This document shows positions 1-64,000 of a stretch of DNA of 64,000 nucleotides, in pieces. Under the pieces are notes generated by a model. That model was not told where the DNA came from. It saw only the letters and a program-made list of their open reading frames with translations, and did not search any database. Every line of letters begins with the position of its first letter. Positions within the stretch are counted from its first letter, which is position 1. Both the position numbers and the translations under genes were made by a program. The stretch comes from Haliotis rufescens (lineage: Eukaryota): positions 3,410,001 through 3,474,000 of the forward strand of contig NW_025964057.1 in assembly GCF_023055435.1 (NCBI RefSeq), given 5' to 3'.

Positions 1-2637
1 CAAACACGAGTCCATTGGTATTTTGCTCGAACTTCACCCCGTAGGAACCCGTTAATCCGGACGGTAGAAGCATGATATCGTCCGGTTAAACGAATCACTT
101 GTATGGAGTAATGCCCTGTACTTGTAAGTGTTTGTCCGCCTGACGGGGTGACTGGATTGACAGGTCAGCCGGATTAACGAGGTTTCACAGTGCGTGTCTT
201 CATGTATACTTCGCTGTAGTGTATATACCAGCACGGACGAAAGTACGTATTACACAAGTCCGTGAAACTACGATACAGCCATATCCTTGAAAGTTTATCA
301 ACACTACATCATGTATAGCATTCTTAGGGAATGTTGTTTCCTGCAGTTCAAAGATAATTCTCTAATTCCCGTAAAGTTTCTCCCATTTATTTTCGAGGCA
401 ATCAAACCCACACCGAAACGTAAATGAACATTGTCAGGTTATGCCTTAGGAAGAGTGAAAGCAGCACGCGCTGTTGCAGAGAACGTCACGCGCACATCTG
501 TCTGTTCCATGAACCACTTCCACCCGCCACCAGCCACGTGCGGAAAGGGAGACGGGGGGCCAGGGTCTTAGTTACATGGGGTAGGGATGGGGCTTATAGG
601 TAACAAACGCAGGTAATGCAATATAATTACAGGTAATGCAAAATAATTACAGGTAATGTCAGATAATTACATAAGGTATTAGGAAGTTTGAAGAAGCTAA
701 TGCTACAGGGAGCCAAGCCGTGTTGAGGAGTTTGTGTCAATAACGGTCATGTAAGACGCCGCATGTGTTGAAGCTTTGTTTGATTAAGTTACAGAAATAA
801 AACAGCTTTTGTATCTACTAGTAAATAACCCCCTACGTAAACACTCCCTCTGTCTCCCAGCGAGTGCTGAAACTGGTTTATCCGCGGAACCAACGGTTCC
901 AGACGCATTCTTGCTGTAAATATTAATTCAGCGTTTCCAATACTCCGTTTGGTCTTGAGTCAGTACAGCTAATACCCATTACACGCATACACCATGCACT
1001 GGCGAATAAAGTAGAAAAACAAACCAGAAGTTCAATCAGTTTAACATGTTAAACTTTTCAAGATTTATATTTGTATGTTTTCCCCTGCACGTCAACACCT
1101 CACGGCTTGTCTGCCGAACCAATAAATCATACCAATTTGAATGGGGTTTTTCTAACGTAAACGCTTTTTTTCCTAAAAGGTGAATTTCTTATGACACCAC
1201 TTCGCATTGATAACTGGAATCCATTAAGCCTGATATTTCAATACCACCAACACAACATCCCAGATCAATCAGCCATCTGGATAACTAGTAAAGTACCAAT
1301 GTGGTAAGAACATTGACTTCAATGACATACATTGTTATCATATTATAAGCACATTTTCAAAACAGCTTTAAAACATCAAAACAACCAAATTGAACCGTTG
1401 TATGATCTTCACCTACACAGGTGAGGGCGCAGGTCTTTGACCTTCTAATTGCCTCCAGGTGTGTGGTCTACCTGGTCGGCCAGTACCAATATGCTTGTAT
1501 AATAAAAACATGTACATCTTACCTCGGAACAATCTCCTTTGTAGCATAGTAGTTTAACCATCTAGAGGTCGTGGTAGTAGTCGTTCCCGTACACGGTGTA
1601 GTATCCACATGCTACCGACTGTCAGTCAGACAGTTAATGCTGCGTCTATAGTATTGCCCTCTATATGCACCAAGATCCTCCTTCCCCCTGAAAACTCATC
1701 CGCCCTCCCCCACGACGAGTATAGCGTTACGTTATGTCATTACCGCTGATAGCAGTTCTAGAGCGTGAAATTCTATTAGGATTTCGAAATAGACTTCGTA
1801 TTATTAGGCTCCCGTAAATATACAAGATCCCTTTTGAAGTGTGAGTTTACATATTGACATACATTGAATTGGCATATATCTGATATTTCTATATACACAA
1901 TGTATCATCGTTATTTACATCCATCAATGGGAACGCCATAATTAACGCTTCTGCTTGTTATCACATATCTCAACAGAAACTCGTTATCTGTTTTCGAGAT
2001 GAAATATTTAGATTATTAACTGGAGAAATACTTTATCTTTTCGACACCGGTTGAAGGTGTTGCATATGTGTAATGCGTTAGGAGGAAATGCGCAGTTGCG
2101 GCTTCTCACGTTACCAAGGTGACGATTTCAGCTGAAAAAACTCTTTGGTAGTTTTTGTGCATGTCGGCGTAATCCATCTGGCACCAGTCTCCCTGGCAGA
2201 CGGAGCCAAGTTTCACTCACTAATCACTCACATCAAAACACGCTCATTACATTTCCGCTCCCCACCACACCCAGCCCCGCGCACAAGTTACATGCCTCTC
2301 AAACATGCAGGCCTAGTTATGTCAGGTATGACTCCCTGACTAAAATACCCGGCACTTCAGGTTTGAATTGGTTCCCCTTACTTAATGCGCGATCGCAGAA
2401 ATAACAGGCGCATTGAGGAAAACATGTTTCGTTAAATTAGGTCCTGCTGCAGCGCTGGCGGAACTATAAACAAATCTCAGTATTTCAGTGTGTGAGTGAG
2501 TTTGGTTTAACGCGTACGCCGCTTACACTAGTATTTCGGTTATTTAATGACGTTATAGTTTTATTTGGAGGTTAGCCAAAAGTGACGCAGGTTGTACAAG
2601 TGTGCCACTTTGGTGAAACCCACGAGCACGGGTATTG

Positions 2638-3048
2638 TATGGTGACCGAGAGGGACATCGCTTTCTCGCTTTAATTATGGCTGCGATTAAGCGATAAAGC
2701 GATAGCACGAGACGAGAAAGCGATAACACGAGACGAAAAAGCAATAGCACGAGACGAGAAACCGATAGTACGAGACGAGAAAGCGATAGTACGAGACGAG
2801 AAAGCGATAGTACGAGACGAGAAAGCGATTGTACGAGACGAGAAATCGATAGTACGAGACGAGAAAGCGATAACACGAGACGAGAAAGCGATCGCACGAG
2901 ACGAGAAAGCGATAGTACGAGACGAGAAAGCGATAGTACGAGACGAGAAAGCGATATGAATATCGCTTTCTCGCCTCGTGTTATCGCTTTATCGCTCTAT
3001 CGGCCGTAATAGAAAGCGAGAAAGCGATGTCCCCACTCGGCCACCATA
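2638..3048. mobile_element. MITE with TAYGG termini, 6-bp TSD and internal 21-bp tandem array (IS3EU-like)
   Basis: TIRs TATGGTGACCGAG..GGGACATCGCTTTCTCGCTTT / AAAGCGAGAAAGCGATGTCCCC..CTCGGCCACCATA. TSD GTATTG at 2632-2637 and 3049-3054. Internal unit CGAGACGAGAAAGCGATAGTA, about 12 copies. It interrupts a SINE-A copy. Confidence 0.8.
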
Positions 3049-3541
3049 GTATTGTGCTGACAGACCTAGAATCATATTCCCTGTGAATCTTGAATTCGAA
3101 AACATTATCTCCGGGTCCTGTCATTGTTAAGGGGCGCAACTCTGCACAGCACGTTGCCGTGACTTAGATCTCTTAAAGCCGTGTTCTTAATAAACGAGTT
3201 GTATAGGTAGTAAGTGTGTGTATATCATATGTTCAGAAAAGTTTCACTTCCTGCCTTGGAATGGGCTCATTTAGATATGCATCTTTCGATAGCGCGACAA
3301 CCCAGGCCGTTCATGTGGTTCCTGCATACAATTTTGAAGTAATAAATATCGTTTTTTATGTTCCTGCCTGGAACATGTTTGAGATAATTGTGGCCACTTG
3401 AGTTCCCATGCACTATCTACAGTTGTACGTCCAGGTTTCAACCGGTTTACGTGCCATTAGCGGGTTGCGCTTGAGTTTACGATCAGTCTCAGGGTCGGGA
3501 GTACTCTGGGTATTCTGGTTCTTGAAGGGCAAACACAAGTA

Positions 3542-3747
3542 GTGAGTGGGTGAGTGAGTTTCAGTTATATCGCGGCGTGTCAGCTTAATGTGGGAGGAAA
3601 GCTCGAACTGATGCAGGTCTTAGACGTTTACCACTTCCGTGAAACCCACGAGCACGGGTATGGTGCTGACAAACCTAGAAACATAATCGGGGTGAACCGG
3701 GATTCGAACCCACAATCATAGGTTTCTGGCGTGCCCAAGGGACGCAA
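3542..3747 (-). mobile_element. SINE family A partial copy
   Basis: Matches the body and B box of 4836-5111. Confidence 0.8.
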
Positions 3748-4835
3748 ACACAAGTAACAGACAGTGACACTGACACAAGGACAAGAGACTACCACACAGG
3801 GTATTTTCATTTTTATATACTTCAGTGTGAAAGACTGAGATTTTTGAAGCTGCACTGCAGTGAACATAAAACATTGACGGAACTATTGTCGTACAAGAGT
3901 TACCTCCCCACAAATTAGCTCCCCTGAATCGTCACTGTCTAGTCTCTATTCAAACTGTTAATTTCCTTTTTACGTTAATTCCACATTGACAAGGCACAAT
4001 AATGACAAGTCATTTATTGACTTAATTTCTCGTCTTGCCGTGTGTTATTCTCTTGAAAATGTTTTGTTAAAAACTTTAAAATTCTTTAAAACTCGTCAAT
4101 CGAAACTGTTAGTTTCGCAAAGCGCTTTTTTGTAACTTGACCTGCCTGTATTCTTTCGCTTCCAACAGCGGTCTCGTAGATTTAAAAAACAACAATTTTT
4201 TATATTTGTTTATGTATACAATCATATCCAAAAGTATGATAGAAAGATTTTTATTGACCTCAAATATTTGTTGTTACTTTTGAAGACTACACACAATGTT
4301 TATAATACATAGAATAGTCCGTGTGTCCCGTGAAATGTCATGTTTCTCGTTTATCTGAAGGTTGAACACCAATATTACATTGTCAAACAAGGTATTCTGG
4401 CTTTTGAAGATTGAACACCGATAACAGATTGTCAAATAAGGTATTCCGGTTTCTGAAGGTTGAACACCGATAACAGATTGTCACACCAGGTATTCTTGCT
4501 CCTGAAGTTTGAACACCGACAACAGATTGACATACAAGATAGTCTCTGGTTCATGAAGTTTGTCCCGCCAAGAATTCTTGGGGGTAGAACACATTCAAAA
4601 CTCTCTCCCACATCGTCGGCTGCATCATGTGGCACTTGAGGTAGCGTTGTATTCTACGATGCAACACGGATCCTTTGGTGTGATTATAATTAAAGCCTTA
4701 TGTCCCTCATTTCCTTAGTTTTCATACTACCAAGTTTATGTTTCCCAATGTGTTACCCGGACCACCGCCTCTTGGCGTCTCTGCCACATACATTCACATT
4801 CTCATACTCATTGTAAGTGAAGACTGAAGCTTCCA

Positions 4836-5111
4836 AGGGGGCACGGGTGGCCCAGTCGTCTAAGGCGCCGCGATTCGCTGTGCAGAGTTGCGTCCCTTGG
4901 GCACGCCAGAAACCTATGATTTTGGGTTCGAATCCCGGTTCGCCCCGATTACGTTTCTTGGTTTGTCAGCGGCATACCCGTGCTCGTGGGTTTCACCGAA
5001 GTGGTAAACGTCTAAGACCTGCATCACTTCGAGCTTTCCTCCCACATTAAGCTGAGACGCCGTGATATAACTGGAATACTGTTAAAGAGGCGTTAAACCC
5101 AACTCACTCAG
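4836..5111 (+). mobile_element. tRNA-derived SINE family A, full-length copy
   Basis: A box TGGCCCAGTCGTCTAAGG, B box GGTTCGAATCCC, (ACTC)n tail. Other copies at about 2489-3140(-), 3542-3747(-), 6030-6231(+), 12556-12844(-) and 59158-59390(+). Confidence 0.85.
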
Positions 5112-7989
5112 TGAAGCTTCCAAAAGAATCAACAGAAAGTTACGGCCACCGGGAAAGTCAAGATAGCAGGCAAACCAACAGCCAGGCGAACAACAATAGC
5201 TCCTCCCGATGTTCTGAACCATGTGGAGGTGAGTGAGCGAAACAAACAGTTATTACTTAGACATGCATCATACAGCCTCATTGCAATGATCCAGGTGTTT
5301 TAGTTTTCTGTCGACAGCTTCTTAATGCATTGGCTTTGTCTTTCTAGATGGCCAAAGCAAGTCCCCAGTGCCTCACGCAGGTGGCAGGAATTGGCTAAAA
5401 GGGGAATCGGTTGGTGAGACGCTGTTATTGCGAGTCATCGTACCCTGATGGTCTGTCCCAGACCCAATTATATGCAGGTTGATGTGATATCCATGGACCA
5501 TTGCTGACAGGGGCATTAAACATCACTCATTCTGCACAGTGTGGTTGTATTGATTTGGTCGTTGCCGGTCCCTTATTGGTACATAGTGACCTGCGTATGC
5601 TCACCAGATACTCCCAATGACTGCAAGATTTCAAACAGCCATTATTATTCGTATTCGCCAACTTCCAGGGCAATTTTTGAATCATGGTGCCACTAATTTC
5701 TAAATTCCTATCATCTGAAACACTGGTAATACTTCTGGTGGCTGTATGCCAGTGTATATCCCCGCGTTAATGCTTATTGGTTCTTGTTTAACGCCGCACC
5801 GGTCACTATTCCCGCTTTACGGCGGCGGTCTGTAAATAATCTACCGAATTGGGATACAATGACATGTTTATTAAGAATAAGACTCACCACAGCCGTGGCC
5901 CTAAGATGGGTTTGCAGAATTGAGGTCGGTGAGGTAGCCGAGTGGTTAAAGCGTTTGCTCCTGCGCACACCGAAGGCCCGGGATCGATTCCCCTTATGGG
6001 TACAATATGTTAAGCTCTGTTGTGCCGCAGTTGGCTGTATCAGACACCTATGATCATGGGTTCGAATCCCAGATTCGCCATGTTTTTATCTTCAGCACCA
6101 TATCCGTGCTCGTGGTATAAAGTGGCAACGTCTCATGCCTGCATCACTTCTGGCTTTCCACTTACATCAAGCTGTCACAGCGTGAAATAACTGAAACAAT
6201 GTTCAAGGCAGCGTTAAACACCACTCACTCATACATTCAGAGACAACGAGCACCCAGGATGGAACTACAAGGCGCTAAACTCTTTTTCTCATGTGGCGCA
6301 ATACATGATATTTAGACATGCTTTATGCCTAGCCGAGAGTTATGAGTTTGCATTGAAATAATGTAGTCTTGGGATGGCTTCAGTCCAGTCAGCGGGGGCT
6401 ACACTATTGCCTAGCTCCCGGGAGGAATGTCGATATATATAAGGATGATTTAATGTGGTTCTGTTCCGCTAGTCAGTGCGGGGAAACGTCGGATGTGACC
6501 AACTGACGTGTAATGGTCAGGAATTGCGCATCATTACAACTTCGGATAAACCGAACTACTGGTTCATTTGAGATTGTTATATCCGGAGCGTGATCTCCAA
6601 ACCTCGCCAACGAACTGTAGCTTGTGTAAAACTAGATACATATAGTTTATACATTTTAAACTACATACACTGTACACCCTCGTGAAGATCGGGGTTAGAA
6701 GTGGTCTTCAGTAACTCATGGTTGTGGTAAGAGGTAATTGACGGGATCACGTGATCAGGCTCGCTGACTTGGTTGATATATGTGATCGTATCCAAAATGC
6801 GTATATTGCTGCTCATGGGGTCAGTCGCTGGATTGTCTGGTCCAGACTCGATTATTTACAGACCACGTTATATAGCTGGAATATTGCTGAGTGCCGCGGT
6901 GAACCACAAACAAAGCCTTTCCTGAGCACAGTTTCCTGATGTGCACGATGGGACATCATAGATATATTTCCCTAAACAACATATAACACTTCTATTGTCA
7001 GTTTGAATATATCCCACTGCACGTTAGATCATTATGGAGTTTATTCCCTTGTTTGGACGGGTTTCGAGGGTGACAGGAACGTCTATCCTGTAGTTGATGT
7101 GTCTCCTCCGACTATTCCTGCAGGTACAGAACCGTTCACGCAATCCCTCTTCATTCCTTCCCGCTATAACTAGAAGTGTGATGTATCACTCCTCAAACCC
7201 CGAGCTGGATATATCCCTCCCTGGAGATGGTATCAGGGCAGAATTTCACACATGGGGGACACGAATTGAAAAGCTGGCTGTCTGGAGGTTTTTTTACTTT
7301 CTGAAATCAGTCCAGATCTGAGGAGCTGTAACGTTTTCAAACATAAAACAGAATTGACTCCCGCGACTGGATTGTTGTGAGCCTTCCTGCCCCCAGCCCG
7401 CGGGAAGATTCCCCGCAGTCATCATACACTGAATACCAGCAGAATTAATACAGAAATTAGGCAGCAACCATTTAACCAATTTAAAGTTTTAAAAACTGGC
7501 GTCTGACCTATAACACTGCCTGAGCTGCTATACCACAAAGGAAGTGGAGTTTCAGGGAAGCTGACAGTGAAGTAAGTCAATGGGTGTTTTGCATGCAGTC
7601 AGGAATATTACAGATTGAAAGGACATTGTAGGAAATAGACCCAGCAGTTAACAGACCCACTGACCCAGGATGTATAGGAACAAAAAGAGTGCAACTATCT
7701 GGCCAAATAAAATGGATCGTTCAGGATGCCATGTTTCTGCACATTACTCCCACAATTTCTGTCTTGTCAAAGAATGCGGGAACTGACAAAGTCATAAACA
7801 CATCCTGGATAAACTAGGAAATATGAGACAAAGAAACAATCTACATATATGTAAATACTTTATTCCAGTTGTAACAGTTCCACATCCCTCACATGTGTAT
7901 ATATTAAGTAGTTATTGAGGTAAGAAGCAGCAGTACTACATCGGGGGTAAATACAAGCTCGCATAAATAATGAAGTCATATTTTGGCTA

Positions 7990-8221
7990 TCTAGTGGACC
8001 AGTCTATTTGTCTGGTGTACCAAGCAGCTATACCAGTTAAGTCTAGTAGACCAGTCTATTTGTCAAATGGACCAGTTTATTTGTCAAGTGGACCAGTCTA
8101 TTTGTCTAGTAGATCAGTCTATTTGTCAAGTGGACCAGTCTATTTGTCTAGTGGACCAGTCTATTTGTCAAGTGGACCAGTCTATTTGTCTAGTAGATCA
8201 GTCTATTTATCTAGTGGACTA
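7990..8221. repeat. 21-bp minisatellite (CTAGTGGACCAGTCTATTTGT)
   Basis: About 10 diverged tandem units. Confidence 0.9.
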
Positions 8222-8275
8222 GCATAATTATAAGACACCCACACTTCAGACACAACAATAGCTACTTTAATACGT

Positions 8276-10030
8276 CTGCTGTATGGTTGTACTGCTGTAT
8301 GGTTGTACTGCTGTTTGGTTGTACTGCTGTATGGTTGTACTGCTGTATGGTTGTACTGCTGTACTGCTGTATGGTTGTACTGCTGTACTGCTGTATGGTT
8401 GTACTGCTGTATGGTTGTACTGCTGTATGGTTGTACTGCTGTTTGGTTGTACTGCTGTATGGTTGTACTGCTGTTTGGTTGTACTGCTGTATGGTTGTAC
8501 TGCTGTTTGGTTGTACTGCTGTATGGTTGTACTGCTGTATGGTTGTATTGCTGTATGGTTGTACTGCTGTACTGCTGCATGGTTGTACTGCCGTATGGTT
8601 GTACTGCTGCATGGTTGTACTGCTGTATGGTTGTACTGCTGTTTGGTTGTACTGCTGTATGGTTGTACTGCTGTATGGTTGTACTGCTGTTTGGTTGTAC
8701 TGATGTATGGTTGTACTGCTGTATGGTTGTACTGCCGTATGGTTGTACCGTTGTATGGTTGTACTGCTGTATGGCTGTACTGCTGTATGGTTGTACTGCT
8801 GTACTGCTGTTTGGTTGTACTGCTGTATGGTTGTACTGCTGTATGGTTGTACTGCTGTTTGGTTGTCCTGCTGTTTTGTTGTACTGCTGTATGGTTGTAC
8901 TGCTGTATGGTTGTACTGCTGTATGGTTGTACTGTTGTATGGTTGTACTGCTGTATGGTTGTACTGCTGTTTGGTTGTACTGCTGTATGGTTGTACTGCT
9001 GTTTGGTTGTACTGCTGTATGGTTGTACTGCTGTACTGCTGTATGGCTGTACTGCTGTTTGGTTGTACTGCTGTATGGTTGTACTGCTGTATAGTTGTAC
9101 TGCTGTATGGTTGTACTGCTGTTTGGTTGTACTGCTGTTTGGTTGTACTGCTGTATGGTTGTACTGCTGTATGGTTGTACTGCTGTATGGTTGTACTGCT
9201 GTTTGGTTGTACTGCTGTATGGTTGTACTGCTGTATGGTTGTACTGTTGTTTGGTTGTACTGCTGTATGGTTGTACTGCTGTATGGTTGTACTGCTGTAT
9301 GGTTGTACTGTTGTATGGTTGTACTGCTGCATGGTTGTACTGCTGCATGGTTGTACTGCTGTTTGGTTGTACTGCTGTATGGTTGTACTGCTGTTTGGTT
9401 GTACTGCTGTATGGTTGTACTGCTGTATGGTTGTACTGCTGTATGGTTGTACTGCTGTTTGGTTGTACTGCTGTATGGTTGTACTGCTGCATGGCTGTAC
9501 TGCTGTATGGTTGTACTGCTGTTTGGTTGTACTGCTGTACTGCTGTATGGTTGTACTGCTGCATGGCTGTACTGCTGTATGGTTGTACTGCTGTTTGGTT
9601 GTACTGCTGTACTGCTGTATGGTTGTACTGCTGTATGGTTGTACTGCTGTATGGTTGTACTGCTGTATGGTTGTACTGCTGTACTGCTGTATGGTTGTAC
9701 TGCTGCATAGGTGTACTGCTGTATGGTTGTACTGCTGTATGGTTGTTCTGCTGTATGGTTGTACTGCTGTACTGTTTAATGGTTGTACTGCTGTAGGGTT
9801 GTACTGTTGTATAGTTGTACTGCTGTACTGCTGCATGGTTGTACTGTTGTATGGTTGTACTGCTGCATGGTTGTACTGCTGCATGGTTGTACTGCTGTAT
9901 GGTTGTACTGCTGTACTGCTGTATGGTTGTGCTGCTGCATGGTTGTACTGCTGTTTGGTTGTACTGCTGTATGGTTGTACTGCTGTATGGTTGTACTGCT
10001 GTATGGTTGTACTGCTGTATGATTGTATGA
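8276..10030. repeat. 16-bp minisatellite (CTGCTGTATGGTTGTA), built from two 8-mers
   Basis: About 110 units, with occasional extra CTGCTGTA half-units. Confidence 0.97.
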
Positions 10031-11920
10031 TAGTACCGAGGCCCCTGAAGTCAGTACATTGACACATAAACAAAACAGTCACTCTCCATCCCTGTGCTAA
10101 ATCATAACAAAACACAAACACCCTCAAACACCCTCTGTAGCAACACAAACACCCTCAAACACCCTCTGTATCAGAAGACAGACACGTCTGGTTGCTAGTC
10201 TAGGGTGTTGCCAGGTTTGTTCGTCCAACACAATATTCCCAGTCTTCCCCTATGTGGAACATGACCAATGCATAGGTATCCATACTGAAACAGTACAGTA
10301 CCACAGTAATCACACAAGTTGTTGTCCATTACTTGTGTCTACTTTGTCATGACTCAAGTACTTCAGTAGAATTTAACCTGGAAGATGTTTTTATTGATAA
10401 AAGCAAAACTTCCTCAGCTCTAGTTTCCCTAACTAGTGATGACTCCGGCCAGATGATGTCCTACAAACTTGGAGTCCCACAACAACATCTAAACTGACAC
10501 AAGTTTTGTTCCATTCAGCTCGTTCTGCTGTTTGACAGCATTTCTTCAAGGCTATTGTTCACATTAAGGCGTGTGTACAAGACTAAAAGTCACTTTGAAA
10601 ACATTCTCTTGTTTCAAATGTAAAACTTTACATGTTGTAACACTAAAAGAATCAACATATGAAGGTAATTGCGTATGTTAAATTATTCTAAACAACGAAT
10701 AACTCTTGGAGTTGCACATCTGGTTAAAAGTAAGTACACCATACCAGACCAGAGACCATATAATATCTATTATATGGTCTCCAACTATACTAATGACTGC
10801 CGCCAACATGTCCGTCCTCACATGTGCAGAAGCAGAAGAGAGTGAGTGAGTAAGTTTGATTTTACACCGCTTTTAGCCATTTCCACACACCAATAACAAA
10901 TAATAAATAGAAGCTGACCCCTGCAGCTCCTCGTCTTAAGCACATCAACAAGCACCCTGCAGAATAAAAGCACCACCTACCCTGGTACTAGAAGACTAAG
11001 AGATTGCACTCAGCAATATTTAGACGGCGTTCTGTAAATAATCATGTCTGGCCTAGACAATCCAGTGATTGACATCATGAGCATCGATATATGTGATTGG
11101 GGTACGATGACATGCATCAACCAAGTCAGCAAGCCTGACCAACAATCCTATGAGTCGCCTCTTAGGACAAGCATGGGTTGCTGAAGACCAATTCTAACTC
11201 CGATCTGGTTCCACCAAGTTCTGTTAATGTCCAGATTGTAGTAGTGTGTTGTGTACAGGGCAACATGCATGTATTTCGGGACTTTCTGGAGAGTTATCTT
11301 TCCTTGTCTATAATGGTTGCTGACAAATTTGTTTGAATCTTTCATGTTCCCCTATCTAAATGTGCCCATTTAGACAAAAACAGCTGATTTTTGTTTGAAA
11401 TGAGCTCTGAAGAGAGACACTGTTTTAATGGCCTAATCCTGCGGCCACCCTCTAACTACAAGCATTTACATTCCTCACAGCAGGAATCAAGGGAGCTGTT
11501 GCTGAACCAGGCCAAATCACCTTTGTAGAGCATGGTAGTGTGCTCAACTGGTTTCATAATGAGTTGGTGTTTCACGTTTGATCATCAGGTGCACTCTACT
11601 GGTCAATACTGAATGATTGAGTATTGTTTTACGCCTCTTTTAGCAATATTCCAGCAATATCACGGCGGGGGACACCAGAAATGGGCTTCACATATTGTAC
11701 TCATTTGGGGAATCAAACCCAGGCCTTCTGCATGACGTGTGAACGCTTTAACCACTAGGCTACCCCACCACCCCCTCTACTGGTCAATAACCATGGTCAC
11801 CGGTAAATTACAAAGAGTAATACCGTCCCCAACTAGCAGGAATAATATGTCCTTCAGGAAAAGATATAACACTATAAGTAAAACATAATTAATTCCATCT
11901 TCCACATGCTTCTTCCTTGT

Positions 11921-12172
11921 CTAGGGTTTGTAGTTCTGGAGAACGTGCGCAATGCCTTCTCTGAACCTTGTCCTCTGACCACAGCCCAGCGCCTCGAGCC
12001 GGGAACAGTCCAGGTGGGAGTTGAAGGGCCGCGTGGCACCAATTGAGGGCTTCTTATCGGCTTCGATGTGACTGGCTGGGAGGCTAAATATCTCTGCCAT
12101 TGCCACAGCCATGTCGTACTTGGTCATGTTTTCATCACTGCTCCAGTGGAAGGTGCCGCTGATGGAGTTATC
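11921..12172 (-). CDS. MAT2B: MAT2B coding exon 5 (DNSISGTFHWS...NYKP*)
   Basis: Acceptor CTCCAG|, 252 nt to TAG. Confidence 0.93.
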   Translation of the reverse strand, partial: DNSISGTFHWSSDENMTKYDMAVAMAEIFSLPASHIEADKKPSIGATRPFNSHLDCSRLEALGCGQRTRFREGIAHVLQNYKP

Positions 12173-15100
12173 CTGGAGGAGACAGCAAAACAACTAATTA
12201 TCATTCCTGGTGACCCTTGGTAGCTAGTGCTCACTTTGCAGTAATACTCTGGATCTTAGACTTGGCCCATAGTTAATTGTATTTTACAGGATCAACTTTC
12301 AGTACTCTCAGTGTGATAATCGTTGAAGGTTCTCACACAGGTTGTTCATCTGGAACTAGTTGTATGCAGTCTGCATCTCCTGAAAAATGCTGCATATATG
12401 GATACCCAAAGAAATCTTTTGAACCTGAAAATATTAACATCTTACAGCCGTTCTCAGTGAATGGGGTAGCCAAGGCACCACGATTTGCTTGAAGAGTTGT
12501 GTCCCCTGGACATGCCAGGAACCTATGATCCCTAAACCTTGAAAGATAATGGTTATGAGTGAGTGAGTGAGTGAGTTGGGTTTAACACCGCTTTTTACAG
12601 TATTCCAGTTATATCGCGGCGTGTCAGCTTAATGTGGGAGGAAAGCTCGAAGTGATGCAGGTCTCAGACGTTTACCACTTCCGTGAAACCCACGAGCACG
12701 GGTATGGTGCTGACAAACCTGGAAACATAATGAGGGCGACCCGGGATTTGAACCCACAATCATAGGTTTCCGGCGTGCCCAATGGACGCTTTTCTGCCCA
12801 GCAAATCGCGGCTCCTTAGACAACTGGGCCATCCTAATGCCCCCTAATGGTTATAAGGCAAATAGATACCCATTCTTCTAAATTGTCGGTCTCCGTAGGG
12901 CGTGGGGGTGGTTATAAAGATTGGTCTAGAATTGGGTCGGGCACATATTAGGGCTTAATATGGTTAACACAGTAAATCAAAGAAGACTGTAAATATCTGA
13001 GACCATACAAGACCAACCAATGGTGAATACCATAAACATTGTGGTTGTCAAGGTAACACACAGCCAAGTCACACATTGTTGTTGTCAGGGTAACACACAG
13101 CCAAGTCAAACATTTTTGTCAGGGTAACACACAGCCAAGTCACACATTGTTGTTGTCAGGGTAACACACAGCCAAGTCACACATTGTTGTTGTCAGGGTA
13201 ACACACAGCCAAGTCACACATTGTTGTTGTCAGGGTAACACACAACCCAGTCACACATTGCTGTTGTCAGGGCAACACACAGCCAAGTCACACATTGTTG
13301 TTGTCAGGGTAACACAGAGCCAAGTCACACATTGTTGTTGTCAGGGTAACACAGAGCCAAGTCACATGTTGTTGTTGTCAGGGTAACACACAGCCAAGTC
13401 ACATGTTGTTGTCAGGGTAACACACAGCCAAGTCACATGTTGTTGTCAGGGTAACACACAGCCAAGTCACATACATTGTTGTTGTCAGGGTAACACACAG
13501 CCAAGTCACATGTTGTTGTCAGGGTAACACACAGCCAAGTCACACACATTGTTGTTGTCAGGGTAACACACAGCCAAGTCACACATTGTTGTTGTCAGGG
13601 TAACACACAGCCAAGTCACACATTGTTGTTGTCAGGGTAACACACAGCCAAGTCACATGTTATAATCCCCTCCAAGTCAGCACATCCGTGAGACTCTGGG
13701 GACCTATTCTGCCTTATGTCCTCCAAAAGGACAGTTGGTACATCAACAGGGGTGGATGTTCAAGGTCACCAAATATTTCTTTTATAGATTTGATCAAAAC
13801 AAGAAAAGTACACATTATTTGCACAACCTCTTCATCATGGATTAGAAAGACAAAAAATGCAAAAATCTAACAAAACATAACTTTAGTCTTTTTTAATAAT
13901 ATTTACCCAGTAATATATTTTGGTCTAAGATAAGTAATTGTCATCCCACAAGTTCAGTATGTACCTGCAGTTTCTTGTCTGCCAACTGTCGGATGGCGAC
14001 GGCGACGTCCCGGCAAGCTGTAGGGTACCGGCGTTCATAGTCAGACATGACACATGACTTTGTTGTGTCCTTGACCTTCTCAAACAGAACTGTGACAGCA
14101 CTCTCTCCTAGATACTCCACTTCTCCATAGAGTATGGGGACACGTAGTACGCCATTACCTGCAGGACACAGCACCATACAGCACCAGGACCATACAACAT
14201 TGAGCTCTCACCAACAGTCTCACAGAATTACACCAACATTGAGCTCTCACCAACAGTCCCACAGAAATACACCAACATTGAGCTCTCACCAACAGTCCCA
14301 CAGAAATACACCAACATTGAGCTCTCACCAACAGTCTCACAGAAATACACCAACATCCAAAGGTGTACAAGATGACAAAAATCAAATCTGCTAATGACAT
14401 ATAACTCAGAACAAGGTTTAAGATTGGTTCATTGTCTCAGGTATGGACTCATTGTCATCCAAAATCACCTGAAGAGTGTTTTACAAATTTAGTAATGATA
14501 TAGAAGAATGTCCTATCAAAAAATGTGATAACACACTGAAAATGTCCTGATTTCATTTGTCCACAGGAAAATCGACATATAATGATATAGCCTCTTGGAG
14601 ACTTCACGAACACATGGTGATACATATAAGCAATTGTAGCTGTTGAAATGCTGTGGTATAAAATGCTACACAACTTTCTGTGACTTTTACAAACCTTTAT
14701 CAGTTTCCAGAGTGACTTTCTCCCCTTCATATTTGCTCTGGCCGTACATGTTGAGCGGCGATGGCTGGTCCGTCACTGTGTATGGAGGCTTGGACCCATC
14801 AAACACGTAGTCAGTACTCACAAACAGCACCCATGCCCCCACCTTGCCTGGAACACGAAACTCACGATAATACCCACGCCCCTACCTTGCCTGGAACATG
14901 AAACTCACGATAATACCCACGCCCCTACCTTGTCTGGAACATGAAACTCACGATAATACCCACGCCCCTACCTTGCCTGGAACACGAAACTCAAGATAAC
15001 ACCAACGCCCCTACCTTGCCTGGAACATGAAACTCACGATAATACCCACGCCCCTACCTTGTCTGGAACATGAAACTCACGATAACACCCACGCCCCTAC

Positions 15101-18100
15101 CTTGCCTGGAACATGAAGCTCAAGATAACACCAACGCCCCTACCTTGTCTGGAACATGAAACTCACGATAACACCCACGCCCCTACCTTGCCTGGAACAT
15201 GAAACTCAAGGTAACACCCACGCCCCTACCTTGCCTGGAACATGGAACTCAAGGTAACACCCACGCCCCAACCTTGCCTGGAACATGAAACTCAAGGTAA
15301 CAGCCTCGCCCCTACCTTGTCTGAAACATGAAACTCAAGGTAACATCCACGCCCCCACCTTGCCTGGAACATGAAACTCACGATAACACCCTTGCCCCTA
15401 CCTTGCCTGGAACACGAAACTCAAGATAACACCCACGCCCCTACCTTGCCTGGAACATGAAACTCAAGGTAACACCCTCGCCCCTACCTTGTCTGGAACA
15501 TGAAACTCAAGGTAACACCCTCGCCCCTACCTTGCCTGGAACACGAAACTCAAGATAACACCCACGCCCCTACCTTGCCTGGAACATGAAACTCAAGGTA
15601 ACACCCACGCCCCTACCTTGTCTGGAACATGAAACTCACGATAACACCCACGCCCCTACCTTGCCTGAAACATGAAACTCACGATAACAACCACGCTCCT
15701 ACCTTGCCTGAAACATGAAACTCAAGGTAACACCCACGCGCTCCTACCTTGCCTGAAACATGAAACTCAAGGTAACACCAACGCGCCCCTACCTTGCCTG
15801 GAACATGAAACTCACGATAACACCTACGCTCCTACCTTGCCTGAAACATGAAACTCAAGGTAACACCCTCGCCCCTACCTTGTCTGGAACACGAAACTCA
15901 AGATAACACCCACGCCCCTACCTTGCCTGGAACATGAAACTCAAGGTAACACCCTCGCCCCTACCTTGCCTGGAACATGAAACTCAAGATAACACCCACG
16001 CCCCTACCTTGCCTGAAACATGAAAATCAAGGTAACACCCACGCCCCTACCTTGCCTGAAACATGAAACTCAAGGTAACACCCACGCCCCTACCTTGCCT
16101 CGAACATGAAACTCAAGGTAACACCCACGCCCCTACCTTGTCTGAAACATGAAACTCATGATAACACCCACGCCCCTACCTTGCCTGGAACATGAAACTC
16201 AAGGTAACACCCACGCTCCTACCTTGCCTGGAACATGAAACTCACGATAACACCCACGCCCCTACCTTGCCTGGAACATGAAACTCAAGGTAACACCCAC
16301 GCCCCTACCTTGCCTGGAACATGAAACTCAAGGTAACACCCACGCCCCTACCTTGCCTGAAACATGAAGCTCAAGATAACACCCACGCTCCTATTTTGCC
16401 TGGAACATGAAACTCAAGGTAACACCCACGCCCCTACCTTGCCTGAAACATGAAGCTCAAGATAACACCCACGCTCCTATTTTGCCTGGAACATGAAACT
16501 CAAGGTAACACCAACGCGCCCCTACCTTGCCTGGAACATGAAACTCAAGGTAACACCCACGCCCCTACCTTGCCTGAAACATGAAGCTCAAGATAACACC
16601 CACGCTCCTATTTTGCCTGGAACATGAAACTCAAGGTAACACCCACGCCCCTACCTTGTCTGAAACATGAAACTCAAGGTAACACCCACGCCCCTACCTT
16701 GCCTGGAACATGAAACTCAAGGTAACACCCACGCCCCTACCTTGCCTGGAACATGAAACTCAAGGTAACACCAACGCGCCCCTACCTTGCCTGGAACATG
16801 AAACTCACGATAACACCCACGCCCCTACCTTGCCTGAAACATGAAACTCACGATAACAACCACGCTCCTACCTTGCCTGAAACATGAAACTCAAGGTAAC
16901 ACCAACGCGCTCCTACCTTGCCTGAAACATGAAACTCAAGGTAACACCAACGCGCCCCTACCTTGCCTGGAACATGAAACTCACGATAACACCTACGCTC
17001 CTACCTTGCCTGAAACATGAAACTCAAGGTAACACCCACGCCCCCACCTTGTCTGGAACACGAAACTCAAGGTAACACCCACGCCCCTACCTTGCCTGAA
17101 ACATGAAACTCAAGGTAACACCCACGCCCCTACCTTGCCTGGAACATGAAACTCAAGGTAACACCCACGCCCCTACCTTGCCTGGAACATGAAACTCAAG
17201 GTAACACCCACGCCCCTACCTTGTCTGAAACATGAAACTCATGATAATACCCACGCCCCTACCTTGTCTGGAACATGGAACTCAAGGTAACACCCACGCC
17301 CCTACCTTGCCTTGAACATGAAACTCAAGGTAACACCCTCGCCCCTACCTTGCCTGGAACATGAAACTCAAGGTAACACCCTCGCCCCTACCTTGTCTGG
17401 AACATGAAACTCAAGGTAACACCCACGCCCCTACCTTGCCTGGAACATGAAACTCACGATAACACCCACGCCCCTACCTTGTCTGGAACATGAAACTCAA
17501 GATAACACCAACGCCCCTACCTTGCCTGGAACATGAAACTCAAGATAACACCACAGCCCCTACCTTGCCTGGAACATGAAACTCAAGGTAACACCCACGC
17601 CCCTACCTTGCCTGAAACATGAAACTCAAGGTAACACCCACGCCCCTACCTTGCCTCGAACATGAAACTCAAGGTAACACCCACGCCCCTACCTTGTCTG
17701 AAACATGAAACTCAAGGTAACACCCACGCCCCTACCTTGCCTGGAACATGAAACTCAAGGTAACACCCACGCCCCTACCTTGCCTGAAACATGAAACTCA
17801 CGATAACACCCACGCCCCTACCTTGCCTGAAACATGAAACTCACGATAACACCCACGCCCCTACCTTGCCTGAAACATGAAGCTCAAGATAACACCCACG
17901 CTCCTATTTTGCCTGGAACATGAAACTCAAGGTAACACCCACGCCCCTACCTTGCCTGGAACATGAAACTCAAGGTAACACCCACGCCCCTACCTTGCCT
18001 GGAACATGAAACTCAAGGTAACACCCACGCCCCTACCTTGTCTGGAACATGAAACTCAAGATAACACCAACGCCCCTACCTTGCCTGAAACATGAAACTC

Positions 18101-20202
18101 ACGATAACAACCACGCTCCTACCTTGCCTGAATCATGAAACTCAAGGTAACACCAACGCGCCCCTACCTTGCCTGGAACATGAAACTCACGATAACACCT
18201 ACGCTCCTACCTTGCCTGAAACATGAAACTCAAGGTAACACCAACGCGCCCCTACCTTGCCTGGAACATGAAACTCACGATAACACCTACGCTCCTACCT
18301 TGTCTGGAACATGAAGCTCAAGGTAACACCTACGCTCCTACCTTGCCTGGAACATGAAACTCAAGGTAACACCAACGCCCCTACCTTGCCTGAAACATGA
18401 AACTCAAGGTAACACCCACACCCCTACCTTGCCTGGAACATGAAACTCACGATAACGCCCACGCCCCTACCTTGCCTGAAACACGAAACTCAAGGTAACA
18501 CCCACGCCCCTACCTTGCCTGGAACATGAAACTCAAGGTAACACCCATGCCCCTATCTTGCCTGAAACACGAAACTCACGATAACATCGACGCCCCTACC
18601 TTGCCTGAAACACGAATCTTACAATAACACCCACGCCCCCATCTTGAGCTACGTTGTGTCAGGTGTAACCCTACTCAGAGGCAAATGTGGGAAAAATGCA
18701 ACTCATCTGGCGAGGACCCCAGCCGGGGGATGTGCTACACATATGGGTGAGTGAGTGAGTGAGTGAGTGCGTATGTCGCAAAACAGTACATAACAAACTC
18801 TCTACAGCGAACTAACGATAGCCATCTGATATCTGATCCCCAACAAGCCCAAATACCACTCATGTTTCTGAGCGAAAAGGTTTTTCTGAACAATGTTTAT
18901 GCATCGAACTGATTTCTCCGGTCCCTTGTAGTTCATTATATCCATGTTCTACTGTAAAAACAATACTGGGATTTCCATGCAGTCCATCAAGTCCATGATA
19001 AAGTAATCTAGTGCATTCTCCGAAATACTGTTGTGACATGAAACCTCTTTCAGCTTCGGGAATTATTGTTGGCAGTATGGTTTTATGCAGCTTTTAGTCA
19101 TATCACAGCGGGGGACACCAGAAACGGGCTTCACACATTGTAGCCATATTGGGAATCGAACCCAGTCTTTGGTGTGATGAACAAATGCTTTAACCACAAG
19201 GCTACCCCACCACCCCACTACACATCGTGGTCCAGCCTACCTGCCTCTGTGCACAGGGTCCGTGTAGCATCAATGTTGATCTTCTGTGTGGCCTCGGGTT
19301 GACTCTCAACAACGTCTGGACGTCGTTCCGCTGCAGCATGGATTACACAAGATGGCTGGAAGATACAATTACAGGACATACCAGATGTACCAGCTACAAG
19401 GAAATAATGTCTGTCCACAGAGAAGCGTGTTGTGTCAAGCAAAAGGCTAAGCACATTAACCCATGAAGTGCAGATAATTTGTAATTCACAATGTCAAGAT
19501 TACAAACGATGAGGTTTCAACAGGTTTGTGTAAAACAGCTATGTCACTATTCTGACGCTTGGTGCAATGTGACCGGTCATTTCACATGGGGAAAAAGACA
19601 GAATACATTGAATGAAGCTATCACATTGATGGAACTTGAAGTACTAGTTTTTCGTTCATTCGTTTGTTTGTTGTTTAACGCCGCACTCAGGAATATTCCA
19701 GCTATATGACGGCAGTCTGTAAAGAATCAAGCCTGGACCAGACAATCCAGTGATTAACATGTGCATCGCTCCACGCAATTGGGATACGATGACATGCATC
19801 AACCAAGTCAGTGAGCCTGACCACCTGATCCCGTTAGTCGCCTCTTACGAGAAGCATCGTCGCCTTTTACGGCAAGCATGGGTTGCAGAAGACCTTTTCT
19901 AACACGTATCTTCACAGGTCACTGGTTTTTCAATCCATTGATGAATATACATTAAAAATTCATTATTACCAAGACGGTAATCAAACATCTAATTATCATG
20001 AACATGAAGCACATACCTTGAACTCTTGTATAACTTGCTGGATGGCACTGGGATTGGTTAAATCAACCTTTTTCAGTTTGTCGCCACTTCTGGAGAACGC
20101 CAGCCCCAGAACCTCCCATGACGGAGCAGCAGAAAACTCTTGAAACACAGCTCTCCCCAGCAGTCCTGACGCTCCCGTGATCAGCACTCGCTTCAACGCC
20201 AT
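11921..20202 (-). CDS. MAT2B: Methionine adenosyltransferase 2 subunit beta (RmlD-like extended SDR), 299 aa; join complement(20017..20202,19241..19355,14695..14847,13965..14158,11921..12172)
   Basis: Five exons with GT-AG sites and matching phases 0/1/1/0 total 900 nt. Protein has the Rossmann motif ITGASGLLG, HAAAERRPDVVE, STDYVFDG, the SDR YxxxK (YGQSK), LRVPILYG, RYPT, GTFHWS and TKYDMA, all typical of MAT2B. Confidence 0.95.
12556..12844 (-). mobile_element. SINE family A copy in MAT2B intron 4
   Basis: Reverse complement of the 4836-5111 element, with a (TGAG)n tail. Confidence 0.85.
13035..13660. repeat. About 37-bp minisatellite (TTGTTGTCAGGGTAACACACAGCCAAGTCACACA) in MAT2B intron 4
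   Basis: About 17 tandem units. Confidence 0.95.
13965..14158 (-). CDS. MAT2B: MAT2B coding exon 4 (GNGVLRVPILYG...KKLQ)
   Basis: Acceptor CTGCAG|, donor CAG|GTACAT, 194 nt, phase 1->0. Confidence 0.93.
14195..14356. repeat. 39-bp tandem repeat x4 in MAT2B intron 3
   Basis: Unit CACCAACATTGAGCTCTCACCAACAGTCCCACAGAAATA. Confidence 0.9.
14695..14847 (-). CDS. MAT2B: MAT2B coding exon 3 (GKVGAWVLFVSTDYVFDG...YGQSKYEGE...)
   Basis: Acceptor TTCCAG|, donor AAG|GTTTGT, 153 nt, phase 1->1. Not in the ORF track; translated by hand. Confidence 0.93.
14828..18645. repeat. 43-bp minisatellite (about 88 units) overlapping the MAT2B intron 2/exon 3 junction
   Basis: Unit CCCACGCCCCTACCTTGCCTGGAACATGAAACTCAAGGTAACA; the first unit includes the start of exon 3. 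Confidence 0.97.
19241..19355 (-). CDS. MAT2B: MAT2B coding exon 2 (PSCVIHAAAERRPDVVE...CTEA)
   Basis: Acceptor TTCCAG|, donor CAG|GTAGGC, 115 nt, phase 0->1. Confidence 0.93.
19651..19921 (-). mobile_element. SINE family B copy in MAT2B intron 1
   Basis: Reverse-complement match. Confidence 0.85.
20017..20202 (-). CDS. MAT2B: MAT2B coding exon 1 (MALKRVLITGASGLLG...QEFK)
   Basis: ATG at 20202, donor AAG|GTATGT, 186 nt, phase 0. An acceptor TGTAG| lies 10 nt upstream of the ATG (exon start 20212), implying a further 5' UTR exon. Confidence 0.93.
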
Positions 20203-20998
20203 TCTCAGTAGTCTACAGTTGTATACGAAATATATCAGTACATATACTCATAGACCATGAGGACTACATTCCAAATCTAATACAATGAATTGCTAAATAT
20301 GATTGTTTGTTGGTTGTTTAATGCTGCGCTCAGCAATATTCCAGCTATATGATGACAGTCTGTAAATAATCCGAGTCTGATCCATCCTGTTTCACCCGCC
20401 AGTCAGCGATATTTACTTCACATCATGGCGGCATGTTTGTTTGTTGTTTAACGCCGCACTCAGCAACATTCCAGGGAAATGACGATGTAAATAATCGAGC
20501 CTGGACGAGACAATCCAGTGATTGACATCATGAGCATTGATCCACGCAATTGGGATATGATGACCTGCACCAACCAAGTCAACAAGCCTGACCACCCGAT
20601 CCTGTTAGTCGCCTCTTACAACAAGCATAGTCACCTATGGGCAAGCATTGGCTGCTGAAGATCTATTCTACCCTGGACCTTCACGGGTCTGCTTAATATG
20701 AATATAGATATTCATGTTAGATACAAAATTGGGGAGTGTGGGTCATCACATCTCTAAAATGATCAGCATGAGACATCGGACTATCAACGGAGAGCAACTC
20801 AGACCAGGAGTATGGTGGTGTCTATGTATTAGTTAATACACAATATTATTTGTTTGTTTCTTTGTTGTTTATCACCACGCTCAGCAGTATTCCAGCTGTA
20901 TGACGGCGGTGTGTAAATAACTGAGTCTGAACCAGACAAACCAGTGATTGACATCATGAGCATCGATCTACACAATTGGGAGATGATGACTGCATCAA

Positions 20999-21485
20999 CA
21001 GTGTTCCTGTTTACCGGTAATTACAAGTTTTTCACCGGTGAAATTAGGCTTATACCGGTAATTCATGTGACTGCCAGTCCCTGTGGACCGGCAAATAAAG
21101 TACCTTATTAATCTTTGTTGAACAAAACAACGGCGATATTCATATAAGTATATTTTTCAAATGAAGTCAGCTTGTCTAGGGTTTCCCCTTGTCTATTTCT
21201 AGTGCAAGGATATAACATATATATTTGTAGCGACCTAGTCTCGAAATATTAAAAAAGAAGAGAGAATTGTGACTTAACTTTGAGTGAATGACGAGTAGAT
21301 ATAACTATGCTACTTCAGAGATGACATCACTGCATTGAACATGATGTTGAAAGAATTAATACCAGGTAATTTTCATACATTTTTTTATTTGTTGAAAGTT
21401 GGGACTGAGAAAAATTTGAGGGGACTGGTAATTTTTAAAGTTGCCAGTCCAGGACTGGCAGTTTCAAAAGCCAGCAGGAATACTG
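20999..21485. mobile_element. hAT-like MITE inserted in a SINE-B copy
   Basis: TIR CAGTGTTCCTG/CAGGAATACTG; flanks CATCAA/AATCAA; subterminal ACCGGTAATT and GCCAGTCC repeats. Confidence 0.65.
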
Positions 21486-22969
21486 AATCAACCAACCAAG
21501 GCAGAGAGTATGCACGATCACTCCAAGGTCCCAAGCACTCCGTATTCGTCATTAGAGCGGAGTAATGTGGATTAGTTTGCTACCATGTCCGACCTGTGCA
21601 TTGTGCATCATCATGTAGAGATGACGGGGATTGCTGCTCATGATATCAATCTTAGTTTGCCTGGATGATTTGATTACTTGCATGACAAAGCTGGAATAAT
21701 ACCGATTGTGGCAGTCCCTCATGCAGACCCTGGAACATATATATCCAATACCACCCATACAAGGCCATAACAGTTGGCAAGTCTAGATTACTGCAGTTTT
21801 AGGCTGAAAGTGAAGAGAGTCTCTCAGCTAATTTTATTTATATTATATTAAAATTATATTGAAAATATTAAAAATGTTTCTATTTTTTCTGTAAAATATT
21901 TTCATAACAGAGACAAGAAGTCAGTCAATTATTACAGTATAAAACAACAATCGCTACCATCATGGAACTGAGCTGGACAGATAAGAAAATTAATGTTCCC
22001 TACCATACATATCTGTAAAACATGGATCAGATGTTTTAAAGCCATAGACAGCCTGTACATAATAGAGCATGCACCACATAAACATGAGATGTGGACTATT
22101 TGTTACAAAAATGTTCAAATGCCTTTAATACGTAAAATTTACTTTTATCTGCAAATAACTTATTTACTTAATCCCATCTGCCTACAATCACCTCTCATCA
22201 AGTGAATCCCCTACTTCACAGACAGCCTAATCACATCAGTCATGGTTGACTAGATTACAAATCCACCAGTTGATACCTTTCCAATGCAGTAGAATAACGC
22301 AAACAGGGTGGGGACTATACACAAGTATTATAATTATAACAAAATAAATTGCTATATTTCCATGACATATTGTTCCATCCTCAAACTGGACATTTTCATC
22401 CTGGTATTGACAACATTATCAAAGTAGCCGCCACGTTTATTTTGAAGTATTGACACCGTAATGTGCCATGAAACATGTCGTTCAGCAGGTAAAGGTGTAA
22501 TGTCAAGTCCGTACTGGTCGGCCTATTGGTCCATATCCTTGTATTTTACAAGGAGAATCTAGCTGAAGACACATAAGTAATGTATTATTTACAAACTGAT
22601 ATGCTTTCAGTATAGATCTAATTTGAAAAACATTTCATGATCATGATATTTCACCAGTGTTGACAGCTATCTAATTACAATTTCACATCGGTTGAATTGA
22701 AATAAGCGGTAGATCACACCAGTAACTAAAGTGACGCCAGTTACCTTTATTAAGTGCAGGCGTGATTGATGCGGTTTTATTGTCACAAGCTTTTGCACCG
22801 ATTTACTTATATCAGGCAGACTTACAATAGTTACACGTTGTTTACCATTGACTGAAACACCAATCAGGAAAGACAACTCTCCGGTGTGTCCGTATTCAGA
22901 AGTTCCTTGCATCGTTAACTACAGTGACAAGAATGTTAGTGACGCCTAAATGTCGATGTAAAGAGTTTA

Positions 22970-23090
22970 CTTGCGCTCGTTTCGCTGTCATTCGGCACAT
23001 CTCGGGCAGCCCCGCTGAACGTCCTTTTCTCATATATAGCTTCGAGAAAACTGAGATCTAACAAAGTAATTCAGATCGTGTATTTCTAAA
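22970..23090. promoter_or_regulatory. Probable bidirectional promoter between MAT2B (-) and the Scm3/HJURP-like gene (+)
   Basis: Local CpG-rich patch. A minus-strand donor CAA|GTAAAC at 22971/22970 could end a MAT2B 5' UTR exon. The plus-strand ATG lies in an AAAATGGCGG (YY1-like) context 120 nt away. Confidence 0.5.
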
Positions 23091-23192
23091 ATGGCGGGCT
23101 GTTTCAATCCAAACAGTATGGAGGAATTTATGGTGTCAGCTGATGCAAGTTTGAAACGATTCGAAACGAATTTTGACATGATATGTTCAAAG
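23091..23192 (+). CDS. Scm3/HJURP-like exon 1 (MAGCFNPNSMEEFMVSADASLKRFETNFDMICSK)
   Basis: AAAATGGCG start context, donor AAG|GTACAT, 102 nt, phase 0. Confidence 0.85.
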
Positions 23193-26100
23193 GTACATGC
23201 CTGTTTGTACATATTTACCTATTTCATTACATGTAGGATACTGTTTATTATGAACTGTTTCATAATTATTGTCAAAATTCCAGGCTTTTAATTCTGATTG
23301 CACATCTTTACCTCGGCTGTTTGTTATTTGATGACAATCATACGCCGCAGACTGTGAAATAATTACATCACGGTCAGTAATGAGCAGTTTTTTCTCATGA
23401 TAAGATGCATGCCTGCTTAATGATAAGTAATATTGCACTATTTTCCTGTAATTTAGTTGCTTTTATTCTTTACAGAGCTTGATTTGCAGGCATCACATCC
23501 ATCAATTCAATACACAAAAGCCCTGTCTCATCATTATTGTTACATGGCAGTTCTTAATGTACTAATAACTGCCTGGGATTGGCGGTGATGAGTGTTATAC
23601 CACCAGGGACTACACATCTGTTAATCAATTAATCTGTTAATTAAGTCATTGCCATTCCCATGTTCTATTCTGAACAAGAGTTATGGTATTTCAGGGAATT
23701 ATTCATCTGGTCCAGACACAACACTAGATTTCTAGACATACAGAAGTTTCAATGACACACTCAGCTTAGTGGGCATTTTTATATTGAAAACTACTCGCTT
23801 GTATTATTACGATTTGCCACAGGCTTTGATATGCACCAACGCCTTGTATATGAACTGAATATCTCAAAGGTATTTTCCGGCAAATCAAGTTGACAGTTCT
23901 TGACATCAGGATCCAGATAAACCAATCATATCATTACAATATCATGCTAGTGAATCAGGTCACAGGGTGGTGCACACAAAGTTCAAAAGAGGATCAATTT
24001 ATTAAATGAGAGAAGTATTAATGCTGGAAATAACTTAAGAGATAAATGTAGGACACTTTCCATTTTTGCACTTTTCAAGTTTATTACATTTACAGAGAAA
24101 ACATGTCAAAATATTGCAGCCAGGTTGAAAAGACAAAATGGGTTACCTCCCTTGCCTCATGATGCCAAAGTGTACAGTGATTTGAGTGTGATAATAACAT
24201 ACCTTGTAATTTGAAGGGTGGTGACCATAGTGATGCTGGAATGTGTTCAGGTGAAAGGTTTTTTGAAGCTGGAAACTTTGTTCTAGGGCGTTTCCACACC
24301 AAGATCTAAAGAAAGAGAAATGTATAGTGTGAGATAGGATAAGTATATAAGTATACAATTTAATGTAAAATTTTCAATTATATCTTTATTACATACACAA
24401 GCCATCATGAGATAATAACAACACAACAAATCTGTAATCATGGCTTCTAGTCTTTGAATGCTAGCATAAGATGAAACACCTCAGCTGTTCCCCATGTTGA
24501 CATGTGTGTCTGACATGTGTGTCTGACGTGTGTGTCTGACATGTGTGTCTGACGTGGGTGTCTGACATGTGGGTCTGACATGTGGGTCTGACATGGGTCA
24601 TGTGTGGGTCTGACATGTGGGTCTGAAACGTGGGTCTGACGTGTGGGTCTGACATGTGTGTCTGACACCTGGGTCTGACATGTGGGTCTGACGTGTGGGT
24701 CTGACACGTGGTTCTGACATGTATCTTGTTTCTTTCTCTTTCAGTATGGACAGGCTTTCCCAGATGATGACATAGTTTCCATGAAGACTGGTGAGATTGT
24801 GAATGACAAAGGTATGTATCTCCCCATTGTGCAAACATAACTATAACACTTGTTGACATAATTCTCCATTATATAACAGATGCATCTGTTTGTGGGCCTG
24901 CCCCAAATAACCCAGTGATCTCAAAAACGAGTTGATAATTTTTTTATTAAGATGCATGTAAACAGACTGATGTAATACTAATGTTCATCCAATCTCATTA
25001 AAATCAGATCTTTTACTCCACATGACATGTGGGCTTTTGAGCCAATCAGATGTCAGCTTTCTAAAATGAATCGGCTTAATTTCTTTACCACCATGATTCG
25101 GAAATTTTGATTTTAACGAAAGAAAATTAAAAGTGAAAACAAATATTCCTTTGATGTTACTTCCGAGATTCCTTGGAGCTCAGAAACAACAGCCTGTATA
25201 AAACGTCAACAAGAATATAATTGATCTGCAGTTATTAGTTACGTTCGGATTTACCAATTAACTTCGTTTTTCAAGACACAGAAATGAGATATGCTGGTCT
25301 TAATGTTTTGCTTATACATACCTCAATGCTGATTGGTTAATTAGAAAATTCACCTGATGTGTCAATGCAAAGTGATACTGTGTCGAAATACTATATCTCA
25401 TGTAAATTGGGTTTCATATTCAGCACAATCAGCTTTTTGTTAGAAATTTGTAGGCTGCTTAAGATGAACAAGTTCTGTAAAGTTCTAGCTTTGTAAACTA
25501 AATATGCTAATATTATGCATATTATATAAAATTACAAAAAATTGTCAATGTTGGTGTTTCAAAGTGAAAGGGCTTTTTATGTTCTTCATATTTATGAATG
25601 ATTAGCTTGACTAGGTCAGGGGAACTCGTTATTTAACCTGATATTTGTTTTTTGTGTTGCAGGAACTATCCGGAAACTTAAGCCTGTGTCTTTTGGAGGA
25701 GCTAAGCTGGCAGTGACCAAGCGTCGAGGTACTGGCCAGAGTTTCCTGAAGGGATTTGTGGGGGGCTTCACTGACTTTGTGCTTGCTGTGGCTCATTGTA
25801 GTGAAACAATTCAACCATCTTCTCTCAGGCGGCATTCAGTGACCTCCCTCACATGTTGGGTCTTCTTTATTAACCTCTCCAATAAGCCAGTGCACATTTT
25901 TTCAGATAGAAGTTGTCTTGTGCTATTTGAAGTTCTTAATAATTCCCTCAGTTTAGGCTTAAAAAAATAGTCTTGGTTCTCACACACTGCCTGCATCATA
26001 AAGTCTGCCGTACGTGTCGTTTTTAATTCCATTTTAAAAATAAATAAATATATATATACTTAATAAATACTTAATGACAATGCGATCCAATATAGTACGC

Positions 26101-29100
26101 AGTTACTTCCCTTTACATGCCCACTGCTTTACTGGTGTCCCGTGTTATGGTCATGGCTGCAACAGGAGTTTGTATGCTTGTTTATGTAGGGAGGCTCTTA
26201 ACATATTAGTTTAAACAAGCAAACAAACAGAAAAAATACTGCCCGACTGCCCGCACTCTATGGTCAAAAGTTGTTGCCTGAGAACAAATACTTTTATTTT
26301 CTCAAGCCTTAAGGACATGTATGTTTCACTTTCAGCTGACAAGTTCACCAAGGCTCTGTCCCACAGCACCATCGACTTGTCACAGAGCCAGCCGGTCGAC
26401 GCCCAGTCTGTGAGTCCACTGTGTAACCTTGGGGTTTCACCCAGGTGCCACTACTGCATGTGGAGGGTATTACGTGGCAATTCCCAAATTCAAACAATAT
26501 GTTAACCCAGAAAACTGTACGTAAAAGAATTTATTGGGAAACCAACAAGCAACTAACAAATGGTATACAATCAACAATTGTGTTACAAAATCCGCTAGAT
26601 TTACAAATCAGTACAAATTACTGCACACCAATTACAATGGCAGTTAGCTTCTAACGAATCCCAACAGAATTAATGTACTACAGTTACAATCACCGTGTAA
26701 CAATAAAATACACTGGAAAAATACCAACAGGCCACAAAGTTGCGACTAAATTGGTCGCCATGGCGATCTAGTTTTGTATTTTGCGACTGGTATTTTCATG
26801 TCAGTCGCCAACTGGCTCCTTGTCTTTAATTAAGTTTGGCGACTAAATATCTCTTGTCATAAGATATTAAAAAAGATCGTTTTTAATATAAGTGCGTAAC
26901 TTCGGTGAAAAAATTCGATATCAGAACATAATAACATCGACAAGATCACTGTTGGCCATGTGTTCTGTTTTCGCTTTCGATATGAAGCTCCATACCTGGA
27001 ATGAAGGAAGCACTTTCCGTTATTAAGTAATGCACTAACGATGTTAAGAGTTTAGTACCCACGCATGCGCTGTACGACATCCGCCCAGGTGACAGCTAAG
27101 GCGGTCGTTTCGCCGTTCAAAAACACGAAGTATTTTTCTATATTTGCGCAACGGCAAATGATGAATACCGTATTTTCTTTAGTATAGTGCGCACCCCTCT
27201 CTAGCAGATTCAGTATTTATTTTTTTTGGGGGGGGGGGGGGGGGGGGAAACAGGGGTGGAAATTTGCCATTTCCCGACTCTCGGGGAAAGTAGAAATACG
27301 AGGTTGGGCAACAAAATCACTTACTTTAACTTGTCCGGAGGCAAGTAATATTGGAAATTACTATCACTGTCTACATTTCTAACTACTTGTAAGGCAGGCA
27401 GCCAATCAAATTTCAGCGGTGATACCAAGCTCGTGTTTGATAAATTTCAGAAGTTGGCGAAAGATTTTTGTTAAATCATGTTATTCTGAACTAAAAGGCA
27501 GGAAATCACGATATATATATATTAAAAATATGGAACTTCGTGAATCTATCGTGCTAGGTTACGAGCTGTGACAGATTTTTCATGCATATATTTTTGCATT
27601 AAACATCGTGTCCGAGCCGAGAATTTAAGGCGACGAAAGCTGAGATGTCATTTGACTTACATTACATGCGATCGCACGAAAAGATGGAAATAATAACTTA
27701 GATGTAAGTTTGATTACTTTTAGATATATTTTTGTTGAATTTATTTATTACTTTGTATAATATATCAAAGATTTGCTTAAAACGTCTTTATTTTGCTCTT
27801 TGACATGTTCGATGTGGACCCGTTGTTGAAATGTGTGTCCGAGAATTATATTTTCAATAACATCGCGGGAAATAGTGAATAATTTTTTTATTTATTGATA
27901 AAAAAATGATAAATTGATATGGAATACGTATTTCAGACATTGTGAAATGTGATAGATTTAATAAATGAATGATATTATAGGTAGGTCCATACAAATATAA
28001 ACTATTTTGACGTGACTACGGCTTGGCCGGAAAACCGGCCTACGGTGTTGAAAGGGATAAACACATAGATAAAAAATCACCAGACATGTTGATTTACCGT
28101 TTAAATTGTATTTTTTTGTTCTGCTAGGCATTGTTTTATATCCAGGGATTAAGATTACCATGTGTATCTTCTCGTAAACTAAGCCGGACACAGCAATCAG
28201 CTGTACACACAATTTCTTGGAATTTACCGGTGATTCAGTCAAGTCACACCCAATGATATAACTTTACAGGGTTTTAATGCAAGGATCGGCAAAAAATGTA
28301 TCTGAAACTTCTTCTTTTTATCAGGAATAATATATTCCAATATCTTGTTAATTTAGATGCAGCTTTTACCAAACATATTTGAAATAATAATAACCCTAAG
28401 CGTAAGCGAAGCAGCTGATTGCTATATATTACCGGGTATTACATGGTTTTACATGGAACACACAGTCTGACCAGTCACCGTCAAGGCTCCCGTGCACGTG
28501 ATCGCGTGAATTACGTGTTGACATAGAATCGTCCAACAAAATCAAATATGACCTTTAACGAGTCAAAGTATGGCATTTATGACAAATGTATCCATTCTCT
28601 GTCAACGAAAGTTCGTTTCAAGGCATCAATAGCGGTAATCTGACCGTGGTTTCTCTTAATAACCGTTTGTTAGATCTTCCGATCGCTTCACACACGATTT
28701 CGCCGAAATAAATTAAAACAATATTAAAAGTAATTTTGAATAAAATTAATGAAATAAGTTACTAACATAAGTCCAGATATACAAAGAACACTTTTTATAG
28801 TCAGACAGTGTAATTACATGATTTGTTTGCGTACTTCAGTATGGATTTGTTGACATGGTATTTCCGGTGTTACGTTCTCATGGTAATGTCTTTCCATGGG
28901 GGAAAAACATCAAAACTCATTATTTCGTGTATAATGCGCACCCCCTTCTACACAGCTGTGTTTTTTTGGAAATAAATGCGCAGTATACTCAAGATAATAC
29001 GGAATGCTTTGAATGGCGAAGCTGACACGGAAGTTTCGTCGTCTATCGACACGTTCGATGAACCAAAACCTGCAACTGGCACCGGTAAACTGTCAGATGA

Positions 29101-32100
29101 TGTTACTGACACAATGTTCTAAAGCTTGTTTGTCTGAAAAACTCAAAAGCTTCAACAACACGTCAACAGTTGTTGTTCATGATTTAAAACTGATTATTCA
29201 AACTAATGGATTTTTTTTTTTTGTTATGCAGTTAAATTACAAGTCATTACTTTTGGCTCCTTACATTTTGTCTTGGCTCTTTGAAATTCTATTTGGCTCC
29301 TTGAAAAAATAATTTAGGAGCCAAGTGGCTCCTTTGAATTTTTTGTAACTTTGTGGCCTGACCAAGGGACACACAGGGGCTACAGTAGTTTAATCTATGA
29401 AATATTTCGCTTTCGAACCATGACTGTATCTTGTTTTTCAACCTCGATTTTGAAAACTGATTTTTTTAAATAATCTTTTCTTTCTTAAATTGATGTGTGG
29501 AGAGGCCATTGTCAAAGAGGCATTGTTGTTGCAATTTACTTTGAAAGATACCATTTAATTGAAATTTGTTACAAATGATAAACCACTAATTCCTGATATG
29601 ATGCAGTCTATGACTGACAATTTAAATCATTCTTCATCACATATCCCGTAGTGTGAGAATCTTGTATTCTCTTCTTTGAAATGTCCAGCACTGGCAGAAC
29701 AGTGAGTGTCGTTTTCTTATCCTGAAGCTTTTTGGAGTGAAGTCCTATTGTGGCTAGTAATGCATTGTTTACCATGTACTAACGTTGAAAATGATTGTTT
29801 CAGATTTACAGCAGCTACGTGTCACCCCGGGTCAATGTGACCCATTTTGCAGGTAAGTCTCCATTTTCACAGATGTCGCGTAGCTTACTTCCTGTAGTCA
29901 TGGTGTAGGCAGGCTGTGTCTTTAAACATTTATCTGAAGCAAAGTTAAATATGATTCTTTTCGGAAAGTAGACTTTAGCCGTTATGTTGTTTAGTTTGTA
30001 CATACATGTAGTAACATTGTCAAGGAAGTACATGTGTTGGTTGGTAATGTCGACACAAAATGTTCATGTCCAGGAGTGCTGGTGTTTGTTAGCTTGTCTG
30101 TTGATGTAACATTGCTGATGGGGATGATATCCATCTAACAAGGAAGGTGTGGCAGATACACAAACACAGCATTTACATGATCAAGTGTCAGTAACCAGAT
30201 CCATCTTACAAGGAAGATGTGGCAGATACACAAACACAGCATTTACATGATCAACAGTCAGTAACCAGATCTTCAATCATACAGCATTCACCCATCTTCC
30301 CGAGGCAAGAGAGTTAACTGACTATAAAAGTCTAGTTTCCACCCTTGCCGAACTTTTAAAGTCAGTTAACTCTCTTGTCCCGGGAAGATGGCATTCACCC
30401 TGCTGGGTTTCCAGAGAGCAGGTGCCCAGTTTCCAAAACCTGACAGAAACTAGGTTACTATAACCCAGATGGCTTTGTGTCACCACACCCTGATGGTGTT
30501 CTATTGGCACTGATTTACCTTGCCCAGATAGATACTTTTGAATGTTTACACGCCAACGTGACCTTGCTGGAATATTGCTTACTGGGGAACTATAAACTAA
30601 CACTCACTCACTCATTTCACCTTAACATTTGGAACAAGGGGGTATCTTATTGGTTCAAGCCTTTACCCTCTGGAATAGTGCTGAAAACTTTTGTAAAACA
30701 ACTCACTCACTCATTATCTTGACCTTTCAGATGATGCAAGCAAACTGCTCTCTTTCATTTGTGAGGATGAGAATGAGCCGAGTGATGCGGAAACCATCAG
30801 TTCTGGAGACACTTCCAGCGTAGACAATGAGGCGGAAGACCGCTCCACTGACCCAGAGTCATACTCAGATGAGGTAGATGGTGACCTTGACCTCTGTACG
30901 CCCAAACCTAGATACCCTTGCAAACCAAAGCAGGATGTGTTACGTTTCAATGATAATGTTTGGTATTCTCTTGGAAGTGCCAGCAATCAGTCTCCAAGTT
31001 CTGGATCAGATTTGTCAGTTAGGAAAAACTTTGGATCTAGAAATTCTCGTTCACAAGAAGTATCAAGTAAAACTGAGGACAGTTTTAGCACAGAAGGAGA
31101 TCAGAAAGGTGCATGCGGAAACTTGTCGAAGAGTATTCTTGCACGATTCCACATGATGAAGGGTCAACCGGAGGACAGTGGGTTCGAGAGCGGTCCAGGG
31201 ATAAGAATGGGTACTGACGAAACAAGAGACAAGGCGCCTCTACGACTGTTTTGTCTGAATGAAGATAAGATAAACCGAGTGATGAGCTGGGTCAAAGATC
31301 AAGCAAATGAGAGTCGTCATCTTGGAGCTCGGACCCAGCCAGTGCGTTTGAAAGATGGGTTTGAATCCAACCTGCCAACCCAAGCAGATGACGTTCATCT
31401 TAAGTCACCGACAAAAATTAGAAAGAAAAGTGAGAAAGATCACAACTTTAACAATCAGTCATCTCTGCAGAATCCACCTCCATATCCTCTGACTAGACTA
31501 ATAGGTGATATGAACCAGACGTATACGGTTCCTCTGCCTAATGGGAACAACCCATACAGGATGCCATTCATGGATGTCAACCGGGGCACTTGTAAACAGC
31601 CTGACCCACCTCCTTGCAACCAACACAAGACCTGGTCGGCTGATGCTGGTCCGGTAGCTTCATCAAAGTCCACTAATGTTGGCAGAATATATGACTCATC
31701 TGAGCTGTTGGAAACCTCTCAAGAGCTCAAGACAGATGCCATGTGCCAAAGAAGGATTGTCCGAGCAAGAAAACGAACGTTCATTCCAATACAACCTTCT
31801 TACACCTCTGAGCAGCTTTTGGACTATTTGACCTCACCAATGCCACAAACAATTGTTGAGATATTGTCTCCAGCACGACCAAGTAGTTTGGAAGTTGAGG
31901 AGGAGACACTGCCATGTCTGAAGTCTCCGCCTCCATCTCTGCTTCCCCCGAGGACTGATGACAGTTTGTATGGATGGGAGCATTCACAGATTCAGCACAG
32001 TCCCTCTCATCACCGTCACACACTCATGAATCGGTTTAGCAAACAAGAAAATAACATTGGAAGAGCTGTTGATATCAACGGACACTACCCTATGAACAAT

Positions 32101-34395
32101 TTGAACAAAAATGATGCCACAGAAAGCAGTGGATCTTATGATGATGATGATGATGTTGTGATCACCAAGGTTAAGATAGAACCTGGACATGAAGCTGTCA
32201 CCTCCCATACACAGCCTTGGGAACATGCAGAACCAAGAGAACATCCTCAGCCTTGGGAACATGCAGAGCCAAGAGAAAATCCACAGCCTTGGGAACATGC
32301 AGAGCCAAGAGAACACCCACATCCTTGGGAACATGCACAGCCAAGAGGACATGCACTGGCAAGAGAACATGCACAGCCAAGAGGACATGCACAGCAAAAA
32401 GAACATGTCCCCTGTGAGATGAGGAACAAGTATTGGCTGGAGGACAGAGTGTCAGTGAAGGATGATGCAGTGACACTGTGTGAAGGATTTGGATACTCTA
32501 TCCCTGAATATGGCCACATTATGACTCCTGTACCTCAAGCCATCATTTCTCACAATGTTGGCAGGAACATAGGAACGCCAGTAACCATTGAACACAGCAA
32601 CAACAGAATCATGAGAACTCCTAATGGAACACTAAACTCTCTTGTAACCTATGGTGATGACCAAAACCTGGGAACACCCAAGTCCTTCATCTCTCAAGAT
32701 ACCAACAGAAGCCCTGGAAGAACACCTGATGCACTGCCAATAACCATCACCCATGGTGACAACAGAAATCCTGGAAGAACACCTGATGCACTGCCAATAA
32801 CCGTCACCCATATTGACAACAGAAATCCTGAAGGAACACCTGATGCACTGCCAATAACCGTCACCCATTGTGATAACAGAACCCTGAATGGAACACCCCA
32901 AACCTGCTTCTCTGCAGGATCTAGAAACAAGAAGCAGATCTTTGATCACTTGAAGCAAACAGGATCACAGTCTGATTCGAAGGTGATCACTGAGAAAGGG
33001 CTGAGTCGAGGGCGTGTGAAGGCAAGGAGGCAGCTTACAATGGAGCAGACAGGAAGGGGAGACCCCCAGCATCAGCTCCGCTCAGATGGGGGACAGGTGC
33101 TTGACAAGGAACAGCCTACTGCTAGACCCAGAAAATCACAAATGCAGCCCCGGGTGGTTGGGACAAATAGTGGGAGAAACAACACCAATAAGTTTTCTGT
33201 GGATGGAAAGAGTTATGAAACTCTTGCTAAGGTGTCATCTAAACACAGGCAGTCAGATGATGCTGGGGCCGATTTAACCTCAGCTGGTGAAGGGAGAGTA
33301 GGGAAGAATTACCAGGTAGGATGCTCTGCAGCCAGAGGTAGAAATGTAGCCTTACAGCTTAATGGAAGCGAACAGGAGACTGTGGGTAGGCATCGACATA
33401 GGTCTGATCGGATGGATGAAACACCAGCTTCACCTGGAAGGAAGGATGGGGCTGGCATGTGTAAAAATCCCAAAATAAGCTCCAGAAAATGTCAGCCAGA
33501 TAACCACGTGTTGTCTCCATTGCGAAATGGCAGGTGTTCAGCAGCTTCCAGTGTGGGTCTCTCCCCTTCATCACATCTGTCTCAGCTGCAGCTTAATAGC
33601 CCAACTCGGGCCAAGACTGAAAGGCCGAAGTCCGACAAGACATATAGCAAAGAACTGTTCAAAACTCCCAAGGGATCTCCCAGACCAAAATGTGCAAAAC
33701 ACCCTTCCCAGATCACCAATGACCTATCCTCAAAAACACCATATCAGTGCAAAGACTTCTCTCAGAACATTTTCAGTTTGAAAAATAAAACCTCCACTGA
33801 CAAATCTAACCACATGAGTCATAAGTCTTCTTCCTACAATGATGTATGCATATCTTCCAGAAATCATGTTTCATCTCGGTCTCCTTCTAAATCAGACTCA
33901 GACAATTTCAGACGATCCATGCCACAACTACCAACTTCCCCTCGTTTGCATCCCTCAGACAAACAGAAAACCTCATCAAACGAGTACCTGGTATCCAAGG
34001 AAAATTTCAACAAATCTCCTCATTCGAAAAATATATCTTCTAAAGCGTCGAAAAAGCCAGTTTTTCTTGTTCCAGACAGTTCCCACATCAGGTCACTGAA
34101 ATCTGTCAAATCATCCAAATCGATAACCTCTGAACTTAATTCACGCGCAGTTAACACAGGACTTAAGAAGATATCCCGGGACCAGTTCCGATCTGTGTAC
34201 AGGACAGCAGACAAGAACCCTCTGTGGACAAGCACCCCATCAAAAGCCAGGAGCATGCCTGTCCTCAACCAGACCATGTCCACGATTCTGCTTGGTGAGG
34301 ATGATGATGGTGCCTCGGATGAGGACAACGATGATGATGAGGTTGAGACAGTCAGTCCCTACTCCTTCAGGTCCGAAAGTGTCATTGGAATGTAG
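23091..34395 (+). CDS. Scm3/HJURP-like CENP-A chaperone candidate, 1340 aa; join(23091..23192,24745..24811,25663..25728,26336..26409,29804..29852,30731..34395)
   Basis: Six exons with GT-AG sites and phases 0/1/1/0/1 give 4023 nt in frame with the 1152-aa ORF. The spliced N-terminus ASLKRFETNFDMICSK|YGQAFPDDDIVSMKTGEIVNDK|GTIRKL matches the Scm3/HJURP CENP-A-binding pattern (helix..KY..F..D.I/V...TGEIV.D.G). The remainder is S/T/P/K-rich and low in complexity. Confidence 0.85.
24497..24722. repeat. 13-bp minisatellite (CTGACATGTGGGT) abutting the exon 2 acceptor
   Basis: About 17 units ending 22 nt before the AG at 24743-24744. Confidence 0.92.
24745..24811 (+). CDS. Scm3/HJURP-like exon 2 (YGQAFPDDDIVSMKTGEIVNDK-G)
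   Basis: Long pyrimidine tract ending TTTCAG|, donor AAG|GTATGT, 67 nt. Confidence 0.88.
25663..25728 (+). CDS. Scm3/HJURP-like exon 3 (GTIRKLKPVSFGGAKLAVTKRR)
   Basis: Acceptor TTGCAG|, donor GAG|GTACTG, 66 nt, phase 1->1. Confidence 0.8.
26336..26409 (+). CDS. Scm3/HJURP-like exon 4 (ADKFTKALSHSTIDLSQSQPVDAQS)
   Basis: Acceptor TTTCAG|, donor TCT|GTGAGT, 74 nt, phase 1->0. Confidence 0.78.
26728..29360. mobile_element. 2.6-kb nonautonomous hAT-like DNA transposon with 5-bp TSD and nested elements
   Basis: Perfect 14-bp TIR CAGGCCACAAAGTT/AACTTTGTGGCCTG; ACCAA duplicated at 26723-26727 and 29361-29365; subterminal GCGACTAAA and TGGCTCCT repeats. Confidence 0.8.
29804..29852 (+). CDS. Scm3/HJURP-like exon 5 (IYSSYVSPRVNVTHFA)
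   Basis: TACTAAC branch point at 29777, acceptor TTTCAG|, perfect donor CAG|GTAAGT, 49 nt, phase 0->1. Confidence 0.8.
30293..30390. mobile_element. 98-bp hairpin MITE with 9-bp TSD
   Basis: About 38-bp TIRs CATCTTCCCGAGGCAAGAGAGTTAACTGAC.. / ..GTCAGTTAACTCTCTTGTCCCGGGAAGATG; GCATTCACC duplicated at 30284-30292 and 30391-30399. Confidence 0.75.
30731..34395 (+). CDS. Scm3/HJURP-like giant terminal exon (contains the 1152-aa ORF)
   Basis: Acceptor CTTTCAG| at 30730, phase 1, open to TAG at 34393-34395. Non-repetitive codon-like sequence over 3.66 kb. Confidence 0.88.
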
Positions 34396-34432
34396 ACTTC
34401 ACATAATGGACAGTTGGCACTACACGCTCTTT

Positions 34433-35706
34433 CTGGAGTGTAGACTACCCATGGTGGACACCCTCTGTCTGGAGTGTAGACTTCCCATGGCGGACACCCT
34501 CTGTCTGGAGTGAAGACTTCCTATGGTGGACACCCTCTGTCTGGAGTGTAGACTTCCCATGGTGAACAGCCTCTGTCTGGAGTGTAGACTTCCAATGGTG
34601 AACAGCCTCTGTCTGGAGTGTAGACTTCTTGTTGTGGACACCCTCTGTCTGGAGTGTAGACTTCCTATGGTGGACACCCTCTGTCTGGAGTGTAGACTTC
34701 CCATAGTGGACACCCTCTGTCTGGAGTGTAGACTTCCAATGGTGGACATCCTCTGTCTGGAGTGTAGACTTCCCATGGTGGACACCCTCTGTCTGGAGTG
34801 TAGACTTCCCATGGTGAACAGCCTCTGTCTGGAGTGTAGACTTCGCGTGGTGGACACCCTCTGTCTGGAGTGTAGACCTCCCATGATGGACACCCTCTGT
34901 CTGGAGCGTAGACTTCCAATGGTGGACACCCTCTGTCTGGAGTGTAGACTTCCCATGGTGGACACCCTCTGTCTGGAGTGTAGACTTCCCATGGCGGACA
35001 CCCCCTGTCTGGAGTGAAGACTTCCTATGGTGGACACCCTCTGTCTGGAGAGTAGACTTCCAATGGTGAACAGCCTCTGTCTGGAGTGTAGACTTCCTAT
35101 GGTGGACACCCTCTGTCTGGAGTGTAGACTTCCAATGGTGAACAGCCTCTGTCTAGAGTGTAGACTTCCCAAGGTGGACACCCTCCGTCTGGAGTGTAGA
35201 CTTCCCATGGTGGACACCCTCTGTCTGGAGTATAGACTTCCTATGGTGGACACCCTCTGTCTGGAGTGTAGGCTTCCCATGGTGGACACCCTCTGTCTGG
35301 AGTGTAGACTTCCCATGGCGGACACCCTCTGTCTGGAGTGTAGACTTCCCATGGCGGACACCCTCTGTCTGGAGTGTAGACCTGCCATGGAGGACACCCT
35401 CTGTCTGGAGTGTAGACTTCCCATGGTGGACACCCTCTGTCTGGAGCGTAGACTTCCCATGGTGAACAGCCTCTGTCTGGAGTGTAGACTTCCTATGGTG
35501 AACAGCCTCTGTCTGGAGAGTAGACTTCGCGTGGTGGACACCCTCCGTCTGGAGTGTAGACTTCCAATGGTGGACACCCTCTGTCTGGAGTGTAGACTTC
35601 CCATGGCGGACACCCTCTGTCTGGAGTGTAGACTTCGCATGGTGGACACCCTCTGTCTGGAGTGTAGACTTCCCATGGTGGACACCCTCTGTCTGGAGTG
35701 TAGACA
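34433..35706. repeat. 36-bp minisatellite (GGAGTGTAGACTTCCCATGGTGGACACCCTCTGTCT) in the 3' UTR
   Basis: About 35 units starting just after the stop codon at 34395. Confidence 0.97.
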
Positions 35707-36047
35707 CGACCTCTGCTGCTGTATGTGGGTCATGATCACAGGAGAGTGTATGACACTGCAGTGCTAAGTGAGTGAACTGTTTCATTGACCCACCCACAAA
35801 CCCATTCCAGAACTGTTGAAGCTAACGTTACATGACAAAGACAGTTGATATGAGTTGTGATACAGCCTCCCACGTGCCAAATCCTCTAATTATTCAATTA
35901 GTGTTTCGAACACTAGTGTTTGTATGTACATATGGGTTTCACCTCATTGCCGGTGCTGTTAAGTGTGTGATGTCATTGGAGATTAGATGATCATGCAATT
36001 AATTGGGCTGAATGTCTGTTTATGTGTATACATTTCATTCACTGTAG

Positions 36048-36309
36048 TCGTGAAGATCCGGGGTACAATAGGTCTTCAGCAGCCCATAGTTGCTGTAAAA
36101 GGCGACTATCCTTGTCGTAAGACGCGACTAACGTGATGGGGTGGTCAAACTCGCTGACTTGGTTGATGCATGTCATCGATCCCAATTGCGTGGATAGATG
36201 TTCATGATATTAATCACTGGATTGTCTGGTCCAGACTCGATTATTTACAGACCACCGTCATATAGCTGGAATATTGCTGAGTGCGGCGTAAAACAACAAA
36301 CCAACCAAA
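36048..36309 (+). mobile_element. SINE family B copy
   Basis: Full-length match to 62884-63137. Confidence 0.85.
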
Positions 36310-38689
36310 TCACTGTGTGGTCCCATGTACTACTACCATATTCACTTTCAAGAACACAAGGCGGGGCTTCCATGGAGGACCTATTCTACTCTTTAAACCA
36401 AGTTAAGTGCCTTCATACTTCAATTGGATGTAATATTAATAGAAAAAATACTTGTCATCTTTTCGCTTGAAACAGGGTTTCTATACGTCTGTGCCCCTAT
36501 TACATGCACATGCTAATTGTGATATTGTTTTTGAAACAAACTTCACATGCAAACTCTTTCAGTGGAGGTCAGAGAAGTGGAGTCTCAGTGGAGGTTATCT
36601 GTCACATCTCATGTTCCAGTTATGATTGTTCAAGTTATATAAGATTGTGGCAGTGATGAGAAGAACTCCATTTGAAAGTATAGTTGGCAAGAGACAGGGA
36701 GATATCAGGCCAGAAAACATGCCTTGACCACATGACATACTTACGTCCTTGTCCAAAGTTGAAAACTCAACAACAGCTCTGCTATTTCATGTTTGATATT
36801 TGCTACCTTTCTGACGTTATCTGTGTTATCTAGAATGAGATATATATTATCTGCAGATTAAACATTATTTCATTTATGGTCCTTGTTTGTCTGAAATGGG
36901 TTTCTTCAACTGACGAAGACACCAATGTGTCCTGGATCCATGCAGGAAAGAAGTACAAGAAGAAAGCAATCATGAAGAAACACATTGACATGTTTGTGAC
37001 AGTTACCTTGTTCATAACACACTGATTTAAATACGAAAAGATGAAAGTGAATCAAATTCAGCCTCACATATGTTGATCTTTAAAACATTAATGAATTCAG
37101 TGACAGCAGGTCACATTTGAAACTTGAAATGGACGCTGTCCAAATGAAGTATTATGTTCAACAAATATTAAAATATAAGATTGTATTGCTGCAAATCTGA
37201 TGTCCCTTCTGTCCAAGCCACAATTATGTTTCTAGACACATGAAGTTCGGGGATAGAATAGGTCTTCAGCAACCCATGCTTGTCATAAGAGGCGACTAAC
37301 TGATTGGGTGGTCAGGTTGCTCATTTGGTCAATGTATGTCATCGTATCCAAATTGCGTGGATTGATGCTCATGATGTCAGTCACTGGATTGTCCGGTCCA
37401 GACTTGATCCTTTACAGACAGCCATCATATAGCTGGAATATTGCTGAGTGAGGTGTTAAACAACAAGTAAACAAACAAACAATGAATTTGAAGAACTAAG
37501 ATGTCCCACAAATCTTTTATTGGAATAAGATTTGGACTTCTTGCTGAAGTGTCTCTTTAGCATTCTTAGGTTAGCATTCCAGAACATCAAACGTGAGGCC
37601 CAGAATTATCCATGAAGAAAGGGCTAGTGGCCAACGCATGATTGTAACAGTAGTCTCCAGGATGGCATGCTAATATCAAGGTCTGTTCAGATTACCCTGC
37701 GCAGTGATCAAGTCGAGTTTACCATTACCGAACCCCTACTCAATGAATGGGTCTCTAGAATGTTGTGTGCAGTAATGGCAGTATTTGCTTGCCTCCAGAC
37801 ACGTGTACGGCCGTGTACCCTGTGTAACAGAAACCGTCTTTCATCTGAAAAATATACCTTCCGCCATGATCCAATATTCCAGTTAAGACGTTGTTTGAAC
37901 TAAACCAAACGAGGCGCTTTATGGGCATAAGTTAACGAGACATTTGATTGGTCTTCTGGCTCTGTATCCAGAAGATTTCTTTGAGGAAGTTGATGTAAAA
38001 CTGCTTTGTTATTGAAACCCACAAATCTATAACATCCATCGTCATATAGCTGGAATGTTGCTGAGTGCGGCGTTAAACAACAAACAAACACGCCGGTGCC
38101 GCCATGATGTGAAGTAAATATCGCTGACTGGCGGGGGAAACAGGATGGATCAAGGACAATGTACACCTGCCTGACAGCTCTGACGTACACATTGTACAAA
38201 CAACAAGACACCTTGCACAACACACGGCCGATCCCATGTTTTATGGGTATCTTTATTACTGACGTTCCTTTTGCCAAAACAATCAAAGATGCGTGCATGG
38301 AATAAATTACAATAACACAGCAACGTGTCTCGTGGTTAGTGACTTGTCAGTGCAAGAAAACCAGCCAAGATTTCTGCCGCAACAGGTTCCACACGTGCGT
38401 AAAGGGCAAATAGCTGTGGAAATTAAGAACGAATGCAAGAATTGGGACCGCGGAGCACATATATATACTCTTAAAATGGTAGAGGATACTCGGAAAGAAC
38501 TAAAAATTCCCCAAATGTAAGATATTAGTTTCTCTTAATACTTTTATGTTATGAGCGAGTTGGGAACATGTTACACACCATTACAGGGTCGATTGATCCG
38601 AAACCAGGCTCTACGAAATCGAGCTCAAACAGCGAATCAAACTTGTATCATGCTACAGTTGTACGAGTTACGGTCTGACGATTACAACT

Positions 38690-39700
38690 GATTGCATGCA
38701 GCTTGGCTCCATGCTCGACGGCCTTGTTTTTTGTGCCGCTCCTTACAAAACGTCATATTGCCAGGAGACGTCAATGGCGTAACACTGGGGTAATCATCGC
38801 TGGTCACGTGTCCTGTTTTCTAACGAGTCCCGATTCACTTTGCACTTCCTTGATAGGCGTGGTCGTGTATGGCGACGTCGAAATGAACGTCAAGCCAACG
38901 TCTGCGTGAGACATGACAGATTTGGAGTTGGATTGGTTATGGTGTGGAGTGGCATCACTATGACTGCATGACCGAACCCCACTCCATATTGTGCAAGGAA
39001 GGGTAACTGGACAGTACTATCGAGGACAACACAGACACCCTTTGCTGTTCCGTGTGGGTCGACGTTTTGTCTTTGAGGACGACTACGCCCGTGCTTACCT
39101 GCCGCGCACGAATTCAGAATACTCACTTTCAGAAGCACAACATCCTTAGAATGCCATGACCAGCAATGAGCAGCACAACATCCTTAGAATGCCATGACCA
39201 GCAATGAGCAGCACAACATCCTTAGAATGCCTTGACCAGCAATGAGCAGCACAACATCCTTAGAATGCCATGGCCAGCAATGAGCAGCACAACATCCTTA
39301 GAATGCCATGGCCAGCAATGAGCAGCACAACATCCTTAGAATGCCATGACCAGCAATGAGCAGCACAACATCCTTAGAATGCCTTGACCAGCAATGAGCA
39401 GCACAACATCCTTAGAATGCCATGGCCAGCAATGAGCAGCACAACATCCTTAGAATGCCATGGCCAGCAATGAGCAGCACAACATCCTTAGAATGCCATG
39501 GCCAGCAATGAGCCCAGACCTTTCCCCTCTTGAACACGATAGGGAGACGTGTGCGTCAACGTCATAGGCTGCCGACCACGTGGGCCGAACCTGGCGCTGC
39601 AAGAGGAGTGGGACAGACTCCCTTAAATCGCCATTGGGAGACTCATACGCAGTATGTCTCGTCGACTAAATGAATGTTTCGACTAATCGTCGCGGTATTA
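38690..39700 (+). pseudogene. Decayed Tc1/mariner (DD34E) transposase
   Basis: Frameshifted fragments VLFSNESRFTLHFLDRRGRVWRRRNER, HDRFGVGLVMVWSGIT, FEDDYARAY and WPAMSPDLSPLEH correspond to the Tc1 motifs FSDESRF, MVWGGI, QDDNARPH and WPxxSPDLNPIE. Confidence 0.85.
39134..39513. repeat. 38-bp minisatellite x10 inside the Tc1 transposase remnant
   Basis: Unit AGCACAACATCCTTAGAATGCCATG(A/G)CCAGCAATGAGC; 380 bp in total. Confidence 0.97.
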
Positions 39701-40271
39701 TGCACTACTGATCCAAAAAAGTCAACTTCGAAATTTCCCATTTTACCCCTATCGTCCTTCAAGATAGTTGGCGGTCATAATTCCTACTGTCATACTTGAC
39801 TTTATTCATGCCCTGTGATTACAGACTGAGATGACGACCGATGTGACGAATGCGCTTCCATGTATCGGTGCAGTCGATGTAGACTTGGTTACGCGTTGGA
39901 GAACGCACCTGTTACCGTCGTCTTTGGTGACCAGCGTCCGTCACCCGTTGACCGTCTCACACCTGCGGCCGCACTCCAAACAATTTGTCGCCTTGCAGAG
40001 GCGCGTGTACACATGGGTTTCTACAATATTTAGTGTTTTTTGTATAGAGTTCATGTATGGTATTACGCCGTTTAAATGACTATTCAAGGTATGTCACTGG
40101 TAACTGTTCGAATCTGGACCAGGATAACCAGTGGTCGATAGTGTGAACACCGATTCGGGTCGTGGGATTTGGGTAGACACAGTCTACCAGGTCACAGCTG
40201 GTCTACTGAAGGGGCACCTCATTCCACTACCCATACCCGGGAGCCAGTGTGTCTCATGTCTGGAACTAGGT

Positions 40272-40625
40272 AGACCGCCTCCGTGGTCTTGTGGTAGAGC
40301 GTCCGCCCGGAGAGCGGAAGGTCCAGGGTTCGATCCCGGGCCGCGTCATACAAAAAGACGTTAAAAGATTGTACTTGTTGTTACCCTGTCTGGCGCTCGG
40401 CATTAAGGGGCTAAAACAAGGACTGGTCGGCTCGGAGTCAGTATACTGTGTCTGAGTGGGGTATTCATGTTAAACTGCGGCATGGTATCTCAGTGAGCTA
40501 GCACTAAAAATCGGCATCAGTCCGGACTAGTACAAGCAGCCACACACACACACATACACGTGCATGCACGTCGCTATATAAGTGCAATAATCTTGGACGC
40601 GACGTTAAACCCAATTTCACCTCAC
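40272..40625 (+). mobile_element. tRNA-derived SINE family D with 12-bp TSD
   Basis: A box TGGTCTTGTGGTAGAGCG, B box GGTTCGATCCC, (TCACC)n tail; CTGGAACTAGGT duplicated at 40260-40271 and 40626-40637. The central part resembles the Meta/MESC domain as I recall it. Confidence 0.88.
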
Positions 40626-42091
40626 CTGGAACTAGGTCATGGCGGACCGTCCCGGGGTGCAGTGAATACATCACACTATATACAGTCGAGTAGGCGTTAT
40701 ATAGTCCACCATGGCATTGCAGATTGGTGAATATGAGGTATCAATTTTCCATTTGGTACCTTTAAATCTCGCACTTGCACACAAAAACGTATGTATGAAT
40801 ATATCGGTAGCTATCATGTCGATCCATACAAAATGGCTGCCGATAACCCATCCAAACTGTATCCGATCGATATCAGAACATTATCGGATGTTTTGGGCGA
40901 CGATTTTGACGTCCTAGACGTAACTGGTGTGATGGTGACACTGTCAGCTCTTTCTGTGAATGGGTGTATTGTTAAATGGATGTCCAGATCCGGGGTAGAA
41001 TAGGTCTACAGCAACCCATGATTGTCGTAAGAGATCGGGTGGTCAGGCTCGCTGATCTGGCTTGTGCATGTCATCGTATCCCAATTGCGTGGATCGATGC
41101 TCATGATGTCAATCACTGGATTGTCTGGTCCAGAGTCGGCATTTAGCTGGAATATTGCTGAGCGCGGCGTTTAACAACAAACGAACAAACAAACATCAAA
41201 CTGTATGGTCGGTGAGCGTACAACACGTCTCCTCTTGTACCCTGTGTATATGCACTTCTCACGACTTCTTTTATAAGTCCAGACTCGATTATTATCAGAC
41301 CGCCGTCATATAGCTGGAATATTGCTGAGTGCGGCGTTAAACAACAAACAAAAACCTGTTTGCCTGGCATGTATCCGTGTTTACTGTGGTGGCAGAATTG
41401 AGACACATATACCTACTGCGATGTAAACTATGGTCCACAGCTGACGTATTGAGGTCACACGTGCACTGGCACACTCTACACCGCTGTTGTCAACAACAGG
41501 GGGAACCAGTCGTAAACTGGGACAACAAGAAGTAGCGAGCAGGATGTACCAAAACAACGTTTCTTCATTAAAAATACAAAACAAATATATATTGGTATGT
41601 ACAGATGTGGAGGGTAGGGGACCGGGATTGTTGGATGGGTTAGATACAAAATATTTGAAAAAAATGCCTTAGGTCTTACAAAGTACATCAGTTCACTGGA
41701 CATGCTGTATACCCTAAAAATGTAGTGAAAAAAGATGTGTTCTTTAAAAAAAATGCACGACGTTATGCTGCAGGTACACGGTCGACAACCACTGGTGTAT
41801 ACATGATCAACAGGGTGGTAAAGTAATTCACGGTGGGCCTATCCAGGAGAGGACGGTTTGATGTCCCCTCTGTGTGGCCGTGTGCCCTGATGGGCGAACG
41901 CACTGACCACTAGGCCACCTCCCGCCCCAGTAGACACTGGTTGCGCAATGTCCCACTGACAGTCCCCTATGCTGCATCAACAAGATGATTTGAAGTGATG
42001 TTTCCGGTACATGTATCGCGCATTGGAAAACTGTTTACGACACAATTCCACGAACTGCAGTGACATGACGTGACAGGCGGAGGTCAGGGGG

Positions 42092-42099
42092 TATATATA
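42092..42099 (+). promoter_or_regulatory. TATA box of the secreted Cys-rich gene
   Basis: GC-flanked TATATATA about 44 nt upstream of the ATG; TGACGT(G) CRE-like site at about 42067. Confidence 0.55.
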
Positions 42100-42135
42100 C
42101 AAGGCTGGTGTTGACGATAGCTACACTTCCCCATC

Positions 42136-45100
42136 ATGTCGAACACTGTGTTGCTAGCACTGACTCTCTGCCTCGTCGTATCCTTAACGTCGGGGTTCCT
42201 CTTCAACAACAGTGAGTATAATGTGCATGTTATAGCGTGTGTATGTTATAGCGTGTGTATGTTATATGTGCATGTTATAGCGTGTGTATGTTATATGTGT
42301 ATGTTATATATGTATGTTTTTTTAAGAATTGACATTCACTTTGTGTGAGGGCCAAGCTCCGACGTTCATACCGTTCATACTCCAGTGAACTCACACAAAG
42401 TGAAAGTCAATTCTTATAATTGTTTATCACAATTTCTTACCTCAAAGGATGTAGGCCAAGATCTATACACAATTTTATTTAGTACGTGTGACTTAATTGT
42501 ATTACATTTACATCAATTACAAGACGTCATAATGGTCGACACGATAAACATTACGGGGGAGATTTGGGGAGTTGCTACTGAACCCATGGCGGTAACATGT
42601 TTTGGTCACCATTGATCAACTGGCCGATCAGTGAGAGGTGATTAAAGATGTGTCAAATAGACACGAAGGTAAACTCATATATGGCTGTAGACTAACATCT
42701 AGTCTCTGAAATGAACATATCGTACAGAAAAAAAACAGTTGTTCAGTTATCTTAATAAAAATATAATAAAAAAGAGCCCAGTGACTCTCTTCATTTTCAC
42801 TGCAGTGATCTAGACTTGCCAGACTTGCATTGGCTGTATTTGATATATATTTGTATCAGGGTCTGTAAGACAGACTAATATGGCTGTAGACAGTCACTGC
42901 CAACCTAGACACGGATCGAGTCGATACAACCACAGTTTGGATGTGCATTTCTTCGTTTTGTTCACAAGGATGGGTCGTAGCGAGGATATTCGTGAACGAT
43001 CGTGCAGTGAAACTCTGACGTTTCTCACTGTATACTAAAACGCTGAGTTCAAGATTAAAGCGTCTACATGATCAGAAAGAACGCTTCTGTATTTATTTGT
43101 GCTAGAGAATTCCCAGGGGGCCCCCAAGAATGTGGAAGTTGTCCGTCAGTGATTACGTCATTTCAAGAACACGGTCTCGTGAAAAACGTATGAACGTCAA
43201 ATTGAACGTCAGTTTCGCGGTCATGTGACCGACCTCTCGTCCAATGGAAAAGTTGTGTATCGTGTAAACTTCAAATAAACAAAATATTTAATATATGTTA
43301 TATCATGAGTATGTTATATTATATACGTGTATGTGGTATATCATATGTATGTTTAGACCATGTATATGTTGTATCATATGTATGTTATATCATGTGTATT
43401 TTAAATCAAGTGTATGTTATATCATTTATTTGTTATATCAAGTGTATGTTATATCATGTGCATGTTAAATGATAAGTCAAATACCCCAATGTGATTTGTC
43501 AGCGCGAGGTCAGATACCAAATGTACGTTAGCCAATGTCACTCAAACACACAACTCTATTTAATAAACGAATTAAGAATAAACCTTATGTGTGCGCTTTT
43601 ACAATACCAATGCCATACAACATTGTATCCCAGCTTGATCGCATGGGGCCAACGATGGAGAAAGTTTGGGGATGGCAATAGTTGCCACAAATGCTGAAAC
43701 AATGCCCCTATATGGCTGAAACAATGTCGCTATATGGCTGAAACAATGCCTCTATATGGCTGAAACAATGTTGCCATATGGCTGAAACAATGCCGCTATA
43801 TGGCTGAATCAATCCCTCTGTATGGCTAAAACAATACCCGTATATGGCTGAAACAGTGCCCCTATATGGCTGAAACAATGCCCCTATATGGCTGAAATAA
43901 TGCCCCTATATGGCTGAAACAATGTCGCCATATGGCTGAAACAATGCCCCTATATGGCTGAAACAATGTCGCCATATGTCTGAAACAATGCCCCTATATG
44001 GCTGAAACAATGTCGCCATATGGCTGAAAAAATGCCGCTATTTGGCTGAAACAATGTCGCTATATGGCTGAAATAATGCCCCTATATGGCTGAAACAATG
44101 TCGCCATATGTCTGAAACAATGCCGCTATATGGCTGAAACAATTTCGCCATATGGCTGAAACAATGTCGCTCTTATGGCTGAAACAATGCCTCTGTATGG
44201 CTGAAACAATGCCCCTAAATGGCTGAAACAATGCCCCTTTTGGGCCGAAACAATGTCGCTATATGGCTGAAACAATGTCGCTATATGGCTGAAACAATGC
44301 CCCTATATGGCTGAAACAATGTCGCTATATGGCTGAAACAATGTCCCTATATGGTCGAAACAATGTCCCTATATGGCTGAAACAATGCCCCTATATGGCT
44401 GAAATAATGCCCCTATATGGTCGAAACAATGTCCCTATATGGCCGAAACAATGTCGCTATATGGCTGAAACAATGTCGCTATATGGCTGAAACAATGTCG
44501 CTGTATGGTCGAAACAATGTCCCTATATGGCTGAAACAATGTCCCTATATGGTCGAAACAATGTCCCTATATGGCTGAAACAATGTCGCTATATGGCTGA
44601 AACAATGCCCCTATATGGCTGAAATAATGCCCCTATATGGTCGAAACAATGTCGCTATATGGCCGAAACAATGTCGCTATATGGCTGGAACAATGCCCCT
44701 ATATGCCTGAAATAATGCCCCTATATGGTCGAAACAATGTCGCTATATGGCCGAAACAATGTCGCTATATGGCTGAAACAATGCCCCTATATGGCTGAAA
44801 TAATGCCCCTATATGGTCGAAACAATGTCGCTATATGGCCGAAACAATGTCGCTATATGGCTGAAACAATGCCCCTATATGGCTGAAATAATGCCCCTAT
44901 ATGGTCGAAACAATGTCCCTATATGGCCGAAACAATGTCGCTATATGGCCGAAACAATGTCGCTATATGGCTGAAACAATGCCCCTATATGGCTGAAACA
45001 ATGTCGCTATATGGCTGAAACAATGTCGCTGTATGGTCGAAACAATGTCCCTATATGGCCGAAACAATGTCCCTATATGGCTGAAACAATGTCCCTATAT

Positions 45101-47035
45101 GGCTGAAACAATGTCGCTATATGGCTGAAACAATGTCCCTATATGGCTGAAACAATGTCCCTATATGGCTGAAACAATGTCCCTATATGGCTGAAACAAT
45201 GCCCCTATATGGCTGAAACAATGCCCCTATATGGTCGAAACAATGTCGCCATATGGCTGAAACAGTGCCCCTATATGGCTGAAATAATGCCCCTATATGG
45301 TCGAAACAATGTCCCTATATGGTCGAAACAATGTCCCTATATGGCCGAAACAATGTCGCTATATGGCTGAAACAATGTCCCTATATGGCTGAAACAATGT
45401 CCCTATATGGCTGAAACAATGTCCCTATATGGCTGAAACAGTGCCCCTATATGGCTGAAACAATGCCCCTATATGGTCGAAACAATGTCGCTATATGGCT
45501 GAAACAATGCCCCTATATGGCTGAAACAATGTCCCTATATGGCTGAAACAGTGCCCCTATATGGCTGAAACAATGTCCCTATATGGCTGAAACAATGTCC
45601 CTATATGGCTGAAATAATGCCCCTATATGGTCGAAACAATGTCCCTATATGGCTGAAACAATGTCGCTATATGGCTGAAACAATGTCGCTATATGGCCGA
45701 AACAATGTCGCTATATGGCTGAAACAATGTCGCTGTATGGCTGAAACAATGTCGCTATATGGCTGAAACAATGTTGAAGCGGTTGTACCATTTTATTTGA
45801 CTTACTTCTCTGACCAATTGTGGCGGGTACAACAGTGATGGTTTTCATGTTTACAGACTGTGGCCGGGGATGTCGATTTTGCACGGGACAGTTGGGGTGT
45901 ACTAGCTGTGAAGCTCAGTTTTGTTTGAAGCGTGTTAACAGGTAACCACCACAAAAGTACATCCCCACACTCCCATAACTGAGGACTCACAGACGCACAA
46001 CATGATTAAACATGCTTGTATGAGCGCTAAAAAATCAATTTCATCAAGAAGCCATAAGATAAACCTGAATCAAATTCTTATATTTTACGTACGCTTTATT
46101 CAATGTGTTCTGTTAATACTTGCTGTGACGTTGTCATGTTGTTGAATGAGTTCTACACTGATAAATGCCATTCGCTGTTGTTTTTTCGTCAGTATACAAA
46201 CACAATTTATCAAATGATTGACTATGGATTGTTTTTGGTTCATTGAGGTGAATGAATCGAAAAACCGATGTGCAAACTGTGTGAATCCCGTCATGTAATT
46301 ATATATTATTTCCTGTAGGTTTGGCGTGTGCTTAAGGGGCTGTGGTGTCGGGGCCTTCTGTAATCCCGTCGGCTACTGTAACGGTAAGTCCATATGTTTG
46401 TAATACTTAGTCTCTAAATCTATTGTATAAGTTTTCTTTTGGTGACTAAACGTTTTGAAATAGAGACAAAACTAAAAGAAAATATGTTATCGTAGCCTTG
46501 TATGAAATGTTTTGGAGTTTTGTTTGTTCAATTATAGAAGTAGTCGTGAGAAGTACATATACACAGGGTACAAACAGGGGGGACGTGTTGTACGTTCGCC
46601 GACCATTCAGTTTGATGTTTGTTTGTTTGTTCGTTTGTTGTTTAACGCCGCACTCAGAAATATTCCAGCTATATGACGGCGGTCTGAAAATAATCGAGTC
46701 TGGAAAAGACAATCCAGTGATTGACATCATGCGCATCAATCAACGCAGTTGGGATACGATGACATGCATCAACCAAGTCAGCGAGCCTGACCACCTGATC
46801 CCGTTAGTCGCCTTTACGGCAATCATGTGTTGCTGATGATCAATTCTAACCCGGATCTGCACGGGTCCCATTTAGTTTGAGTGTTGCCACTTTCACTTAT
46901 CGATGTGTGTTGTGTGTTGCAGACTGTACCGATTCCCACTGTGACGTGTGTACCGCCAGGAATCAGTGTACCCGCTGCAAGAGTGGGTACACGCTACAGA
47001 ACGGCCGCTACTGCTACCGCCGGTTCGGAGGTTGA
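42136..47035 (+). CDS. Small secreted R-spondin-like furin-type Cys-rich protein, 112 aa; join(42136..42211,45857..45941,46319..46383,46923..47035)
   Basis: Signal peptide MSNTVLLALTLCLVVSLTSG. Four exons with GT-AG sites and phases 1/2/1 total 339 nt. Mature part has 16 Cys: CGRGCRFCTGQLGCTSCEAQFCLKRVNRFGVCLRGCGVGAFCNPVGYCNDCTDSHCDVCTARNQCTRCKSGYTLQNGRYCYRRFGG. Confidence 0.85.
43690..45775. repeat. 21-bp minisatellite (ATATGGCTGAAACAATGCCCCT-type) in intron 1 of the secreted gene
   Basis: About 95-100 units with variants GTCGCT/GTCCCT/GCCCCT. Confidence 0.95.
46616..46868 (-). mobile_element. SINE family B copy in intron 3 of the secreted gene
   Basis: Reverse-complement match. Confidence 0.85.
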
Positions 47036-47340
47036 TCACGTGGGGAGCCACGCCCATCTCCACCCAGGCACTCAACTCAGCTCTACCCTGCTTCTTGTAG
47101 GGGGTGACATGCGCTCAGCCCCACCGTCAATTGTCCCAGGATTGTTCTGTTGTCATGCCGGTGGAAGTGGAAATCTATGTCAATTCTGTCTTTATATGTT
47201 ATTAAATGTTTTACCATCATATATATTTACTTGTTTTTTTTTGTAGTTAGACGCAAAGCTGTTTAATAAGTCCATAAATGGAAACGGCTGCACGTCATTG
47301 CCTGGACTAGAGAGTTTGGACGGCCTTTTGGCACCCACAC

Positions 47341-47375
<35 letters not shown>

Positions 47376-47388
47376 TGGTAGTGGTAGT

Positions 47389-47573
47389 NNNNNNNNNNNN
47401 NNNNNNNNNNNNNNNNNNNNNNNNNNNNNNNNNNNNNNNNNNNNNNNNNNNNNNNNNNNNNNNNNNNNNNNNNNNNNNNNNNNNNNNNNNNNNNNNNNNN
47501 NNNNNNNNNNNNNNNNNNNNNNNNNNNNNNNNNNNNNNNNNNNNNNNNNNNNNNNNNNNNNNNNNNNNNNNNN
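47389..47573. other. Assembly gap after a (TAG/TGG)n microsatellite
   Basis: Run of N. Confidence 1.
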
Positions 47574-47989
47574 TAAATTAAGTAGTATTTTTAAACCAAT
47601 CAACTTGACGTGTTTGTATTCACATCTACTGGAGGAATTTAGTTTCATTACTAAGATGATGTGGATGATGGACATAGGTAGCATATCTTTCGATGTCAAC
47701 TGACAAAAAAAGAAACGTTACCAAACTGAAAACCGAAAAGTATTACAAAATGGTTGAGAATCAATCGTTCAAACACAACCACAACAGTGTGCTGAGTAAT
47801 GCACGTGCTACATTACCCAGATCAGTGGAACTTGACTTTGAAGTGAAACTTCTGCTGCTCTTGTAGCATGCCAGCCTACAAAGATATGAATATAGAAGGA
47901 ACGATGTACTGTTCAGTCACACCCAAACCATTGGACAGTGACAAATACCATGCTGAGATTAATGGTACTGAGAGAACAAGCCATATGAT

Positions 47990-48071
47990 ACATCAAGAAG
48001 CAACGCATGACCACGTTGCGAGGAGTTTTGGCCGTAGCCGAATGACAATCACCAGGCTGATGATCCATTAA
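47990..48071 (+). mobile_element. Tc1-like transposase N-terminal HTH remnant
   Basis: Translation VARSFGRSRMTITRL resembles the Tc1/Tc3 helix-turn-helix. Confidence 0.45.
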
Positions 48072-48119
48072 AATATTGAAAGTCCAAGTTCACAGTAAAA
48101 TGCATTTCTCCAATCGCAA

Positions 48120-48990
48120 AGATAAGTTTCTACCTCAGATTGGTCAGAATTAATTAGGACACACTCACTTACATCATCATAAAATAGAAACGGGTGACAC
48201 CAGGCCCATTAGATTCCCTTCTTGTGGGCAAAACGCATCCATTAGGAAAGCATGTTCCAGCCAGGTGCAAGACATGTTTGAAGCCAATATCATTCAGCCC
48301 AGCAGGTGCAAGACATGTTTGAAGCCAATATCATTCAGCCCAGTTCTTCTGAATGGCACTCTCCCGTTGTCATGGTTAAAAAAACCGTGATATCTCTTCC
48401 CCCTTTGCCGTAGATTATAGACGTCTCAATGCAGTTCCCAAATCAATATGTTTCCCTCTACCAATTTTTAGTGTGCTTGATTGTGCTAGTGGCTTTTGGC
48501 AAATAACTCTCCATCCAGATGCAAGACACAAATCGGCCTAAATTACATCCGATGGCGTTTTGGATGGACCTTTTGGTCTACAAAATGTTCCGCAAACCAT
48601 TTCAGATGCAATAGAAAAATGAATTGACTTAACATACTAATATATGTAGATGACGTAATATTTTCTAAAACGTTTTTGAACATTTGAGGCATCTCAAGGC
48701 AGTATTCCAAAAGATCAAAGAAGCAGGACTCACTCTAAGACCAAGCAACTGTAAATTTGCAACAAAATTCACCTACTTAAAGCACATTTTCAGCAAAGAT
48801 GGCATCCATGTCCATATACTTGAAAAAACAGATTCAGTCACACAGACTCCACCCTCTCAAATGTCCATGGCGTGTGATATTTCTTAGATTTGGTCTCGTA
48901 TTATCACAAATTTGTAGCAAACTTTTCTGGCATCGCCTCCCCTCTTTTCAAACTTCTGAAAAAAAGACGCGTCTTTTAGTCCAACAACTG
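48120..48990 (+). pseudogene. Decayed Ty3/Gypsy reverse transcriptase fragment
   Basis: Frameshifted fragments HKIETGDTRPIR, IIQPSSSEWHSPVVMVKK, VDYRRLN, LDCASGFWQI, PFGL, LIYVDDV and HLRHLKAVFQKIKEAGLTLRPSNCKF; a ~42-bp internal duplication at about 48260-48342. Confidence 0.88.
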
Positions 48991-50137
48991 CATCTCAAAC
49001 TGCAATAGGGAACATTTTAGGCCAACTTGACGCTCATGGTGTAATTGGGAATGATGCTGTTAATTCATTTCGTTTGACCGTACAATATCTTCCTGTTCTG
49101 TTTTTAGGAACAAACAATGTTGATTGGCAACGTTTCTATTACTCGTCAGTTTCCAAGTAAGGGTATATGATGCTTAATGGTCATTTCCCATCACAGTCAA
49201 CAACTGTTTTGGCCTCTTGAAATGGAAGATTTGAAATGATATTAATAAAAAAGGGTTACGGACATACTGTCTCTCTGTCAAAGATGATGGCTTTGCCCAC
49301 GAAATATTCAGAATTGATGAGGATGGCCATATTGTGGTCGAGACTACATATTGAGGCTGAGTTTTCAAGCAGATGGAGGCTGAGGTTTTTATTTACACAA
49401 AAATTATTAGAGCTTGACGAAAAGCTTGACGTTCAGCAGCAAATACTGAGAGATGGTCATTTAGCCTGAACACACTTAGGACCGGCAAATCAGAAACTCA
49501 ATATTCTCCTGCAGTACACCGTGTCCCATGGTACGAAAGTGTTCCAAAGAGTAACCTCCCTTATAACATACTCCCTCGTGTTGTGATCTCGTCACACCTT
49601 ATTTTACATGCGCTTCAACGGTTTTTTTGTGTTTTTTTTGTTTGTTGTTTAACGCCGCACTCAACAATATTCCAGCTATATGACGACCAGCATGGGTTGA
49701 TGAAGACCTATTCTACCCCGGAGTTTCACGGGTGTCGTGTATGCAGTAGGTGGAGAGTCTCCTGTTGGCGAGGATCGGGTGGCGGTAAACAACAAACAAA
49801 CAAACAAGCATACACAAGTATCTGTGCATATGGTCATTTAGCCGGAACACACTTGGGGCGAGAAATCAGAAAGCCAGTATGCCCCAGCATTACAAACCCT
49901 GACGAAACCTTTAACACATTGACTTCACTAGTCCATGTACTTGTATCAAACACAACTGTATATATGTGACACTGGTCTACTGCTCTACAGTGACTGTACA
50001 TTGTACTCCAGGCCCGAGGCCTCGAAAGTACAACAATCGAACTTACATCTGTTACATAACTATAATTTAACAACTGTTTCTTCTGTAAAATATGTTCATT
50101 TCAGAGACTCGGTGTTAGCCTCTGTGTCCCAGTTTGT

Positions 50138-51870
50138 CGCTCTCTCTCTCGCTGTCTCTCTTGCTGTCTCTCTAACTCTCTCTCACTCTCTCACTCCCTG
50201 TCTCTCTCCCTGTCTCTCTCACTCTCTCTCTGTGTCTCTCTCACTCCCTGTCTCTCTCACTCTCTCTCCCTGTCTCTCTAACTCTCTCTCACTCTCTCTC
50301 ACTCTCTCTCTCCCTGTCTCTCTCACTCTCTCTCCCAGTCTCTCTCACTCTCTCTCTCCCTGTCTCTCTCACTCTCTCTCCCTGTCTCTCTCACTCTCTC
50401 TCTCTCTGTCTCTCTCACCGTCTCTCTCTCTCTCTCTCCCTGTCTCTCTACTCTCTCTGTGTGTCTCTCACTATCTCTCTCCATGTCTCTCTCACTCTCT
50501 CCCTGTCTCTCTCACTCCCTGTCTCTCTCTCTCACTGTCTCTCTCACTCCCTGTCTCTCTCACTCTCTCCCTGTCTCTCTCACTGTCTCTCACTCTCTCT
50601 CCCTGTCTCTCTCACTCCCTGTCTCTCTCACTCTCTCCCTGTCTCTCTCAATGTCTCTCACTGTCTCTCTCCCTGTCTCTCTCACTCTCTCTCCCTGTCT
50701 CTCTCACTCTCTCTCACTCCCTGTCTCTCTCACTCTCACTCCTTGTCTCTCTCACTCTCTCTCCCTGTCTCTCTCACTCTCTCTGTGTGTCTCTCTCACT
50801 CTCACTCCCTGTCTCTCTCACTCTCTCTCCCTGTCTGTCTCACTCTCTCTCCCAGTCTCTCTCACTCTCTCTCACTCCCTGTCTCTCTCACTCTCACTCC
50901 CTGTCACTCTCTCTCACTCTCTCTCCCTGTCTCTCTCACTCTCTCTCTGTGTCTTTCTCACTCTCTCTCCCTGTCTCTCTCACTGTCACTCCCTGTCTCT
51001 CTCACTCTCTCTCTCTCCCTGTCTCTCTCACTCTCACTCCCTGTCTCTCTCACTCTCTCTCTCTCTCCGTCTCTCTCACTCTCACTCCCTGTCTCTCTCA
51101 CTCTCTCTGTGTGTCTCTCTCACTCTCTCTCCCTGTCTCTCTCACTCTCTCTCCCTGTCTCTCTGACTCTCTCTGTGTGTCTTTCTCACTCTCTCTCTCC
51201 CTGTCTGTCTCACTCTCTCTCCCAGTCTCTCTCACTCTCTCTCACTCCCTGTCTCTCTCACTCTCACTCCCTGTCACTCTCTCTCACTCTCTCTCCCTGT
51301 CTCTCTCACTCTCTCTGTGTGTCTCTCTCACTCTCTCTCCCTGTCTCTCTCACTCTCTCTCCCTGTCTTTCTGACTCTATCTGTGTGTCTTTCTCACTCT
51401 CTCTCCCTGTCTGTCTCACTCTCTCTCCCAGTCTCTCTCACTCTCTCTCACTCCCTGTCTCTCTCACTCTCACTCCCTGTCACTCTCTCTCACTCTCTCT
51501 CCCTGTCTCTCTCACTCTGTCTCTGTGTCTTTCTCACTCTCACTCCCTGTCTCTCTCCCTGTCTCTCTCACTCTCACTCCCTGTCTCTCTCACTCTCTCT
51601 GTGTGTCTCTCTCACTCCCTGTCTCTCTCACTCTCTCTGTGTGTCTCTCTCACTCTCACTCCTTGTCTCTCTCACTTTCTCTCTATCTCCCGGTCTCTCT
51701 CTCCCTGTCTCTCTCACTCCCTATTTGTCGCTCTCTCCCTGTCTCTCTCTCACCCCGTTTGTCTCTCACTCTCTCTCTCTCTCCCTGTATGTCTCACTCT
51801 CTCCATCCCTCTCTCTCTCTCTCTCTCTCTTACTCTCTCAACCTCTCCCCGTGTCTGTCTGTCTGTCTTT
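50138..51870. repeat. Compound CT-rich microsatellite (CTCTCTCA/CCCTGT)
   Basis: 1.7-kb polypyrimidine tract. Confidence 0.97.
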
Positions 51871-52227
51871 ATGACTCTCTTGTTGAGATTGCCCTTGCCC
51901 CATGACACAGCAGGTAGTAAGGTTTGACTGAGTGGAATGTTCAATCATGCGCAGTTGATATGTCGTTGTCTCATATTTTCAGGGACTACATGTGTGTATT
52001 TACATACACCGACCAATCCACAGATTTTTTTGTTTTATTGCTTTGTATTTTCAAGTGATTTATACTGCCCGAGTTCTGAGGCGGGTGTAACGATTTGTAA
52101 TGTACTCATTGGTGCAGATGTACTCGTACGTACCGAAGATAGTGGTACACCTGTTTCGACCTGGCCAAAATATGGATCACTGGATGAATCTGACCTATAA
52201 AGATACAGTCCACGACGGGCGTCAATC

Positions 52228-54347
52228 ACCCGGTTTCATCTTGACATGGACGCAGCTCATCTAGAGTTTAAACCACCCGGTGTCATCTCGACATGGACGC
52301 AGCTCATCTAGAGTTTAAACCAGCCGTGTCATCTCGACATCGACACAGCTCATCTAGAGTTTAAACCAGCCGTGTCATCTCGACATCGACGCAGCTCAGC
52401 TAGAGTTTAAACCACCCGTTGTCATCTTGACATGGACGCAACTTATCTAGAGTTTAAACCACCCGGTGTCATTTCGACATGGACGCAGCTCAGCTAGAGT
52501 TTAAACCATCCGCTGTCATCTCGACATCGACGCAGCTCATCTAGAGTTTAAACCATCTGCTGTCATCTTGACATGGACGCAACTCATCTAGAGTTCAAAC
52601 CATCCGCTGTCATCTCGACATGGACGCAGCTCAACTAGAGTTTAAACCATCCGCTGTCATCTCGACATGGACGCAGCTCATCTAGAGTTCAAACCATCCG
52701 CTGTCATCTCGACATGGACGCAGCTCATCTAGAGTTCAAACCATCCGCTGTCATCTCGACATGGACGCAGCTCAGCTAGAGTTTAAACCACCCGGTGTCA
52801 TCTTGACATGGACGCAGCTCATCTAGAGTTTAAACCACCCGGTGTCATTTCGACATGGACGCAGCTCAGCTAGAGTTTAAACCACCCGTTGTCATCTTGA
52901 CATGGACGCAGCTCATCTAGAGTTTAAACCACCCAGTGTCATTTCGACATGGACGCAGCTCAGCTAGAGTTTAAACCACCCAGTGTCATTTCGACATGGA
53001 CGCAGCTCATCTAGAGTTTAAACCACCCAGTGTCATCTCGACATGGACGCAGCTCAACTAGAGTTTAAACCATCTGCTGTCATCTTGACATGGACGCAGC
53101 TCAGCTAGAGTTTAAACCACCCAGTGTCATCTTGACATGGACGCAGCTCAACTAGAGTTTAAACCATCTGCTGTCATCTCGACATGGACGGAGCTCAGCT
53201 AGAGTTTAAACCATCCGCTGTCATCTCGACATCGACGCAGCTCATCTAGAGTTTAAACCATCTGCTGTCATCTCGACATGGACGCAGCTCATCTAGAGTT
53301 CAAACCATCCGCTGTCATCTCGACATGGACGCAGCTCAACTAGAGTTTAAACCATCCGCTGTCATCTCGACATGGACGCAGCTCATCTAGAGTTCAAACC
53401 ATCCGCTGTCATCTCGATATGGACGCAGCTCATCTAGAGTTTAAACCATCTGCTGTCATCTCGACATTGACGCAGCTCAGCTAGAGTTTAAACCACTCAG
53501 TGTCATCTTGACATGGACGCAGCTCAGCTAGAGTTTAAACCACCCGATGTCATTTCGACATGGACGCAGCTCATCTAGAGTTTAAACTACCCAGTGTCAT
53601 CTGGACATGGACGCAGCTCAGCTAGAGTTTAAACCACCCGGTGTCATCTTGACATGGACGCAGCTCATCTAGAGTTTAAACCACCCAGTGTCATCTCGAC
53701 ATGGACGCAGCTCAACTAGAGTTTAAACCATCTGCTGTCATCTCGACATGGACGCAGCTCAGCTAGAGTTTAAACCACCCAGTGTCATCTCGACATGGAC
53801 GCAGCTCAACTAGAGTTTAAACCATCTGCTGTCATCTCGACATGGACGCAGCTCAGCTAGAGTTTAAACCATCTGCTGTCATCTTGACATGGACACAGCT
53901 CATCTAGAGTTTAAACCACCCAGTGTCATCTCGACATGGACGCAGCTCAGCTAGAGTTTAAACCACCCGGTGTCATCTCGACATGGACGCAGCTCAACTA
54001 GAGTTTAAACCACCCGGTGTCATCTCGACATGGACGCAGCTCAGCTAGAGTTTAAACCACCCGGTGTCATCTCGACATTGACGCAGCTCAACTAGAGTTT
54101 AAACCACCCGGTGTCATCTCGACATGGACGCAGCTCAGCTAGAGTTTAAACCACCCGGTGTCATCTCGACATGGACGCAGCTCAACTAGAGTTTAAACCG
54201 CCCGGTGTCATATCGACATGGACGCAGCTCATCTAGAGTTTAAACCACCCGCTGTCATCTCGACATGGACGCAGCTCAGCTAGAGTTTAAACCATCCGCT
54301 GTCATCTCGACATCGACGCAGCTCAGCTAGAGTTTAAACCACCCAGT
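52228..54347. repeat. 47-bp minisatellite (GTCATCTCGACATGGACGCAGCTCATCTAGAGTTTAAACCACCCGGT)
   Basis: About 45 tandem units. Confidence 0.97.
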
Positions 54348-55828
54348 ACAGTCATGAACAGTTTTAACTGACACTATTCAAGAAGAAAATTATATCCGGG
54401 TTTCATTTTAAAACGTTTCTTTATATTTAGACAGGCTGCGGAATTTTAAAATGACACATTTGTGATGACACAGCGACTTGAGTGATGTCATCCGGCAGTG
54501 ATGCACTTCCCCAATGACAGCATGACGGCGCACCAACGAGACGTACTTTGTAGACACAGTTTGACAACAGATTGCGTGGAATCTAAGTACAGTATCTAAC
54601 TGGTCACTATCTATCAGACGAGGTGTGGAAGTAGTGTAGGTTGGCATTTACCTAGGATGGTTTCATCAACCCCACGTGCACTTGAATCAAGTGAGCCGAT
54701 GTCGCAAGACAACATGTCACATGTCATTGACTATCAGATAACGTTTATCCCAATGGTGTACTTAGTGTTGAGACATAGATGTCGCGTAATGTGACTCGCT
54801 AGGCACCTGCTCGGATCACAGACGCAGGGTTGAGCCCAAGTATAGCTGTATACGCGGGCAAGTCTTATACAGCCTACTCTGCTACCCACACACACCATAT
54901 TTGTAAAGGCACTGGGTCGAGAATTGGAAGGTACATGATACAAATAATATGTACCATGCTATGTATAAACAGGCTAAACACATCTTTCGCCAATGGAAAC
55001 AAAGTCTTATAGATGAAAGATTAAAAGAAATCCACCAAGCAGCGGAAATAGATGTACATGATTTGTTTGTTTGTTTGTTGTTTAACGCCGCACTCAGCAA
55101 CATTACAGCTATATAACGGCGGTCTGTAAATAATCGAGTCTGGACCAGACATTCCAGTGATTAACATCATGAGCATCGATCCGCGCGCAATTGGGATGCG
55201 ATGACATGCATCAAGTTAGTCAGCGAGCCTGAACACCCAATCCCGTTAGTCGCCTCTTACAACAAGCATAGTCGCCTTTTACGTCAAGCATAGTCGCCTT
55301 TTACGGCAAGCATGGGTTTTACGGCAAGCATTGAAATAACTGTTCACTTTTAGTGAGATACTAGCCGTCTTCCAAGGGTTAAACAGTAACGAATCGACAG
55401 GGCCAGATGGTCTCGCTAACGAGCATATCCAGTATGCAAGTAGATCCTTGATAAAGCATATTATGTTATAATTCAATTTATGATCAAATATGAGTTTTGT
55501 TTGTTTGTTTGTTTGTTGTCAGTTACGCCACACAGACGACCGCTGGGTGGAGCCCCGGATTAGCTGTATTTACGCGGACAAGTAACGGTGGTCAGGCTCG
55601 CTGACTTGGTTGATGCATGTCATCGTGTCCCAATTGCGTAGACCGATGCTCATTATGTCAATCACTGGTTCGTCCGGTTCAGACTCGATTATCTGCAGAC
55701 TGCCGTCATAAAGTTGGAATATTTCTTAGTGCGGCGATAAACAACAAACACCAACATGTACATGGTTCATTAGCGGATGTCAATCACATCGCAGGCGAAA
55801 ATTGGCTACCTTGTGGAGATTATTCCAG

Positions 55829-55934
55829 GGTGCGTTGTACAAAGCGATCTTAGCGCTAAGGTGATCGTAACTCCCATACCTTAACGCAGACTCACGACAG
55901 TCGTAGCGCTGAGGTTGTTTTGTACAACGGAATC
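55829..55934. mobile_element. Short Harbinger-like MITE
   Basis: Imperfect TIRs GGTGCGTTGTACAAAGCGATCTTAGCGCTA / TAGCGCTGAGGTTGTTTTGTACAACGGAATC flanked by CAG on both sides. Confidence 0.55.
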
Positions 55935-56518
55935 CAGGTTGGTCCACTCGTGACCAATCGTGTCATTCCGTCGTATAATTACCTCCCTTCTTACATAGTC
56001 GGGCGAGTATGTGTCACCGCGAAATTTAATGAAAGTCTGCCATATTCCTATAACCGTGCGCGGTTCAGGGACAAACGAGGTTGGGGGTTACTCACGTTTT
56101 TTTACCTACCGGTATACACGAAGCATACATCAATGTAAAAACGATACATCACGTCAGTAAAGCATGGGAGGTTAAACGTAGTTGGTATCTCGTTACGGAA
56201 TTGGGTTATCTCATAACAGGGTGGTGAATGACAACAGCGAATGACAATACGTTCATTAAGTAGTAGGGCTTATAACTCGTTCCTGTTTCAACTCGCTCCA
56301 GGCTGGCCGATTTAATCCAATTCGTTTGACCTCACGCGGATTCCATATATTTCGCAACACTATCACCTGTCTCGCCCCTTGTGGAAGATGAAGAGCGCCC
56401 TCTAGTAAAGAAATAACTTAACACCCGAGGGAAATTTGATTATGATTCCCTTCGAGAACAAATACTTGAAAACACGCCCATACTATATACCACAGTGCGT
56501 ACAGGTACATAATTATTG

Positions 56519-56775
56519 GCCCGTCAAGATCCAGGGCAGAATAGGTCTTCAACAACCCATACTTGCAGTAAAAGGCGACTATGCTTGTCGTTAAAGAGGC
56601 GATTAACGGGATCAGGCGGTCAGGCTCGCTGACTTGGTTGATGCATGTCATCGATCCCAATTGCGTGGATCGATGCTCATGTTGTCACTCACTGGATTGT
56701 CTGTTCCAGACTCGATTATTTACAGACCGCCGTCATATAGCTGGAATATTGCTGAGTGCGGCATTAAACAACAAA

Positions 56776-56832
<57 letters not shown>
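56519..56832 (+). mobile_element. SINE family B copy ending in an (ATT)n microsatellite
   Basis: Full-length match followed by about 18 ATT units. Confidence 0.85.
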
Positions 56833-56837
<5 letters not shown>

Positions 56838-57876
56838 GCAGGTATCCAGGTACTAGTATCTGCTCAAATGCGGTTTTATTTGTTCCCAGTCCATTGGAAC
56901 CTTTTGCATTCCAGTTATCATTCTCAACTCCCTGGGGAGTATACAACCCAGGCTGCCAAGGGGCGCTAGAAGGTTTATACATTCACCTCACATATCAGGT
57001 ACCCATTCCCCGATGGGTGACCAGAGGCACATTTGAAGTAAGTAACTTGCCCAGGGTGACAGCACAAGTTCTGACACTTGTGTTTTAGGTGTATGTACGT
57101 ATTCGTGTTTCCACCATCTGGAAGTGCATGCAGTGATTATGCTTAGAATTAATCACAAAATTATTCCGTCGTTATGCGTTACAAAGCAATCGCCAAATAC
57201 ATCAGAAACCAGTCAATGTATGAGAACTTTCATCGCAACACTTGTAGTCGTTACCTCATTTTACACGCAATATTTTTATTTGTTTAAATGCGCACTCAGC
57301 CCCGTCGCAAACATGCGTCACCTCGAGGAATGAATACATTCGTTTTGCAGTGAAATAAATTACGTTTTATGTCATATATTACCAGGGGATTGTGAAGCTA
57401 AAGGAATCGCAGTTTTGTCTAGACTGTCCCCAAGTCTTCCATCATGAAGTCGCGTGAGTCATCCCTGCATACACGATTAGTTGTGGGGACAGTAGTTTCT
57501 CTCAATGTACACACGTGCGTGTTTGTTTCAGCCCTACCCATATCGGTACACTAGAACCTGTCTTCTCTCCGATATAAAGCTGTACATGTAATGTGTGACC
57601 ACGGATATCAGTATCCATCATGATTCAATGACTGTTAGTCAATATAGGACCCCAGAAACACACGAGGGTGTCAGTAGACTAAGCAAACACTGAACTTTAA
57701 GTCTTTGAGGAACTCTGGGAACTGCCACGGACGCAGTGCACTTGTTTGTTTCTGTGCCGCCACACGGCAATAGTCCAAGTTTAGGACGTAGGCCTCTAAA
57801 TAATCAACCTGGACCAGGCGAACCAGTGGTCATTATTGTGAGCAACGCTGTCGGGGTACGATGACACAACATCAAC

Positions 57877-58053
57877 GGGGGGGGGGGGGGGGGGGGGGGG
57901 GGGTTAGCCTAGTGGTTAAAGCGTTCGCTCGTCACGCAGAAGACCCGGGTTGGATTCCCCACATGGGTACAATATGTGAAGCTCATTTCTGATGTACCCC
58001 GCCTGATATTGCTGGTATATTGACGAAAGCGGCGTAAAACCATAGTCACTCAC
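57877..58053 (+). mobile_element. Short tRNA-derived SINE family C
   Basis: A box TAGCCTAGTGGTTAAAGCG, B box GGTT(G/C)GATTCCC, (CACT)n tail. Copies at about 11615-11775(-), 19076-19216(-), 60480-60615(-), with a head at 5925-6015(+). Confidence 0.85.
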
Positions 58054-58140
58054 ACCATCAACCAAGTTATCGAGGCTGACCACCCGAACCCATTCGTCAC
58101 CTCTTACGACCAGCATGGGTTGCTGGGAATCAATTCTAAC

Positions 58141-58293
58141 CACAGGAACTAGATAATACCATGTATAACATAATATATTCGTATAGAAAAAAATCACACC
58201 CCTCTATATATATATACATAGAGACATAGAGGGTGTGATTTTTCTCTGTATACGAAAATATTATGTTATACACGCTATCATCGAGTTCCTGTG
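58141..58293. mobile_element. 153-bp palindromic MITE with 8-bp TSD
   Basis: Ends CACAGGAACT/AGTTCCTGTG, about 65-bp inverted arms; ATTCTAAC duplicated at 58133-58140 and 58294-58301. Confidence 0.8.
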
Positions 58294-58323
58294 ATTCTAA
58301 CCTGTAATCCCCACGGGTCGTGG

Positions 58324-58670
58324 TGAGGTGAGGTGAAATTGGGTTTAACGTCGCGTCCAAGATTATTGCACTTATATAGCGACGTGCATGCACGTGTATG
58401 TGTGTGTGTGGCTGCTTGTACTAGTCCGGACTGATGCCGATTTATAGTGCTAGCTCACTGAGATACCATGCCGCAGTTTAACATGAATACCCCACTCAGA
58501 CACAGTATACTGACTCCGAGCCGACCAGTCCTTGTTTTAGCCCCTTAATGCCGAGCGCCAGACAGGGTAACAACAAGTACAATCTTTTAACGTCTTTTTG
58601 TATGACGCGGCCCGGGATCGAACCCCGGACCTTCCGCTCTCCGGGCGGACGCTCTACCACAAGACCACGG
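58324..58670 (-). mobile_element. SINE family D, second nearly identical copy
   Basis: Reverse complement of 40272-40625 with few differences; CCACGGGTCGTGG duplicated at 58311-58323 and 58665-58677. Confidence 0.88.
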
Positions 58671-59157
58671 GTCGTGGGTGACGTGAGAGTGTAACGTTGG
58701 AATGTTAGCTCCTAACGTCTATACACGGTCCAGTGTATATAACCACTGTGGTACAGGGGGTCGCACCCCCTCCTTTTGAAAACCAAAAGTATGCCATTAA
58801 ACTTATCTGAGAGAGGAGTTTGATATTTTGGACCCCTCCCTTTTTAAAATAATAATATATTTTAAGTAATAACATTTTGATGGCTTTAGTTTATAGTGAT
58901 TGAGGGTTGAGGGCTGACAGTAGGTTGCCACAGATTGACAACTGACCAGCCAAGGGAGGCGTCGGTGGATTGACAACTGTTTTAACCAATGTAAATTCCT
59001 GTAAACTCATGCCACGCCCCGTGGGTGTCAAGCTACCCGTAGCATCTGCATACATGAGATGTATCCCTCGTGGGGTGTGGCGACATGAAGATGTGATTTA
59101 TAAAGGCTGCAGAATTAAATTGAATGACGCTGCAGGCGTCCACATTGTGTTTATGAT

Positions 59158-59390
59158 GGAGCCGCAATTTACTGTGCAGAGTTGTGTCCCTTGGGTATGC
59201 CAGGAACCTATGACCGTGGGTTCGAATCCCGGTTCGCCCCGATTATGTTTCTAGGTTCATCAGCACCATACCCGTGCTCATGGGATTTACGAAGTGGTAA
59301 ACGTCCAAGACCTGCATCAATTTCCACCCACATCAAACGCCGTGATATAACTAGAATACTACTCGAAGTGGCATTAAACATAACTCACTC
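59158..59390 (+). mobile_element. SINE family A copy
   Basis: GGTTCGAATCCCGGTTCGCCCCG and downstream body match 4836-5111. Confidence 0.8.
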
Positions 59391-60615
59391 TGAACCAAGG
59401 CTTTTAAAGCCACGTTTACCTCACGGATTAAGTCGTAAATATACACGACAGTAATTAATGACAGAGGTGCACATGGAACAAAAATGTCCAGACACCAGAA
59501 AATGGCAGAAAATTACATTTACGCCCAAACACAATTACTCATGAATCGATTATTGATAAAACTCCACAAGCTTGCTCATCGTTTAAATATTTAAGAGAAG
59601 AATACTTTGAAAATAAATATTAGCGGTGCACTCGTGCTTCTAGTTTTACATTGATATGTCCATCATGAGATATTTATACGTGTATTTGATGCAACTGAAT
59701 TGCCTGTGGTTGCATTGTCCCAGACGGTGACAACCTACACTCCACCAGCCTGCGACATCTGTACAACGACGTGAATCATTGACAACTAGCTTCAATAATA
59801 TTCTTTGTAATATCCATATTGTCCCATTTGTTCAGGAACTGATTTAGCAATGGCCTGAAGTTTGAAGGCTGTTTTAACAATCTGCTGCACACCTATCAGT
59901 TCCATTGTGTTCTACCATTAACTTCTGTAACATGAGGTTGCTATGTAACCTTTTAATCAATAAGTAATCATATTCTGTCACGTTGTCATAACGACCTGTT
60001 TTATTCGAATATTGTGTACGCTGCGTTTGTAAATCAACCCGTGACGTCACAATGTGCAAACCGTGCAATGAATTCTCGTCAGCGGCCATCCTTTGTATCT
60101 CAAGAGCAAGTATTTCGGTAAACCCACACTAAGTTGTGCGGTGTGGTGTGGTGTGGTAATGCGTGAATGATGAGATCTGATCTAACCAGCTTCAAAGTAA
60201 AAAGCTGCACACTTTTTCCGAGTCAATGGAAGTCACGTTACATAGCGCAAGTTAACCTCAGCTCAGTCAAACAGCTGTTTTCTATCAATTTTGAATTTTG
60301 TTTGAATTCTTTTACAATGTCATATTAAAACATATCGGTAACATAAACGCGTTGTCACTCGGGGTACATGCGCCCCTCGTTAGGTTTTACTCCACTAGCC
60401 TCCGTATAGTATAGTATAGTACAGTACAGTACAGTACAGTACAGTACAGTACAGTACAGTACAGTACAGTATAGTATAGTTTTTACGCCACTTTTAGCAA
60501 TATTCCAGCAATATCACGGCGAGGGACACCAGAAATGGGGTTCACACATTGTACCCATGTCGGGAATCGAACCCGGGTTTTCGGCGTGACGAGCGAAAGC
60601 TTTAACCACTAGGCT

Positions 60616-61171
60616 NNNNNNNNNNNNNNNNNNNNNNNNNNNNNNNNNNNNNNNNNNNNNNNNNNNNNNNNNNNNNNNNNNNNNNNNNNNNNNNNNNNNN
60701 NNNNNNNNNNNNNNNNNNNNNNNNNNNNNNNNNNNNNNNNNNNNNNNNNNNNNNNNNNNNNNNNNNNNNNNNNNNNNNNNNNNNNNNNNNNATAGTATAG
60801 TATAGTNNNNNNNNNNNNNNNNNNNNNNNNNNNNNNNNNNNNNNNNNNNNNNNNNNNNNNNNNNNNNNNNNNNNNNNNNNNNNNNNNNNNNNNNNNNNNN
60901 NNNNNNNNNNNNNNNNNNNNNNNNNNNNNNNNNNNNNNNNNNNNNNNNNNNNNNNNNNNNNNNNNNNNNNNNNNNNNNNNNNNNNNNNNNNNNNNNNNNN
61001 NNNNNNNNNNNNNNNNNNNNNNNNNNNNNNNNNNNNNNNNNNNNNNNNNNNNNNNNNNNNNNNNNNNNNNNNNNNNNNNNNNNNNNNNNNNNNNNNNNNN
61101 NNNNNNNNNNNNNNNNNNNNNNNNNNNNNNNNNNNNNNNNNNNNNNNNNNNNNNNNNNNNNNNNNNNNNNN
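60616..61171. other. Two assembly gaps separated by a short (TATAG)n island
   Basis: Runs of N at 60616-60790 and 60807-61171. Confidence 1.
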
Positions 61172-61314
61172 CCCCTTGCTATGGGTGTAACAGTTCAGGG
61201 CAAAACTTGATCACACTGCACGTGGGTTAGAGCAAGCTTTATCTCCCAGCTAGCTGATATTTCTGACGCATGGGTATATGTTATGACTAAAATACCGATG
61301 ATAATGTGTGGTAT

Positions 61315-61785
61315 ATATGATATAGCTGATATATTGATGGTGACGTGTAGCATATATATATATATATATATATATGGTAACATGATACATGATATAGCGT
61401 ATATATGGATGATAACATGATATAGCGTATATATAGATGATAACATGATACATGATATAGCGTATATATGCATGATACATGATGTAGCGTATATGTAGAT
61501 GATAACATGATACATGATATAGCGTATATATAGATGATAACATGATATAGCGTATATATAGATGATAACATGATATAAAGATGATAACATCAGACCTGAT
61601 GTAGCGTGTATGAAGATGATAACATGGTACATGGTATAGCGCATATATAGATGGTAACATGATACATGATATAGTGGATATATGGATGATAACAAGATAC
61701 ATGATATATATATATATTGATGATTATGATGATAACATGATACAGCGTTTAAATATATAAAGATGATAACATGATACAGCGTTTA
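61315..61785. repeat. AT-rich degenerate minisatellite (GATAACATGATATAGCGTATATATA)
   Basis: Irregular tandem units; a similar complement at about 42220-42310 and 43290-43470. Confidence 0.85.
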
Positions 61786-62883
61786 TATGGACTTATATAT
61801 AACTGTTGTCCTCAAGGCCTCGTACACAATTAATTGAAACATATCCACAGAGACGTGGTACAGAGTATTTAATGGCACTTCATCTGAATTATGTAGAAGC
61901 CCTTTCAGCAACCACTTGGTATAGACATATGTGAAATAGACCATACAAAACATCAGAAAACCATTAATATTCAAACGCATTCTCAACGCGCCTCAGGACT
62001 TCTGCATGATTGGCGTCCTGGAGTCGCATCCAAGGCCAGGATTTATCGAGCGGAGCTAACAGTGCCTGAGGTGAACCACGGGGGTGTACACCCAGCCCAT
62101 CGCGCCCACCCCGGGGGTGGATGTGTGATCAGCCAACTAGAAAATGTCAAGTTTGTTATGGCCGTTCCCGGACATGTGTTATTCTTCATGGTCCTCCTCT
62201 GTTTTGGTGACCCTCCCCTGATCCCTCTGACCCACCCGCCCCTATAATAAATGACCGGGGACTTATAGTAGTGGGAAGTCCTTGTAGGGAGAGTCCGAAC
62301 GCCGGGAAAAGTCAGTAAAAAATCGATTTTCGATTTTAACATCTGTCAAAATTATTAAAGAATTAAGAAAACACATAGTCCCAGTTTGAACGCTTTAAAA
62401 ATCAACAATCAAATCTTTTCCACACTGATCACATTATATGTTTGTGTAAAGCTCTATCATCTGTCTGAACCTCTCCGGACACATCAGTTTTTAATTAACG
62501 AGAATTAACAAACACAGAACGTCTTGCCTGGACGCTCCACATTACACTAACAGCACCATGCTCCATGGATCCCGACTCTGACCTGGACGGAGCACGTCAC
62601 GGCGTCATCTGACCCCTGAACAAACCCCAGTAAAGAGCCTCCGGATATCAATAACACGGAGATCAGACATAAAACCTAGTTAAAAGTACATCTTCAGATT
62701 CCTCCACTGGTGTGCCAGGCAACAGTTCATGCTTGGCTGACCAGCAATGTAAGTCTGTATCAAGTTAATCAGGTTTCTCTGATCTCCAACTTCCCTCACT
62801 GTTCTCGGCCAGCCAACCTTGACCTCTGTGCACGAGCCTATTTAGCCTCGTACCATCAGTATAGGGCACTGTAGGAATAATAA

Positions 62884-63137
62884 GACCCGCGAAGATCCGG
62901 GTTAGAATAGGTCTTCAGCAACCCATGCTTGTCGTAAGAGGCGACTAACGGGATCAGGTGGTCAGGCTCGCTGACTTGGTTGATGCATGTCATCGTATCC
63001 CAATTTCGTAGATCGATGCTCATGATGTCAATCACTGGATTGTCTGTTACAGACTCGATAACTTAGAGACCGCCGTCATATAGCTGGTATATTGCGGAGT
63101 GCGGCGTTAAACAACAATGAAAGAAACAAACAAACAA
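62884..63137 (+). mobile_element. SINE family B (core GCTTGTCGTAAGAGGCGACTAA, (AAAC)n tail), representative copy
   Basis: About 250-bp repeat also at about 6678-6912(+), 11005-11213(-), 19651-19921(-), 20434-20690(-), 20849-20998(-), 36048-36309(+), 37237-37481(+), 40982-41194(+), 46616-46868(-), 55062-55330(-), 55587-55750(+), 56519-56776(+) and 57742-58320(-). The core resembles the Nin/Deu SINE domain as I recall it. Confidence 0.85.
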
Positions 63138-63257
63138 GAATGGTGAGTATTCGCCTGATTCACAAATATTTTGACTTTTCTCAAAACATTCCATAGTTGA
63201 TACTGAGCGCTAACTTTCCAAAGCAAAACACTGAAACAAATAAATAAATAATGGAAT

Positions 63258-64000
63258 AATATATCAGAGACTGTATAGAGTCTGGCCGGTAGGAATGATA
63301 TATCAGAGACTGTACTGAGTCTGGCCGTTAGGAATGATATATCAGAGACTGTATATTGTCTGGCCGGTAGGAATGATATATCAGAGACTGTATGGAGTCT
63401 GGCGGGTAGGAATGATATATCAGAGACTGTATTGAGTCTGGCCGGTAGGAATGATATATCAGAGACTGTATTGAGTCTGGCGGGTAGGAATGATATATCA
63501 GATACTGTATAGAGTCTGGCGGGTAGGAATGATATATCAGATACTGTATAGAGTCTGGCGGGTAGGAATGATATATCAGAGACTGTATATTGTCTGGCCG
63601 GTAGGAATGATATATCAGAGACTGTATTGAGTCTGGCCGGTAGGAATGATATATCAGAGACTGTATAGAGTCTGGCGGGTAGGAATGATATATCAGAGAC
63701 TGTATAGAGTCTGGCCGGTAGGAATGATATATCAGATACTGTATAGAGTCTGGCGGGTAGGAATGATATATCAGAGACTGTATAGAGTCTGGCCGGTAGG
63801 AATGATATATCAGAGACTGTATTGAGTCTGGCCGGTAGGAATGATATATCAGAGACTGTATTGAGTCTGGCGGGTAGGAATGATATATCAGATACTGTAT
63901 TGAGTCTGGCGGGTAGGAATGATATATCAGATACTGTATAGAGTCTGGCGGGTAGGAATGATATATCAGATACTGTATAGAGTCTGGCGGGTAGGAATGA
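63258..64000. repeat. 39-bp minisatellite (ATATATCAGAGACTGTATAGAGTCTGGCCGGTAGGAATG), running off the window
   Basis: About 19 units up to the window end. Confidence 0.97.

Follow-up and report, generated by a model that had tools for sequence, protein, structure and literature searches.

A gene of the abalone Haliotis rufescens that very probably encodes an Scm3/HJURP-type CENP-A chaperone

Orthologues of Scm3/HJURP were recently reported from most metazoan lineages, based on PSI-BLAST and HMM searches, HHpred and AlphaFold (Hollis et al., Sci Adv, 1 July 2026; PMC13322267). The species listed include the gastropod Biomphalaria glabrata, whose candidate HJURP (KAI8798300.1) was recovered with a HMMer E-value of 3.9e-15, as well as the annelid Capitella teleta, a flatworm and a priapulid (PMC13322267). 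The same authors argue that Drosophila CAL1 is a diverged Scm3/HJURP orthologue. In their description, the family evolves fast, has no homology beyond the domain and is marked by a KY motif, an acidic/hydrophobic strand and a DXGXL motif regarded as ancestral, and they report that HJURP and CENP-A have been kept or lost jointly across opisthokonts (PMC13322267). The initial annotation of the DNA described here still treated such orthologues as elusive in most invertebrates and CAL1 as the factor used by flies, a view now overtaken by the gastropod orthologue and by the assignment of CAL1 to the family (PMC13322267). Haliotis is unnamed in the main text and in the supplements searched, and the word 'intron' is absent from the main text (PMC13322267). 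Our literature search on HJURP intron positions, and on Scm3 in Lottia, returned nothing useful.

Here, we analysed a stretch of 64,000 nucleotides from Haliotis rufescens (contig NW_025964057.1, positions 3,410,001 to 3,474,000), referred to as the window. The genus agrees with the molluscan origin that had been thought probable from the letters alone. Our analysis indicates that three small exons of this window are, with high probability, the 5' part of the Haliotis Scm3/HJURP orthologue, a dedicated chaperone that would pass CENP-A/H4 dimers to centromeric chromatin. The gene model was reached through a 1152-aa downstream open frame, which led to two annotated Haliotis proteins that were then placed on the window by tblastn. 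The gene has six coding exons on the plus strand (23091-34395) and comprises 1340 uninterrupted codons followed by a stop. The exons add up to 4023 nt in frame, and every border is of the AG/GT type, as read from the sequence and checked by script. That the exons of 102, 67 and 66 nt splice in frame had already been proposed; when borders and frame were checked again, the translations matched letter for letter. A genome search with the orthologue found this as the sole matching locus in the 1.33-Gb assembly, i.e. a copy number of one. The coding exons and the domain are as follows:

23091-23192, plus strand: coding exon 1, 102 nt, residues 1-34; ATG at 23091, donor AAG/GT, phase 0
24745-24811, plus strand: coding exon 2, 67 nt; acceptor ttcag/TAT, donor AAAG/GT
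25663-25728, plus strand: coding exon 3, 66 nt; acceptor tgcag/G, donor CGAG/GT, ending in phase 1
26336-26409, plus strand: coding exon 4, 74 nt; placed by tblastn with the two Haliotis proteins, borders read, linked to exon 3 by contigs
29804-29852, plus strand: coding exon 5, 49 nt; placed by tblastn, borders read and checked by script
30731-34395, plus strand: coding exon 6, 3665 nt including the stop, 1220 aa; placed by tblastn, borders read and checked by script
23133-25682, plus strand: scm3 domain, residues ~15-63, spread over exons 1-3 (Pfam envelope of the orthologues, 15/16-63)

The first ~65 residues of the protein are the scm3 domain. Exon 1 carries the start codon and the alpha-helix of the domain up to the K of the KY motif. 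Exon 2 encodes residues Y35-K56 and the first base of G57, and thereby the Y of the KY motif, the acidic/hydrophobic strand and KTGEIVNDK, while exon 3 supplies the remainder of G57 and the end of the domain (GTIRKL...). Two introns thus interrupt the domain, one in phase 0 between K and Y and the other, 22 codons further on, in phase 1 within the Gly of DKG. Vertebrate HJURP may have introns at the same positions and in the same phases, a possibility that we regard as tentative and lean somewhat against. If true, it would provide gene-structure evidence for orthology across Bilateria.

The splicing of the gene was followed on contigs of four public runs (three organism labels from three studies; the RNA origin is a guess), which were aligned on positions 22600-26600 of the window. 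Intron-skipping contigs with the joints 24811/25663 and 25728/26336 are present in 4/4 runs, and the exon 1-2 joint 23192/24745 occurs in three contigs (records 2, X1; 12, X3; and 18, X5), the spliced contigs together covering the junctions of exons 1-4. The joints were reported as 24809>25661 and 25726>26334, with GT..AG ends and a 'cut +2' that corresponds to a two-letter register shift, and the raw read-out of the exon 1-2 joint (23190 into 24743) is shifted in the same manner. An intron-less copy of the gene is absent from the 1.33-Gb assembly, and spliced transcripts must therefore be the source of these contigs. The junctions 23192/24745 and 24811/25663, which the initial annotation had put forward from the letters, are hence supported by intron-less contigs. 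The annotated proteins of two other Haliotis species also continue across the same junctions.

Several further features of these contigs deserve mention. Two of the spliced contigs (records 2 and 18) start at 23085-23087, only 4-6 nt 5' of the ATG, which points either to a very short leader or to incomplete contigs; over 22600-26600, the contigs show no non-coding exon farther upstream. In one X2 contig of 2333 nt (record 8), exon 2 is joined to a piece of intron 1 (24264-24328) and not to exon 1. This piece sits in a repeat where contig depth is in the hundreds, and the joint represents either an alternative first exon or a contig chimera formed through the repeat. Very high contig depth (hundreds to thousands), together with many loose ends, was observed in 4/4 runs at 24208-24475, 24878-25145 and 25950-26217. 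These intronic stretches are probably dispersed, transcribed repeat families.

The introns and flanks of the gene contain other repeats as well. A 13-bp tandem repeat (TGACATGTGGGTC, 17.6 copies) occupies positions 24498-24722 of intron 1 and ends ~22 nt before the acceptor of exon 2. Beyond the gene, a 36-bp minisatellite (34422-35705; 35.7 copies with 91% matches) begins 27 nt past the stop codon and presumably lies in the 3' UTR; it gives rise to long spurious open frames on both strands, such as one of 439 aa on the minus strand. On the other side, a MAT2B-like gene has its first coding exon on the minus strand (19996-20202; Pfam Epimerase, E 4e-7; RmlD_sub_bind, E 4e-5). The two genes are arranged head to head, ~2.9 kb apart, and may therefore share a promoter region. 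A bacterial-type promoter scan upstream of the gene gave hits at chance level, from a model that does not apply to an animal gene.

Annotated orthologues of the abalone protein are available from Haliotis rubra (LOC124272724; P0001, 1234 aa) and from H. asinina (P0002, 1223 aa). Both are named 'uncharacterized', as had been anticipated for this gene. Among the first 78 residues, each orthologue differs from the window protein at six (compared by eye). Exons 1-3 are ~90% identical to H. rubra and H. asinina (exon 1, 91% to H. rubra), as compared with 74% and 69%, respectively, for exon 6. Such a contrast between N-terminal exons at ~90% and a tail at 69-74% agrees with what has been reported on the conservation of HJURP (PMC13322267). 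A search for homologues, seeded with residues 1-80 of the H. rubra protein, returned only these two Haliotis proteins; being based on word-sharing and a length window, it is uninformative on other molluscs.

The tail encoded by exon 6 is low in complexity and rich in Ser and Pro, with 69% disorder-promoting residues. It contains 29 SP/TP sites, including eight with the full CDK consensus. We detected no Pfam domain in exon 6 of the window, and an Atlas look-up with the conserved C-terminal block gave a score of 0.75, which is below noise. Two tandem repeats lie within this exon:

32206-32395, plus strand: 36-bp tandem repeat, 5.3 copies, in frame, PWEHAEPREH units
32703-32881, plus strand: 57-bp tandem repeat, 3.1 copies, in frame, TPDALPIT.TH units

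Both are insertions with respect to the H. rubra and H. asinina proteins, and it is mostly because of them that the window protein is longer than its relatives.

The assignment to the Scm3/HJURP family draws on profile scores. The two orthologues match the Pfam Scm3 model (PF10384) with 40.5 bits (H. rubra) and 41.9 bits (H. asinina) over profile positions 3-52 of 53, against a gathering score of 24.3, and the family is also precomputed for both of them in the protein database. With the exons of the window scored separately, exon 2 alone (22 aa) reaches 20.3 bits (E 4.5e-4; profile positions 23-44 of 53), i.e. 4 bits below the gathering score, and neither exon 1 nor exon 3 alone gives a Pfam match. 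The profile match that had been expected for this sequence is thus significant, both for the orthologues, which lie above the gathering score, and for exon 2 by its E-value. On these scores, the likeness to Scm3/HJURP is not one of chance.

The structural databank points in the same direction. Among 177,635 distinct PDB sequences, the H. rubra protein matches only 2L5A, the Cse4-Scm3-H4 construct of S. cerevisiae (E 0.23), and chain C of 3R45, human HJURP (E 1.6), both at its N-terminus. A profile in which the window exons were entered as separate rows retrieved the same two entries (2L5A, 0.053; 3R45_C, 2.2). Taken as pairwise sequence evidence, these E-values (0.05-2.2) are weak. Exons 1 and 2 searched singly gave no PDB match, because the pieces are too short. 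The motifs of the family can be recognized in the abalone sequence. The KY motif is formed by K34/Y35, with a predicted helix ahead of it where the family has one of ~25 residues, and is followed by the acidic, short hydrophobic strand GQAFPDDDIVSM. The DXGXL signature corresponds to D55-K-G-T-I59, with Ile for Leu, and aligns with EDNGHI of yeast. The vertebrate domains HJURP_mid and HJURP_C were not found, and the orthologues show no Pfam domain beyond Scm3 at E <= 1. The abalone gene fits all the traits by which the family has been described (PMC13322267).

Compared with human HJURP (3R45_C), the abalone protein has the same N-terminal helix ending in KY, followed by Q.F.D..V.M, in an ungapped alignment. 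Of the 13 identities over 39 positions that had been counted against the human protein, 12 could be verified on 3R45_C; the thirteenth, a Gly, falls beyond the printed alignment. Human HJURP acts as a CENP-A/H4 chaperone, the role proposed here for the abalone protein. In contrast, the HMD and HCTD (Pfam HJURP_mid and HJURP_C) are present in the human protein only, its TLTY stretch is replaced by KTGEIV in abalone, and the pairwise E-values remain at 1.6-2.2. The likeness to Scm3 of S. cerevisiae (2L5A) is closer: both proteins have SKY and D.V..KTG.IV.D.G.I..L, and yeast Scm3 is the better PDB match, in agreement with the earlier impression that the TGEIV.D.G part is fungal-like. The DXGXL motif, which lies within this yeast-abalone signature, is regarded as ancestral by Hollis et al. 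(PMC13322267). Unlike the abalone protein, yeast Scm3 is short and carries its domain away from the extreme N-terminus, and no similarity is seen elsewhere.

Among protostomes, KAI8798300.1 of Biomphalaria glabrata, a hit of an HMM search, likewise comes from a gastropod and carries its scm3 domain at the N-terminus, although it stems from another gastropod lineage and the comparison is made by description rather than alignment. Drosophila CAL1 is also a protostome chaperone of CENP-A (CID) with an N-terminal scm3-like motif (PMC13322267). However, remote-homology methods were needed to connect CAL1 with the family (PMC13322267), whereas the standard Pfam model recognizes the abalone domain directly. 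The abalone gene is an ordinary member of the family, as a routine Pfam scan flags its orthologues and the family had already been traced into gastropods.

A chaperone of this type calls for its histone partner, and a CENP-A (CenH3) gene is indeed present in the same genome (G000), on the plus strand of contig C594 (L035:3886-5080). Its hallmarks are LPFSR, the Trp of NWQA and a loop 1 that exceeds that of H3 by one residue. The gene was found by means of a 33-place degenerate pattern for HA.R[VI]T...KD in which the canonical Arg codon was excluded; this pattern matched three loci, two of them H3.3-like and the third the CENP-A gene. A genome search with PF00125 was of no use as a route to CENP-A, as it was swamped by tandem copies of canonical H3. 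The canonical histone genes form long tandem arrays with a unit of ~4.1 kb (contigs C110, C251, C261, C265, C278 and others), and at least 150 identical H3 copies were scored. The histone features are:

L035, 3886-4049, 4300-4374 and 4946-5077 plus stop, plus strand: the three exons of the CENP-A histone fold
L001, 1483-1893, plus strand: canonical H3, tandem array
L001, 720-1031, minus strand: canonical H4, tandem array

A representative search with the CENP-A exon returned only the CenH3 of other animals, through which the Haliotis proteins were then reached. The CENP-A protein of H. cracherodii (P0170) differs by eye from the exons of this genome at one residue, which makes H. cracherodii a close relative of the species studied here. 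The H. rubra orthologue (P0168) is called 'histone H3.3-like', and those of H. cracherodii and H. asinina (P0176) carry the name 'uncharacterized protein'. Over the whole alignment, abalone CENP-A shows 54% identity to canonical H3, and within the histone fold the two are closer.

The complex was predicted with three chains, residues 1-80 of the H. asinina scm3 protein as the partner, residues 45-148 of H. asinina CENP-A, and H4. For these H. asinina proteins, the complex scored 0.83, as compared with 0.02 for the best of three controls. In the calibration, the mark was reached by 51/78 solved complexes and by 2/108 mismatched pairs. The runs agreed in at least 73% of their contacts, with a pLDDT of at least 72 for the partner. 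The modelling of the domain with CENP-A/H4 hence passes its controls in H. asinina. In the model, the interface comprises scm3 residues 13-67, and the contacts extend over CENP-A 90-123 (loop 1 and alpha-2). CENP-A 104-123 (alpha-2) and H4 81-95 are contacted by a predicted helix (residues 13-35), whose contacts follow an i/i+3/i+4 spacing. Its interface residues 13, 16-17, 20-21, 23-24, 27-28 and 31-32 show helical periodicity. Residues 42-48 are predicted to form a continuous strand-like run against CENP-A 90-101 (loop 1). This geometry is that of the solved complexes (PMC13322267), so that memorised versions of those structures may lie behind the pass; as a modelling result, it shows likeness rather than binding.

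One can nevertheless propose how the protein may act. Residues ~13-35 would form an amphipathic helix that ends at K34-Y35, follows CENP-A alpha-2 and also contacts H4 in its C-terminal part. In the in silico prediction, the acidic/hydrophobic DDDIVSMK stretch pairs with loop 1 of CENP-A, which together with alpha-2 makes up the CENP-A targeting domain, and the turn KTGEIVNDKGTI is predicted to come after this stretch. By analogy with the family, the domain would cover this surface of CENP-A and could thereby hold the CENP-A/H4 dimer in solution and prevent it from tetramerising before it is deposited. The mostly low-complexity tail (1260 residues) probably serves cell-cycle control and recruitment to the centromere via Mis18 and/or CENP-C, again judging from other family members.

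Alternatively, the scm3 domain could be genuine but have drifted to another job, for instance in DNA repair or in the general handling of H3/H4, with another factor loading abalone CENP-A. The protein beyond its first ~65 residues has no likeness to known HJURP domains, and the resemblance of abalone CENP-A to H3 is unusually strong (54% identity to the canonical protein), both of which would be in line with such a role. However, a single genomic locus matches the orthologue, no other part of the gene is as well conserved as the scm3 domain, the contacts in the predicted complex map to the CENP-A targeting domain, and HJURP and CENP-A are kept or lost together across opisthokonts (PMC13322267). 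We consequently consider another job improbable. That the resemblance is fortuitous, or that the three exons do not form a genuine coding unit, could be argued from their tiny size and from the lack of a Pfam or PDB match for exons 1 and 3 alone, but this reading has practically no likelihood left, being already refuted by orthologue Pfam scores 16-18 bits over the gathering score and by spliced contigs in four runs, and opposed further by the same N-terminus in the annotated proteins of two species and by an intact frame of 1340 codons. The Scm3/HJURP assignment, and with it a probable function in CENP-A deposition, as first suggested by the initial annotation, is supported by the match to PF10384, by the PDB matches and by the predicted complex.

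The gene opens no new question, since the family was published in July 2026 for gastropods and most other Metazoa. Abalone genomes, in which these proteins are currently labelled 'uncharacterized' or 'histone H3.3-like', gain a named CENP-A loading factor and a named CENP-A. If the two introns within the domain are shared with vertebrate HJURP, the slowly evolving, yeast-like domain of abalone would be a useful bridge sequence for finding the remaining missing orthologues. The gene adds a well-conserved lophotrochozoan sequence to a family that is known for its rapid divergence.

What the first reader, a model, noticed from the sequence alone, without database searches (positions are those of the whole stretch)
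42136..47035. Minimal R-spondin-like secreted protein: furin modules only, no TSP1 or basic tail
Seen: signal peptide plus a 16-Cys mature peptide; exons 2-4 are absent from the ORF track in the coding frame. It aligns well to RSPO1 Fu1-Fu2 as I recall it: CxxGCxxC..GCxxC, GVCLxxC and HCxxCxxxNxCTxCKxGxxLxxGR. Fourteen Cys match the RSPO pattern, the last Fu2 pair is missing, and two extra Cys could form a new disulfide. The phase-1 intron falls in the residue just before the first Fu2 Cys (C-N-D|-C), which I recall is also the RSPO1 Fu1/Fu2 exon boundary. The LxR of the ZNRF3/RNF43-binding hairpin is kept (LKRVNRFG, loop shortened), but the two LGR-clamping Phe of Fu2 are replaced by T and Q. 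Established: R-spondins are known mainly from deuterostomes. Inference: an LGR-independent RSPO relative or a repurposed furin-repeat secreted peptide. It is cationic and TATA-driven, so a defence or mucus role is also plausible.
Basis: partly seen in the sequence, partly recalled or inferred. Interest (0 to 1): 0.75.

Follow-up and report, generated by a model that had tools for sequence, protein, structure and literature searches.

The report
Abalone short R-spondin-like secreted protein
This is a real, spliced abalone gene for a small secreted protein that looks like the front half of the Wnt booster R-spondin but has lost the parts needed to boost Wnt, and it belongs to a little-studied family of such short proteins found across molluscs.

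Summary
The gene is real. Four exons (42136-42211, 45857-45941, 46319-46383, 46923-47035) give a 112-aa protein identical to RefSeq XP_046355242.1, 'R-spondin-1-like', Haliotis rufescens. Contigs of four public runs show the junctions and end at 47212-47219, so no TSP1 exon follows. It is not a lone oddity: chiton, mussel and scallop genomes encode similar signal-peptide + two-furin-repeat proteins without TSP1. It is not the snail's R-spondin: Lottia has a canonical one, and the R-spondin branch (97/96) excludes all 10 short proteins. The LGR-independent agonist idea fails: the ZNRF3-binding hairpin is four residues shorter, Gln71 is Arg, Asn51 is Leu, both LGR Phe are gone, and that signalling mode needs the missing TSP/basic tail. 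Descent from an R-spondin is likely but unproven: shared intron position, cysteine spacing and a Gly seen in 10 of 10 short proteins and 0 of 34 generic repeats; the fold match does not discriminate (control). Best reading: an R-spondin-derived, disulfide-stapled binding protein repurposed away from Wnt, perhaps for defence. New variant of a known kind.

The parts
42092..42099 (+). TATA-like box, 44 nt upstream of the ATG; use as promoter not shown
   Evidence: Sequence. One contig of run X1 has 573 nt 5' of exon 2, more than a start near this box would give.
42136..42211 (+). Exon 1 coding part: hydrophobic signal peptide (cleavage after Gly20 inferred) and mature N-terminus; phase-1 donor
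   Evidence: hydropathy 2-3 over the N-terminus; helix 5-17 in the model; its last 30 nt are the loose end joined to exon 2 in runs X1 and X2.
43693..45774 (.). 22-bp tandem array (94.6 copies) filling most of intron 1; not coding
45857..45941 (+). Exon 2: first half of furin repeat 1 (Cys27-Cys48) and the shortened second hairpin; phase-2 donor inside Arg54. Fastest-changing exon
   Evidence: 7 of 29 residues differ from the H. cracherodii protein plus a 2-residue insertion, against 3 of 83 elsewhere, Fisher p = 0.003.
46319..46383 (+). Exon 3: second half of furin repeat 1 (Cys58-Cys74, with extra Cys68); phase-1 donor
   Evidence: joint in 3 of 4 runs on the 5' side, 4 of 4 on the 3' side.
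46923..47035 (+). Exon 4 coding part: furin repeat 2 cut short after Cys106 (three of four RSPO disulfides possible), stop codon
   Evidence: PF15913 positions 57-86 of 102, E 3e-4.
47036..47219 (+). 3' UTR with ATTAAA at 47201-47206; transcript end
   Evidence: Contigs stop at 47212-47219, zero depth from 47236 in 4 of 4 runs.
39825..39930 (+). Decayed tandem copy of exon 4: same acceptor position, stop codon where the first Cys would be (39827), a frameshift near 39905, and the same early stop after the last Cys
   Evidence: tblastn E 0.005; DNA score 96 against max 64, mean 37.6, sd 6.8 in 652 control stretches; limits. No copies of exons 1-3 found in the window.

Best explanation
A secreted, disulfide-stapled two-furin-repeat mini-protein of a molluscan family (chiton, mussel, scallop, abalone) that most likely arose by early duplication of an R-spondin gene and loss of the TSP1 and basic-tail exons, while the true R-spondin was kept. 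Shown: splicing, transcript end, family membership, loss of the receptor-binding residues. Inferred: after signal cleavage it folds as a ladder of beta-hairpins with about eight disulfides (the extra Cys48-Cys68 pair stapling repeat 1) and works as a stable, non-enzymatic binding protein outside the cell. It no longer bridges LGR and RNF43/ZNRF3. In abalone the cationic, fast-changing first repeat probably binds a variable anionic target such as microbial or mucus glycans. Odds of the steps: family member 0.9; R-spondin ancestry 0.6; not a Wnt agonist 0.85; defence or recognition as the actual job 0.35.
For: Family: the named, non-RSPO hits of the representative search are molluscan short proteins (4 of 25 hits), three more scallop proteins came with a profile; none of the 4 scanned has TSP1. 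Extra Cys pair present together in 8 of 10 and absent together in 2 of 10 short proteins. Mussel isoforms diverge exactly before the Arg four residues ahead of the Cys58 equivalent, where abalone has its phase-2 intron (inferred from proteins). Ancestry: Gly before the 4th Cys in 10 of 10 short and 9 of 9 RSPO first repeats, 0 of 34 generic repeats; Cys spacing 3-2-5 then 4-2-5 as in RSPO; intron before C97 equivalent; the four scallop hairpins have the exact RSPO length with Lys/Arg at R66, and one chiton protein keeps Arg66 and Met at the finger position. Not the RSPO itself: Lottia RSPO keeps S48, N51, R66, Q71, R87, F106 and TSP1; RSPO branch 97/96 excludes the short proteins; RSPO profile gives 136-154 bits to RSPOs and 18-41 to short proteins. 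Lost interfaces: against PMC3937510 and PMC3905715. Model: pLDDT 86-93 over residues 31-110, strands 48-52 and 55-59 with a two-residue turn. Recognition-type evolution: exon 2 divergence, a decayed tandem copy, exon depth in the thousands against 5-50 in introns in 3 of 4 runs.
Against: The tree does not resolve the short proteins: not one clade in the free tree (4 changes), and AU tests neither reject nor show short-only (p 0.35) or short+RSPO (p 0.25) clades. A generic repeat scores 36.8 bits on the RSPO profile against 38.6 for this protein. The fold match is not specific: a generic repeat gets Z 11.0 to RSPO1 against Z 10.5 here, and a chiton relative matches PCSK6, PCSK5 and ciliate repeats as well as RSPO1 (TM 0.58-0.71). 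None of the 34 generic repeats is known to be a first repeat after a signal peptide, so the Gly could be a capping feature. No molluscan PCSK5 repeat was in the tree. Charge is not conserved in the family. No tissue, challenge or binding data; no dN/dS. The Cys48-Cys68 bond rests on co-occurrence in related sequences only.
Confidence: 0.55

Rival explanations
1. Same short secreted protein, but built independently from a generic PCSK5/6- or VSP-type furin-repeat pair; the R-spondin likeness is shared fold plus chance, and the RefSeq name is only a best-hit label.
For: Control fold Z 11.0; Atlas structure hits to PCSK5/6 and ciliate repeats equal RSPO; PF15913 scores 25.6-41.6 bits for the short proteins that hit it, like generic repeats (43-55) and far under RSPOs (110-154); RefSeq names two relatives 'PCSK5-like'; tree unresolved. 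Phase-1 introns between extracellular modules are common (own knowledge).
Against: Gly 10 of 10 against 0 of 34; RSPO-length hairpin with basic residue at R66 in 4 of 4 scallop proteins; signal-Fu1-Fu2 order with RSPO spacing; intron at the RSPO1 position.
Confidence: 0.25
2. A signalling modulator with co-evolved partners: the family acts as one-armed decoys or ligands for molluscan RNF43/ZNRF3-like ligases, LGRs or another receptor, tuning true R-spondin signalling.
For: Scallop and one chiton member keep much of the long Fu1 hairpin; molluscs have a canonical RSPO to compete with; Fu1 alone binds ZNRF3 (PMC3905715).
Against: In the abalone protein the hairpin tip is deleted; N51 and Q71 are lost in 10 of 10 short proteins and F106/F110 in 10 of 10; fast change and wide charge range do not fit a conserved receptor.
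Confidence: 0.13
3. One reading: an LGR-independent R-spondin that potentiates Wnt by clearing RNF43/ZNRF3.
For: Best sequence hits among solved structures are RSPO1/2 (13 of 13); Fu1-Fu2 fragments can signal (PMC3937510); an Arg lies in the hairpin and phmmer aligns it to R66; net positive charge might stand in for the basic tail.
Against: LGR-independent signalling needs TSP/BR and an intact ZNRF3 site (PMC5800842); hairpin 4 residues short, Q71 to Arg, N51 to Leu, R87 deleted, F106/F110 replaced.
Confidence: 0.05
4. Annotation artefact or 5' fragment of a longer RSPO gene.
For: An assembly gap starts at 47389, close behind the gene.
Against: Junctions seen in RNA-type contigs, transcript ends before the gap in 4 of 4 runs; same stop in H. 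cracherodii, similar ends in a chiton protein and in the decayed copy.
Confidence: 0.02

Closest known systems
R-spondins RSPO1-4 and protostome RSPO (Lottia gigantea XP_009061034.1; Strigamia T1JBV6)
   Same: Signal peptide then two furin repeats; 14 aligned Cys with the same spacing; Gly before the 4th Cys; intron just before the C97 equivalent; 34-39% identity and Z 10.5, rmsd 2.1 over 83 residues to RSPO1.
   Different: No TSP1, no basic tail, no C129-C142 pair; extra Cys pair; hairpin 4 residues shorter; N51, Q71, R87, F106, F110 lost; extra phase-2 intron inside Fu1 (human RSPO1 codes I32-I95 on one exon); lies outside the RSPO branch.
Short molluscan 'R-spondin-like' / 'PCSK5-like' RefSeq models (XP_071087908.1 black abalone; XP_064598051.1 and XP_064598601.1 chiton; VDI05555.1, XP_063423292.1 mussels; XP_060081439.1 and three more scallops)
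   Same: Same signal + Fu1 + shortened Fu2 plan, no TSP1; 29-46% identity outside abalone; extra Cys pair in mussels and scallops.
   Different: Tails vary: none (abalone, chiton), Ser/Thr-rich (scallops, 23-29% S+T), a further Cys-rich block (mussels); charge from -12 to +9; hairpin length varies. Only automated names seen; no functional paper found.
Generic furin-like repeats (PCSK5/6 cysteine-rich region, ciliate/VSP-type proteins; PF15913, PF14843, PF03302)
   Same: Same hairpin-ladder fold and similar Pfam scores.
   Different: Those are mostly multi-repeat arrays or parts of larger proteins; none of 34 sampled repeats has the Gly before the 4th Cys.
Molluscan cysteine-rich antimicrobial peptides (defensins, myticins, macins; names recalled)
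   Same: Small, secreted, cationic, Cys-rich, fast-changing.
   Different: Different fold and Cys pattern; no such family among the Pfam matches. Resemblance is of general properties only.

Membership tests
R-spondin family | Signal peptide followed by two furin-like repeats | tested here: met
   Fu2 lacks its last Cys pair; PF15913 27.9 bits, just under the cut-off 28. Signal peptide judged by hydropathy, no dedicated predictor.
R-spondin family | TSP1 domain (definition in PMC3937510 and PMC12111769) | tested here: not met
   Stop at 47033-47035, transcript ends at 47212-47219; no TSP1 Pfam hit; no motif on the + strand.
R-spondin family | Basic C-terminal region | tested here: not met
   Protein ends 6 residues after Cys106.
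R-spondin family | ZNRF3/RNF43 interface: S48, N51, R66, Q71 and the long second hairpin | tested here: not met
   Thr, Leu, gap or Arg51 depending on the aligner, Arg; 14 residues between the flanking Cys against 18.
R-spondin family | LGR interface: F106, F110, K59, R87 | tested here: not met
   Thr, Gln, Gln, gap.
R-spondin family | Groups with RSPOs in a tree | tested here: inconclusive
   Outside the RSPO branch (97/96; 83/94 without six long rows); sister status not rejected (p 0.25), nor grouping with Lottia RSPO (p 0.15 and 0.10).
R-spondin family | Potentiates Wnt/beta-catenin signalling | not testable with these tools
   Needs a reporter assay.
Furin-like cysteine-rich repeat superfamily | Cys pattern and beta-hairpin ladder fold | tested here: met
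   PF15913 E 2.9e-06; Z 10.5.
Short molluscan two-furin-repeat family (unnamed) | Signal + Fu1 + shortened Fu2 without TSP1, Gly before 4th Cys, no C129 | tested here: met
   10 of 10 members examined; monophyly itself inconclusive (p 0.35).
Antimicrobial peptides | Kills or binds microbes; induced by challenge | not testable with these tools
   Only charge and size known.

The most novel reading that the evidence does not exclude
Molluscs carry an old, undescribed paralogue family of 'mini-spondins' cut from the R-spondin gene before chitons, bivalves and gastropods split. Members with the long hairpin (scallop, chiton) still bind RNF43/ZNRF3-like ligases as natural one-armed decoys of R-spondin signalling, while the abalone member has deleted the finger and become a fast-evolving cationic defence or recognition protein: a Wnt co-ligand scaffold recycled into an effector.
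Probability: 0.15. Interest if true: 0.7.

Novelty: new variant of a known kind. Interest (0 to 1): 0.4.

Why it matters
What remains is a family that the one broad survey I read could not see, because it required a TSP1 domain and at least 156 residues (PMC12111769). If these proteins descend from R-spondin, they show that the Fu1-Fu2 unit was released as a stand-alone secreted module more than 500 million years ago (date from own knowledge), and the graded loss of the hairpin from scallop to abalone is a natural series for asking what invertebrate RSPO/RNF43/LGR modules bind. Practically, molluscan transcriptome papers that read 'R-spondin-1-like' as a Wnt or sex-determination gene may be looking at these proteins instead. 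A highly expressed cationic secreted protein of a farmed abalone is also a fair candidate for immune assays.

Tried and rejected
No whole genome is held for this window, so the abalone's own canonical RSPO, RNF43/ZNRF3, LGRs and further paralogues were not searched; a complex prediction was not run because no partner sequence was on hand. Exon 1 and intron 1 were outside the laid stretch. Word-based search with the single protein found only the two abalone proteins (2 of 2 and 2 of 6 candidates). Atlas feature search gave nothing at 0.9 or more. Fold search as proof of RSPO identity: rejected by the control. Trees: 92-94 columns, unresolved for the short family; P0012 was left out (the retrieved sequence has no Cys-rich stretch where the hit was reported), as were P0006, P0017, P0021, P0025, P0034 and near-duplicates P0024, P0027, P0028, P0032, P0033. 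The metagenome locus scan had no conserved stretch to search with. No Rfam match in the window. No earlier findings of this scan. Literature: searches 'R-spondin + Haliotis' (10 papers), 'R-spondin-like + Mytilus' (0), 'R-spondin-1-like' with shellfish names (0 occurrences in the 25 listed of 10,775), 'R-spondin + lophotrochozoa + LGR' (5), 'furin-like ... abalone' (1) and searches showed no study of this family by title or abstract; most listed papers were not opened, and subscription journals are not covered. Passages on 'spondin' in PMC10475054 and PMC12189941 were unrelated. The supplement of PMC12111769 could not be read and may list molluscan sequences; PMC3439965 is not held.
Full report
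1. The observation. The window holds a four-exon gene on the + strand: 42136-42211, 45857-45941, 46319-46383 and 46923-47035, with GT..AG introns of phase 1, 2 and 1. The 339-nt CDS gives 112 residues: a hydrophobic N-terminus, then 16 Cys; residues 21-112 have pI 8.85. The product is identical to P0001, RefSeq XP_046355242.1 'R-spondin-1-like' of Haliotis rufescens; a 114-aa protein of H. cracherodii is 89-91% identical. I laid contigs of 4 of 23 listed runs, from 4 studies, on 45780-47330. The exon 2-3 joint appears in 3 of 4 runs and the exon 3-4 joint in 4 of 4. In 2 of 4 a listed loose end before exon 2 is the last 30 nt of exon 1. Pieces stop at 47212-47219 behind ATTAAA (47201), and depth is zero from 47236 in 4 of 4. 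So the stop codon lies in the last exon and no TSP1 exon follows, although an assembly gap opens at 47389. Exon depth is in the thousands against 5-50 in introns in three runs and about 30 in the fourth; the tool warns that contig depth is a poor measure of expression, and the RNA status of the runs is its guess. One X1 contig carries 573 nt before exon 2, so the 5' end may lie upstream of the TATA box at 42092; this is unresolved.

2. Relatives. A search of 1.84 billion representatives gave 25 hits at E <= 0.001: the protein itself, 4 short molluscan proteins, 10 R-spondins and 10 others, mostly unnamed multi-repeat proteins (names for 20 of them; P0022 and P0024 judged by sequence). A profile of six short proteins added three scallop proteins (8 hits of 641 candidates). 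The short set of 10 used below has 2 abalone, 2 chiton, 2 mussel and 4 scallop proteins. All have a signal-like N-terminus, Fu1 and a Fu2 without the C129 equivalent; none of the four scanned has TSP1. Tails differ: none, Ser/Thr-rich, or a further Cys-rich block. The extra Cys at the F61 and D85 positions occur together in 8 of 10 and are both missing in the 2 chiton proteins, which suggests a disulfide but is not independent of relatedness. Two mussel isoforms share a 137-residue end that begins at the Arg four residues before the Cys58 equivalent, where abalone has its phase-2 intron: probably a shared intron, inferred from proteins only. In the window, 39825-39930 is a decayed copy of exon 4 (score 96 against a maximum of 64 in 652 controls), with a stop at the first Cys, a frameshift and the same early end; the locus was once a tandem pair.

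3. Is it R-spondin? By sequence the only solved structures matched are RSPO1 and RSPO2 (13 of 13, best E 5e-10). The model (mean pLDDT 79, pTM 0.58) matches RSPO1 at Z 10.5, rmsd 2.1 over 83 residues, next family Z 3.3. The control undoes this as proof: an unnamed generic furin-repeat protein scores Z 11.0, rmsd 2.0 on the same chain, and a chiton relative matches PCSK6, PCSK5 and ciliate repeats (TM 0.58-0.71) as well as RSPO1 (0.63-0.66). A gastropod already has a canonical R-spondin: Lottia P0020 scores 112.9 bits on PF15913, has TSP1, and keeps S48, N51, R66, Q71, R87 and F106. The centipede protein P0007 groups with it; Pfam did not call its TSP1, though a Trp-x-x-Trp-x-x-Cys motif is visible and the genome paper reports an R-spondin orthologue (PMC4244043, passage). 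In a 32-row tree the 9 RSPOs form one side of a 97/96 branch without any short protein (83/94 after dropping six long rows). The short proteins are unresolved; AU tests reject none of four groupings (p 0.35, 0.25, 0.15, 0.10). Characters that point to R-spondin ancestry: Gly before the fourth Cys in 10 of 10 short and 9 of 9 RSPO first repeats against 0 of 34 generic repeats (these come from 10 proteins picked by likeness to the query); the spacing 3-2-5 then 4-2-5 in this protein; RSPO-length hairpins with Lys or Arg at R66 in 4 of 4 scallop proteins and Arg66 plus Met69 in one chiton protein; and the phase-1 intron before the C97 equivalent, matching human RSPO1 c.286+1, p.I32_I95del (PMC4195882, passages). 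Against: a generic repeat reaches 36.8 bits on an RSPO profile, this protein 38.6, true RSPOs 136-154. I put ancestry at about 0.6.

4. Could it signal like R-spondin? The ZNRF3 interface is S48, N51, R66 and Q71; the LGR interface is F106, F110, K59 and R87 (PMC3937510, passages). The long second hairpin carries the Met finger, and Q70R, R65W and N50R impair binding (PMC3905715, passages). Here the hairpin has 14 residues between its Cys instead of 18; the model shows strands 48-52 and 55-59 with a two-residue turn. Counting from either Cys, Arg54 sits at Q71 and Arg51 at L64, so the tip with R66 and the finger is what was deleted (inference); phmmer does align Arg51 to R66, MAFFT does not. 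N51 is Leu, F106 and F110 are Thr and Gln, R87 is gapped. LGR-independent signalling needs Fu1 and TSP/BR (PMC5800842, passages). Both known routes are therefore closed, unless molluscan partners have co-evolved, which I could not test.

5. Likely working. Shown: a spliced, polyadenylated message for a short protein of the furin-repeat fold. Inferred: secretion, cleavage near Gly20, seven RSPO-type disulfides (pattern recalled) plus Cys48-Cys68, giving a rigid, protease-resistant hairpin ladder with no catalytic site. Its job is most likely binding. In abalone the surface is cationic (+8, +9), and change between the two species clusters in exon 2 (7 of 29 residues plus an insertion, against 3 of 83; p 0.003, counts by hand, test; run X12 shows the same insertion). 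With tandem duplication and apparently high transcript levels this fits a defence or recognition protein, but relatives range from -12 to +4, so this is no family trait; odds about 0.35. Gamete recognition or a matrix role remain open.

6. What is known. RSPO genes with TSP1 are reported from Annelida, Brachiopoda and Mollusca (PMC12111769; abstract, methods and results read, discussion as passages, supplement not readable), which overturns the older deuterostome-only view (PMC3937510). That survey demanded PF19028 and at least 156 aa, so it excludes this protein. Nine literature searches on the family (and 59 for the intron) showed no study of the short forms; most hits were seen as listings only.

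7. Verdict. Observation confirmed; interpretation partly supported. Not a member of the R-spondin family by its definition (TSP1, basic tail and both interfaces fail), probably derived from it, and probably not working like it. New variant of a known kind; interest 0.4, rising to about 0.7 if the family proves to be R-spondin-derived decoys or effectors.

Noticed in passing
window 39825-39930 (+): Decayed tandem copy of exon 4, 2.2 kb upstream of the ATG; exons 1-3 of the copy not found in the window. A TATA-like run lies at about 38458.
   Followed up: partly
window 30697-34395 (+): A 1232-codon open frame, Ser-rich and low in complexity, probably one large exon of an upstream gene; no Pfam match.
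   Followed up: partly
window 41586-41640: A second TATA-like run at 41586; the 573-nt 5' extension of one X1 contig would start near 41639 if unspliced, hinting at a second start site or an upstream exon.
   Followed up: no
window 46612-46870 and similar copies near 36050, 37250, 41000, 55060, 56540: High-copy SINE-like interspersed repeat; thousands of contigs pile on the copy in intron 3. Family name not determined.
   Followed up: no
window 39134-39513, 43693-45774, 50140-51839, 52227-54344: Large tandem arrays (38, 22, 22/46 and 47 bp units) that create long spurious ORFs.
   Followed up: no
P0007 (Strigamia): A centipede R-spondin exists although PMC12111769 reports none in the arthropods it analysed; its TSP1 is missed by Pfam, which may explain the gap.
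   Followed up: partly
P0005 and P0018 (chiton): Both are listed with a longest contig of 25,057,479 bases, so they may be linked paralogues; one is mildly basic, the other strongly acidic.
   Followed up: no
P0003: An unnamed multi-repeat protein whose furin repeats also have long second hairpins, so a long hairpin alone is not unique to R-spondin.
   Followed up: partly
P0012: Reported as a hit at residues 524-583, but the retrieved 1752-aa bacterial sequence has no Cys-rich stretch there; likely a mismatch, left out.
   Followed up: no
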